Counted from the first letter of the stretch, positions 1 through 64,000 are shown. The stretch is DNA of 64,000 nt from Marsupella aquatica (GCA_973895155.1 OZ316897.1:14445375-14509374); one strand, 5' to 3'. Numbers and translations are program-made. The notes: generated by a model not told the origin, from the sequence alone.

Positions 1-2558
1 CGTTAAATCCTCAGAAAACACTTCGTCTGAGAGAGCTGAACCTTTTCAACCATATCATCCAGCTCAGACACACTCAGAATCACGTTCTGAGGCTGATTTT
101 CCAGCAGTTACGGTTGATCCGCACTTGTCAAATGCGCAGCCTCTGGAAACTCTTGAACAAACACTTCTCCCGACAACTTCAGCAAGCAAACCGTATACTA
201 TTTTTGATCCACTCTCAGCAGAAATTCCAACTGTACCCCCAATTTTGTCTAAACCTGGTGAAACTCAGTTGCTGAGTCCAGAAGCATCAACCGTGTCACT
301 TCCTCCCTTGTGGTATGTACCTGGCGTAACACAGCCGCCCGTTCAGTCAGAACCATATGACCTCCCTGTTCGCCCGCTCCCAGCCGATGTACCGTCTAAA
401 TCTACTTTCAGCCCAGAATTACCTCCCGATTCAATTCCCCGACCGACTTTCAGCCCAGCACCGTCGAGGTTGGAAATCCCAGGTGAGCTTCCAGAGCCTA
501 TCGATCAACCTCGACCACCTGTCGGTCCACTCGTTCCTGACCCGACAACGATCAGTACGACAGCTCCGTCACCCTACAGCGATCCTTTAGTCGCTTCGCA
601 ATCACCCAAACCGATCGAATGGGTGGCGCCTCCGTTAGGTGCCGAGGGATCATTGTCAGGTATTGCGGCCGCTCCAGTTGAGGAAGACAAGACATGTCAT
701 CCGGTACTTCTGTTGCATCATGAACTGCTGAACGGAGATATGTGGTTCACAGAAACTAACAGGAACGGACCCAGTCCTCTTCTACCTTTCCTTCTGGCTG
801 ATGACGGCTTCGATGTGTGGGTGGGACATGAACGTGCAACGTATTGGTCGCATGATCATGCACGCCTGGACAGCTCTGAGATAGTAAGCGTTACCCGAGG
901 CGTTCCTAGTCCTTTAGTGCAACGAAATTGAGTTCACATTTTGTTTAGTGTCTCATTTTCACCGTTGTCAAACATTATTAAGCTAATAGTCATCGGTTCT
1001 AATGCCGTGTAGGAATACTGGGATTGGACGTGGGATGAGTTTGTAGACCATGATCTGCCAATAATGCTGACCCACATAAACGCCAACACGAACAGGAAAG
1101 TCCATGTGGTCGGTGTTTCTCAGGTAAAGCTTATTGCATACAGACAAGTTTATAGTCATATACATGATGTCATCAATGATGTGAAAGTGTTTCTCTCGAT
1201 CCGACTGGTAGTGGCCGAGGGTGTCGATTACTGTTTCCCCTTTGTTTTTTTTTCTTCCCATATTTTCGGAGCAGAGGTAACAGAACTTAAACGGGAATTC
1301 TGCCTGCAGAGTGCTGCCGTCGCAGTTGCTGCATCGACCCAGCAGGCAGTGGCCTCCCGAATGAAAAGTCTTGTATTAATTGGACCTTCCATATACCATG
1401 GCAGCGTGGGACTCCAACAATTACAAACCTTGGCGCAACTCTTTGCAAAATTCATTGACATGGTGACGCAAGTTCTTCAATTTTCACTCTTAATTCATTT
1501 TCTTTTTGCTACAGAATGAAGAGAATTGGACAAGCTTGCCGAAGTTTGAAGTTTGTGTTTCTAATTACCCGACTTGTGGACATTTCAGACACGACCGGAT
1601 CCCTCATTGTTTTTAGGGCAGTTCAACATCTCGAGGTTAGCTGACCCTACTCAGACTGCTCCATGCTCAGTTTCATGTTCCCCGTACGTTCACAATTTAG
1701 CGAAATTAGCATAGAATACCATCGAATTGTGAACAAGTGTTGACTGAACTTTCTCCATGTATGTGCAGGAACTTTGGATCGCACAATTGGTCATTGGGAG
1801 GACCTGTCTCGCTCATAACAGGTTTTGGCTTCCGGATTCTTTCTGGATGATCTTGGTGAAAATATGTCGAGTTTAGCAGTCTATAATGATGTCAGTCAGG
1901 ACATGCTTTGTGGCAGCATGAGTGCCGAAAATCATGAATATTAATATCTAGATGATTCCGATTATTAAAACTGGCTGACTGACTCTGGTTTTGGTATGTC
2001 ACGACGTAGGACCAGATTGCTGCATCAGCAAGTCAGTGGCGCTATTCCACAATGGATGGGACGGTACAACGTCATACAAGAATTTTCAGCATTTCGAGCA
2101 AGGTCATATCAGCTCTGGGCTTAAACGGTCAAATTGATCAAATGAGATGTCATTCAATTGCAAGCCAAGAATTTAAGCACCTCACTGAGTCGTAAGCTTC
2201 CCTTGATTGGCATATACTTAACAGCGCGTGTTGCTGTGCACTTCCGATTTCAGGTATCTTGAGAAACACGTTCCAGCGTTTTGATTACGTATCTGCTTCC
2301 CGCAATCTGGATGCCTACGGACAGACTACTCCTCCAGCCTATTCACCTGCAAACATTCCCGTCGATATCCCAGTGCAGGTCATATTTGCAGGCAATGATT
2401 TCTTCTCGCCTCCAGAAGGTGTAGAGGAGCTTATCCTGGGGATGCAAAGGCTACCAACGAAGGTCTACTTACGTCTGTATGCTCACTTCGATCTGCTCTA
2501 TAGCAGCAGACGCTATGAAGATGTGTATTTGCCAATTCTCTCATTTCTCCGACAATAG
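1..2558 (+). CDS. Triacylglycerol lipase-like alpha/beta hydrolase (plant LIP1/acid-lipase family) with long Pro/Ser-rich N-terminal extension; 5' partial, 7 exons
   Basis: The frame is open from base 2. Inferred exons with phase-consistent GT-AG introns: <2-883, 1013-1123, 1310-1462, 1589-1635, 1769-1821, 2010-2102, 2254-2558. Motifs: PVLLLHH..GDMWF, LADDGFDVWVG, EYWDWTWDEFVDHDLP, VHVVGVSQ|S (nucleophile Ser), ITGPDCC, FQRFDY..N...YGQTTPPAY, AGND (Asp), YAHFDLL (His). Confidence 0.88.
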
Positions 2559-3586
2559 CTCAAGCTACACGATCGATATCCTATTGGTAGATCAATCCAT
2601 AAGTGTTTGACATCCTCTGCAGTCTGAAGTCAGGTAACCCAATGGAGCACATTGATAGATCGATCACGAACACATTAAAGAGACGTCTGCTCACAACTAT
2701 ATGATTCAAGATATGTGAGAATCTTCCTCGTAAAGTAAATCTAGACTAACCCCAACATGGAGCGTGTGTTCATCGGAATCGATCACAGAAAGACAGTTAC
2801 ACTCGACAGAAGCGGATACTCCATTCATTGATAATGGAATCAATCCTTCTGGCGTCATAACAGTACACATATACTAGTTAGGACTATTTTGTGAGGGACC
2901 GTTAGACGTGCATCCTGAACAGCAGATACATCTTCTTCAAATTACGTAGCTTATCTTCACGCGCATTCATTGTTATGACCCTTTTAGTTTAACTTGTACG
3001 TACGTAAAAGTAAGCTGGGTTATTTCAACTATACTTTTGCCATCCTGGACAGCAGATCTCTCGTAATTCAGATGACAATGAGAATATGTACTGTAGTAGC
3101 TCAATTTGAGTTTCTGCGTTTCTCATATTTTCATACTAGCTCGTCATTCATTCGTTTGGATATTTGATTCGGTTACCAGCGAAAATGTCTTCTGTAACGT
3201 TATCGATCACGGTTCCCAGACCTGGCTATCGTTCTCAATTACGCTATTGAGAATGCAGGCTCGCTTTGTGCAAACTTGCTCTAAATAAGGGGCACCTGTC
3301 CCAAGGATTAATTCTAGTCGCAGATCCAGCGAAATAAGTAAACATGTTAAACCCGCCGAGGAAGGCACTCGTTCATTTTGGAGGTTCTTCAGATCTTATT
3401 CTACAACTCTATCAAGTCATGTTTGTTCTGGTAAATATTAGTTTGTTGGGGTCACTTAACTAGTTCGTAGTAGATCTAAGGGACCAAGTTGCTAAATAAA
3501 TCTGAGTTCCGACCAAGACTGATGTGCAGGCTGTGTGATGTTCAACATTCATGCAAGGTAGATGCCTGGTCAACCTGGTAGTTACT

Positions 3587-3670
3587 TGCCTTGGTGTCCT
3601 GACATTTTCACCCATCGAGGAATTCATGTGCCTTGGTGTCCTGACATTTTCACCTATCGAGGAATTCATG
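3587..3670. repeat. 42-bp tandem duplication
   Basis: tgccttggtgtcctgacattttcacc(c/t)atcgaggaattcatg at 3587 and 3629. Confidence 0.85.
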
Positions 3671-5190
3671 CCGATTGAAGGTGTATATATGGTGTACCAA
3701 ACAATGTCGCCGTTAACGTTTTTGCAAAACAAGAAAAGTGTGTAAATATAATATGCATCTTTTTGGTGCAGTACATAGCAAAAACCAAACACTCTCCAAT
3801 TTTCATGAAAGGGGGTTTTCTTTTCAATGTCTGTCGCAAGTACTTGAGCAAACTATTCTACTCGTTGAGTGCTTAACGGAGAAAAAACATTAGGGGCATA
3901 ATCAGGAGAAGAAGAGAGATATCGAAATAATTCCGAAATTCCAGATTCCGAAGGACATAGTATTTGCAAAGTATGATCAGGAGTATCAAAACGAGGTAAA
4001 GTGCACACGGAAGTACGTGAAGAGAATACACGTGAGGAACTCAATGCTGTGAGAATTGGAGACAGAAAATAGTAAACATCTAGTCCATGAGTTCCAGTGA
4101 ATAAGCTTCGAATCCTCTATTGAATATTGAACTCTGAGTACCCCGAGAATCAAACCAGACATAAGTACTTCAACCAAGAGCATTGCTCGCCCGGGGAGAA
4201 AAGCTAGTTTGAATTCTTAACAGGATAAACATGAGGATCGAGCATCCACTAGACAGGAGCGGGGAGAGCAGAGTTCAACACGTGTTGAGTCCCCGCTGTC
4301 AAAACACCCCGCGTCCTTTTACATGTAAGGACAGTAAACGGTGCAGGAAAATTCACAAAACTACAGAAAGAACGTCGAGACAAAGAACAGTAAAGGGAGA
4401 AAATCCCTTTCACACAAAGCTTTGAAGAAAAAGTACTCTGCGATTAATTATGGGCTTTGACATTTACAGTTCCAAGCAGTTGAAAACCTGCAATCTTGAC
4501 GGCCCGAATTGTAAGACGAAATAATGCAGTTTAATTGCACTGAATGCACTGATCGGATTGTAGATCAGCAAAATGTAACCAACTACTTCTCGAGGTGTAC
4601 AAAAAAAAATTGTTGTCTTTCGCTGTCTCTCGGGGAATGAAATTGCCAATGATTAGTATGTAACAGCGGCTCCCTCAAATTCGTTTTGTGAGTCAACCAT
4701 TGGTGCAGAAGGAATGCCAGTTCCCACGAGAAAGGCCGCAAAGAGAAGAAACAAAGATGCTGTGAAAGTGATCGCAACCAGAAAATCATTTAGGAATATT
4801 TCAGACTTCTCGGAAAATGGCAGACGGGAGCGTTGTAGAACTGAGAATGAACAACGAGCGAAAGGAAGTTGAGACTACGTGAAACTTACAGCAATTCTTA
4901 AGTATTTTGACCACCTGTATCTCTCTCTAAGGATCCCTATGAAGTTTAGCAGCCAGGCCAGCGATTGAAAAGGAGAGAGCGAGAGTTGCTCTGCATGAGT
5001 GCTCTCATCGCAAATCATTCCCCAAGCTGTCCAAGAAAATAAAATCAAAGCCGCAGCACCTGAGTCATTCAGGGTCGCGCGTCCAGTAATGAAGGTCAAG
5101 TTCCATGTTTTCTGGCACCTAACTTTCTATTTCTAGTTATGAGTATTTTCCCAACTTTTAACTAGGCCAACCACTTGGGTCGTGGGAACC

Positions 5191-5332
5191 AAGCGCCTGG
5201 TTTTCTTTTCATTTAACAACATTATCATTTAGCAATCTTTACTCATAGAGCACAAATGGAAGCGCCTGGTTTTCTTTTCAATTAACGACATTATCATTTA
5301 ACAATCTTTACTCACAGAGCACAAATGGAAGC
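5191..5332. repeat. 69-bp tandem duplication
   Basis: aagcgcctggttttcttttca...gagcacaaatgg at 5191 and 5260. Confidence 0.85.
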
Positions 5333-6432
5333 TAGAGTTTGGGTTTAGGCTTCTAGAGTGAAGCCTCTACTAAGGGACTCTAGTGCCCTGGCCACCAAAG
5401 TGACTCTAGTGCCCCACCAGAATGTATGTGCATACAAAAAGAGTAGATGCATAGAGAGAATAATATGGCCTACAAATTCAAGTGCATGAAAGAATGATGT
5501 ATGTTAAAATGATTACATGTACCATGGATTCTAATATAAAAGCTCAGTCACAGGGACTCCACACTGACTTAGTAAAGACAAAACTGATTTATTTTATTAA
5601 TATTGTAGTTTAATTTTTTTTGAAGAAAGGCGGCGGGGCGCTAATTGAAATTCAAAGACATCGTGGCAAAAACTAGTGGCACGGGAGAACAACAAGCCCA
5701 GTGGGCAACCCACACACCGCAAACCCCCGAAGGGCCAGCTAGAGCAACAGTCACCAACACGCCAAAGCGGGGAGAAAGAGCTAACTAACTACTCTTGGTC
5801 CAAGAGTGGATCAAGATCAACCAGCAGTTCATAGCTAGGCATAGTGTGAATCCACATGCTTAGCCTTGAGGTGATCAGATTTGTGGCCCATTTGCCCCAA
5901 AATTGGTGGTATCTATCATCAATGATCGGGAGAAACTCATTCAAATGAGGGTAGTGGTCAATCCTACCAGTTCTATGATTCTCAAGGTAAAGGATACTAT
6001 GGGGGATACTACTCTGAATTATGCTATACTCATTGCTAAACTCAAACATCAGAAATGATTCCGTACGTGGGGGGTGTGATTTCTCATCGCAGATTTGTCA
6101 GTCATCATACTATATAGAGAGCTTTGTTAAAGTTTTGTATAAGCGCCAAGCCTTCGTAGCACTTCTGGTATGATTAAGAGTGGCATACACAGTCACAATA
6201 GTACCATATAAAATGAGTTGAAAGGGAAACTAGGTGGCATTGGCATGGTCAGTGCACTGGCGTCTCTAATCTCCTGACCAGCTAGATGTTGCTTACCATC
6301 TGGTGGATGAGAAGGAGAAAGCTGGGGTTTCTCTGTTGTTATCGGATAGTAGTGTGCCTCTTGCCGAAGAAAGAGGAGCCAATGGCATTGGGTAGCCCAG
6401 TTCTCTAGTTGGCAAAATGTTCACACTGATTC

Positions 6433-6734
6433 CTCGAGGGTCTCACTATATGGATGCTTCCCCATCACCTTCAACGTTTTTAGGCCTTGGACCCCCTAAA
6501 ATGTAAGGGAAATTTTTTTAATTTTTCAACCCCTATAAATTTGGAATATTCCAAGAATATTCCAAAATTTTGGCTATAAGGATCCTAATGTTAATATGAT
6601 AAGTCTCAAAATTGGATTTAAAAGACCTTATTGTTCTTCTTAGAAGATTCTTAAGTATTCCTATTGAACCCATAAAATGACCCTATACTTCGTCGTACGT
6701 GATATACCATTCTGGTGGAATTGAAACCCCCAAG
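6433..6734 (+). mobile_element. MITE copy A (~300 bp non-autonomous DNA transposon)
   Basis: Termini ctcgagggtctcact...ttgaaacccccaag; 8-bp TSD actgattc/attgattc. Confidence 0.85.
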
Positions 6735-6806
6735 ATTGATTCCATCAAATTCTCAATCTGGGGCATTCAAAAACATGTGTTTGAAGACTCAATGTGACCC
6801 TGACAT

Positions 6807-7062
6807 CTTGGAGGTTTCACTTTCACAAAAATGGCACATCACGTGCGATGAAAGATAGGGTCAATTTATTGGTTTGAAGGGAAAACTTAAGAATTTTTGC
6901 AGAAGAACAATAGGGTCTTTCTAACAAAATTTTGAGAATATTCCAAGAATATTCCAAATTTATAGGGGTTGAAAATTAATTTGTTGTCTTACATTTTAGG
7001 GGGTCCAAGGCCTAAAAATGTCGCAGGCGATGGGAAGACATCCATATAGTGAGGACCCCGAG
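6807..7062 (-). mobile_element. MITE copy B, inverted relative to A
   Basis: Termini cttggaggtttcact...agtgaggaccccgag; TSD cctgacat/cctaacat. Confidence 0.85.
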
Positions 7063-7375
7063 CCTAACATGCAAAATGTGCATCCCATCACCAACATCCC
7101 ACTTAAGAGCACAATGGTTGGAAAAATAACCCGCATCATTGAGAACCTTCCAAAAATCCAGTTTCACACTTGCGGAGGACCACCCGCTCCAAACATGAAT
7201 CCACCGTCGTCTCCAGATCTGTTGAGTGACAGGAGAGAACCATCTACGATTAAGTTTCTGTGTCGGTGTGTTGTGAAGCTGCATCTGTCATCAAGGCCCG
7301 GGTTTTAGTCAGGAGATCCCAACCTTTCTTTCTCCTTGAGTCCACCTCCATGTCCACCTGCATTGGCGAGCCTCC

Positions 7376-7515
7376 TTAACCTAAATTAATGCCTAACTGC
7401 TAGACCTGATTAATAACAAGGAGCAACGGCATACCGGTGGGGTGGCAATTAGCATGATGAATGGGAGAACCCAAAGACAGAATACGTATGTATTGCCAGT
7501 CCAGAACTTTCAACA
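7376..7515 (-). repeat. Partial 3' LTR of the Copia element
   Basis: Aligns with ~12081-12217 (about 18 mismatches and one indel by manual count) and abuts the PPT. Confidence 0.85.
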
Positions 7516-7971
7516 CCCCCTCTTGACCGCATCTCGCTAACAAGAACAAGGATAGATGATGAGTGGGCAATAAAGCACGAGAGTGACAGACAAGGAGTCA
7601 ATGAAGAACATAAGGAGTCATGGCGCAGAGAGAGGTCTCATTGCGTGACTTAGGGTTCCATTTTCTGCTAGGAATGTTGACTGAGCTTCATAGCCGCCTT
7701 CGTGCGATTTGTGCAAGAATCCTTTCAATGTGGTCAAGTTGAGGCAGACACGGTGGGGACGGTGGTTCCCAAGGAGCCGGTTAGAGACATAGGTCTGGCA
7801 GGTACAGTGGATGAATCGTTCATAGATTCCACAAGAGCTCTTGATCCGCCAGGACGTCGTGTAGTAGAGAGTGTAGTGTGAGTCTAGATGAGACGAAAGC
7901 AAGTCTTCATCCCCCAGTGAACGGTTATCCATGTGGAACAGATCATTCAGATCACCTCGGTGGAGCCTCCT

Positions 7972-8070
7972 TGCCGATATTATGCAGTTGCAAGAGGCCG
8001 ACGTCCGGGGATATATACCTCTTGGGAGGAGACCAAGCCATCGGTTAGTGGCTACCGGGAGTGGCTAGCT
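7972..8070 (+). pseudogene. RNase H1 N-terminal hybrid-binding domain (Cauli_VI/viroplasmin-like) fragment, antisense within the Copia 3' region
   Basis: RYYAVARGRRPGIYTSWEETKPSVSGY matches the YYAV.KGR.PGIY..W.EC..QV.GY signature. Confidence 0.75.
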
Positions 8071-9185
8071 ATCGGGGAAATAAGTTTAAGTCCTTCAAAA
8101 CTAGACAAGAAGCGAAGATCTATAGGGAGCGGAATGGTGTAAGACCAGTTTAACTAGGAGGACAAGAACATTGTCCAATAGGAAGTGATGTACAGTCACT
8201 CTTTTGTGCAGGAAAGTCTTGGCTAAATATGAGATAATGACCTCATGCCAAATTGATCTCTGTTTCTGATCAATTTTGACCTTGGAAGTGCTTTAGTAAA
8301 AATGTTGGCAACTTGCTCTTCAGATTTCACATGCTGCATTGAGACTTCTCCCTCCAATCGGGCCTCCAATATTTTGCTTCCTAATTAATGATCAGACTGG
8401 TGATGGATCTCGAGATGTTTGGTCCAGGCACGTGAAACACTAGGTTTTTTTCTAGCTAGTCCTGTATTGTGGGGGTGGAAGAGTCCACATGGTCAACATA
8501 TATGTCTAAGCTCTTGCGCGCTTGATGTTGCTTGGAACAATCTGGTTTTTTTGTAGCTCTTCTACTAGTCTTTTAAGATAAACACCTTCTTGAGCTCCAT
8601 CGGACAGGGCTCTGTATTCAGCCTATGTAGTCGATCTTGACACCGTGGGCTGTCGCTTGCTGCTCCAAGCAATGAGACCCATGGTAAGCTTGTGGACGTA
8701 CCCTCCGGTGGACCTTTGTGTGTCTGGACATGAGTTTCCCCAATCAGTTTGTGTAACCCTCAATTTCAAGCGGCCCCTCCTTTTCATAGAACACACCGTA
8801 GTCGATGGATCCTTTGATGTACCTAACAATGTGCATTGCTGCATGAAAGTGAGCTCATGAACCTGCTGACCAGTCCGACAAAGAATGAGATGTCCGATCG
8901 GGTGTTGGTGAGGTATATGAGTTTTAATTTCCTACTAGTTTGCAATAGGTTGTGATGTCCATATCATTTTGGAGTGTTGGTTTTGGCATCGTGATCTGGA
9001 CAACTCCAGTCCTTCACGTAGAGGCGTGGTAGGAGGTTGACAATTCCGTCCCGTATTCATAGAGTTTTTTGATGAAGTAGAATGCCATTTGGAGTCTGGT
9101 GGAAGTCAACCCCAAGGTAGCATTTGGCCGTGCCGAGATCCTTCATTTTGTATTTGGCTTGTAGCTGCAACTTGAGTCATGCAAT

Positions 9186-9779
9186 CTCGAGGGTCTCACT
9201 ATATGGGACCTCCCCATCACCTGCGACGTTTTTAGGCCTTGGACCCCCTAAAATGTAAGAATTTATTTTTATTTTTTAACCCCTATAAAGTTGGAATATT
9301 CTAAAACTTGGATTAAAAAGACCCTAATGTTCTTATAAGTCTCAAAATTGAATTTAAAAGACCCTATCAATTGTTCTCTTACAAAAATTCTTAAGTCTTC
9401 CCTTAGAACCAATAAAATGACCCTATCCTTCGTCGCACGTGATATGTCATTTTTGTGGAAGTGAAACCCCCGAGCTCGGGGGTCACACTATATGGGGACC
9501 TCCCCATCACCTGCGACGTTTTTAGGCCTCGAACCCCCTAAAATGTAAGAAAAAATAATTATTTTTCAACCCCTATAAAGTTGTAATATTCTTGGAATAT
9601 TCCAAAAATTGGATTAAAAAGACCCTAATGTTCTTATAAGTCTCAAAATTGAATTTAAAAGATCCTATTGTTCTTCTACAAAAATTCTTAAGTTTTCCCT
9701 TAGAACCAATAAAATGACCCTATCCTTTGTCGCACGTGATATGCCATTTTTGTGGAAGTGAAACCCCTGAGCCCCCGAG
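9186..9779 (+). mobile_element. MITE copies C (9186-9474) and D (9475-9771), D inserted at the tip of C; both inside Copia RT
   Basis: Outer TSD catgcaat/catacaat (9178-9185, 9780-9787). D is flanked by a perfect cccccgag/cccccgag (9467-9474, 9772-9779). Confidence 0.88.
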
Positions 9780-11432
9780 CATACAATTAGTTGATGCCCA
9801 CTCCCGATGATTAGTAGATCATCAACAAACAGGAGAACTAAATTGCCATCTTGTTGTCCTATACTTTGAAGTAGAGGTTGGGGTCAAGAGAGCTTCTCTG
9901 GCACTCCATCGATCTGAGGTAGGCCCTGGGCCCTCACTCCGAGTAGAAGAAGTGAACCCCCTGCAATCAGGACCCCTTCCCTCTTACCCCTTCAGTGCTA
10001 TTTCCATTTTTCTATAAAAAGTTCCCTTGTTATTGGTAATAATTATAAAATTTATTAGTTTCAAATGAATAAAATCCACCCAAGTTTGAGCATTCACACG
10101 TCCTCCCATATTAGTTAACACTAAGCGCAGGGGAGGTGGACATCCACTTCTTCATACCATGCTCTTGGACTTTGTTTGAGCTTGACTGTAGATAGGTCTA
10201 TCTACGTAGTTTGCATACGAGTTGCTCTTGACCAGGTATTAGAAAACTGGCCGGGTGGCTGTTTCATGAATATCAACTCTCTCAGAGCGCTGTTTAGAAA
10301 TGCTGTCACCACATCCATGTGTAGTAGGGGCCATCCCATTGCAGCTGCAAGAGAAACTTACAATAAGTCTGACAATAGACCAACGAACAACTGGAGCAAA
10401 GGTTTCATCATAGCCGAGTCCCTCCCTTTGTTCATTGCCTCTTGCAACCACTCGAGCTTTGAATTTGACTTTGCCAACATGATCCATCTTCTCCCTTAGG
10501 ACCCATCTGGCAGATAAGGCTTTTTCCCTCGGAGGAAGATTGACAAGATCCCACATACCCCCGCACATACCATTCTTGTCATGAGCATGAAGTTTGTGCT
10601 ACATAGCTTTGACCCATTGCGGATCACAAAGAGCTTCCTTGAGCTGTATATCGTTGGAAGAATCGGCCATGAGAGTAAGTAGAAGTTCATCAACACCGGC
10701 AGTCAAAGAACATGAAAATCTCCATGGAAATCATTATACTTAGCTGGAAACAATGTAAGCTGGCCTGATGGGGGCCAGGTACGTACAATGTTTTGATGGC
10801 GAGCTTGGCAAGTTGGTGCAAGAGGAGAGTCCAAAGTCAGATCTGGTGGCAGGTCAGACGAAGGTGCTGGAGAATCAGATAGTTCTTTTGTTATTGCGAT
10901 CGGAGGATCCTGACCGGTAAAGATGGATGTCAAAGAAGGATTGTCAGCAGCATGTGCAGGCCCGACATCATCAAAGGAGAAGAGGTCATTTAGACTTTCC
11001 TTGTCAGTAGGTGATGTAGGAGAAAAATCTCCTAGAGTGGACTCATCAAAGATGACGTCCCTTGATAGAAGAATTTTTTGGGTATTGGGATCAAAGCAGC
11101 GATAGGCTTTGCTCTAAGCGTCGTATCCAACTAGCATGCATTTAATGGACTTGATGTCAAGCTTATGTCGTGATGTAGCAGGGATGTGAACATGAGCAGT
11201 GCTACCGATGATCTACAAATTAAGATGGCCTACCTGAGGTTTACTGTTGGTCTTACACTCAAATGGGGTGGATAGGTTGAGTGCACGAATACATCTGTTA
11301 ATATAGTTGGCAGTATTAATCAGTTCCTCCCATAGAAATGCGGGAGCACTAGACCTGAAAGACAATGATCTGACAGTGTCAAGTAGCATTCAATTCTTCC
11401 TCTCGGCTACCCCGTTTTGATGCGGAGCCTTG

Positions 11433-11679
11433 CTCGGGGGTTTCACTTTCACAAAAATGACACATCACGTGCAACAATGGATATGACTGTTTTACTGATT
11501 CAAAGGAAAAACTTGAGAATTTTCTCAGAAGAACAATATGGTCTTTTAAATACAAATTTGAGACTTATAATAACATTAGAGTATTTATAACAAAAGTTTT
11601 GGAATATTCTTTACAAGGGTTAAGAAAAATATTATATTTTTCTTATATGTAAGTGGGTCCAAGGCCTAAAAACATCGCA
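11433..11679 (-). mobile_element. Truncated MITE copy E at the Copia integrase/gag deletion junction
   Basis: Begins ctcgggggtttcactttcac and follows the family body in reverse. The second TIR and the TSD are absent. Confidence 0.8.
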
Positions 11680-11899
11680 CATCCACAGCCCGGGGGAGCC
11701 CGGGGCAGTAGCTCCCCCTCTTCTATTGACAGTGGATCAACTACATACCAAAGTCCTTTCTGCTCAATGTGGAAGGCCCACATAATGTAGTTCAGGGCTC
11801 CAAACTAACTTTCACTATCACAGAACGAAATCTTGGTAGCGTCAGAAAAGACATGATGAATTTCTAAAGAGTCTCAGAAATCTGGTAGCTCTGATATCA

Positions 11900-12217
11900 T
11901 GAAGAAATTTTCTGAACACTGAATTATCACTCGGAAGCGAGGAGTAATATACGCAGTGAGAAGCGGCCGTTGAGTGCCTCAGATGTCAAACAGGTATGAC
12001 AGGCGCAACTAGAGGGGGAGCGCCAGGTAGTATTGTCCTATGTGAATAAATGGAAAACAGTTAGTCGGTAGTCAAGCTACTTAACCTATTTAAATGCCTC
12101 TCTGCTAAACCTGATTAATTACTAGGAGCGACAACATACCGGTGGGGTGGTAGTTAACGTGATGAATGGGAGAACCCGAGGACAGAATATGTATGTATTG
12201 GTCCAGAACTTTCAACA
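11900..12217 (-). repeat. 5' LTR of the Copia element (~318 bp)
   Basis: TGTTGAAAG...TTCTTCA on the minus strand, followed directly by the PBS. Confidence 0.85.
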
Positions 12218-12736
12218 CAGATGGCGTACCGAGTACCCGGCCAAGGAACTCATTATTCAATGTTTCTTATTTTCTAGTTTCGAGCAAAGTTTGTTTAACT
12301 AGCCAATAGATCACCTGAATATTTATGCATCAGTAAGAATCCATCCTTTGCGCTGTTCGTGTTCAGAAGGCAAGGTAGATAAAGAGGCTACGAGACCAGA
12401 ATAACTGGAATTCCAGTCCGCGGAGGATTATTGGAGGCCGGGTGAAATGGAGGGATTCAGACGTGCACGTGAGTTCAAACCCACTGTAATTACCCAAAAC
12501 CTCTCCGAATTCTGAAAATCGGTTGTGTCAATCATAACTTCCTTAGCTATTATTTGTGTCTGTAGCAGTAAGTACATGCAACTCTTGTTATATATATAAC
12601 CCTAGCCACAAAACCCTGAAAGGCCTTTGTCAGCTCTATGTAATTAGATTTTCGAAGATCGTTCCTGTGGACGATAACCAATCAAACCTCCGAAAAATGG
12701 GAAATCAATTCACATATTGGATTCGATGTCATATAT

Positions 12737-14591
12737 TCACGGGCCCAACAAGTCTTGCAATGCAGCTGCCCGACACCTGCGCAGGATAGCAACAATATAC
12801 AACAGATGATATGGCCAGAAATTAACTAGATGTATAATGTAAGATAAAATTACGATGTTCAAAATATATATTTGATGAGGCAGTCTACGTACTAGTACAT
12901 TCTTCATTGTACAGAAACGCGAAGGTTCTCACACGTACTTGCTTACATAAACATCTGTTTACATACCTCTTTGCCCCTTCCAGGTCTGAATACCTTCCCA
13001 AAAAGGACCAGCTGAGAAAATTCCGCACAACACTTGTTAAAGACCTCTGTAACATACAGCTGCAGCTTGTAATTTGACAAAAGGACCATATACGTTTCAC
13101 AGAAATCTTTCCAGAAGTAAACTAGAACCAAGTTAATTGGTACTAAGTGTCTATTCAGAATGTATCTTCCAATAATTTGTCTCCTAAGATTAATTCCAAT
13201 GCGCCATTAAAGCAGACTAAAATCAGTTGAAGATGCCCATGAAATACTCACAGCTTCTTAGGAGTTTCGTTCCTCCTAATTTTCACTTCGTACCAGCCCC
13301 TAGGGCAGATTGTAATTCCTTCTCCGGCATAATTAGGTACAGCGGCTTCAGCTCGGCTTCTGAGAGTATCGATGTAGGTCAGCTTCTCCATTGAACTCAT
13401 CTGCATCACCGAGTTTTGATCAACATGAGTCTGAGTGTATCCCAGTGGCCTGAATGCAGAATATATTGCAGAACCTACGTCACAGAAAACTCTAAACGTT
13501 GCATGTGCGTGTGCATTTGATGAATGGAAAGCAAAATTCATACTCAGGTACCTCCGCAATGTCTTCGGTGTATTCGCTTATGTCATTGTTCGCGGTTGTA
13601 CCATGTAGCTTCAGGTATGCTTTATCATAGGCACTGTAAAAATCCAGACGGCCCCCTACCCCCAGTAGTTAGAAACATTCGACACAGATAGGTATATCAG
13701 TAAAACCACAAGAGGAGTTCTAATTGATCGAGCAGGACATTACCTTGCAGCCTCCGTAATAGTATAATATGAACCTGTAATATTGATCAATCACCAAACG
13801 TAGTTAATCGTTTTCAGAACTTAGTAAAACAAGGAGCAAGCTACTAGAATTGCAAACCTCGCTCAAGCAGAATATTCCATCTTTGGCCTATCAAGATGGC
13901 GTCACGCAAATCAAGTGAACAAGCGCGCATTTTAGAAAACCCACTAGAATCACATCAAAAATGTGTAAGTGTACTTGCCGAGAGAAAGCTGCTTCTTCGA
14001 TTTTGGAAAGCTGGTGTCCCTGAAGAATCCAGGCTAATTTGTGAGTATTAATTCCAATTAGTCCCATTGAAGAGTTCTAGCTAGGAATTAATACAAGAAG
14101 TCGAGAAACCTATCTGCCTAAATCCAGAATATTTTCAATCAACGGAAAAAAGCTTACAAATAATATATACGTACAGGGCCAAATATTAACAAAATGAAAG
14201 GCTTGATTGTGGTTTTCAAGAGAGTTGTAGTTACGAAGTATATTTAATTTGCTATTAATTACCAAACGTTTGCGGTCCAATATCCAATCCGCTTGTAGAA
14301 GTTGATGCCTTTGTGCTGGCTTTTGGTCTCTTCTTCTGATTCAAATGTAGAAGGTGCATTATTGTTAACAAGATTTGCCTCTGAAGGCTCCCCAGTTTCT
14401 GCCACCATTTGAAGCGTTTGACTTCGAGTACAAACTACATTGGTTAAGTCAGCATGATATCTGGGCTCCGACTCCCACCGAAGTATCCACCTTGTCTTTG
14501 GCTTCAAAGCTCTTTTCTTTGGCGGCTCATTGGTAGGAGGTCTATCACTGTCAGCAACCTTTCCTCGAGAACGCTTGCCTGTCACTACCAT
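12737..14591 (-). CDS. Divergent double-AP2-domain (APETALA2-like) transcription factor; second domain degenerate or truncated, possibly pseudogenising
   Basis: Inferred exons: 14591-14263 (..PPKKRALKPK..HKGINFYKRIGYWTANVW), 14019-13979 (DTSFPKSKKQLSLG, GC donor), 13774-13744 (31 bp, GSYYTITEAA), 13633-13552 (AYDKAYLKLHG..SEYTEDIAE), 13400-13252 (MSSMEKLTYIDTLRSR..GWYEVKI..KK), 13011-12967 (45 bp, WSFLGRYSDLEGAKR), and a tentative 12776-12737. Compare AP2 YRGVTFYRRTGRWESHIW|DCGKQVYLG|GFDTAHAAAR|AYDRAAIKFRG...|YVYLGLFDTEVEAAR. The start codon and last exon are uncertain. Confidence 0.82.
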
Positions 14592-16250
14592 TGTAGTCCC
14601 TCTCGAACTTTAGAACGATCGATCGAAAATAGCTGTAGAGCTGAAACTCGACTCTCCTTTGTCTCAGACTCGCTCCCACCTAAGCGTTTAATCAATTTAT
14701 TGCTCAAGCTTCTTCTATGCGATCGACTCTGATACGCATTGTTGTCGGCTCCATCAGCCATTCTACTCCGGCCTCGAGCTGTTTCAAGTGAACCTGCAAT
14801 CCATTTCGAAAATGTCATTTCGATTCCGCTACATGGGAGACTTGGGGCCAAAACGTCAATGCTCCCAGCTCATGTTGGAAATTGGGGTATAACAGTGACA
14901 TAATCCTATAGCAATATAATACACACGGAACTCCTGTCTAGAAGCCTGATATCACCAGACTTGATTTTATTAAGCTGCTTGTTGAAGTTAAGCAGTGTAA
15001 GAATCCTTGCAGGAAGAGCATGCCACAGTCAACAATTTATAAGCCCCCTTAAGGTTTGAAGAATAACAGTCGGTTCAAATGAGATTTTATCCAAAGAGTG
15101 TATATGCTATGAGAGATAACAGAGGTACCTACCTACCTACAAGTAGCCTGAATCATATTCCTCTACGATCCCCGCCCCCCCCCCCCTCCCACCTCTCCCC
15201 TTCCCCCCGAATCGCTCTCGAGCGTACCTAGAATCCAGTCCCTTTCCACCTTTCCAGAGGAGAGTGCAATATCAAATTAAGAAATTCAAAACTAGTGCTG
15301 CCAAAAGTCATATCTTGAACGAGAAGGCCCAGAATTCTCAAGATATAAACACAAACGGAATCGAGTGCGGCTACCACTTTCTTAACAAGTCACACTCCAC
15401 CAGGTAAACTAGAATACAGGTTCTAAAACTGGATTCTGGAACTTCTGCTGGGTCCAAACACTATTAATTCTACAAGATAGCAGTACTGCATGAGGTTATT
15501 CCAGATTTCGAGAGGAGAATATATACCATATGAAGGAGGGAGCGGCGATCTGAAAAGGCTGGCGACAAAACAGAACAAAACATCATACGGCACAGATAAG
15601 AGAAGGTAAGAGCACGAAGAGAAGTTCAGAGCTCTATTCTGCACGAAGGAGAAGGCACTGTTTTATGTCGACATGGTGGCGTGAAATCTTAATGGTGGAA
15701 AGAGAGAATCAAAAGATTGCCCTGACTCTCAATGGGATGCGTTAATGCTGCTAACATCACAGACACATTCAACCCGGGCTATGTTCTCTACTCTGGACAA
15801 TATATATGTATACAGTGTATGTACGTAGGTTTGCTATAATACGAAGTTCTTTCATGTGACATAAGTTTGCTCTATAGCCTAAGATCCATCTGTCTAATTT
15901 AAAGGATGCTTCAAGCTTCCTCAGTTTTAGCTCGCACAACCCTGCACCAGAAAATCAGAGAGGTCCAAGAGCGGCATTTCCCAGTCTTGATGGTATACCA
16001 TCAAGACTTGTCATACTTAGAGTAAGCTCTCAATGCCCAAGTTTCTCTAGTGGCTGACTGGCTTCCTGAAAACAGTACTGATTGTAAACTTACCTTTGGA
16101 TACCCATTCAAATATGTAGGAAGACCGTTTTCTTGGAAGTCTCAAAAACTTCTCCTATACAGGCAGTCAGAGAAGATCGATAACAATATATGCATGCAAA
16201 GAAGCACTCGAGCATCACCAGTTTACATCATTCAAGAGCTTCCATCATAT

Positions 16251-17027
16251 TGGTTGGCGTCTTTTGAGACGATCGATAAACGAACGTTGTACCCCACACT
16301 CCTTTTCCTCCCTCGCTATCCTAATGACATATCGTCAGTGGTGTCCGGTCTTACGTACCTTTGGTGTGTTCATTGCTCCAGCCGAGCCACGACTTGCTCC
16401 GTCCGACGCAATTAGTCTTGGAGACGATCGATAGAGAAACGTCGGCCACTTGTAGTCTGAGTACGTCTTTGGTTGGTTCCTTGGAAACGGGACCGAACAC
16501 GAGATAAATCTGAACCTTGGGTGGCTTAACTATTTCAGCCTCGATCACTCTCCCTCTCTCTCACGCCGTGACAAGCTCTCTCTCTCTCACGCCGTGACAA
16601 GCTCTCTCTCTCTCACGCCGTGACAAGCTCGACTGTCAGTCGTTTGGGGGTGTGCTACAGAACCTCCGCTGATCGGTGGGTTCAGCCTTCTCACTGCCCA
16701 GCAACGAATGTGTGGGTGTGCTACAGAACCTCCGCTGATTGCTTTGTGCGTTCAGCCAGCCTGAGATTGAAGGCGTTAACAGGTGGCAGCGTTAGATAGG
16801 CTTCTTCCTTTGGGCCTTGCGCATGGGCCTAGACCCCTCCGAGCATGCATATCGTAACGGACAGTAGACCCCGTTAAGTGATACAATAGGGATTAACATT
16901 AATGGCTGCTGACCTGACGTTATCTGGTGCCAGACAGTAGCCCCCCGGCCAAGCTAGGGTTATAGAGACATTCGTTCGGATTATTGGCTGCTGACCTGGC
17001 GTTATCTGGTGCGCTCTGGATCCAACA
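16251..17027 (-). mobile_element. Possible solo LTR-like repeat with internal minisatellites
   Basis: TGTTGGATCC...CCAACCA ends on the minus strand. Internal repeats: 3x ctctctctcacgccgtgacaag (~16552-16630), 2x gtgtgctacagaacctccgctgat and 2x ggctgctgacctg.cgttatctggtgc. No TSD was found. Confidence 0.35.
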
Positions 17028-18276
17028 GCGCAGGAGGAATCGGTGAATTTGGGGACTGGCTAAGTATTCATGACAAGTGTTGTTTTGAGGAGAGAAAGTT
17101 ACTTAGGCATACTGAAGGTTTGGTTCGCCAAATAAGAAGATTTCAGTTAGGAAAAAACAAGTAAGATATGAACACTTAATGAAACAGTTTTATTATTCCG
17201 AATCAAATAAGTTCAGTGTCGAACCAAAACAACAATTTCATTGAATGTTACAGTCACTGCCATCAAGAATTAATCAATGAGTAGATCTAGTTTGTTTCGT
17301 CTATGCTATAGCCTAGTTGGGAACGTACATTACACTGCTACATCTTTGACTGATGGATTGAATATTAAGTGTGAAATTAATAGTGTGCAATATACACTGA
17401 GGCTTGGGATTGGGAGTTTCAAGCATTCTTAATCTCACTGGTAGTTTCAATCCACCCAGCCACTTGTATATAAGGATGCTTAATTGGGCACAAGAACAAT
17501 TTGAATTTATAGTTGTCTCCATTTCTTTGAGACTTGCTTTGAATACACGTACACTTAGATCTAACACATTGGTTCAACAACTGATCCTACAGCCACTAAT
17601 TCATGTAAGTAAAATTCAACACAACCTGTAAGTCAAATAGTGGCGCATTTTCTCCCAAGTGTCTCACTTGCTCAGAAATGGCACATCATGTACCACATGA
17701 ATCATAAGGTACTTCAATTGCTTCTAATGAAGGGAAGACTTAGTTTGACAAATTTGTAAAAGAACTTTAGGTCTTTTAGTTTAAATCCTATTGTGGGACT
17801 CATAAATAAATATACTAAAAGTTAACAGGGTTAAGTAATTAAAAATTTGATTTGCAAAATATCAAAAATTTGATTTGCTTCCAATCATGATAAGATATGA
17901 TCCAATATGTATACACAGCAAATGTGTCACATCCCCGGGCAAGTAGTTAAACCAAATTTATTCTACATTTGTGGGCTTTCACCTAGTTTAATGTTGATGT
18001 TCTCAAATCCTATTTACAGAAAAAACAATCATAGAGAATTTGTGTGTCAGCCTTCAAATATGTGGGTTTTGCTAAATCTCTCGGGTTCATGTTGGGGTTT
18101 GTAAATTTACCTATAAAAACACTAAAACTGCCCAATCATAGTCTTTACCCAGAGCATCAAATTTGGGATTCCAAGCAATGTGACCTATGAGTTCTAAATG
18201 GGTGTGATGCATGACATGATTGGATGTATGCAACCCTCGGCTCTTAGTAAAATTAGTACAGGGAGGATGTGCAAAG

Positions 18277-18493
18277 CTGGGGGTCTCACTATATGGAGGC
18301 CTCCCCATCACCAGCAACTTTTATTTCTCGGACCCCCCAAAATGTACGTGAGAAAAAAATATTTTTTGACCCCTATAAAGTTGGCAAGAATATTTTTGCA
18401 TATTCCCAAATTTTGATTAAAACTCCTACCAATAAAATGACCTTATCCTTTGTTGCATGTGATGTGCCATTTTGTGGAAATAAAACCTCCGAG
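18277..18493 (+). mobile_element. MITE copy F (internally deleted)
   Basis: ctgggggtctcactatatgg...gtggaaataaaacctccgag; TSD gtgcaaag/gtgcaaat. Confidence 0.8.
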
Positions 18494-18884
18494 GTGCAAA
18501 TGTTGCAAGCGTGTTTCTAATTGAATGGAAACTATGTTTTAAGATATCTTTAAAAGTAGTCCACGTCCTGATATATATTAATGTTTGGCACAATCATTGT
18601 AAGTAATAAGCCTTCACCAGTACAGAACCCCTTGTTTTGTGACCCGACCCGACCGCTTGTGACCACAAGAATGGGCTCTTCACACTCCAGTCATATTTAT
18701 GTGAAAATAATTTGACTTCTAAGGCCTTATTAAGTCAATATGAGACACCAAAACACATTTAAATTAATTTCATCTTCATGGTCTAAGTTGTATTTCGATG
18801 ACCCATCAGTCACTCTTAGTCCCATAGTAATGGGCGGGAAGGAAGCCAACTCCATTTTAGTCTCACTCTGTAAGGGGTTATCAT

Positions 18885-19227
18885 TGTTGAGCATAGACAT
18901 TCGTAACGGCAAGCCCATGAACCATCCAACACACAATAGTCGACACAGAGAGATACATGGTTCACCTCCACATGAGGCTACGTCCACAGGAACACACAAG
19001 AACTTTACTGCACTCTAGGCCGACCGGCCATACCAAACATCCACAACGCAAGGCAACACTCTCTATCCCTCAATTAGCTCCATAACAATGAGCCTAAGTT
19101 CCACTAGGGTCTAGCATCAGCCGTGGCTATATACACAATAGCACTATCGCTAACATTAGCTAAGTCCTAACCCGAGTTAGACTAACTGGTTAGCTCATTA
19201 GTCACAAGACTAGAGCAATATCTAACA
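18885..19227 (-). mobile_element. Solo LTR (343 bp)
   Basis: TG...CA ends with a perfect 5-bp TSD atcat; reverse-complement homologue of 52802-53146. Confidence 0.85.
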
Positions 19228-20291
19228 ATCATAACACACTTGATATTTTTAGGTATTAAACACATTCAGTACAAATTAATGGAAATTTTTTTTTTAACTT
19301 TTTTCCTACCACCATATTTCTGGAATATTTATATTTTTTTTTTCCAAAAATTCAATAGTAAAAATCTATTTTTCTTTTTATTTTCAAAATTGGATTTAAA
19401 AAACCCTTAATCGAGACCCAAATCTACAGGGATTTAAAAGTATTTTTCTTAACCCAATAAACAAACTGTATACTTACTTTTGCGGGATGGATAGAAAGGA
19501 AATAAGTGAGAACCCTGGTATTTTGTACATGTGTACAAATAGTAAAGTGGTTGATTAACCCAATGTTTTTTAAGGCTATGCAAGGCTACCCCAAATAATC
19601 CGATTGTAAGGCTATCCTAAGTTTTGAAGAGAGTTTTTCTTGGGGGGTTAACTTAGTGGATGTTTTGGAGTACTTTGTGCGATTGTAGCCCCATATAGTT
19701 ACATACACCTATTTTATAAAGAAATTATTATTTTATTTTAATATTAATGATGTAGTTTAATTTATAAACAATATATATATATTAAAGAATATTATATGAA
19801 AGTCTCTACTGTAGGCTTCACTTACTCAGTAACGTAGTTGATCTCTTAAACTCACTTTAATATATTGGGTTTTGGGAGGAGAATGATGCAAGTTTAATAT
19901 CCATCTATCACTAGTAGTGTCTCGGTCCCTGTTTTTTGTTCTTACTTATAACTTTACTATTTACACAAGTTTTACGTTCACTAAGTAAGTCAGACCCGAA
20001 TTGAGGTTTAACCGTGACTCGATCTCACTCTTTACAGTCTGGTCACACCAGGTCACTACAAGTAGTCAAAAAAATTCCATCAAAAGTGTAAAAATGGGGC
20101 GAAAAGGACCATTTGGTCCTCCTGCAATTGGAATGGAGTTTCAGTGATTATTTCTACTTTTTAAACAGCAAAACATAATCTCAAACTTAGCAACAAACAT
20201 ATCTTCAAACTTAGCAAAGCCAAGTTAATCCATATCACCTACTCTAAGCGCATAACTTCAACTAAGGTACTACTGTAATTATTTATCCTTC

Positions 20292-20675
20292 TAGCGTCCC
20301 ATAAAAAAAACAAATATGGGACGGGTGGCCTTCACCATTCCCGACCCCTAAAAGAGAACGGCAGGCCCCGAAGCTCGTATAAAGTTCCTCTGGTACTCTC
20401 TCTTCATCTCGTGCTTCTTAGCGTCCCATAAAAAAACAAATATGGGACGGGTGGCCTTCACCATTCCCGAGTCCTAAAAAAAAGACGGCAAGCCCCGAAG
20501 CTCGTATAAAGTTCCTCTGTTACTCTCTAGTCATCTCGTGCTTCTTAGCGTCCCATTAAAAAAACAAATATGGGACGGGTTACCTTCACCATTCCCGAGT
20601 CCTAAACAAAAGAACGGCAAGCCCCGAAGCTCGTATAAAGTTACCCTGGTACTCTCTCTTCATCTCGTGCTTCTT
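20292..20675 (+). promoter_or_regulatory. 3x ~127-bp tandem repeat, each unit with a TATAAA box and pyrimidine patch; putative triplicated core promoter of the peptide gene
   Basis: Units start at 20292, 20419 and 20546. TATAAA is at 20378, 20505 and 20634, each followed by a ctctct..tcatctc patch. Each unit has a cgtcccat/atgggacg inverted repeat. Confidence 0.7.
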
Positions 20676-20845
20676 CCTCATGCTCCAGTGGAGCGGTAGT
20701 GTTTCTCGTTCAGCGGCTCCCTTCTCCAATGTTCGACTGAGCGACGACGATTCTCGTTCAGCAGCTCTCATCTCCAATCTTCGACTGAGCGACGACGATT
20801 CTTCTGTCACGTTTCGGTCGATTGAGGGGCGTAGACTCGATCACC

Positions 20846-22036
20846 ATGATGGCGGTTCGCAAGCCCGCGTCGCTTCTGCTGATGGCATTCGCCATCGCGA
20901 CGCTGGCCTACTTCTCGTGCCAGACAAGTGCTGTACGACATTCTCCACTAGGTAATTATGTGGGACACAGTCGGAATTGACACACCGGTGTTTGTGTCGA
21001 TACTACCGAAATAGTGAGACTTTGCTTGGATGAACATTGTCTGCGATTATTGGTGTCCGATCGACTCGGCGGAGACATATTGACCGTCGTAAGCTGCCGT
21101 TTCGTCGGGAACGAACGTCTCGCGACATGATCGGTTCGAACTCGTTTTTGTTCGAGGAGTTCTCGATCATAGTACTTGCATGCACGGCTCGTTGATCAAA
21201 GAGTGTACATGTGTTGGTTTGTTGTCACGGACATGTTGTTAGAAACGCTGTTCTGTTCGACTAAATTTGCGTCCATCGACTTTGACCTGATCTGGAGTTA
21301 TTGTCCATCATGGGGTAAGTCGATCCGTTCGCTTGTTGACTCGAGCGATGGTCCTTCTTCCTTATCTTTGATATCCGGTTGCATGCATGCACGCAGGGCC
21401 CCGTGGCCGGATGCGCGCAGGGACTTATCGGGTTCAGATACTTTCGAAGTCAGGGAGCAAGCATTTTGTGGAGAGCCTCGACGATTTGTCGTCTCCGAGG
21501 GTATCGGAAAATCTGCAGGTACGTGAAGAAGGTTTATTGTGGTCAGATTCAAACATTTTTATTGTGGTCCTCGGAGGCTTTCATTGTTGTCAGATGATCC
21601 GGAATGCTTGACTTCCGCCACGTTTGTTATCGAAATTGCGCAGGTGGGAGGGGATAGTGACTACGGTCCACCATCAGTAAACCCCCCAATCCATGTCGAC
21701 CCCCCGATTACTCCTATAACATTCGACAGTCACCAATTGGATACCAATCCCAATATCCACGAGGATTATGCTCCAGCGACAGGCCACCCTCCCATTGATT
21801 ATCATGACTACCCCCCGCCCCATGATTTCGTTTCGAATCACCAATTGGATACCAATCCCAATATCCACGAGGATTATGCTCCTGGAACAAGCCACCCTCC
21901 CATTGATTATCATGACTACCCCCCGCCCCATGATTTCGTTCCTCGGAAGACATGGAGCTCGGAGGCGAGTTTCATGCATGCCACTCTGCCGGCTCCGACG
22001 ATGATATACCACCCTGAGAACCTCTCCGGGCCCTGA
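20846..22036 (+). CDS. Secreted small-peptide precursor with multiple DY-initiated RGF/GLV/CLEL- and PSY-like motifs (206 aa, 3 exons)
   Basis: Exon 20846-20951 encodes a signal peptide (MMAVRKPASLLLMAFAIATLAYFSCQTSA-VRHSPL); exons 21397-21518 and 21644-22036 follow. GT-AG introns in phase 1 then phase 0 join into one open frame. Motifs: DYGPPSVNPPIHV, DYAPATGHPPIDY, DYAPGTSHPPIDY. Confidence 0.78.
21730..21940 (+). repeat. 108-bp (36-aa) in-frame tandem duplication inside the peptide precursor exon
   Basis: HQLDTNPNIHEDYAPxTxHPPIDYHDYPPPHDFV occurs twice, starting at 21730 and 21838. Confidence 0.9.
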
Positions 22037-22656
22037 TCCATCTTCATTGAGCGGAAGATAGCTGTCGGCCTAGAACTTTGTAGTTAGCTTCAGAGCAGAT
22101 ACTCTGTATACAGTGGACCGTGCTCATAGAGACTTCAGCAGTGGTAGAACATAGTCGGAAGGCTTTGGTTCACGGTCGCGTCGGATCTCGATGTATCGGT
22201 CTCCCAGGATAATTAGGCTCCGACCAGTCATGATGTGTCTACCGTATCTACGCCGAGTGCGACAGTGCCTTGTATAAGTTTTCTGTAAGGGCTTCGGACC
22301 TTCGGCAATTTGGGCACCCCCACATATCGTTTAGTCTACCCTGCGGGTGGAGAAATAAAATGGAAGTTGAACTAATTTTAAATTTTAGTTCACCACCATC
22401 TACGTTCATGATCATTTGTATATGTGTCGTTCAAAATGAATTATTGTCGATGTGTTGATAGTAGTTTTGTCAGGATATTAATTGAGCTCTTTTTTTTGCC
22501 TCGAAAAAAACAAGATGAATTCCATTCAAAAAGCCAAGATACAAAACGGGGGCCCACAGGGAGCACCAGCCCACAGGACCAAATAAGGTCGAAGTGCTAA
22601 CAACCCGGGAGGCCGGTACCAGGTAAAGAGCTGATCCCCAAATGGGAAACCAAACA

Positions 22657-22835
22657 ACGAATTTAGAAACTACCACTGAGAGTAGCACACTCTTAAAGAC
22701 GAATTTAGAAACTACCACTGAGAGTAGCACACTCTTAAAGACCGGCCAGTGGTCTGGTTCCCCGAGGTTCCCAACACTAGTAGCACACTCTTAAAGACCG
22801 GCCAGTGGTCGGGTTCCCCCGAGGTTCCCAACACT
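22657..22835. repeat. Nested short tandem duplications
   Basis: 2x acgaatttagaaactaccactgagagtagcacactcttaaag, then 2x accggccagtggtc.ggttcccc.gaggttcccaacact. Confidence 0.75.
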
Positions 22836-25800
22836 GGATGGGGTAAGGTAAGAACCTTATCAATCTGCCTGTAGTGCAACTCCAGAACCTGATCTGAGAT
22901 CATGGTGGACGTGGGGGAAAGAGACGAGCTCTTGAATCGGCCAATCATCGCTATAGACGAATTTCTGCGTATATCTATGGACTTCTAATTCCTCCTTCAG
23001 GTCTATTCGAGTTTGCATGTAGTTGAGTCCTGTCCATGTACGTATATATCTCTCAACGTCCAAAATATCTCCTCAAACTCCAGCTTCTCAAACTCTCTCG
23101 AATACTAGCTTACTGAACGCAAACCAAGCTTTTGAACGTACCAGCAGACTTGTTGGCCAGCTCGGTGCGAGAGCGTTTCTGGTAATAATCAGGCTCATTC
23201 TTTGGTAAGGCGTGATGTTGCTTCAGAGTCAGTGGTGTACAAATCGTACTTATACAAAGTATGCATTTGATTACTTCACTTTCAAAAGGCTCGACCGTCT
23301 TTGAGAGGCTGCATGCGTTGGTGTCGATTACATTTCTACAGTAGTTACGAATGGCTCCTCCAATTCATGAAACGCGCCTTGAGAATAATATTTGAAGAGT
23401 TAAATTCTACTTCGTTCTGGGTTGTTGACATTGCACGTTTTATCATTTTTTATTCTTCTCGCTATGAACGGCACCGTAGGTTCCTAGTGTTGTTGCCCAT
23501 TCGTGGACTGACATTGATCCAACCGGAAAGGAGTATAGCTCTAGTCCACGTACGATGAATTTGAAACAAGTTCCGGAGTTCAATATCTACAAGAGCAACA
23601 CATAGACAGTAGCTGTGCCATCGATATCTTAGGTCGAACCCAATTACCGATCGTCCGGAACTAGCTTGTTTCTCTTGCCTACAGCAAAACTGCGTACTCA
23701 TGGAGCTAGGTATCTTAGCAGATATCTCGACGCAGTATACCTCCAAGCGCGTCTGTCAAATCAGTTGGATCGCGAATGCCAACTCATCCAGAAACGAGCT
23801 GACGGCAGACGAGTGCTGCAGCAGCTGTTCTCCGCCCCAAATTAACGGAAAAACAAAAACGTCAAATCATCATCAGTTCATTCGGTCCCCATCAATCAAG
23901 ACTTCCCATCCAACCTTGCGTGTGCAGCACCCACAGCATTGCATCAAGTACGTTTGGCGAATACTTAATTGTGTCCGGTCCTTATCTTCGATCTGGGACA
24001 GTAACTTCATGTCAACGATAGTCTTCGAATTGATTCGAGAATATGATTATATAATTGGCCTCCCTGGGCGGCCCTGAGGCGAACTTGACTTCACCAATGC
24101 AAAGCCAACAGGCAACAGGAAACATGTCCGACAGGCTGCAGGCAATGGAAAGGCCAAGTTGATGTCAAATCGCTGCAGGCAATGGAAAGGCCAAGTTGAT
24201 GTCAAATCGAACCACAAGCGTACAATTTATTCATCGCCATCACTCTTCACCGTTGTTTTTACGGTTGTTTTTATCTCTATCCACTGGGAGCTCCAAATTA
24301 TCTCCACATTATCGGGTGTAAGGAAATTCTATTGTAGCCAAACTCTATATATATTTTCATGCCCGTGGGGTGCACACAAGATGTCAAGGTGAGGCAAAAA
24401 TGTTTACATGTAACCTAACCCGTACCTAAACTGTAATCTAACCCTTACCTAAACTGTAATCTAACCCGTACCCCTCAAAAAAAATGTTTACATGAGAAAA
24501 GATGCATACAAGTAAAGAAATGCAAGTAAGGCAATTAAGAAAATGTTGAGGGAAGAAAATGTTTTTGAGGAAAAGAAATGCATATGAGTAAGATAATCTC
24601 TTAGTTAATAGTTAAGACACCATACGTGTGATTGTGATCACCTTGCACTAGGTGAGGGGAAGAATCTTTTTTCATTTGTCCTCCTCCTTTCTTTACTTTA
24701 TTCCTGGCCGCACCTCCCTTTTCCTTGTTTTGCTCTGACTTCCACCTTCCCCAATTGCTGCCTGCCTCCCCCTCCCTCCAACCTTTTCTTCCCTCCCAAT
24801 GCAATATTTCAAAAGGATAAAAAATTGGAGAAAAAATTGGAGAAAAACAAACCCAACCCAAAGGAAAAAAGGAAATTCTTCCTCTCTATAGCAAAAAGTA
24901 AAAACTTCTCCGTTTGTCTGCCCTCCCATAGTCCCTCTTGCCATGCTGCTGGAGGCTGCCACCATTGATGCTGCTGCTCGTTAGTCGTCGCTCTCACAGC
25001 TCGCTCTCGTTGATGTTGTCACTGCTGCCTCTCGATGCGTTCTCGATCGCTGCTGGAGGTGCTCTCGTGGATGCTGTTGCTGCTGCCTCTCGATGCACTC
25101 TCGATCGCTGCTGGAGCTCTCAATCGTTACTGTGACATTGAGCTGCAGGATGCGAGCTGCTCTCTCGATGCGCTCACGATGCTGTCGTTGCTGTGACATT
25201 GAGCTGCTGGATGCGAGTTGCTCGGTGATTCTCGCTGCTAGATCCGTTGTTCCAAACACCTTCGAATGTGAAAACTTTCTACAACTGATCTCTAAATGAG
25301 ATTCATCCAGTGGTTTTGCTCTCTTGGTGCTGTGCCCTCGTGGCTGTTTTGGCTCTTTTTCAGCTCATTTGTGCTTGGCTCTTTTTCAGCTGTGTGCTCA
25401 TATCGTCTTCTCGATGCTAGTGGTGCTTGGCGTCGGCTTGCTGGTTCATGGTTTCTGCTCATTTCCGCTCATTCCATTGGTTTGTTTTGTCATCAGTCCC
25501 CTGTGCAGAGTGGCTTCCCTTTACGGCTCGTTTTGGCTTTGGTTTTCTCTCGCTTGTGCTTATTTTTTAGGTTCGTTTTGTGCTCGTGTTTTGGGACCGG
25601 TTTCTAAGCCTGTTGGACTCTGTTGTTTGGCTGTGTGCTCGGCTTCAGCTGAGCAGTACTCTCGTGGCATTGTGGCTTGTTTGGCCTCGATCAGCTGCGC
25701 ACGGTTCGGGAGATCGATCCAGAAATTGTATTGGAGTTTCACAGGGTTCAAAGCTGTTGAGCCATCGAGGCAGTTCATGGATTTGAGGTTTGTGCCCATC

Positions 25801-26190
25801 CTCTGTGCTCTTTTGTAGGGTGCTCAGGGCTCTCTTTGGACCTTGATGTTGCTGGTGCTGCTCGGTCCTCTTCGGCCTCAGGTGGTTTCGTACAATTTGG
25901 CATCGGGGTGCTCAGGTTTGTGCTTGGTGCTGATCTGTGCTTGGTGCTGCTGCTCGGTGCTGTGTGCTTATTGGCTTCCAAATATCATCCAAAGTTATTG
26001 CTTCGCTGCATGGTTTTCAGTGGCTGTGCGGCTGCTGCTGTCAGTTTGGTGGATTGAGGTGTGAATCTGTTGGGTTTGGCGGCCAGGGAGGTAATAGGAG
26101 TCGTGATCGAATTGCGTGTGTTCTGAAGTCACATGTTGGCTGTGTCGAGACTAAAGTTTAAAGAAAGTGAAGTGAATGCGGGAGTGAATG

Positions 26191-26417
26191 AACTCAAGCT
26201 ATACATTGGGCTATGAATTGCAGGTTGAAGCTTTGAATCTGGATTGGGACCTATACTTGTTTACCCCCGTTAACCGATCCGGGCTACTTAAGTGCTCTCC
26301 GAACCGTACAAGATAGTCGCCCATCACACGGCTCTCTAACATGACAACTCAAAGCTATACATTGAGCTATGAATTGCAGGTTGAAGCTTTGAATCTGGAT
26401 TGGGGCCTATACTTGTT
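26191..26417. repeat. 71-bp direct repeat flanking an 84-bp filler insert
   Basis: aactca(a)agctatacattg.gctatgaattgcaggttgaagctttgaatctggattggg.cctatacttgtt at 26191-26261 and 26346-26417. Confidence 0.85.
26262..26345 (-). other. Group II intron domain V fragment plus start of domain VI; likely organellar (NUMT-type) DNA
   Basis: Minus strand 26334-26301 reads GAGCCGTGT GATGG GCGA CTATC TT GTACGGTTC: 34 nt with AGC triad, GNRA loop and 2-nt bulge, followed by GGAGAGCAC. Confidence 0.8.
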
Positions 26418-28224
26418 GGCACTGACAGTCGTGGTTCTCTCAGCCTCAGTGTATTGTGCTTTCTTTCAATCTACGTTTGTAGAGAGTGGTGGTTTTAGAG
26501 GAGTTTGCTTTGCTTGAAAGGCTGTCCAGTGTTCACTGTGTATCCAGGGTTCAATACTCTGACAGACGTTTTAAGTACTTGGGTGTCTTTAAGAGGACTA
26601 TTACTTCTAAGGAAAAAGCCAACTGCAGCTGAAAGGCTTCACCAAAAAAAAACGACAAATTGCAATACGCATGTCTCGGAAAATATTTTTGCCTGATTTA
26701 TGCGCCATACGTATTTACGATCTGATGAAACAAGTCTCAGGAATAAATTCCCGCCATTGTTGGGGATTTGGGTTAAATGTACCCTTAAAAGTGGTAAAAA
26801 AGTAAGCATTTCTTTCTTGACAAAAGGGGTTTGAAAATCATCCAGTGTGATATTATTTTGATAAATGTCTTATTGTAAGAGCACATTAGGATTCTAATTT
26901 ATGCTAAATTAAAACATGAAAAAAATGTAACTAGGTTCCACCATATTGCAATGTCCGAAATTTTTATCAGGGGTCAGTCAGTGGATGGCGATAACAGGGC
27001 TAGTCTCTAAACCAAAATCAGGCGTCAGCCAGTGGAAAAGAACAGGTGAAGTGACTCCTGACACCCACACCCACTGCCCTCCCCCTCCCCCCTTCCCTTC
27101 AAGTGCGCGCGACAGGTGATCCATATACGACTTCACACTCATATACGACTCTGGCCGGTATAATTGTCTAGGTTGGTGCAAGGTTCAGCAGTACCGTCTT
27201 AGTACTTGACTGTCTTCTTAGAATAACAACATAAATTAAACTAGCTTCCAAGAAGTGAGCTTGACTCGAAGGCCATGGACAGTGTGCAAGTGTTTTGATT
27301 TTCCTACCTAAGTTCTTCTTCGATCTTCTTCCTCTCAGGCTATTCGTGTGGTTCATGGATCTCAAGCTAGATAAGTGTAGCTAGTGGAAGAAAGACCAAC
27401 CCTTATTTGGCCAAGGAAAAACAGATCAGGTATAACAAGCTTTTTGGCCAATAGCTGACTGTGCAGCTTGTACGTTCGTAGACACATGTATAGGAGTATA
27501 TATATTGATTGTCAATCTTTGAATGGTCCGGAAATATCATTCACGTACGGCTATCCCAATCCAGTAGGGAATCCATTTTTATCGTGGACCGACTTCTTCT
27601 TTCTTAATTTGTCCCGATAAGTACGTATTGCATAATGCTATCCACAAGAGAGAAAGGGAGACTCCCGCATGGTGAACGTAGTGTGCGACTCTCCCGAAAC
27701 TGAAAGGACCAGTACTTCTAGCGCGCCTTACCAAGATCTCTTTCACATTCTTTCTACTCCAGTCTTAAAATAACAGCTAAACTATGTTGTGACCTAGGAG
27801 TGTCACCAAATAATATATGAGTAGCTTCTGAACTGTTTTAATTCCCATTAACATTTGGAAAAAGGGACTTAGAGAACATGAAATAACTGGCAAAGACATA
27901 TATTCATAGGGATTTTGGCTCCAGCCAAGTTGAGACACGTACGTACTAGCTGTTAGAACATCTGGGAATTGAACCGAATTGAGGAGAGTCTTCATCGATA
28001 AGGTTCACAGCTACTAAATTAAGTATGTCCTCACTGTAATTAAGCAGCTCCCTTAACCGCGGTAGCAGTAATCGGTACAAAACAAATCACTCAAAATAAA
28101 ACGAAATAGTTCTATTTAAAAAGGAGTGTCCAATCGTTCGCCATAGTTATCTCAACCAGTTATCTTCCGGAAGCCTACTTGTAATTTAATTTCCCCTTCC
28201 TATCAAGTAAAGCATATGCTTTGC

Positions 28225-30561
28225 TTATGGCCTGTACCTGTATTGTTGAAGGTTTTCACTATCTCGTTCCAAGAACTCTCTATGAACGAGAGATTCGACT
28301 CGATTCTTGATTGATTGTGGTGTTGGAAGAAACAGACCCTGAAAAAGATAAGTCACTGCTTTGAGCAAGCGTTGATGCTCCATTAATTTACTCTCCATGA
28401 TACGTAATATAGCAGCATCAATTTGAGAATTCCGGTTCTCCTCCACTCGGTGCTGTGTTTGCCCTCCCCAAGCAGGGCTTTGGTTCTGAGCAGTGCTTGT
28501 GTGGTTCTTCTCCACTTTGTACTTTTCTCGCGTGAAATTCTCATTGAAAATGAACCAGTCCCCTTCACCAATGTCTCTGCTCTTCGCGGGTTCCCTCCTC
28601 AAAATACTCGTTCCCGTGTCACACGCCAAAGATTTCAGATTCCTCTTCAGCTCAGGAGCGGCGATGCCCGTCTTTTGCAATATATCCTCATACGTCAGCC
28701 TGTCTGTTTCCTCGAATTGCCAAAGAATGCACATCGATAGTTGACAATGCGAGCTCGCATCTGTTTTCATTTCCGAGGTGGACCACCACTTCTGCATTTC
28801 CCATGTTGCTTTGGCACAACAGGCGACGATGTGGATGATTTTCCTTCTAGAAGCTGAGAACTTCTCAAGTTCGACCAACATCTCTGTAGGTAAGTTGCAC
28901 TTCGGGACCTGACAAATGGGCCATGCACGTGATGAAATAACCTGCACGTCATGCAAGGTTGTGTATATTAAATGAAACTGAAAGGTCTCTGGGCAGACTT
29001 AGACTAGTTTCTTACTATATAATGATCAGAATGCACGAAAACGTGACGGGGCTGATTGATTGAATAAAAATTCCATATGTTTCAACCAGGTATCTCCACT
29101 TAAATAACACCAAGATCGAGGAAAAACTAAAATCAAATTATGACTACAAATACCTACAAGATCCGCTGCACGAATTGAAAGTCGAATCTAGATACGAAAT
29201 TAAGCGTTGAGTTTGCGCGAAAGATCAGCAATCACATAATTACCCGCAGGGTGAGTTTGAGGCTGTCAAGTTCTGATTGTAGATATAGATCAACATTGAA
29301 AGTTTCCATGAGATCTTTCGACGTTTTTATATCCTCCAGCATTATCTCTAGCTTGTTAACACGTGGATCATCGCATGAAGCTTTTAGCTTGGAAATGAAT
29401 CTTCTCTCAGACTGCAGCAGCGACACATATCTCTCTGATAGAAGACGCTTCTCTCAAGTAATTTGAGTGATACCCCAGAAATAAGTCTTTGTTTTTCAGG
29501 TAACCGAAAAGCTCAATCACAGAATCCAGGAGGCTGCTAGTATCTCCATTTGATGCGCATTGCATTCCGAAATGATGGGAGGGTCCAAATGTTTGTAGAT
29601 TCAGCCATTGAGTCCCTTATAACATCTTTCCAACCAAGATCCCTCAATTCATAGCCAGTTACTTTGATCACGAGCTTAGGAGATCAAATTAACCCATCTT
29701 TCAAGCTAAACAGACATTTGACAAAGGTGATAGTCCTATCAGGAGCAAGAAGATGGTCCCTTCCAATCTCATTGGTATGAAACCTGGAAGAGAGACTTCC
29801 TAACATGCGCATATTTTTCAGATCATACGCACACCTGACTCCACCCTTCATTCCAAGTAGGTTCTGGAGATATTCATGAATCATCTCCTTGTTAACCATT
29901 TTGCAAGCCTTCCACTGAGTGTCAGGGAGGGTCTCTCAAGTACTCTGCGATTCTCATTGATTCTTCCTTGCTGTGGCTCTGTATCTTCTTGAGATTCGAG
30001 TCGATTCCAAGAACAATCAAGGATATCTGTGACTCAATATCGTGATAGCTGGCAGGAATTGCAAGATATCGTTCCTCAAAATCCTGGTCAACGAGTATCC
30101 CCCCAAACTGATCCTTCATAGGCTCCAACGACAGTATTTTGTCCAATATCAGCATCAGTATGTTGTCCATCATTAACATCCGCATACTGTCTACTATGAA
30201 CATTCGGTCCTGGATTTCCCCCTCTCCATCTCGTTCCTTGCTTACCAGAGAGAGCAGTCGAGACACGAAGCGGAACCTCATTGTGCCCTCCAAGATAATT
30301 TTCCTCCATAAAGAGACTCCATCTTCTTTCAGCGAGGAAACCCGCGGGCTATTGATCTCTCTGTAAATGAACAGCTGACAAATTAGATTTAGTGCTCGGT
30401 TAAATTTCTTCCATTCACCGAAAATGTTTCTCATGAGTGGTATGAAATCCAAAGACTCTACCCTTGTCAAAACAGCATAAATATATGCTTTCGTGGCAGC
30501 AATGACCATTGACATGAGGGCACTCTTATGTTCAGCATTTGCAGACATGAAGTAGACAAGC
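28225..30561 (-). pseudogene. Cullin (CUL3-like) pseudogene
   Basis: Cullin-like segments: LVSKERDGE.IQDR, DFEERYL, EESMRIAEYL, SERRFISKLKASC...KLEIMLEDIKTSKDLM, intron ~29243-28942, VISSRAWP..CNLP, LTYEDILQKTGI..ELKRNLKSLAC, VEENRNSQIDAAILRIM, IKNRVESLVHREFLERD..YRY. There are stops at ~29922 and ~29684 plus several frameshifts. Confidence 0.85.
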
Positions 30562-30854
30562 CTGCACAGTAGGTTCGAACCTAAGGATGAATCAAAGTAT
30601 GGAGGATGACGAAGCAAAAAGTGAACGAAAATATTGCAATTCCAGAATGAAAACGTTGTGAAGGTCAATTAAAGAACGAAAATCGCTGTATGTTTCTGTC
30701 GTTTTAGACAGATGTAAATACTTAAAATATTTCTTCTTTTTAACACAGTTACTTTAGGGGTTTTAGCTGGAAATAGTTAGGCGACGGGAAAGCAAAAGTC
30801 ATGAGATCGAGATGATAATATATATATATTTCTTATGGACCTTAGAAAGAAGAA

Positions 30855-31330
30855 AAATATATTTCAGTTGCAAAAACTAAAAACTGAAGAATTACATGCC
30901 AAGGTGGGGCCAGTCAAGAAATATTTCATTTGAAGGCAGAAACTAAAAACTGAAGAATTACATGGAACCCCAAGGTGGGCCGGCTTCACGTACCCATAGT
31001 TTTAGCTGTAAGAGAAGCTTTCAGTACAATGAAGGTAAATTTTTGTAACAACATACTCTAGTTGCTCATAAGCCTCCTTCGAATTCAGTTCCCGCTGGGT
31101 AGAGCTATTCGCTCTCTCCGTAGTCTGATCGGATGATGGCTTGGGCTGAAGTCATCCTCATGAACGTCCGGCCCCAGACTCACAACCAATAGTAGGGCTG
31201 CAGCTGTACAGCTTAAATTAAAATTAATATTCCACATCAGTCATTCTTATGAACGTCCCGCCGGGCCCCAAAGTCACAGCCAATAGCAATGCTGCAGCTG
31301 TACAGCTTTAATGAGGCTAATACTCCACAT
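30855..31330. repeat. Two pairs of short tandem duplications upstream of the cullin relic
   Basis: 2x aaaactaaaaactgaagaattacatg..ccaaggtggg and 2x atgaacgtcc..ccaatag...gctgcagctgtacagctt. Confidence 0.6.
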
Positions 31331-32545
31331 CCATAGCCTATTGCGTTGCTCACAAGAGTACTTGTAGTGTGAGCAAACAATAAAACATTTTTTGTTAATG
31401 AGAAAAAAAACTCGCACAACACCGTGCTCTTTTCTCATAGAAGGAAAAGCTCCTAAATTTGCAGTGAGTACTTTTGCTAGCAAAATTAGTCTGTAGCTAG
31501 CTAGTACGGGATTAAAGCACATTATCTTCAATATATTGTGTCATTTCAATTAAAACCCAATTTATGAGTCTTGTCATTTTTTTGTAACATCCTATTTTGG
31601 GAGTGTCTGTACTAAATACACCAGATATACAAAAGTCATCAAAAATCAAAAGGCATTGTTTAAGAATCATTCTCGTTGCTAGAAACAATTTCCATGTGAG
31701 GATTTTTTGATTAATAATCAATTTCTAGCGATTCAAGGCAAATGTTGTTTAAGAATCACTCTTTAGCAATATTCTCTTTGCTAGCAAAAATTCTCCATAT
31801 ATATATATATGTTTTGAATGAAGGGAGACTTTAGAAAACAAGGAAAAAATGACACGGTAACATGCGGTTCATCATTCACTATTGGCTTTGAGTAAGTAAT
31901 TTGGTAGTATCCCATGAGAATACTTAACACCAAAATCAGTCACTATAATTCTCTCTCATTCACTAAAATTGGCAGAAATTCCATAAAATCTATTAAAAGG
32001 TGATTGAATGCACTACGTTGAAAACTAAACTTAGTGGAAAAGAGAGCTCTAGCTAGCATAGGAAATTTATTTTTTTTAAAACTCAAAGGGGTACAATAAT
32101 ACAAGTGGTGCACCTTGTTAAAACACATTAAAGGAAAAATATTAATAAGACAAACCATTGAAAAGTGGATTGGCCATATTCATTTGTCAAAATTTATTAC
32201 ATTGTATTTACTCGTGTTCCTCTCAAAAATAAAGAAAAAACAGTCATTAATCCAAACCCCATTAGTTTGACAAATGGGAAAGGGCCACCAGGTATGGCAG
32301 TGACACTCTTGGCTAAAGTAGTGGCTATCTTTTCAGAAAATCAATTTTGTATGTTCAAAACGGTTCGCGCGAGTTCGTACACAGCACAAAGTTGGCGTTG
32401 GCCAGCTCACCAATCAAACTAACCACTAAGACTGGCGCACTCGTTCGACTCTCACCTTCCAACGCAGATCAAGGATCGCATCTAATGCACCTTCCCAACA
32501 TTTCACTCTACCTGGTCTGCGGAGATTGCCTCCCCGAACAGTTAG

Positions 32546-34610
32546 ATTACAGTATTTAAATGGGTCAGGTGTTTTGCGTTGCTAGTAGTGTGGATGCTCG
32601 TTGCTGAATCGTTTTGAACCGTAAGCTGTGACATCTTCTGGGGGCAGGTGTTTTGCGTTGCTAGTAGTGTGGATGCTCGTTGCTGAATCATTCTGAACCA
32701 TAATCAGTGACATCTTCGGGCGTTCCATTGCCGGCTTCTTCAAGGTATTTTATCGTGTCTTGTTCTAGTTCCGCATTGATTCCAATCTGAAACGGAAGGT
32801 GTGATCGAGTCCCTCTTCGAGAGTTGCAGTTGGTCTTCAAGGTACAGGTTAGGTTACAGTACTTAATGGGTCAGGTGTTTTGCGTTGCTAGTAGTGTGGA
32901 TGCTCGTTGCTGAATAGTTCTGAACCGTAAGCTGTGACATCTTCGGAGGTTGCAGGTGTTTTGCGTTGCTATTAGTGTGGATGCTCGTTGCTGAATCATT
33001 CTGACTCGTAATCTGTGACATCTTCGGGAGTTCCATTGCCGGCCTCTTCAAGGTATTTTATCGTGTCTGGTTCTAGTTTCGCATTGATTCCAATCTGAAA
33101 CGGAAGGTGTGATCGAGTCCCTCTTCGAGAGTTGCAGTTGGTCTTCCAAGTACAGGCTAGCTTACAGTACTTAATGGGTCAGATGTTTTGCGTTGCTAGT
33201 AGTGTGGATGCTCGTTGCTGAATAGTTCTGAACCGTAAGCTGTGACATCTTCGGAGGTTGCAGGTGTTTTGCGTTGCTATTAGTGTGGATGCTCGTTGCT
33301 GAATCATTCTGACTCGTAATCTGTGACATCTTCGGGCGTTCCATTACCGGCCTCTTCAAGGTATTTTATCGTGTCTGGTTCTGGTTTCGAATTGATTCCA
33401 ATCTGAACGGAAGGTGTGATCGAGTCCCTCTTGGAGAGTTCCAGTTGGTCTTCAAGGTACAGGTTAGGTTACAATACGTAATGGGTCGGGTGTTTTGCGT
33501 TGCTGGTAGTGTGGATGCTCGTTGCTGGATAATTCTCAACCGTAAGCTGTGACATCTTCTGCTGTTGCAGGTGTTTTGCGACAATGGTGCAACTTTTTGT
33601 GAGTCACACTCAACTAAATTCACATTTTGGTTTCATTCCTTATCTATGACCAGATTTTTAAAATTTTTGTGCCCTGCAAATTTGAATGACAACCACAACA
33701 TTTTTTGGTTGCTATTAGTGTGGATGCTCGTTGCTAAATCATTCTGGGCGTAACCTGTGACATCTTGGGCGTTCCATTGCCGGCCTCTTCAAGGTATTTT
33801 ATCGTGTCTGGTTCTAGTTTCGCATTGATTCTAATCTATACCGTGTTTGGTTCTAGTTTCGCATTGATTCCAATCTGAACGGAAGGTGTGATCGAGTCCC
33901 TCTTCGAGAGTTGCAGTTGGTCTTCAAGGTACAGGTTAGATTACAGTACTTAATGGGGCAGGTGTTTTGCGTTGCTAGTAGTGTGGATGCTCGTTGCTGA
34001 ATCATTCTGAACTTAAGCTATGACATATTCGGAGGTTGCAGGTGTTTTGCGTTACTAGTAGTGTGGATGCTAGTTTCTGAATCATTCTGAACCGTAAGCT
34101 GTGACATCTTCGGGCGTTCCATTGTCGGCCTCTTCAAGGTATTTTATCGTGTATGGTTCTAGTTTTGCGTTGAATCCAATCTGTACGGAAGGTGTGAGAG
34201 AGTTCCAGTTGGTCTTCAAAGGTACGGGTTAGGTTACAGTAAGTACTTAAATGGGTCAGGTGTTTTTCGTTGCTAGTAGTGTAGATGCTCGTTTCTGAAT
34301 CATTCTGAACTGTAAGCTGTGACGTCTTCGGGGGAGGTGTTTTGCATTGCTAGTAGTGTGGATGCTCGTTGCTGAATCATTCTGAACTTAAACTATGACA
34401 TCTTGGGGGTCAGGTGTTTTGCGTTGCTAGTAGTGTGGATGCTCGTTGAATTGCTGAAGCATTCTGACGTAAGCTGTGATATCTTCGGGCGTTCCATTGC
34501 CGGTCTCTTCAAGGTATTTTATCGTGTCTGGTTCTAGTTTCGCATTGAGTCCAATCTAAACGGAAGGTGTGAGTCTCTCTTCAAGAGTTCTAGTTGGTCT
34601 TCAAGGTACG
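32546..34610. repeat. Hierarchical tandem array: about six ~308-bp units, each with 2-3 ~74-bp subrepeats
   Basis: Units start at ~32546, 32854, 33162, 33469 (interrupted at 33581-33708), 33941 and 34234. Subrepeat: caggtgttttgcgttgctagtagtgtggatgctcgttgctgaatcattctgaaccgtaagctgtgacatcttc. Confidence 0.92.
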
Positions 34611-35146
34611 GATTAAAGGTGATTGATCGTGTCTAATTCCAGTTTCACAGTGAGTCCAGTTTTTTACGGAAGGTGTGACTCATCTTGGGGCGTTTCGGTT
34701 CGTCTCTCAGGTCAGGGTTCAAGGTAGTTGGTGTTACCTGGTTTCAGTTTCCCAGTGAGTCCAGTCCGTCAGAGCGCCCATGGTGGATTTGAAATTCCGT
34801 TTTCCTATTAGGTTTCAATTGCAATCATCAAGATACTTTAATTTCCCATTTCCGGTTTTAAGCATTATGCAAGCGGTCAGCTGGACTACGTTGCATTCGA
34901 GGTTGACATTTGAAAAGTAGGAACTGTGTGGAAAGCCGTAACGCGCATAACAAATCCAAAAGCTCAATCTGAACGTCTAGAACGCTATCCAAGTAGCTAG
35001 TATTGTCGAGTCTGTAGATAAGCTGCTCCATGTGTCTTGGCGGTGCATTAGAAGTGCTCCCATTGGATGAAGAAGTTGTTCATTAATTATCTATAGAGAG
35101 GAGGGAGAGCCCACTTACGTATTCGGTTATTCGTTGTGTCTACCCA

Positions 35147-36220
35147 GTGCACAGTTCACTATTCGCGCACAGGATGAGCTATCACCGGTCAACAGCGCTT
35201 GCAGTTGGATTGCTGTACCAAAGGCGTGGAAGTTCCAGTACTCCAAACGACCGTGCTCTATGTGTCTATCAAAACAATGTTTTTGATTCGGTGCCTCTAC
35301 ACCCTTCACTTCAGCGATCGAAGTGCGGAATCATCTCATTGAAAGGTAAAATTTATGTGTTAGGAAGTGAGGAAAACAGTGACACAAAGCTTGCCAGCCG
35401 GGAAGTACACTCTTTCGATCTGGTGGACAGAACGTGGACCAGATGTGCGAACATGCAAGGAAGGAGAATGAGTTTTGGTACTGGTGCCCTGGATGACAAG
35501 ATTTATGTGTTTGGAGGCTCCAACTACGGCGTACCTTTTCGTGTCTCTGAGGTTTATGATCCAGCTGCCAATGTCTGGTCCACAATAGCGGACATGATGG
35601 AGAGTAGAACAAATCACCAAGTTGCGGTACTGGGGAAATTTTTCATTGTGTATGGGGGGGTACTCTATCAGACGGATGTAGAGTCTGACGGAACTGTACG
35701 AAGTTCTGACACTCAGGCAAACTCAGACTGGGATGGTGCCTACTTGGATGTCTCTCCATCTGCCGTATTGATTTACGGTCCAGAGAGCAATCATTGGGTC
35801 AAATCTTATAATGCCGACGGTGTTAACAATAGCGTTTTCAAAGACAATGTCTTTGTGGTGAAGGGAAAATTTCATCGCTTTACAAGTACGGGTGATGGCA
35901 TTGAAAAATTCAATGTAAGTAGAAAATCATGGAGTTTGTTGCATGGCCTTGTGGCTTGGGATGATGGCGTGAATCATGATAACCTGAATGATCTACCTGA
36001 TAATCTGGATCTTGGACTTGGAGGTCGTCAGGCTGTAATGGTTGACGGAGAGCTCTTAACCGTGTGCCATCTCGGAAGTAACACAGTACCGGGAGCTGCT
36101 CGTCTTGTTCAAACCAATGGGTTTGGGCGTGGTCATGACATCCTCGTGTTGGAGCTGCTTAAGTCTTTCCGTGAGGAATTTGAAGAAGATTCGACTATTC
36201 TATTTCCTTTAGATTTGTGA
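35147..36220 (+). CDS. Kelch-repeat protein (F-box/kelch-type C-terminal region); no intact F-box seen
   Basis: GKIYVLG..FDLVDRTWTRCANMQGRRMSFGTGALDDKIYVFGG..EVYDPAANVWSTIADMMESRTNHQVAVLGKFFIVYGG. The first in-frame ATG is at 35174. Confidence 0.8.
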   Translation: MHSSLFAHRMSYHRSTALAVGLLYQRRGSSSTPNDRALCVYQNNVFDSVPLHPSLQRSKCGIISLKGKIYVLGSEENSDTKLASREVHSFDLVDRTWTRCANMQGRRMSFGTGALDDKIYVFGGSNYGVPFRVSEVYDPAANVWSTIADMMESRTNHQVAVLGKFFIVYGGVLYQTDVESDGTVRSSDTQANSDWDGAYLDVSPSAVLIYGPESNHWVKSYNADGVNNSVFKDNVFVVKGKFHRFTSTGDGIEKFNVSRKSWSLLHGLVAWDDGVNHDNLNDLPDNLDLGLGGRQAVMVDGELLTVCHLGSNTVPGAARLVQTNGFGRGHDILVLELLKSFREEFEEDSTILFPLDL

Positions 36221-36849
36221 GTACATGATCAGGTCAAATTCACAGACTGCATCTCCTTTAGAAGCCAATTCTTTTTATATGGCAATATTAGACAGTACCT
36301 AGTTTAGGAACTGGACTTCTGCAATAATGGCCTCTTTTGTCTGTACAGAAGGGGTCAAAGTCAGTTTTGTATAGACTTTATAGGATTCTGTTCAGATATT
36401 TTTTATTTGAGATATATTTTTGGCAAAGTATTCTCCCGATTTACTTATAAAGTTTAGCAACTGCGAGTTTATCAAAGTTTGCTATTATTGGTGGTGCATG
36501 AGATATGAGCGCCTGAGAAGTTGTGACAGTTTTGAATGTGTTCAGTTGTGAATGGAGATTGTTGTGTTTTCTGTGCTGATTGACTGGTATCTACATGCTC
36601 AAACATTCTACCATTGAGTACAATATATTTCTGATGATGCTTTTACTCGTGTTCATGGGTTGCGCTGTCTGTTGGCTACATTGGTTGCTGAGAGAATGCC
36701 AATTCTAGTGTATGAGAGAGGTCCGGAGTAAGGAGCTAGACAGTAAGTACTAAACTTGTGTCCAGCGCGCCGCGTTCGTGCTTATGATCGTCTTCCTACT
36801 TCTAAAATCAGTCAAGCCTTGAATTGGATCTATAGTCTGATTTCCTGGA

Positions 36850-37620
36850 CCGGGCCCATGCAAGAGTCGATCATGCAGAGAGGAGAGATGCCACGAACAT
36901 CCTGAGCAAATTCAACACCACATAATCAATAAAGTTTAGAGAGTCTCGATCATATTCATCGGGTTAGAGCTTCAGGACATCATTCTAGTGAGGGTAGACT
37001 AGCGGCCATAAAATCCAAAGCTGGCAACAAAACGAGATGAATCGCACAATTACTACTCCACAAGACAGGCCGGTGATCCGGTCCTGGCGTGATTCCATAT
37101 ATTAGCTCCGTGAGAGCCAGTTACAGCCATCAGTCTTGCTACATTGAACTAAATTACCCTGTCAACGGCACTCAAGTCACGAAGGCAGTGGGGGGACCTG
37201 CAGCTTGTCCTCATGCAGGTCCAGAACGTCAGAGTGTATCCCGAAGTGGGCGATCATTTCCGCCCTGACAGCCTCCAGACTAATTCGTTTCCAGCCTTGA
37301 TTCTTAATTTCCGCCCTGGCAGCCTCCGGACTGCGTTTCCAGCCTTGATTTTCGCCCCTTATGTCCAAATGTACACAGCAAGTCTCTGCCAGATCCTTTG
37401 AATGACCAAGTTTGGATTCGATGGGACGTAATTGTGGGTGCACCTGTCCTTCCAGAGCTGCCATTAGGTGAAGTTCGATATCGCAGAATGTTCCATACTT
37501 TGTTCCATACTTTGATTGGAAAATTTAATTGGATTGTCAAGGGGATCATTCATGCAAGCATTCAGGAAGAGTCACTGCAAGGAAGATATCAATGGATTGG
37601 GGGTTCCCAATCAAACGCCC
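36850..37620 (-). pseudogene. Possible F-box protein relic
   Basis: Frameshifted TLPECLHE...FPIKVWNKVWNIL resembles the F-box LP..L.E.IL...V.K.W pattern. Several stops; internal ~50-bp duplication at 37257-37350. Confidence 0.35.
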
Positions 37621-39399
37621 GGATCAAACGATCCAGCGCCAGACCTGCTGCTCAACCAAGTCTTAACCCCGCCTTCGCAAATCCTGTGGCTACTCTCTCC
37701 CTGCTCTCCAGGAGGCCACAATAAAATTTTCGGCGAGGCTGAATCGAGAAACGTATCGTCGAAATACAGGAAGAGTATTGTCCTAGCCGGAATTGACCTC
37801 TCAAAGAGCCAGTTTCGAGAAGATGGCTGCCATCGTTCGAAAGGAGAAACAATGAAAGCTTTATTAAACTGACGACCGGTAGAATAACTACGTATACTAG
37901 TTTAATGAGCAAATGTCTTAGTGTGAATGAATCTTTATATATCTGACTTCCATCGGATCTCAAAATCAGGTGCGACGAACTTAATAGTGAAGATCACATA
38001 GGTCCGCCCAACCTTCTGGTGAGGGTCTGCCGGCTTGAATGTATTGAAGGAATGTAATCATATATTGTAGTTTGATGTGTAGGAAGTCTACCAAGGAAAT
38101 TCAAAATGAGTGCACTGCCAGGTTCATAAGGTAGAAAAAGTGTATAATTTGCAATATTTTTCACAAGTCGGATTGAAACCACGGATGTTCACTTCGTCTT
38201 GATCACCAGCGTTTCAACAAGCCTCTTTTTTATTCGGATCGAGCTCGGGAGCAGGTCTGTAACATCGAATCTCGTGGCTAGAGCAAGGGCTCGAGGTCTG
38301 CAACGCGTTAGCTTCTGTGCGTTCAGCACAAAATTAGGTCATGTGATTCCGTTGATGCCTGAACTGCTTGAAGTATAAACAATTCAGACCTCCACCAAAA
38401 ACCATAGTTGGTCTCATTTCGTTACGAACCAATAGTAGAATAATTATGATGTCGATATGTTTCATTGTGTCACGCTCTAGAAGCTTCACTTAGACCATAC
38501 CATAAGTTCCAGAGTGTACGTTTCCCTCGCGAAACATTAGTTAGAATGATGGGTAACTCATGTGTAGTTCCACTGTTTTTCATTAAGAACATGCACTAGT
38601 TTTTAATGCCAGGTTCCCATGCGCCAACATTTTACTGAAGGCTCATCTTACTCTCCACGGCTCTTCTAGCCGTAGTGTGGATTCATGAAGTAGTTTCTTA
38701 TTTTGACCATCTAATAATGTATTTGTAAGAAAGGTCTCTGTCATGCTGGTTGCGCAAGTAGATGTCATCCATGGGGATCCGAGGGAATCACCATGACTGA
38801 GACCGAGCCTCTTATCTTACAAGTTATGTTGCTGTTAATCTGAGATTACTACTTCAGTTGTCCACTTCATTTCCTTGAAAAAAACTAACGACAGTGCTCT
38901 ACATTTTCCATACTTTCGAATCAATTTAGGTCCCACAGAGTACCCTCTTTTTCCTTAATTTCGTCAGAGAAATTTTTCTTCCTTACTAGGCTTTCAGACA
39001 TGCATTTTTGACAATTTTTTGTCAAAGTATTGTATTTTGTGTGTAAATGTTGGAGGTTTGCCTGCCTGTTTCAATTTAGGTGATAAGAGGCAGACCTCCA
39101 AGTTTTTCAAGTGTTAAGTATGATGTGTGCAAGGATGGAAGTTTGTACAAGAGGTGGTAGCTAGACCTATGAAGCTTAAACTAGGATCCTCACTTTATGC
39201 AATGAAGGGTGATATCACAATGAAGATGAGATATATGTTTGATGGCCCCCTGGTGAACCTTTCCTACTTGATGAGCCCTTATTTAACTTTTCTTACCTAG
39301 TAGGCCCCCTGTAAGTATTTTCAGTCAAATGTTCTTATCATAGACACTCTAACAAGTTTTCCCTTCATGGAGTGACCAACCCCGTTTTCGAGAAAGACT

Positions 39400-39860
39400 A
39401 TGATCAACCATGACTCCAGGCAAACTGCATGGTCGGACCATGCGGCCGACCCTTCATGGTTGACCGAGAAACCACAAAGATTATTCGGGAGAAACAGCGA
39501 AAAGTGGCCGCCGCTGCCGAAATTGTGATTTGAAGACAATATACATTATGTCTTCAGATTCAAAATTTGACCAATCTCAGGGTAGTCATTAGGTTTGCTT
39601 GTATGGGTTTTTTTCGAGGTTTTTTCATGACTGTTGGACCGTGCAAGAAGCCACCCTTGCATGGTCAAAGAAACATGTGGAGAAACAAGTGAAACCACGG
39701 AGATGATGAGGGAGAACCGTGAAAAGCAGCCGTTGCTGCCCAAACCGTGACTTGAATACAATATGGATTATGTCTTCGGGTTCAAATTTTTACCATATCG
39801 TGGGGTAGTCATTAGGTATGTTTTTCACGCAATGCACACAGGTTTTTCATGATGTTTTCA
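39400..39860. repeat. Diverged ~225-bp tandem duplication
   Basis: 2x gaaaccac..gggagaa..gaaaag..ctgcc..tga..acaatat..attatgtcttc.g.ttcaaa.tt..acca..gggtagtcattaggt. Confidence 0.65.
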
Positions 39861-40373
39861 TGCACGACTGTCAGCGTTAGTGCATAGTACCCCCAAATGT
39901 TCACAATGAATATTCAAGTTCAATGTTTGGAATTCCCCCACTGCCGCCACGACAAAAGTTGACAAATGATCTACAAATGCGCTCAAAAATGGCGATACTC
40001 CCTTGTGCAATGCATACAAACAATTCCAAAAAAAGACAAACCCAAAGGTGTTGGGGTACACCCTACACCCTAAACCTTGAAACACAGGAAGACGTAATCC
40101 ATTGTGTCTTTGTGTACAAACCTGTCGAATCTTTTGGTAATGGCATTGTTGCCCATTTTGATGAACCGCAGTAAACTACGGCAACCCGCGTGGTGGACTA
40201 GGCACTGTAGACTGCAATGACAAGCGTCATGGACTGAGCCTGGGAGCACAGTGCACTACGAGACAATGGGTGTGGTTAATTGTACATAGTAGACACCACA
40301 CAAGAACAGGTGTACAAGTCATGAAGAGGACTCCCACTTGGTAAAACGAGTTTCATGAGGGCCCATCAGGTAA

Positions 40374-40488
40374 ACAAGCTTCACAATGGGACCCATCAAG
40401 CGCATATCTCCAATGAAGATTGATATCACTTACAAGCTTCACAATGGGACCCATCAAGCATATATCTCCAATGAAGATTGATATCACT
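40374..40488. repeat. ~58-bp tandem duplication
   Basis: 2x acaagcttcacaatgggacccatcaagc..atatctccaatgaagattgatatcact. Confidence 0.85.
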
Positions 40489-43400
40489 CGACTACACTTG
40501 CAGGGTTGGTTAGACCAAGCATTTCCAAATCTGAAAACATACACCAGCCTTGTTGTTTTCAGATTCTGTGCACATGCATAGCCCACAATAACAGTCCTTC
40601 ATTTAGCCTGAGCTAATCAGACTGGCGCACCTTTATTCAAGACCAACTTCATCTGGAATCACACAAAAAACAAATAGTTATCCCTAATCTGGACCTCACC
40701 AGCAAGACATTTTGGAGTGCCTTTACACCAGTGACTAATTCTGGAATGTAACTGTGAAGAGTATCTGTAGCATTCTTTCGTGTATGACTTTTTAAAATTA
40801 CAAAATTAAAACAGAAGAATAATATTTTGGAATGGAAATAATTAGATTTTCCTTACTAGGCTGCTGAATAGATTCTTCGACCATGTGGAGGATTGTATTT
40901 CTAATTGTATGGTGACAAACTCTAATCCCATGGGACACTTGCGTATTTTTCTTACTTGTGAGTTGGGGCGCGCGTATGTTTGAGGATTGTATTTCTAATT
41001 GTTTGATGCCACTTACCTCTAAAAATGTACTAAGAAGAATACACAGGACGGTGTCCACTGGGATGTAGAATTGATCACCAGGAATTGCTTTGGCCAGTGG
41101 GTTGGAACCAGTGTTTTTTTTAGTGGCAAAAATTAGCTAGATTCTACTTCCCCAAAAACTCTATCGCCATTTTTGGCTAAATTTGCTAAGTTTTAATTAC
41201 CGGCCCGGCCCATTCCCTTCCCGGCCAGGCCCATCCGGCCGGGCCAGGCCGAGGCTGGACCGGGGCATAAGAAGGAATATGCGACAAATAGGGTCATTTT
41301 CGGGCGACAAATGACAAGTTGTCGTGTCCGACAACACGACAAGTTGTCCGACAGCTCAAACCGGGTTAAAATGTGGGTGGGCATCAGGTATTCTTAGATC
41401 TGGCGAGTGAAACCCATCCACATGTTGTATTTGGCGAAGAGCCTTGGTTTTTCAGTTGGGTTTCCTTTGTATCATTTGCCTGAGCATTTGGTAAGGAGAT
41501 GAATCTTGGCCACCAAAAAGGACTGCTCAAGACTTTTTCTCTTATTTTTGCTTGCGCAACCACAAGACAAGTTAAAGGACAGATTAATGATATACTTGAG
41601 TGAGGGCCCAGGGATATCGAGGTGAGGAAAAGATATCAAGTGAGGAAAAAGTGTCCACCGCATCATAGAGTCTAAATCAAGTGACAGGAAAAAATGTGTT
41701 GTTTTAAATTTTAAATTTTAGAGAAATAAATATTTTCCATATTTTACTTATATTTCCATTTTAAATAAATCAAAGATTTCTCCTCATTTTTCCAGATATA
41801 AATAATTATTTATAATTACATTTTTATCTTAGGTAGGTGCAGGCAAGCTAAATTGGAGCTTGGGCAGACATATGTTAAATGGTGTGTATCGAGGAGAGTA
41901 TTACTAATTACATATCTACTTCTTTCTAATAATACAAATATGTAATGATTGAGTATACTTTTAATTATTCATATGTGACAAAAAAACATTTCTTGTTCTT
42001 AACTTGTACCGGAGTCCGGATAGGTGTTCACCTTATTGTCTTGTTTGCTTTGGTTACGTTGATTTCTAACTGATTCAAGGTGTGAATAAACTATAACATA
42101 AATGCAATGGTAAGCCACTGTTCACACCAAATCTCATTTTGTAAATGGAACATTCACAACTTTTGGCAGGATTTACTATTATAGTTGGAGTTGGCATTTT
42201 ATTTGCACCTTTTCTAAGCACAAACAGGCCAGGAATTGTTTGGCTAATCCACAACTTACTTTATATGCGCAAAACCCTAGATAAATGCATTGTGTACTCT
42301 GACTAAGAAATGGCATGCACTTATTTGTCCCCGGACATTCACATTACATTGAATTTTCTAATAAGTGCATACCCTTTCTTAATACAGTAAAAAATGCACT
42401 TATGGATTTGGACGAAGAAAATAGGATAGGGATGTATAATTTGTGTAACCAGTCACTGAGGGAGGAGCTTTACACTCATCAAAAAAATGAAAAAACTGCT
42501 TAGCACTCACCACATCTCCTGGGAAGCTCTCCTGTTCCCAAGAGTGTGCACTTAAGAGAGAGTTAACTGTATTCTACGCGTGACATGTGAGTTTGACCCC
42601 CACCCGAACCCCCACCCGAACCCTCCGCACCTCCTCCCGAACCCGGCCTCCCGAACCCGAACCGCGGCCGAAGGTTTCCTTTCCCGGACTGCTTCCGAAC
42701 CCGGGTGCCGGGTTGCCGATTTGCCGCTCGCAAACGCCCAGTTTGACCGTTTATGAGGAAAACAATAATGATCTTGATCGAGCATGTATTGTGGCGAACT
42801 CCATAGACTATACCGCCAGGGGCTGGCGGGCAAATGAGGAGAGCTCTCGATGAGGCAAATGCAAGACATCATCGGTTTTTGTACACTCTCCAGACAGGAC
42901 ACTCTCCAGACCCTTTCTGATCGGGCCCGCCATTCCAGCAAATTCAATCTGCATAAAGGATACATTACGGCCCGAGGAGCTGACCCGCCACAATACTATT
43001 TTGCAAGTTACGCTGGTGGTTGCAAGGGTTTTGCCTGTCACTTGGAAATAGACGTCCAAGCCCAGATGTACCAACGTCTGGATTCTGAACTGAGCTTTCG
43101 CATGCACATGCTGGTACAATCCCAAGTGCTACGTCTCTGGTCAGTCGGCACATTACAAAATTTTACGTTCCAGAATTCTCATAGAAAGACACTTGAGAAA
43201 TAATTCTTCGGTAGAGGTAGATCAAGCCGTGATTGGGGATATACACGAAATGAAGGTGTGGATTGGGATTGCATACGAGATTTCCGGTACGACCACATCT
43301 CGTCAAATTTACTTCGTTCCTCGTGTCCTCATGTGCTGTACAAGACCATAGTAGTACATCCATATAATTCCAATTTGTACAAGACTATAGTAGTACAATC

Positions 43401-43855
43401 ATATAATTCCAAATTCGTCCTCAGTTACGGAGTACAGTAATCTCCGATTTGTAAAGATTCGTGCTTCAAAAAGAGAAGACCTTCAATTCCATCCCCAAAT
43501 ATGTTCAATTGGCTATTTCGGGGACTATTTCCCCAGGTCTTCCTGTCCTCGATTTGCCAAGAGCAGTTGGCATATTGCCGTCTCTAAAATATCCTAATCA
43601 GGCAATATGTATTTACACGTACCGCCTAAGCCTGGACAGGCTCTAGTTCTTGCCGTCCCTCGGCTTTGGAAAATCCACCTCCACTCGAGGAGCAACTCGA
43701 GGAGCAAGCGACCGAAATGACAAAATATAATAGTAGAGCGACGAAATGCTCTTATTATACGCAATCATTTGATTCGTCCATCTATGTCAATCTCCATCCT
43801 GTCAGATATCGTCAAAAAAGAGAGTTCTTTACAGCACTTTGCCCCTATCGACATG

Positions 43856-46726
43856 CTATACCGTGTATGACTGCTGGATGTGATCCATATCCAAACCTTT
43901 CAACCTTACCACAGATTCTACGTGTCCCTTGAGAGTGTAATGCTCTCTCAACCTTGCAATTTCTGCCCGTCTCTGGGCCATTTGGGCGATCTCGGGAACA
44001 TCGCCGGAACTCGCTGGTCGGAACTCGCGTGTCGGTACATTATTTTTCTCGTTGTGCAGGCCGTGCAGAGTTCGCTGCGCATGTGCCCACTGGGCCTCCC
44101 GGTTCTCCTTTCCAAAGTTCGCCTCGGAAGTAAATGCAGTCTTCCTTGCGAGCATCAAGTCCCACGCACGCCCGCTCAAAACGTAGAAGATGGCGAACTT
44201 GATGAAATCCAGAGGAATGTATGTGATGATGCTGTACAGCCAGATGACCCCTGCCCAACCCCAGCCCACTCCTCTAATGGTAGCAAAGCCCCAAACAGCA
44301 TAGACAGCCACAAAGGTGGCCACGAGTTGGGCTATGCAGAAGGCAATCATCAGCAGCACGCCCGGCCGGTCCATGAACGAGAAGCCTCGCGAACGAGTCA
44401 CGAATATCAAAGCTTGGCTGATGATACTCACTTGCAAGTACACAGCGGCAGTGAGCTTGTCGTTTTGACCATTGATTGACTGCACGCCAAAGGTGTTCTT
44501 GAAAAAGTTGGTCTTGTCGGCTGCCCAGAAGAAAAGGACAGTCATCAAGGCCAAATAGGTGCCAATCACTACCCCGGTGGCAAAAATCTCATTCAGCTTC
44601 CAACTGTCAGGGAGAGGAGACGGAATCACTCTGTCCTTGGAGATGGTCATGATGGTACCATCATTCAGGATGGCAATGACCAGAACCATAAACGGTGAGA
44701 AGTCAAACTTCCAAATCAAAGCCAGGAGAAGGAAGCCCAGGACGATACGGACGGTGATAGACACCGCGTAGATGGTGTAGTTCTTCATCCTCTGGAAGAT
44801 GGCTCGACTGGTAAGCACGGCATGGATGATGACGCTGAGACCAGGCTCTGTCAGCACGATATCTGAAGCACCACGAGCTGCATCAGTTGCATCAGAGACA
44901 GCAATGCCAATGTCTGCTTTCTTCAAAGCTGGTGCATCGTTCACACCATCTCCCGTCATTCCGCAGATGTGCTTCTGACCTTGAAGTCGCTTGACAATTT
45001 CGTACTTGTGCTCAGGGAACACTCCTGCGAAACCGTCCGCCTTGAAGATTAGCTCATCGATGTCTAGCCCTGCTATGGATTCGTCCTTGCTCTTTCCAAG
45101 CAAAGATGCAGACGGATACATGTTCGATCCCATGCCGAGTCTTCGGCCAGTTTCTTTGGCAATAGCCAGCTGATCACCCGTGATCATCTTCACATTGACC
45201 CCCAGCTTGAGAGCCTCACGAATAGTTTCAGCACTGTCGTGACGGGGAGGGTCAAAGAGCGGTAACAATCCAAGAAACTCCCAAGGGCCCCCTTCACTGT
45301 CCTTGCTTTTCTCCGGCACTTGTTGTCTGGCAACAGCGAGCGATCGGAGCCCGCGCTCAGCGAATTTATCAATCACGCTGTGCACCCTGGCAGCAATTTC
45401 GGCGTTGTTGTGGGCCAGGTGGAGAATCTCCTCCGGAGCGCCTTTGCTAGCCCTGTGCCAGTTCCCTTCTTCATCGATGAAAGTAATGGCCGTGCGCTTG
45501 TCGACGGGATTGAAAGGCAGGAAGTGAACTTCCTGGATGCCTGCACGGGCTTCCTTAGGATCTCCCAACATGCCTACGATGGCGGTGTCAATGGCGTCCT
45601 GATTCTCCGTCCTCGCTGCTCTCGCTGCAGACAGCACGATGAAATCTCTATCCACACCTTTTGTAAAGACTTCAACGAGACTCTTGTCTACGGTCAACTT
45701 GTTCAGGGTCAGAGTACCGGTCTTGTCACTGCAGAGGACATCCATACCTGCCATCTCCTCTATAGCAGTCATTCGCTTCGTGATTGCACCCTGTTGGGAC
45801 AGCTTGTGGGACCCAATCGCCATGGTAACAGAGAGCACGGTGGGCATAGCAATCGGGATACCACCAATGAGCAAAACCAAAAGGTTGTTAATTCCATCAC
45901 GATACTTCCGTTTTTGGATGGGATACATGACAAGAATCTCTACTAGAAGGCCTAGCGCAATTGTGCAAATACAGAAACTTCCGATAGACGTCAGAACTTT
46001 TTGGAAATGCCCCACCGACTTGGTGCTGTCCACGAGATATGCAGCCTTGCCGAAGAAGGTGTGCACCCCTGTGGCAATGACCACGGCCTCGATTTCTCCC
46101 TGCTTGCAAGTCGATCCTGAAAACACCTCATCGCCTGGTTTCTTGGTGACGGGAAGCGACTCTCCGGTGAGGGACGACTGGTCGATTTTTAAGGGATCAC
46201 CTTCGAGAAGACGAGCATCGGCAGGGACGATGTCTCCCAGCTTGATACTGATAATGTCTCCCGGGACTAGAATCGAAGCGTCCTGCTCTCCCCACTTCCC
46301 ATCCCTCAACACCTTCGTCTTAGGGGCCAGGCGAGCCATCAGAGCTGCAGCGGCATTACCTGCGTTGTTCTCCTCAATAAAACTGATCGTCGAATTGATT
46401 ACCAACAGAGTGATGATTCCGATGAAATCTTGCCAATCAGGTGGCCTTCCCTGACCATTCGCAAGCGCAATTGCCATGACAGCGGCCGCCTCCATGACCC
46501 AAGACAACGGATTCCACATGAACCCCAGGAACTTCAAGATTTTACTCTCCTTTATTTCCTGGAGCTTGTTGGGGCCGAACACCTGCAATCGAGCCTCCCC
46601 TTCTTCCATGGACAGCCCTTCCCTCGTGCATCGAAGCTGCATGAAGACCTCCTCCACGGGTATGTGCTCCAGGTCGACGGACTCGTTCTGCAAGTCCTCG
46701 AACTTCATCTTGCCCTCCGCCGCCAT
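43856..46726 (-). CDS. AHA: Plasma-membrane H+-ATPase (P3A-type, AHA family, penultimate-Thr type), intronless, 956 aa
   Basis: Single ORF with [62 protein letters not shown] and ILNDGT, ending LKGLD...QQSYTV (14-3-3 binding motif). Confidence 0.98.
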
Positions 46727-46955
46727 TGCTTCGCCTCTCCCGATTCACTCCTTCTCAAGTGGCGCCTCTCAAAGTTACGACAAGCCCACGGACTCGCCTC
46801 TCTCTTATGCTATAGAAAGCTCACTTCTACTACCCTTGGTGACTGCATGATAGCAGCAGCTCCAAAGGGTGGAACACGAGGCGTCTGGGTGCGGCAGCAC
46901 TCAGAGCGAACGGGATTGATCCGAACAAATGAGAGAGCTGCAGAGTTAAGTTCTC

Positions 46956-46963
46956 CTTATATA
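46956..46963 (-). promoter_or_regulatory. Candidate TATA box of the H+-ATPase gene
   Basis: TATATAAG about 230 bp upstream of the ATG, followed by a CT-rich stretch. Confidence 0.45.
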
Positions 46964-47294
46964 TGTCTTATCAGCAGCTCGTGCGTGACAAAGCGCTGTT
47001 GGTTTCCTTCTTCCGTCCCGTCTCTCTGAAAAGTCACGACACTTTAATTGGGCTAACGTACTCGCGTGGCTTGGAGGTACAACCTATACTGTACTGCTTG
47101 GCTAGTTGGCAATTCTACTTCTCCTCTCCAGGGGAGTCCCGCTGCTGGGTTGCCTCCCCGGCTGCAATCCAGCCAACTATATTGAGAATTTTATTGTATC
47201 AACGTCGTCACGGATAGCCGCGGCGTGCGCCACTCGATCCACCCCCACCTTCAATTGAATCACCTGAGAATCACATGATACTCAACAGCAGCAG

Positions 47295-47635
47295 CAGCTG
47301 CCGCCCGCCGCAGTGCTGATGAATGTACGACTTGTCTCTCATCTGCAACGTCGGTCTACAGAAAAAAAGGAGTCCAGGGTTAGCCGCTACTCATCAGGCA
47401 CCATCCATCGATCGGCGACGTCGAAAGGGGGAGAATTCCAGTCCTCTCTTCCCTCTCGCCCCACAGCTGCCGCCCGCCGCAGTGCTGATGAATGTACGAC
47501 TTGTCTCTCATCTGCAACGTCGGTCTACAGAAAAAAAGGAGTCCAGGGTTAGCCGCTACTCATCAGGCACCATCCATCGATCGGCGACGTCGAAAGGGGG
47601 AGAATTCCAGTCCTCTCTTCCCTCTCGCCCCACAG
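47295..47635. repeat. Perfect 169-bp tandem duplication upstream of the H+-ATPase
   Basis: cagctgccgcccgccgcagtgctgatgaatg...cctctcgccccacag at 47295 and 47464, with no differences seen and cag microhomology. Confidence 0.92.
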
Positions 47636-50600
47636 ATTCTTTCGACCCTGCCAAAGAAATTCTGCAGAATGTGCCCTCCCGATTCTCCAGTCTCCCAATT
47701 CTGCAGCTTCCCGCCGTCAGTACCTTCACCGGGTGGGACTGTATTTTACATTGCGTTGAAGTCCAGCTACAGGTGGCCAACTTTGCTGTTCTCGCCTGGG
47801 CCGGTAAATTAGGGGAAAGAATATGATGAGAATGGACTCTACCAACGTACAGTACAAAGGGGGAGAGTGGGTTTCTTCTCCGGCAGAGTATTTTATTTAT
47901 TTATTGGTGAAGTTCGCCAAAAACTCTGAAGGTGTACTGTAGTGAGACTAATCCAACTTGAGTCAACTGCTATTATTTAGGCATGCATGCCAGGTGAGTC
48001 CAGGGCCGTCTCCAACCAAAGACTTGATGTGGCCCTGGAGGGAACGAAACGCCTAACGGGTCTCATTCTTTCAAGAGGGACTTGCTGGGCCCCCCCTCCC
48101 TGCAACCCGTGTGCGTCCTGGCTTGAGTCGATTAAACCGCCACTCTCCACTAGGGTTGGAAAAGACCAAAAAATGCACTTTTTATTCTCTTTAGAACATT
48201 ATGTATTTTACGTTTTTTTCTTTAAGGGGGCAACCCCACAAAAACAATGCCTGGGGACAAAAGCTGCCCAACGAGAAGAAACCCTGCGCACCAGGGCAGC
48301 TGAGGAAACAAAACCTACTTGGACTTATTACTAGGATCCACCAGGTTTGGCTTTGGGGACAGTGGAGCGTTAAGGACCATCACAATCCAAGGGCAGGACC
48401 TCACTGGGAAGGAGCGCACACCCTACTGGAAGGAGGGCAGGACTGCTGGGCAACTACCATGACTGTAGGGAGAGGGGATGCAGCCCGGGACACACACCAG
48501 TTGCAGGGGGAAGGGGAGCCCAGGTAGTCGCTTTTGAAAGAAGGGTCTGCTTAGGAAAATGTTTCCCTAGAGGAACCCCATTAATAGAATTGCTTGAGTT
48601 CATCTTACAGGTGAACTACTGAGGATTTGAATAGGGGCTCAAATGGCAAGAAAAGTTTCAAGATGTGGTTCCCTCTAACTATAGGTAATTGTGCACACTA
48701 GCCCCATTACCTGTTCCTTGAACTTAAATAAATATGAATAAAAATAATCTTGCATTTCAGTTAATCTTTGCCCCATCCTAGTTTTTTGTCTTCTCATTTC
48801 AGTTTTCTTTATTTGGAATCAATAGCATTTTGTCCATCTTTATTTTTAAAAAAATTACTGACATTTATGATCACTGTTGTCTCTAGTAAGGGTTGCGGTC
48901 TAGAGGCTTCATTCTAGACCATAGGCCCTTAATAATAGACTTAGTTTATATGCTTTTATATAATATAAGATAAGATAAGTCAATCTGTGTTGAGGTGATT
49001 TCACAGTGAGGAGATCCAATGGGCCGTTGATACACCAATACTGCAAAAAACAGTGTTGTGCAACCAGCCATGCATCCATCCATCTCCCAAGAGACTTCAG
49101 CCCAAACACGAGAAGAAAATCAATTAAGGGTTATCCTTTGTTTTCCCCCTTTATTGGGTATCTTTCCAATTGGGATCCTGTCTGCCCTGGCTCATTTCGT
49201 TCTTTGGCAGTGCTTGATAGATATTAATTAATGAAGGAAAGGAAGGAGGAAAAAGTACAATGAGAGATATATGAGTAAACTTGTGTTGTCAAAGTAAAAG
49301 CCATCAGAAAGAATTAAAAAGGTTAAAAATAAAGTGAACTTCACATGATTACATAATGATCAACTTTTGTAATCAGTTTTGTTCTGTATCTCAATCACTC
49401 ATGATTCATATTGACTCAAACTGCATAAAACACTAAATTGAAATTTTAAAATATGAACCAAAGTACGTAACTGTCTTTATTAAGAGTTGAACACTCACTC
49501 ACTTTTTGCAAAGCTTTCAGATCATACATGAAGTTTTTACATTTGGCTCAAAATTGACCCATGGATACAAGGCAGCCTGGACAAAGTTCAGAGAACACGT
49601 GAAATCTAAGGGCATCTAACTGTGGGGGCTCAGTCAGCTAAGAGTCAAGCAGCTTGATCAGGAGATCCTTTCCTGCCTTTTCCTTGAACAAGCGTCCCTT
49701 TGCAAACCTTACCTCAGGGACTGTTGGACATAGGGACATGCGTGGGGTAGTGAGGAGGTGTCCCCCAATGAAGCATAAAGACGTCATGGTCCATGCTTAA
49801 TGATGACTCCAAAATGAATTTTTTAACACTGAAACGGAAACCATGCCTAAAAACCAGTGTTGTCCTCATGCCTCTGGCTTAGTTTCAGTGATGGGAAAAC
49901 CCTTCACTTTGATTATTGTTGTGGTGATTGAAATTTCATATGATAAACTTCATGACCTTCAGATCTAATGGAAAATTAATCACAGCTAATGTTTATTAAG
50001 TTCATCACTCAAATATCTCACTCTCTCCAAGGAGCTAGCAGCACTGGGCCATCAAGCTCAGTCCATGAAAACATGGATTCCTGCAAAGCTCACCAGGATA
50101 TATGTGTACTTCATCATTCTCCTGGTCAGCCATTTTTTGTTGGTGAATATTTGCATAAGAATTTTCTTCAAAAATGAGGTACCAAATGCAACATGGAATA
50201 AAAAAGGGCTTCATCAAGCCTTATCTATGTAAGGTTCTCTCCCAATAACTATCCCGGTCCAATCAAATCTAATAGTTTGCCATATTATGAGGAAAATCAA
50301 ATGGTTAGCCCATGTTTACTAGCAAATAGACACCTCCTCTACTGTGGTGTTGTTGACACATTTTTTAAGTATGAACTGAGGGAATCCAAGACCATCACCA
50401 AACCTCTTGCAACCAGGGTCAGGACTACTGTTGCCATAGGCTGCCACATGATCTGCCTTGAAATAAGCCAAGGAAATAAGTAATGGTTGCACAGTCCTAG
50501 TTTCAGTGACCGCAAGTAGCCTTAAAGCAATAGGTTCCCAGGTGGGTCCAGGCACATTCTTTTTGTTTTAAAACGCCATAAGTAGCCACATTGTCTGTCT

Positions 50601-52801
50601 AGAGATAATAAGGAAACAGATCAATAATGGCTGCACCTAGTTTTCAGTGACCACAAGTAGCCTTAATTAGGTTGAGAGAGCAATAGGTTGAGGCATTCTT
50701 TTTGTTTTTAACCAATTGCAGTTTGAGTCTGGCCCTAGCTAACTTAGGCTCCGTTGTTGCCAAAGCCCATCTAGCTCGTGTAGGTGATATTGAGTTTTAT
50801 TTTGGATGCTTTTCAAGGTACTGCCTGCACTCTTGAGCGTCCTACTGTAGTTCTCCCACCCGCTCATGGGCCCATCATCTTCAATCCTGAAGCTGATAGT
50901 TTCCATGCATTAGAAAAGTGTGTGGTCAAAAACAGATAGAAGACTCATCCCTCCATGAATATCATGAGCTACCTGTCTAAGAAACCCGCAAAACTGATGA
51001 TAGAGACCCCAAATATTTCAAGAGCAAAGAGGAGAAACGAAGAAAGTAGTTGCATTTTATATGGTTAGTCAGGGCTTGCATAATCTTCACCCGCACTTGC
51101 CCCTGATGCAATATTTGAGTTCCCCCCCCCCCCCCCCCCCCCCGAAAGTGACCATTTGAAAAGTTGTAGACTGAATATTTTTTAATTTAAGATCTCTACC
51201 ATGAAACTACCATGGTTTTAAATCTACAATCCCAAACTTTATTGGCATCATTTATCTTAATCCTTCCTGTCCAGCCCCTATACTAGTTTTGCAATTGCAC
51301 ACCTTTCCCTATATGCATTTTTCCAGGTGGGAATTCCTTCTTTGTGTCCTCCCCTTAGGTTCTGTGACTGTTAGCAAATTAATATAAAGCGTGTTTGCAG
51401 GACTTGCTTAGTTTATAGAATTTAACCCAATACCCGAATGTAACTTTCTTGTTTAAAACAAACTTGATTATTCAAGTGATTTCAACAAATCACCCTGCAC
51501 CCTGGTCTTGAATGTGAGCAATATGCTGTCAGAGGAAACAAGAGCAACAGGAAGGGGAAGCAACAGTAATTTGTACAACATAGGAAGTGCTCACAAAATA
51601 AGGGGGGGTTCTTGTAGAGCAATCTTCTCTCCTCCATCCTTATTTCCATGTGCCTATATCCGCATACACTTCCAAATTTTCTACGTTAGCAAAATGGGCT
51701 TTTGTAATTTTGGAAAAGACTGCTCTTGATGTCACTTTTTCATACCTTTTAATTAATGTATTAAGTGATCAGTATCTTGTATGGAAGCAATGCTTCATGT
51801 GGTTATATTGCTACCAAAGTTAAGTGTGGTTTAGTTGCTCCAACAAAAGTTAAAATACACCAATGTTATGACATGAAAGTTAGATGAGCTCTTTTCCCAT
51901 TGCCCATCCCATCGGTGATCATTAGATTATCCTAATATGCTAGATATTACTTATAAGAAGAATCAAAAGGTCCAATAGACCACACGATGCTCAAATGGAC
52001 CACTGACTGCAATCTTCCATGGACCGTTCCCCTGTATATGTGCAAAACAATTCCTTTTCTCAAACAGGACCATTCCTTTGTATATGTGCCCATCATTTTT
52101 GGGTGTCATGCAAATGGGTTTTGTTGATCCGATCTAGCTTGAGGTAAAAGTTTGGTCCATAAGCGCAAAACTTCTAGGATAAAATAAGAACAACATATTG
52201 TTGACTCATTCAAAAAATTCCTCCCCATCATGTACAAACGAAAATATGAGTTTTTCAATTAATATTCAAGAAAAACTAAAAGTTAATCTGAAAGAGCATC
52301 ATTAAATTCAATTTTAATACTTATAATTAAGGATAAATAAGATTAGAAAATATTTTGAAAATACTTTAAGTTAATAACTATGTGTAATAACATTATTTCT
52401 TTAGTTTTTAAGGTATTTAATACCTAAAATGTCATGGACGGCTCCCATGATGGTTCCATATACTGGGGAGTTCCCAAGGGAATGAATGTTCTTCAAATTA
52501 AAGAGCTCTTCGTTTGTACCGTTGTTTGATTGGGGCTTTTGATATTTTTATACAACACTGCAAATTAAAGATCAAAAATGCCAAAAGGGGAGACAATTAA
52601 AGATCAAAAATGCCAAAAGGGAGACAGGGTCCAAAAGACAAAGAAACCCAGTAGAGATGAAAGGAGGGGACAAACACACACACACACACACTACCAAGAA
52701 GGCCCAAACAAGCCAAGGGGACCACCACACACGACCCCTCAATGCCTGAGCCAGAAAGCAAGCAGCAAAAGATGGTGAGTCAAAATGCCACACCAACTAC
52801 G

Positions 52802-53146
52802 TGTTAGGATTTACTCTTAGGTCTAGAGTTACAACTGTACCGTAGTTAAGGCTAACCTTAGTTGCAGACTTGGTTAGGTTAGTCATGCTGTGCACACTCT
52901 ATAACCAAGTGGTGTTTGCTTGGAGAGGTGGAACTCAGGCTCATTCTTACGGAGCTAGTTGAGAGATAGAGAGAGCTTGTGCTGTGGATGCTTGGTATGG
53001 CCGGTCGGCCTAGAGTGCAGTAAAGCTCTTGTGTGTTCCCGTGGACGTAGCCTCATGTGGAGGTGAACCACGTATCTCTCTGTGTCGACTCTTGTGCGTT
53101 GGATGGTTCATGGGCTTGCCGTTGCAATTGTCGTCGATGCTACACA
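52802..53146 (+). mobile_element. Solo LTR (345 bp), same family as 18885-19227
   Basis: TGTTAG...CA with a perfect TSD ctacg. Contains gtggacgtag..gaaccacgta, a motif common in plant Copia LTRs. Confidence 0.88.
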
Positions 53147-53510
53147 CTACGTACAAGCACCAAGGTGACGTCCCAGTCAACCAAAGAAATCACATGAAGC
53201 CTGAGTGAGCCTATGGCACACTCCCCCTGCACGCAAAAGTGGTCCAACCAGAGGGCCCAGATCGACGCAACCAGGCAAAAATTGGCGAGCACCAAACTCT
53301 GTAGCAAAAATGGAGCAAACAACCTCCGAGCCAGCCAGCCAGAAACCGCCACTGCACCCCAGCCGACATGCCCACCAAAGGAAAAAATGCATACCAAGGG
53401 AAAAAAATGGAGGGAAGGAGGAGAGTCAGCCTCTTGCACAGCCCCTCCTTGCTGGAACTCCGAAGGTGGAAGCTAGGTCAGCCAAGGCCAAAGTATCAAA
53501 TGGAATGCTT

Positions 53511-53700
53511 TCTTATTCACTAGAATTGGCAGAAATCCCATAAAATTTACTATAGGAGGTGGATGCAGTGTATTGAACTAAATATAATGGGAAAGGAGAA
53601 ATCTAGGGTAGCAAGAATAGAAACATTTAGTGGGGTGCCATAATAAGTTAAATTGAAAGTTATACAAGCCGGGTATACAAGTGATGCACCTCATGATGGC
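53511..53700. repeat. Dispersed repeat related to ~31955-32120
   Basis: Shares attcacta.aattggcagaaat.ccataaaat and atacaagtg.tgcacct. Confidence 0.5.
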
Positions 53701-56700
53701 ATATTGAAATAAAAATATATAACAAACAATCTCAATACAACAAAGTACTGAATTAAAGACGAATGGCCATATAACAGTGTCAAAATGTAAGGCCTTTTGA
53801 TGAGAGACAATCATACATTTGATGCTGAAGGGGAAAATCTTTTTGTTTTTGGTCATTTGCTTTTCTCCCTGGCTACAGATTTGTACTAGGTTAACCCCAA
53901 AACCAGTGTTATTGCATACCCAATCCTCAAAGTACTTTTGTTAGAATACTACCCCCTATAACATATGAGTCTAAGTACCCTGTATTCCTGCTCAGAGAGT
54001 GCCTGATTGGTCCTCCAGCTGGGTTAGCCTAACCCACCCCGCTCCCCGCTGGTCACCCCTTCTCGTGCATAGCCCATGAACACACCGTCCAAGCACGTGG
54101 CATCCTGCTGACTTGTCGTTCTTTCAAAATGTCAAAAGTGACATGCTACTGTCCCGGGGATACTCAAATTGCACTGACTCAGATGGGCAGAAATACAGGT
54201 TACTTGGAGTCATATACTATTAGGGGGCAGTATACTAGTGATAAAACTAGTTTTGGGGTCAAGCCTTTTATAACTCTCAATTTGGAGGTAAACCTAGTAA
54301 AAGTTGTTTTTCTCTAAGTGAAAAACCGCACATCAGCAAGCCCACAAATAGTTTGGAGGTGTGGAAAAGCACCCTTCGTTAGTCCTGCATTTCTTCCAAA
54401 AAATCTTACTCAAGTTTAATCTACCTTTTAAGAATAGAAGTACAAAACTATCCCTCCATTGCATGTCAATGGGTCAAGTTCTTCTCTCAAAGGGTACACC
54501 CTGAATTCTAGATCCATAGTATTCATTGAGGAGCCTTCTGCAATTTCAAAACTGGTAAGTTTCTTAAATTAAATTATTTCAGTCACATCTGACTTGTGTT
54601 TCTCCCAATAGAATGATCAATGCACATCAAGGGATCAAGTGAACTAAGGAATTTGTGTGAGGTTTTCATGGGACGCTTGAGATCTCACTCTTTAGATGGG
54701 CACGTCTTGTTTGTTTGCAACAACAACATGTATTGGCCCAGTTTCAAACGCCCATATTTGAAAGTTTACTAGATGGCTGCCCCCAAAAATGTCAAAGGCC
54801 AACATCTCCTTGAACCCTGCCTTGAAAAACATGGGTATTTTCAGGAAGCATAGGGCAAGAAAGACATCCCTATAATTACGAAAGTTTCATGAGCACCCTC
54901 ACAATTTTCCTGAGTTGACATGATGATGTTTTTCAATAAATGATAGATGTTTGCCCAACTTCTGCACTTCGGTGCCTTATGAAGTGGATACAAAAGAAAT
55001 TGGAAATTTTCAATCTGAGTGGATCTAGATCATATTCACCTCTTAGACAAATGGCCACATAGTCTTTTCTGTCAGATTATAACACACACACACACACACA
55101 CACTAATATGACATTTTGTCCATTCTCCTCCATCACTTGATGCCAAATTGTTATCTGGGTGGGAAGTACTCATGGCTATTTGCATGCAGAAACCCTTTTT
55201 TTCCTCACTGTTTGATTGGCCAAAACCACTGCCCTAGTTGCATGACCATCCATTATTCTCCACCTCCTTGCTTGCCATCACAGGGCCTTGTGCAGGCTGA
55301 GCCTCTTGTGTGACCCTCTGGCTCTCATGTATCATCACATGGCTACACCAATGTGTGCTGCGCCTTTGTGTGCAACCCTCCCGGCCTCCCCCTATGCCCT
55401 CTACCTCCAGGCCTGGGCCAGAGGCAGGAGCCTGGGCTGGAGGAGGGCAAGTTTGTCCATTTCTGCGGCTGCCAAACACTTTTACCCTGGCTTGGCAACA
55501 AAAGTAGAAGCTAGCGGCACTGGGGACCTAGCCTCTTTACATAGCCAGAATGGACCAGTGCACTCTGGATAGACGCCAAAAATACCCAATTTTTGTACCT
55601 AGATAGTATGTTCGTAAACAAATACACTGTTTTTTGGGTCAGTATTTATCTGGTCCATCCAGGTTTCAAGGTTCAAAGCAGTGGTACATCCAAGCAATAA
55701 TATGGAAGCCTAACCATGACAAGCTGGTCCAGAGGATAGCCCTAAAAGTAGGGGGTGTGGTCCTACCACTAACAAAAAATTGTTAGTGGATTGGACTGCG
55801 ACCGAATTTCTTGAATGTTTAGCAGAGAACAAGCTGATCTGGAATACGCCTGTCTACTGGTCAAGCTGTGGAATGAGCGAATAATTATGATGGATCAATC
55901 AATGAACAGAGAATGATCTTGACGGATGTGAAATTGTGAACCATTCCCTCGCAGCTGGTACCGTAGGCAAGCAGAGAATAGTTAATTAACAGGGCTGTTA
56001 TTCCGTTGTCGATATCAGCCTATTCTACTTTATCGCACATCGAGATTTCCATCATGACTGCCAGAAAACATTGAGTCCATGTGTCAGTCCCCAATCGAAA
56101 ACGCTGTCTTGTCCCTCGCTACTCAATATTTTGCTAAATTGGTTTTTTAAAAGAGTTGTTCCTCGCTACTAATTATTTTGCTGAATTAGTTTTTTAAAAG
56201 AGTAAATCTTCTATGGCCACTACTGTAGCTGGCATGTAAGAAAACTCAATTTATTCATTTATATTGTTATAAATAAATATATATTTTTACACTCATCAAA
56301 AGCGCTTATATTACATGCAGAATCTGGAGCAAACCTGTCTATGATTAGGGCTGGACTGCATTCTATTGAATTGTTGAAGAGGGAGGCTCTTTGGGAAACC
56401 AGTTTGGTGATTATAACAAAAGAAATATTCTCATTGTTCGCCTTGAAAGACCTTAGTCGAGTTCTTGGCGGATAAAGTCTCACCGTGCAAGGAGCGTGAT
56501 TGTGGCTGAGGGTTCACTTCTGAGATTTCCAAATACTCTGCTGCCTGAGAAACGATTCGTATGTGAATCTCTTCAGGCTACTCACTTCTGTGTAATGCAG
56601 TTCGCCCGGTGCGTTGCAGTAGATGAGAGATAAACCAAGTTTCTGTTTCCCTGAAAAATTTGATTGAACATCCATCGAAACAAACAGCATACAGCCAAGG

Positions 56701-59700
56701 GCACTCGCAGAAGGGAGGGGCCCGGAGTCGACCTTTAAACAGCTTTCTAACGCGACTCTCAACAGTGAACAGCTAATAGCGGCAGTGAAGTGGCAAGACT
56801 ACTCAGATAGCTGCCTACCGTAGTGTGAGTGTGTGACAAAACCTGCCGCTGTAGCTTTCCAATTCTTGAAAGCTTTGCTTGAATGCTTCCATGGATCACG
56901 CCTCTACACTCTTATCGGTGACGATGGCAGAAAGGGGCTGTTAATTGTCACGTCTACGAATTCCTTCTCCCCAGCATAGTTACGGGACATCCTGTTAGAT
57001 TGAAATCACCCGATTTATTGACATAAACGAGAATGATGATAAAGATGTTTGTTCCTTGCTTAAGGACGACGAGACTTCGAGTCAAACCTTGACCGATAGA
57101 CGAGACTTCGAGTCATATCTTCAAATCGGTCACGCCGTATGATTTCACATGCATTCAGCAGCCCATGATCACGGATTAGGGGAAAGCGACTGTACTTTCT
57201 CATGAGACCCTCGAGGATTTGACTGGCTTGGCATTCTGTCATTCTTGCGTCATGAGACGTCGTTCCTTTCTCTTCATTCTCTGCCCAAAATAAAAATTCA
57301 CCGGCAGTTATTTCGCACAAGACCCAACAGAAGTCTGGACTCTTGAGAGAGGGAGAGTATTTGGGTAGCAGCTGGGATCCCAAGCTCCTGTAGGTTATCC
57401 AGGGCCTAGCGCGCCTACTTCGTTACTGTAGGTACTACGGTCAAAGAAGGTAAGGTGGAAGTGTACACGGAAGATTATAAAATATGGACCGTAGAACATG
57501 GCTTGTGAAGTAGCCTGACTCATGGCGTAGAGCACGAGGCATGACGACGAGAATGATGCTGCTCCTCCTGCAACAATTTGCTGACAGAATAAGCTGTAGG
57601 CTCATTCTCAAAACCTCCTAGTCTCCGTCAAAACCCTAGATTAGGAAGAGAGTTTCACGGAAGCCATCCAGGAGATGAGGTGCCGGTGTATGACACAGTG
57701 ATGTTTCCATCCAAGAGCTATGATCCCAGTGATTGTCATGCATCTGCATTGTGGTAGGTGGGTAAGGACGATATGTACCATATCAGAATCGGATTCGAAT
57801 TCTGTGCCCATGATTAACAGAATTAAAAGGGGTGGACCCCGTGAAGAATTTTGCTGCCTTCCTTGGAAAAAATCGATGCGCTGTTATTCGCCCATGTACG
57901 CCTGTAAGCACATTGACTTTCCTTGATGGACGCTTCAGTGAGGTACTTTGAGCACCATTTTTCTGCTCTCTCCTTCAGCACCCACCCCCTTCCTGCGAAA
58001 GAAACCAGAGGATGATTCAGCACCGAGGACCCTTCAAATTGGACCCAGGGCCGACCTGATTCTATCGTGGATACTCGTCGGTGTAAAGCAATCGTACTGA
58101 TTCAGTTTCTAGACTCCCCAGGTTCCGTGTGCCGAGTGGTTCATTTGCATCTTAGTCGTCTTTCTGGAAGCTCGAATCAGGTCAAAGACCGAGCTCTCAA
58201 AATGCGCGAGGTCATGTTTGTTCCTTTCTGAGCAGCCATAGAGCAGAACAGCTGAAAATCGGTTTTACCCATAATTGAAATGGTTATAAGAGCAATGAGT
58301 GCCAAGAACCAGCCGGTAATCTCAGCAAGTCAATCAGAACGACGGCAAATTTGGTGTGGGTGGGGGGCAGCGAGGGGAACTAGGCAACCGTCATGTTGGT
58401 AGTAGCTCCGAAATGACCGAATTTCGGGCATCGGACATTTGGGTGCAGCTCTCCAGTGACTGCCCAAACGAGCAAAACCTAGCTGTAATTCCATTTTGGG
58501 TCGGTCTATGAAGCTGTCCGATTTCATTACGTGCCCATTCACATTAAGTTCATACTGTACTGTCGTCACTCTCTTCTGCCGCGCACTAATTAATTATGCC
58601 ACGAAATTCGGGCACGACAAGATTGTCATCAGATAGTTTTTCTGATTTGGGCATGCATAGATCCTGCGAATTATGCAACCGCTACGAAGGTAGCAGTTTA
58701 TACATTGCGCCAAAGAAAGTCTTCCTTAGGTGCCACACCTACTTTTCCAATCTGAACGGTCAACGCTGTCGTGTCCCAACACACAGAGATGCGGACATCA
58801 GCGAAATTCGTCGCAGCTCGCGCAACAACCAAAATTTGGTCGGAGCTACTGAAAGGTACAATGTCAGCTAATAATTGTGCTGAAATGACCGAAGGTAGGT
58901 TCGGTCATCGTGACAGCCGAATTGTCCAAGTGTACAAAATTTTGGCTCTAGGTAGATATGAAATTCTCGGTGCTATCCTTCTGGAAAATTTGCAGAAACT
59001 GCAATTGCAGCTACTACTGTACCTGCATGATAGAAATATCACTTTTTGCTAGTCCGCTACAATGAATTCGTCTCTCTTCCGGCACGGCACAGGAAACTTT
59101 TCTCAGTGGAGAATCAGTGCCAATTAGGTGAATTGTACTCCTTTCAGCAACAACATTAGTAATAAGTATAAGATTGGCAATGTTCCACTAGCACGTACCA
59201 CATCGAAATTGGTAAACGATTTATCATCAACTGTGCAATTAATGCCCCACAAAAGAAGTAAGTTCGGCGTCTTATACCGCACTACGGATCGCTCGAGGCA
59301 CCGCGAGTTCGGTCTCAGTTCTGAACTTCGCAAATATTGCTTGTGCAGTTACTTCGTTGATGAAATTTTAGAGCTGTCACTCGTAATTTGAATGATATGA
59401 AACGAGAATCTGGAAACGTTGTAGTTTATTCGAAAAGGCAAAGAGTCGAGACTTGCGCAGATAATTCACTCCAGTTGAGAATGTATGTATTCACGCTGCT
59501 GCAATCGGAGAACGTACAGTTTGTCGGGTTTACTAAATAATGCAATTTAGGGTCTAAACATTGCCAACTGAAAGTGATGATGAGATCTCAAAAGTCTATC
59601 CTTCGTGACATACCCAGTCCCCGAACAAAACATTGTTGGGTTTGAAGAATTAATTTGCAAACCTTAGTTGGTTCCAAACTTTCAGAACGAGAAGAGGATT

Positions 59701-60375
59701 ATTGTGGATCGAAAGATGAAGGCAGAATTCGGTGACTCACTGTACTGTATCGCAAGGATTGGAGTATTCGAGCTTTAGGTTGGATTGATTCGGAAGAATA
59801 GTGCAAGCTGGACTGTGTGGAGCTTTAAAAGAACCGATAATTATAGCTGTTACGACTAGGTAGCAAACAAGGCCGTAACGTCCGTCCGTGGCAACGGGTG
59901 TGGAGTCTGGATTCCGATAATGCATAGAAATACAGGAACGCATTGAAGATTTACCCTTCCCTTCCTTTCCCTTCCCTGGAGCCCTTGCCATGTAAAATAC
60001 AGCTGATAGCTGCGTACCCGGTAATTCAGCCGTGGTTGGCATTTTTTATACCGCGACCGCTGGAGGAGCAAAGCCCAACGATGGAGAGGCCAGTGAAAAC
60101 GCCAACTGTACTGAGTAGCGTTCCATCTCGACCTGGAGATGCTTCAACTGTTGAAACTCTAACAACAAAATATTGCCCCGGGTCTATAGTCTTTACTTCT
60201 TCCGCGCAGTGTGCCCTCCCTATGATAAAACCCTTCCTCACTCAGGGCCTCCCGAGTTGTGTGCTGTCCTCGCAGATATCGCAATCCACTACTATTTTAC
60301 TCTTGCCATGCCTTCCAATGAATTGATTTGGGTCTTAAATGCATCAAGAACCATAATTCAAGGTACCACTCTTTT

Positions 60376-60655
60376 ATAGAGGGGTAGTCTTTTGAATTTG
60401 CACCCAAAAAATAAAGAATGTGACCCGGACAATTAATAAGCCAAATGAGATTTACATTTAGTGTGAAGGAAAAAGCTACATAGAAAGGAATGTGATAAAG
60501 AGAAAAAATAAAAAATAAAAAATAATTACATCTAGTGTGAAGGGGAGAGTATAGAGGGGTATTCTTTTGAATTTGCACCCAAAAAATAAATAATATGACA
60601 AAAATAATTAATAAACCAAAAAATAAATTACATTTAGTGTGAAGGAAAAAGTGAC
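60376..60655. repeat. AT-rich imperfect tandem duplication (~175-bp period), possibly a MITE relic
   Basis: 2x tagaggggta.tcttttgaatttgcacccaaaaaataaa...tacatttagtgtgaaggaaaaag. Confidence 0.55.
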
Positions 60656-61965
60656 ACAAAAACCTTGGCCATCTCCCTGGTAGGATGGGAATGAATGAAT
60701 CAAGTTGGAGTTCAGAGGATAACAGCTGAATCAATGATATATAGTTACGGCTATTGATTCAATAAATGTTTTGAGCCTCGTCGTGTCTCGCATCGTGTAC
60801 GTGCTCCTAACGAATTGCAAAGGTATCCCGCAGTTGTAGTTTATATTGCTGCTGCCGATTTGATTTCACACCTCACTACGTACGTCCAGTAGTTTGAAAG
60901 GGCAGTCTTCAATTCTTCTCTTGTCTCGCTTTCGTGTACAGAAACAGTCTATAGCTCTCCTCACTGTTCCAAAGTCAAGCTTGGCAAATGCGCTGCCCTT
61001 TCGCCAAGCTTCCCTGCGTTCCTGGATGATCTATTCACCAATTATTGTAAGCCCACTGTGTTTTAGTGCTTCGACGGCGGCTCAGAGGCCTTCTTTCGCT
61101 CAGCTTCTCGACCATTAATTCTACTAATTGGGAGGGTGGTCCTACATGCCTGCTGGAATTATCTGCTGGATCCCCTTCCAGCAATCACATCACCAAGTGC
61201 GCTTCCAAGTTGCTTCTGAAGTCCCATTTTTGCACAGCCAAAATTGCCATTTCTCGAGTGGTCCCGTGACTACGATGCCTGCCTGGCTGCCTGGCTGATA
61301 TGTACGAACTATCACGTTACCCAGTGTATTCTAAAGCCTTTCCAATCCTCTTCCTTACTTACGCGCTGTCGCTCTGTGACCGGAGAAGTCGCCAATGAAT
61401 GCACGCCAGCCAGATCCCTGAGCAAATGCTACGGCAGATGCAGTAACTGCTGCCGGGCCTCTCTTTCCGGATACTCGTGCACTTGTTCCAGAGTGGCAGG
61501 GCAGGACTCTCCCTGAGTACAATCAGATTGGGGCACAAGCTACACTAGGCGCTATAGGCTAATTATTTGTGCACAGGCCTTAGATAATTTGATGCAGCTC
61601 ACGACGATCATCACCCCCCCCCCCACCCCCCCCAACCGGGGCTTCTCTAAGGTCTCGTCTTAAATTTTAAACTCGCCTTGTCGGACATCTCCCAAAATGA
61701 AAGCTCTCGGGACTTCCTTGGGGCCGCAAAACTGCGGGCCCACAAAATTTGTTTGTAGACTGCAAGCTCTTAATTAGAGAAACTGTTGTGAGAATCGAAC
61801 AGATAGTAGAATGCACTGGGCAGAGAGCAAACTGCAGTCCACAGCCTAAACTGTTCAATGGATTTCTTGCCCACACTAATTTGTGTCACGCTTTTTTCAA
61901 GTAGCATATGAGTTAGTGTTACTCCCACTAAGAGGCACCTTGCCTGTGATCAACCCGTTGTTATG

Positions 61966-62112
61966 CTGCCCTCAAAATAACTAATGTCATGATAGTATTC
62001 AGTGATACTTTCAAGCCTAAAGCTCCTCAGGCAGTTATCCTGCCCTAAAAATAACTGATGTCATTCATGATATCATTCAGTGATACTTTCATGCCTTGAG
62101 CTCCTCAGGCAG
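61966..62112. repeat. ~75-bp tandem duplication
   Basis: 2x tgccct.aaaataact.atgtcat...ttcagtgatactttca.gcct..agctcctcaggcag. Confidence 0.7.
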
Positions 62113-64000
62113 GCATGACAGTATCTCATGTAGAGAGCCAAGGACAAAGGTCAAAATCTTTCCGGCCCTTGAGGTCCGGAACTCTGCCCTGTAAATAAAA
62201 CAATAAATATTCGGTAAATAGACAGGTCCTGAAGTTTGCCTTATGAATAAAACAAAATATGCATTGGGTGAATAGACAAACACACGATTGTGTTGTCATT
62301 GAAGATCTGCTTTTGGGAGTCCAAAGGGCCACATTTTTTAGAGCTGCCCACTTGTGAGTTGGCCAAGAAAATAGTAATAGGGTACACAGAAAAGTGTTAC
62401 GTACAGTGATAACATGCATTTGCTTTATTTTTAGCAGTTGTTGATGAGCATGCTTGGACAATAGATGACAGTGAGTTGTGGCCAGGCTGGGCTCATACAC
62501 AAGCAAAGGTTAGCAAGCCCAAGGTCCCACCTACTGTACATAGTCACATTGTCATGGAAGAATCCTGCTTAGTAAATAATTATGAAATTCACGTTGTCAA
62601 GCAAGAATTTTGCTTAGTAAATATGAATTCATAGCTATATGCAGGCAAACTTTCAAGACGTGTGAAATCATGACTGATCCTTGTGATTTTACCTTCTTCA
62701 TGGGCGTATCTATAGTAGCTTCTCATTCTTTTTCCTGATGCGGTCAAAGATTACATATCAACTCAATTATGTTTGGGTTGTCTCCTTTCAGTAGAACTCA
62801 CCACATATTAATTCTTTGCCGGTCATATTTTTTTTCAAAACAGAATTTTTCTACGATAGTAAGAAACTTTGAAGTATGGTGTCATATATTTCCAATTACT
62901 ACGTCAAGATGGAAACAACTTCCTCTGAGGAAGAGGATGGGGGATATTCACAGAGGGTTTACTGGCAGCAGGATATTAAAGATAATGTAGTGTAATGAAG
63001 GGAGTGCCAGATGCTCCCGAGTGTGGATTTAGTGGTAACGGTGGGCCTACATTGATATCCTTCTGAGTATTCATTTGTACTTTTCCCATTTTGTAAATCA
63101 GTTTGCAAAGATCTTGTAATTGGTTAAAAGCTCAAGAGCACCGAAGTTTAACTTCGAATCTGATGTTTTCTCCTCTATCGACTGGGATCATGGCTTGGGT
63201 TTAAAATTACCAGCCAGGTCAATAACGTGAAATAACTGAGGCTATGCCCCGCGCTGATCAATGCTATATCGTTATTGTGATTTTCACAACAAAGCCTGGC
63301 CAAACATGTTGATAAGCAGGTTCGGACATCCTTATCAACATGCACACGGTTAGTCTACTATCTCTTCATTCGATCTCGCTGCTGGTCCCAACTTTGCATC
63401 CGATCCTTGTTGCTATCTAACAGCTGGGTAAATATCATTCACATAATTTATATCAGACTCTTAGGTCTGAATACGTGCTACGTCCTGAGAGTGTGATATA
63501 AATTATACCTGCAACTCGGGTTTGAATTGATCATGTTATATGACTGGAGAATTGGAGAAACTACTGGATTGAAAGTATTGTAGTGAATAACATCATATTA
63601 GAAAGGTGGGCCGTGGACAAGAAAACTGAAATTCATACTCGGCGATAAAGGGAGCTGGAATTGGTGCTTGTCTTCCAGCTTTCATCCCCCGTCACGTCAG
63701 ATGTTTTCCTTGGAATCGTCACTTCAAATGTTTTGATTGCCGAAATTTCAAGAAAATGTGCAAATGGCAGTCCAGAACATGCAAAGGAGGAAAATGCAGC
63801 GTGAACATCACGATGTGCCATCTCCGGTTCCACGAGACCCTTTTTGCACATATTCTCAATCGATATCTATTCCTGTAGTCGGAGTGATGAGGGCTAGCTA
63901 GCTACGTACTGAGTCACCTCCAGCCACTGGAGCAACCCGAGTTTTGAGACATGCTGGGCCCTGAATATCCATGACGCCCTTCGATTCTCTTTCGAACAGA

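Follow-up and report, generated by a model that had tools for sequence, protein, structure and literature searches.

A candidate precursor of DY-type signalling peptides in Marsupella aquatica that combines RGF-like and PSY-like features

The peptide hormone set of liverworts is thought to be minimal, with one RGF, one or few PSY and one CIF, and it is because of this minimal set that liverworts are used to pair ligands with their receptors genetically. Conserved DY modules separated by variable linkers are the signature of RGF, PSY, CIF and PSK precursors (PMC8462819, PMC6698702). An Asp before the Tyr, often together with a further acidic residue, is the minimal context for TPST (PMC6698702, PMC8462819). 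TPST and receptors of the RGI and GSO type have been reported from Marchantia (PMC8462819, PMC8708909). A survey of 27 liverworts by Furumizu and Sawa recovered one RGF for each species, nearly the same across the set, with the motif DYAEPD[TV]HPP[ES]SN closing the precursor; the canonical RGF of Calypogeia fissa is the 1KP sequence RTMU-2183659, ending in DYAEPDVHPPSSN (PMC8329595). For PSY peptides the spacing D1-Y2-N8-H11-P13 is kept in 31 of the 32 surveyed members, and the OsPSY7 precursor holds four copies (PMC7913133). A moss PSY-like family (PSYL) described from Physcomitrium has shifted H and P positions and is bioactive (bioRxiv 10.1101/2024.05.13.593875), and PSYRs are present in mosses (bioRxiv 10.64898/2026.07.25.740709).

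Here, we analysed a locus within a window of 64 kb, one continuous stretch of DNA from Marsupella aquatica. An earlier note on this DNA had proposed three exons that splice in phase into a secreted protein of 206 amino acids. Judged by its sequence, the locus is very likely a real protein-coding gene. The gene model has the following parts:

20846..20951 (+), exon 1, 106 nt, with the start codon and a signal-peptide-like N-terminus; ends in phase 1
20846-20932 (+), signal-peptide-like segment within exon 1, residues 1-29; predicted cleavage after TSA
20952..21396 (+), intron 1, 445 nt, GT-AG, TAG/GTAATT...GCAG/G; the least certain junction of the model
21397..21518 (+), exon 2, 122 nt, variable pro-region; brings exon 3 into frame with exon 1
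21519..21643 (+), intron 2, 125 nt, GT-AG, CAG/GTACGT...GCAG/G
21644..22036 (+), exon 3, 393 nt including TGA; all DY modules, the conserved tail and the stop codon

Direct translation of the joined exons with a local script gave 621 nt and 206 codons, with the sole stop at the end. Exon 1 translates to MMAVRKPASLLLMAFAIATLAYFSCQTSAVRHSPL with one base left over, exon 2 contributes 40 hydrophilic residues, and exon 3 adds 130 residues followed by the stop. Exons 1 and 2 together (106+122 = 228 nt) are in frame. The phase-1 end of exon 1 means that exon 3 can be read in frame only behind an exon of 3n+2 nucleotides, such as exon 2. Both introns are of the GT-AG type and their borders have a good consensus. 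The proposed three-exon model is borne out by the translation and by the intron borders, as well as by the colinearity with C. fissa proteins described below. The junction between exons 1 and 2 is ambiguous, as 20 GT-AG combinations leave the frame open (160-212 aa), and two forms that skip exon 2 do likewise. Among these alternative splice pairs, the one chosen in the earlier note conforms best to the consensus; none of the alternative forms loses the signal peptide or exon 3. The GC content is about 0.50 across the gene, against 0.31-0.44 in most of the flanking sequence. A codon-usage test was trained on the ATPase, Kelch and cullin open reading frames of the window; the log-odds were higher in the exons than in the introns and flanks, and the test did not single out the reading frame. 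Homology searches were run exon by exon. The exons were joined only for the checks of frame, length and composition and for the listing of splice pairs.

Several other features lie close to the gene. A 48-nt unit occurs twice in tandem at 20703-20798, with 92% identity between the copies, 48 nt upstream of the start codon in what is presumably the 5' UTR or promoter. From an ATG at 20680, also upstream, an out-of-frame ORF of 91 codons extends past the start codon of the gene. On the opposite strand, an ORF of 112 codons (21674-22012, -) overlaps exon 3. This antisense ORF is most likely not a gene, and it most likely stays open because the repeated Pro, His and Asp codons give no stop on the reverse strand.

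Further away, an uninterrupted ORF of 956 codons (43856-46726, -) encodes a complete plasma-membrane H+-ATPase with E1-E2 ATPase, HAD hydrolase and Cation_ATPase_N domains. Its product shares 92% of its residues with a C. fissa protein and 83% with proteins of Marchantia and Riccia, so that the window belongs to a liverwort nearer to Calypogeia than to Marchantia, and a Marchantia origin was rejected. The ORF, apparently intronless, could be a retrogene. Two long ORFs with Cullin and Cullin-Nedd8 domains (28225-30668, -) are probably exons of one cullin gene. An ORF of 357 codons (35147-36220, +) encodes a Kelch-repeat beta-propeller (Kelch_1, Kelch_6, FKB95-like), possibly an F-box/Kelch protein. 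Between 25000 and 26000 the composition is strongly skewed (AT skew about -0.5, GC 0.51), and this stretch contains an ORF of 164 codons without a Pfam match (25324-25818).

The N-terminus of the predicted protein was evaluated by a heuristic reading of hydropathy. It has basic residues (R5/K6), a hydrophobic core of 16 residues with a maximum Kyte-Doolittle mean of 2.65 over 11 residues, and a site of small residues, TSA, at residue 29. By this reading the N-terminus is signal-peptide-like, as had been proposed, and the C. fissa proteins start similarly.

Relatives were searched for with exon 3. A phmmer search among 1.84 billion (1.84e9) representative proteins returned a single match with an E value of 1.8e-12. 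This match, CAM6095317.1 (P0001), is an unnamed prediction of 184 aa from the leafy liverwort C. fissa, and a direct BLASTP comparison of exon 3 with it gave 2e-20. A profile search with both sequences added only a second C. fissa copy of 191 aa (P0002), encoded on a different chromosome-sized contig. A word-indexed protein search with exon 3 gave no match, no transcript-derived homologue was found in the protein library, and relatives were thus detected in one other species only, C. fissa. The gene had been called hidden. No Marsupella aquatica protein was found in the protein collection, where the neighbouring ATPase also lacks a self match, and in this respect the description holds; the C. 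fissa counterpart, however, is annotated. Within the paper library searched, we found none of six motif strings of the gene or of its C. fissa relative, including DYVPPHPNPPIH and NPPIHTDPP. The two C. fissa copies are 91% identical and lie on different chromosome-sized contigs, which would fit homeologues.

Both C. fissa proteins are colinear with the gene model from start to stop. They share with it the signal peptide, a variable pro-region, the QVG, a first module, a linker, a second module with HDYPPP and the NLSG tail. At the N-terminus 15 of 25 residues are identical to P0001, following the pattern MAVR..SLLL.AFA....YFS, so that both segments start with MAVR and end with YFS. Exon 2 gave a weak colinear match to residues 70-91 of P0001 (E 0.042, from a single comparison), and the pro-region of the C. 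fissa proteins is longer. The residues at the join of exons 2 and 3, Q/VG, correspond to a QVG ahead of module 1 in P0001 and to QVR in P0002. The stop is placed identically, after NLSGP here and after NLSGN in C. fissa.

The repeated elements of exon 3 are the following:

21659..21706 (+), module 1, DYGPPSVNPPIHVDPP; both RGF-like and PSY-like
21755..21829 (+), module 2, IHE-DYAPATGHPPIDYHDYPPPHDF; two conserved DY sites, D1Y2 and D15Y16
21863..21937 (+), module 3, DYAPGTSHPPIDYHDYPPPHDF; a recent duplicate of module 2
21950..22033 (+), conserved C-terminal tail, W.SEA..HATLP.PT......NLSG

The DY motifs start at 21659, 21764 and 21872, exactly where they had been reported, and the further DY noted after the second and third motif was present as an IDY and an HDY after each. 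No further match to DY-x(5-7)-PP was present when all six frames of the 64-kb window were translated. Modules 2 and 3 lie within a tandem direct repeat, 21730-21832 and 21838-21940, with a spacing of 108 nt, an identity of 96% and the frame preserved. Because of this duplication, the two modules represent one module that was copied recently and not independent ligands. The duplicate was found in neither C. fissa protein, both of which hold a single module 2. The idea of three ligands therefore fails: there are two module types, and the third motif is a very recent in-frame copy that is absent in C. fissa.

Conservation between the two genera is confined to short blocks. Module 1 shares 12 of 16 residues with the C. 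fissa sequence DYVPPHPNPPIHTDPP, and module 2 shares 13 of 19 over IH.DY...HDY, with PPP..F common to both. From the PPP..F of the last DY module through the tail, 19 of the 33 aligned residues are identical. The linker between the modules, on the other hand, retains 1 of 16 residues. In P0002, module 1 carries D in place of N as its eighth residue, and GFIF is inserted within HDYPP...PPP. Since the linker is saturated, the modules are under constraint, which argues for a functional gene. Conservation of the DY...PP motifs in homologues had been named beforehand as a test of the proposal, and the C. fissa modules show it. The idea of a multi-module precursor gains from this as well, as module 1, module 2 and the HDY site of module 2 are all conserved in C. 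fissa.

A locus that does not work as a gene in this genome, being unexpressed, a decaying copy or mis-modelled, is very improbable on this evidence. The ambiguous junction between exons 1 and 2, the weak codon statistics and the recent duplication of module 2 would all fit such a locus. Against it, the frame of 621 nt is intact, the duplication is in frame, the start, the stop and the second junction agree with the C. fissa proteins, and the modules are conserved between genera despite the saturated linker.

We also considered the overall composition of the protein, which includes 30 Pro, 15 His, 16 Asp and 10 Tyr in 206 aa and no Cys downstream of the signal peptide. An AF2 prediction, limited by a shallow alignment of three sequences, gave a mean pLDDT of 51.6, a pTM of 0.13 and no secondary structure, and this output fits a disordered pro-protein. 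The highest local pLDDT (62-71) was found in the C-terminal tail, still without secondary structure. Such a composition, together with the predicted disorder, would also suit a secreted Pro/His-rich protein that has no ligand role and acts intact, for example as a wall-associated, metal-binding or glycosylated structural protein. The conserved tail carries an NLS sequon that peptide-precursor models leave unexplained, and no processing sites were identified in the protein. In such a structural protein of the HRGP type, conservation would concern repeat composition, whereas here it lies in two blocks of 16-22 residues on either side of a linker with 1 identical residue in 16. Neither SPPPP nor AP/SP nor other HRGP repeat signatures are present, and the conserved Tyr residues of the modules all stand in a DY context. 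We consider a purely structural role rather unlikely.

The contrast between conserved modules and a free linker is instead the pattern typical of peptide precursors. In the modules, the conserved Tyr is always preceded by Asp and often by another acidic residue too (DSDY, EDY, HDY). Short conserved DY modules in an acidic context, set between freely diverging linkers, make up the signature of a sulfopeptide precursor.

Where the putative peptides would begin and end was approached by comparing the residues around position 13. The motifs had been described as 13-mers in which the terminal Asn13 is replaced. Asn13 is indeed absent everywhere and P9-P10 are kept, but the boundary of 13 residues was borrowed from RGF, and residue 13 itself is not conserved. 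In module 1 it is V in the Marsupella gene and T in C. fissa, and module 2 has Y or S there. The residues just past this position are invariant, with DPP after module 1 and HDYPPP..F after module 2. Because residue 13 varies while the following residues are conserved, the replaced Asn13 may result only from the end that was assigned to the peptide on paper, and RGF 13-mers that have lost their Asn13 are probably the wrong frame of reference. Conservation that runs past residue 13 instead delimits conserved units of about 16 and about 22 residues. As an alternative, module 1 could be cleaved after the conserved His12, giving a His-terminated 12-mer. In module 2 conservation extends to the second DY (HDY) but not to the IDY, and at most two predicted sulfation sites per module are therefore supported.

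The locus was then compared with the RGF/GLV/CLEL family. Common to both are a secreted precursor, the DY start, Pro9-Pro10, the PPIH of module 1 and a likely receptor class, LRR-XI. D1, Y2, P9 and P10 (criteria of PMC8329595) are present in all three Marsupella modules and in both C. fissa modules. None of the modules in the three proteins carries Asn13, the anchor for the receptor RxR motif, which in RGF has His, Asn or Ser before it. RGF precursors differ: their only domain sits at the extreme C-terminus and closes with Asn, as in MpRGF and the 1KP liverwort RGFs. Here, the modules are internal and of two types; they begin 125, 90 and 54 residues ahead of the stop and are followed by the conserved tail, so that there is no single C-terminal domain. 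In the Pfam search no family reached the threshold with any of the three proteins. GLV1-2 (PF21529, gathering cutoff 28.1 bits) was the only family touched, over a DY module, with sub-threshold scores of 16.6 bits for exon 3 (module 1), 20.3 for P0001 and 18.5 for P0002, and the final profile position, the Asn, was unaligned. In the ESM atlas, the feature neighbours of P0001 were RGF8 and RGF3 clusters (0.91 and 0.90, with 178 and 173 shared features), a result that we treat as a lead only; exon 3 as query gave no usable match there.

An RGF orthologue of liverworts was rejected as a candidate. C. fissa possesses both the canonical single-motif RGF and the homologue of the gene described here, and compared by eye the two precursors are unrelated. 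MpRGF (MpRGF1; Mapoly0060s0001 / Mp6g09180) also differs from the gene described here in its N-terminus, which is unrelated, and in the C-terminal position of its domain. Nothing like this gene was counted as RGF in the 27-liverwort survey (PMC8329595). The earlier note had allowed for an already described multi-motif RGF orthologue of liverworts; this is not the case, as the canonical liverwort RGF is a separate gene with one motif.

A highly divergent paralogue of the RGF/GLV/CLEL family, whose peptides, perhaps His-ended 12-mers, act via RGI receptors, is a different matter. Module 1 fits the RGF pattern ungapped over 12 of 13 positions (DY-x5-N-PPIH) and fits the literature query DYxxxxxKPPIHN (PMC8462819) at 6 of its 8 fixed positions. 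Picea RGFs carry NPPIHN, and RGF-like peptides that end in His exist in Selaginella (DYTPAAIHPPRSH). GLV1-2 as the sole Pfam match of all three proteins and the RGF clusters among the atlas neighbours point in the same direction. These resemblances are set against Pfam scores that all stay below the cutoff, the missing Asn13 throughout, the internal modules and the presence in liverworts, including C. fissa, of one nearly invariant canonical RGF whose unrelated precursor ends in DYAEPDVHPPSSN (PMC8329595). Such a divergent paralogue is therefore improbable in our assessment.

Resemblance to the PSY family is of a similar kind. Module 1 has seven residues in common with AtPSY1 (DYGDPSANPKHDP), namely D1, Y2, G3, P5, S6, N8 and P9 (PMC8462819 Table 1). 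Together with the fit to DY-x5-N-PPIH, this agrees with the proposal that motif 1 resembles PSY and RGF alike. PSY precursors (AtPSY1, PpPSY1, OsPSY7) and the bacterial mimic RaxX share with the locus the DY, Asn8-Pro9, a His and Asp-Pro-Pro in this order, a conserved block longer than 13 residues and the precedent of multi-copy precursors. As expected for a PSY precursor, a signal-peptide-like N-terminus is combined with conservation in the module (12/16) and not in the linker (1/16). The fixed spacing D1/Y2/N8/H11/P13 was not found. Module 1 has D1, Y2 and N8, but His12 and Pro15, and modules 2 and 3 have H8, His14 and Pro17. In comparison with PSY and RaxX, His and Pro are thus shifted by 1-4 residues, and Asn8 does not occur in every module.

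These observations bear on the possibility that the gene is a PSY or PSY-like member, with modules that correspond to PSY domains carrying extra residues between Asn8 and His and with peptides that are perceived by LRR-XI receptors of the PSYR type. The five defining residues occur in the right order and are followed by DPP as in PSY and RaxX, and module 2 of C. fissa carries N8 and H-D-x-P. Multi-copy precursors such as OsPSY7, bioactive moss PSY-like peptides with shifted H and P and the PSYRs of mosses would be in line with this possibility, as would the residues shared with AtPSY1. The canonical spacing is nevertheless broken, with His12 and Pro15 in module 1 and His14 and Pro17 in modules 2 and 3, and position 8 is H in modules 2 and 3 of Marsupella and D in module 1 of P0002. 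Pfam GLV1-2 and the ESM atlas, the profile and feature tools of a set that covered no PSY profile, favour RGF over PSY. Altogether, membership in the PSY family seems unlikely.

Two further groups were compared. Moss PSYL is likewise a bryophyte-restricted, PSY-like DY family with displaced His and Pro that was found outside existing annotation (bioRxiv 10.1101/2024.05.13.593875). Compared by description, PSYL differs in its motifs and its shorter precursors (~110 aa) and occurs in mosses and one liverwort. CIF and TWS1, the ligands of GSO1 and GSO2, resemble the locus in their DY start and in a conserved block of ~21 residues with P9-P10 and a later PP. In a direct reading against the CIF query DYxxxxPxPPLxxPxPF (PMC8462819), module 1 fits 5 of the 9 fixed positions and the C. 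fissa module 6 of 9; in the same reading there is no terminal Asn, and Pro7 and Pro14 are not both retained. In summary, the spacings seen here match no known DY family, and none of RGF, PSY and CIF has all of its defining features present in this gene.

We therefore favour, with moderate confidence, the reading that the gene encodes a precursor of predicted DY (tyrosine-sulfated) signalling peptides and belongs to a liverwort family of its own, which is RGF- and PSY-like but orthologous to neither. This reading draws on architecture and conservation; from these we infer secretion, sulfation, processing, the mature boundaries and the receptor. The product would enter the secretory pathway via its N-terminal signal peptide, sulfation of the DY tyrosines by TPST would take place in the Golgi, and prolines may be hydroxylated. 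Cleavage by subtilases would free a single peptide from module 1, and each copy of module 2 would yield either one peptide with possible double sulfation or two peptides. Their receptors would be LRR-XI kinases of the RGI/PSYR/GSO group. Against this reading, the conserved tail past the modules is unusual for precursors of the RGF type, and only one further species has a relative, which is itself an unnamed prediction.

A bolder version would see in the gene an undescribed dual-module, partly doubly sulfated DY family, with module 1 as a surviving intermediate between RGF and PSY. Lacking the C-terminal Asn/His anchor, its peptides would engage LRR-XI receptors by a novel mode or, as natural antagonists, would compete with the canonical RGF or PSY of liverworts. 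We give this version little credence. The new receptor specificity or antagonist activity that had been proposed for the peptides is likewise speculation.

The family as favoured here is known so far from the leafy liverwort C. fissa and this related genome only, and it falls into no known family. Reading a genome independently of its annotation can recover genes of this kind, and the gene described here remains a candidate. If the interpretation is true, a conserved additional DY precursor would add an unrecognised candidate ligand to the peptide hormone set of leafy liverworts. A gene that mixes RGF-like and PSY-like features in two module types would, moreover, bear on how the sulfated ligands of LRR-XI receptors diverged.
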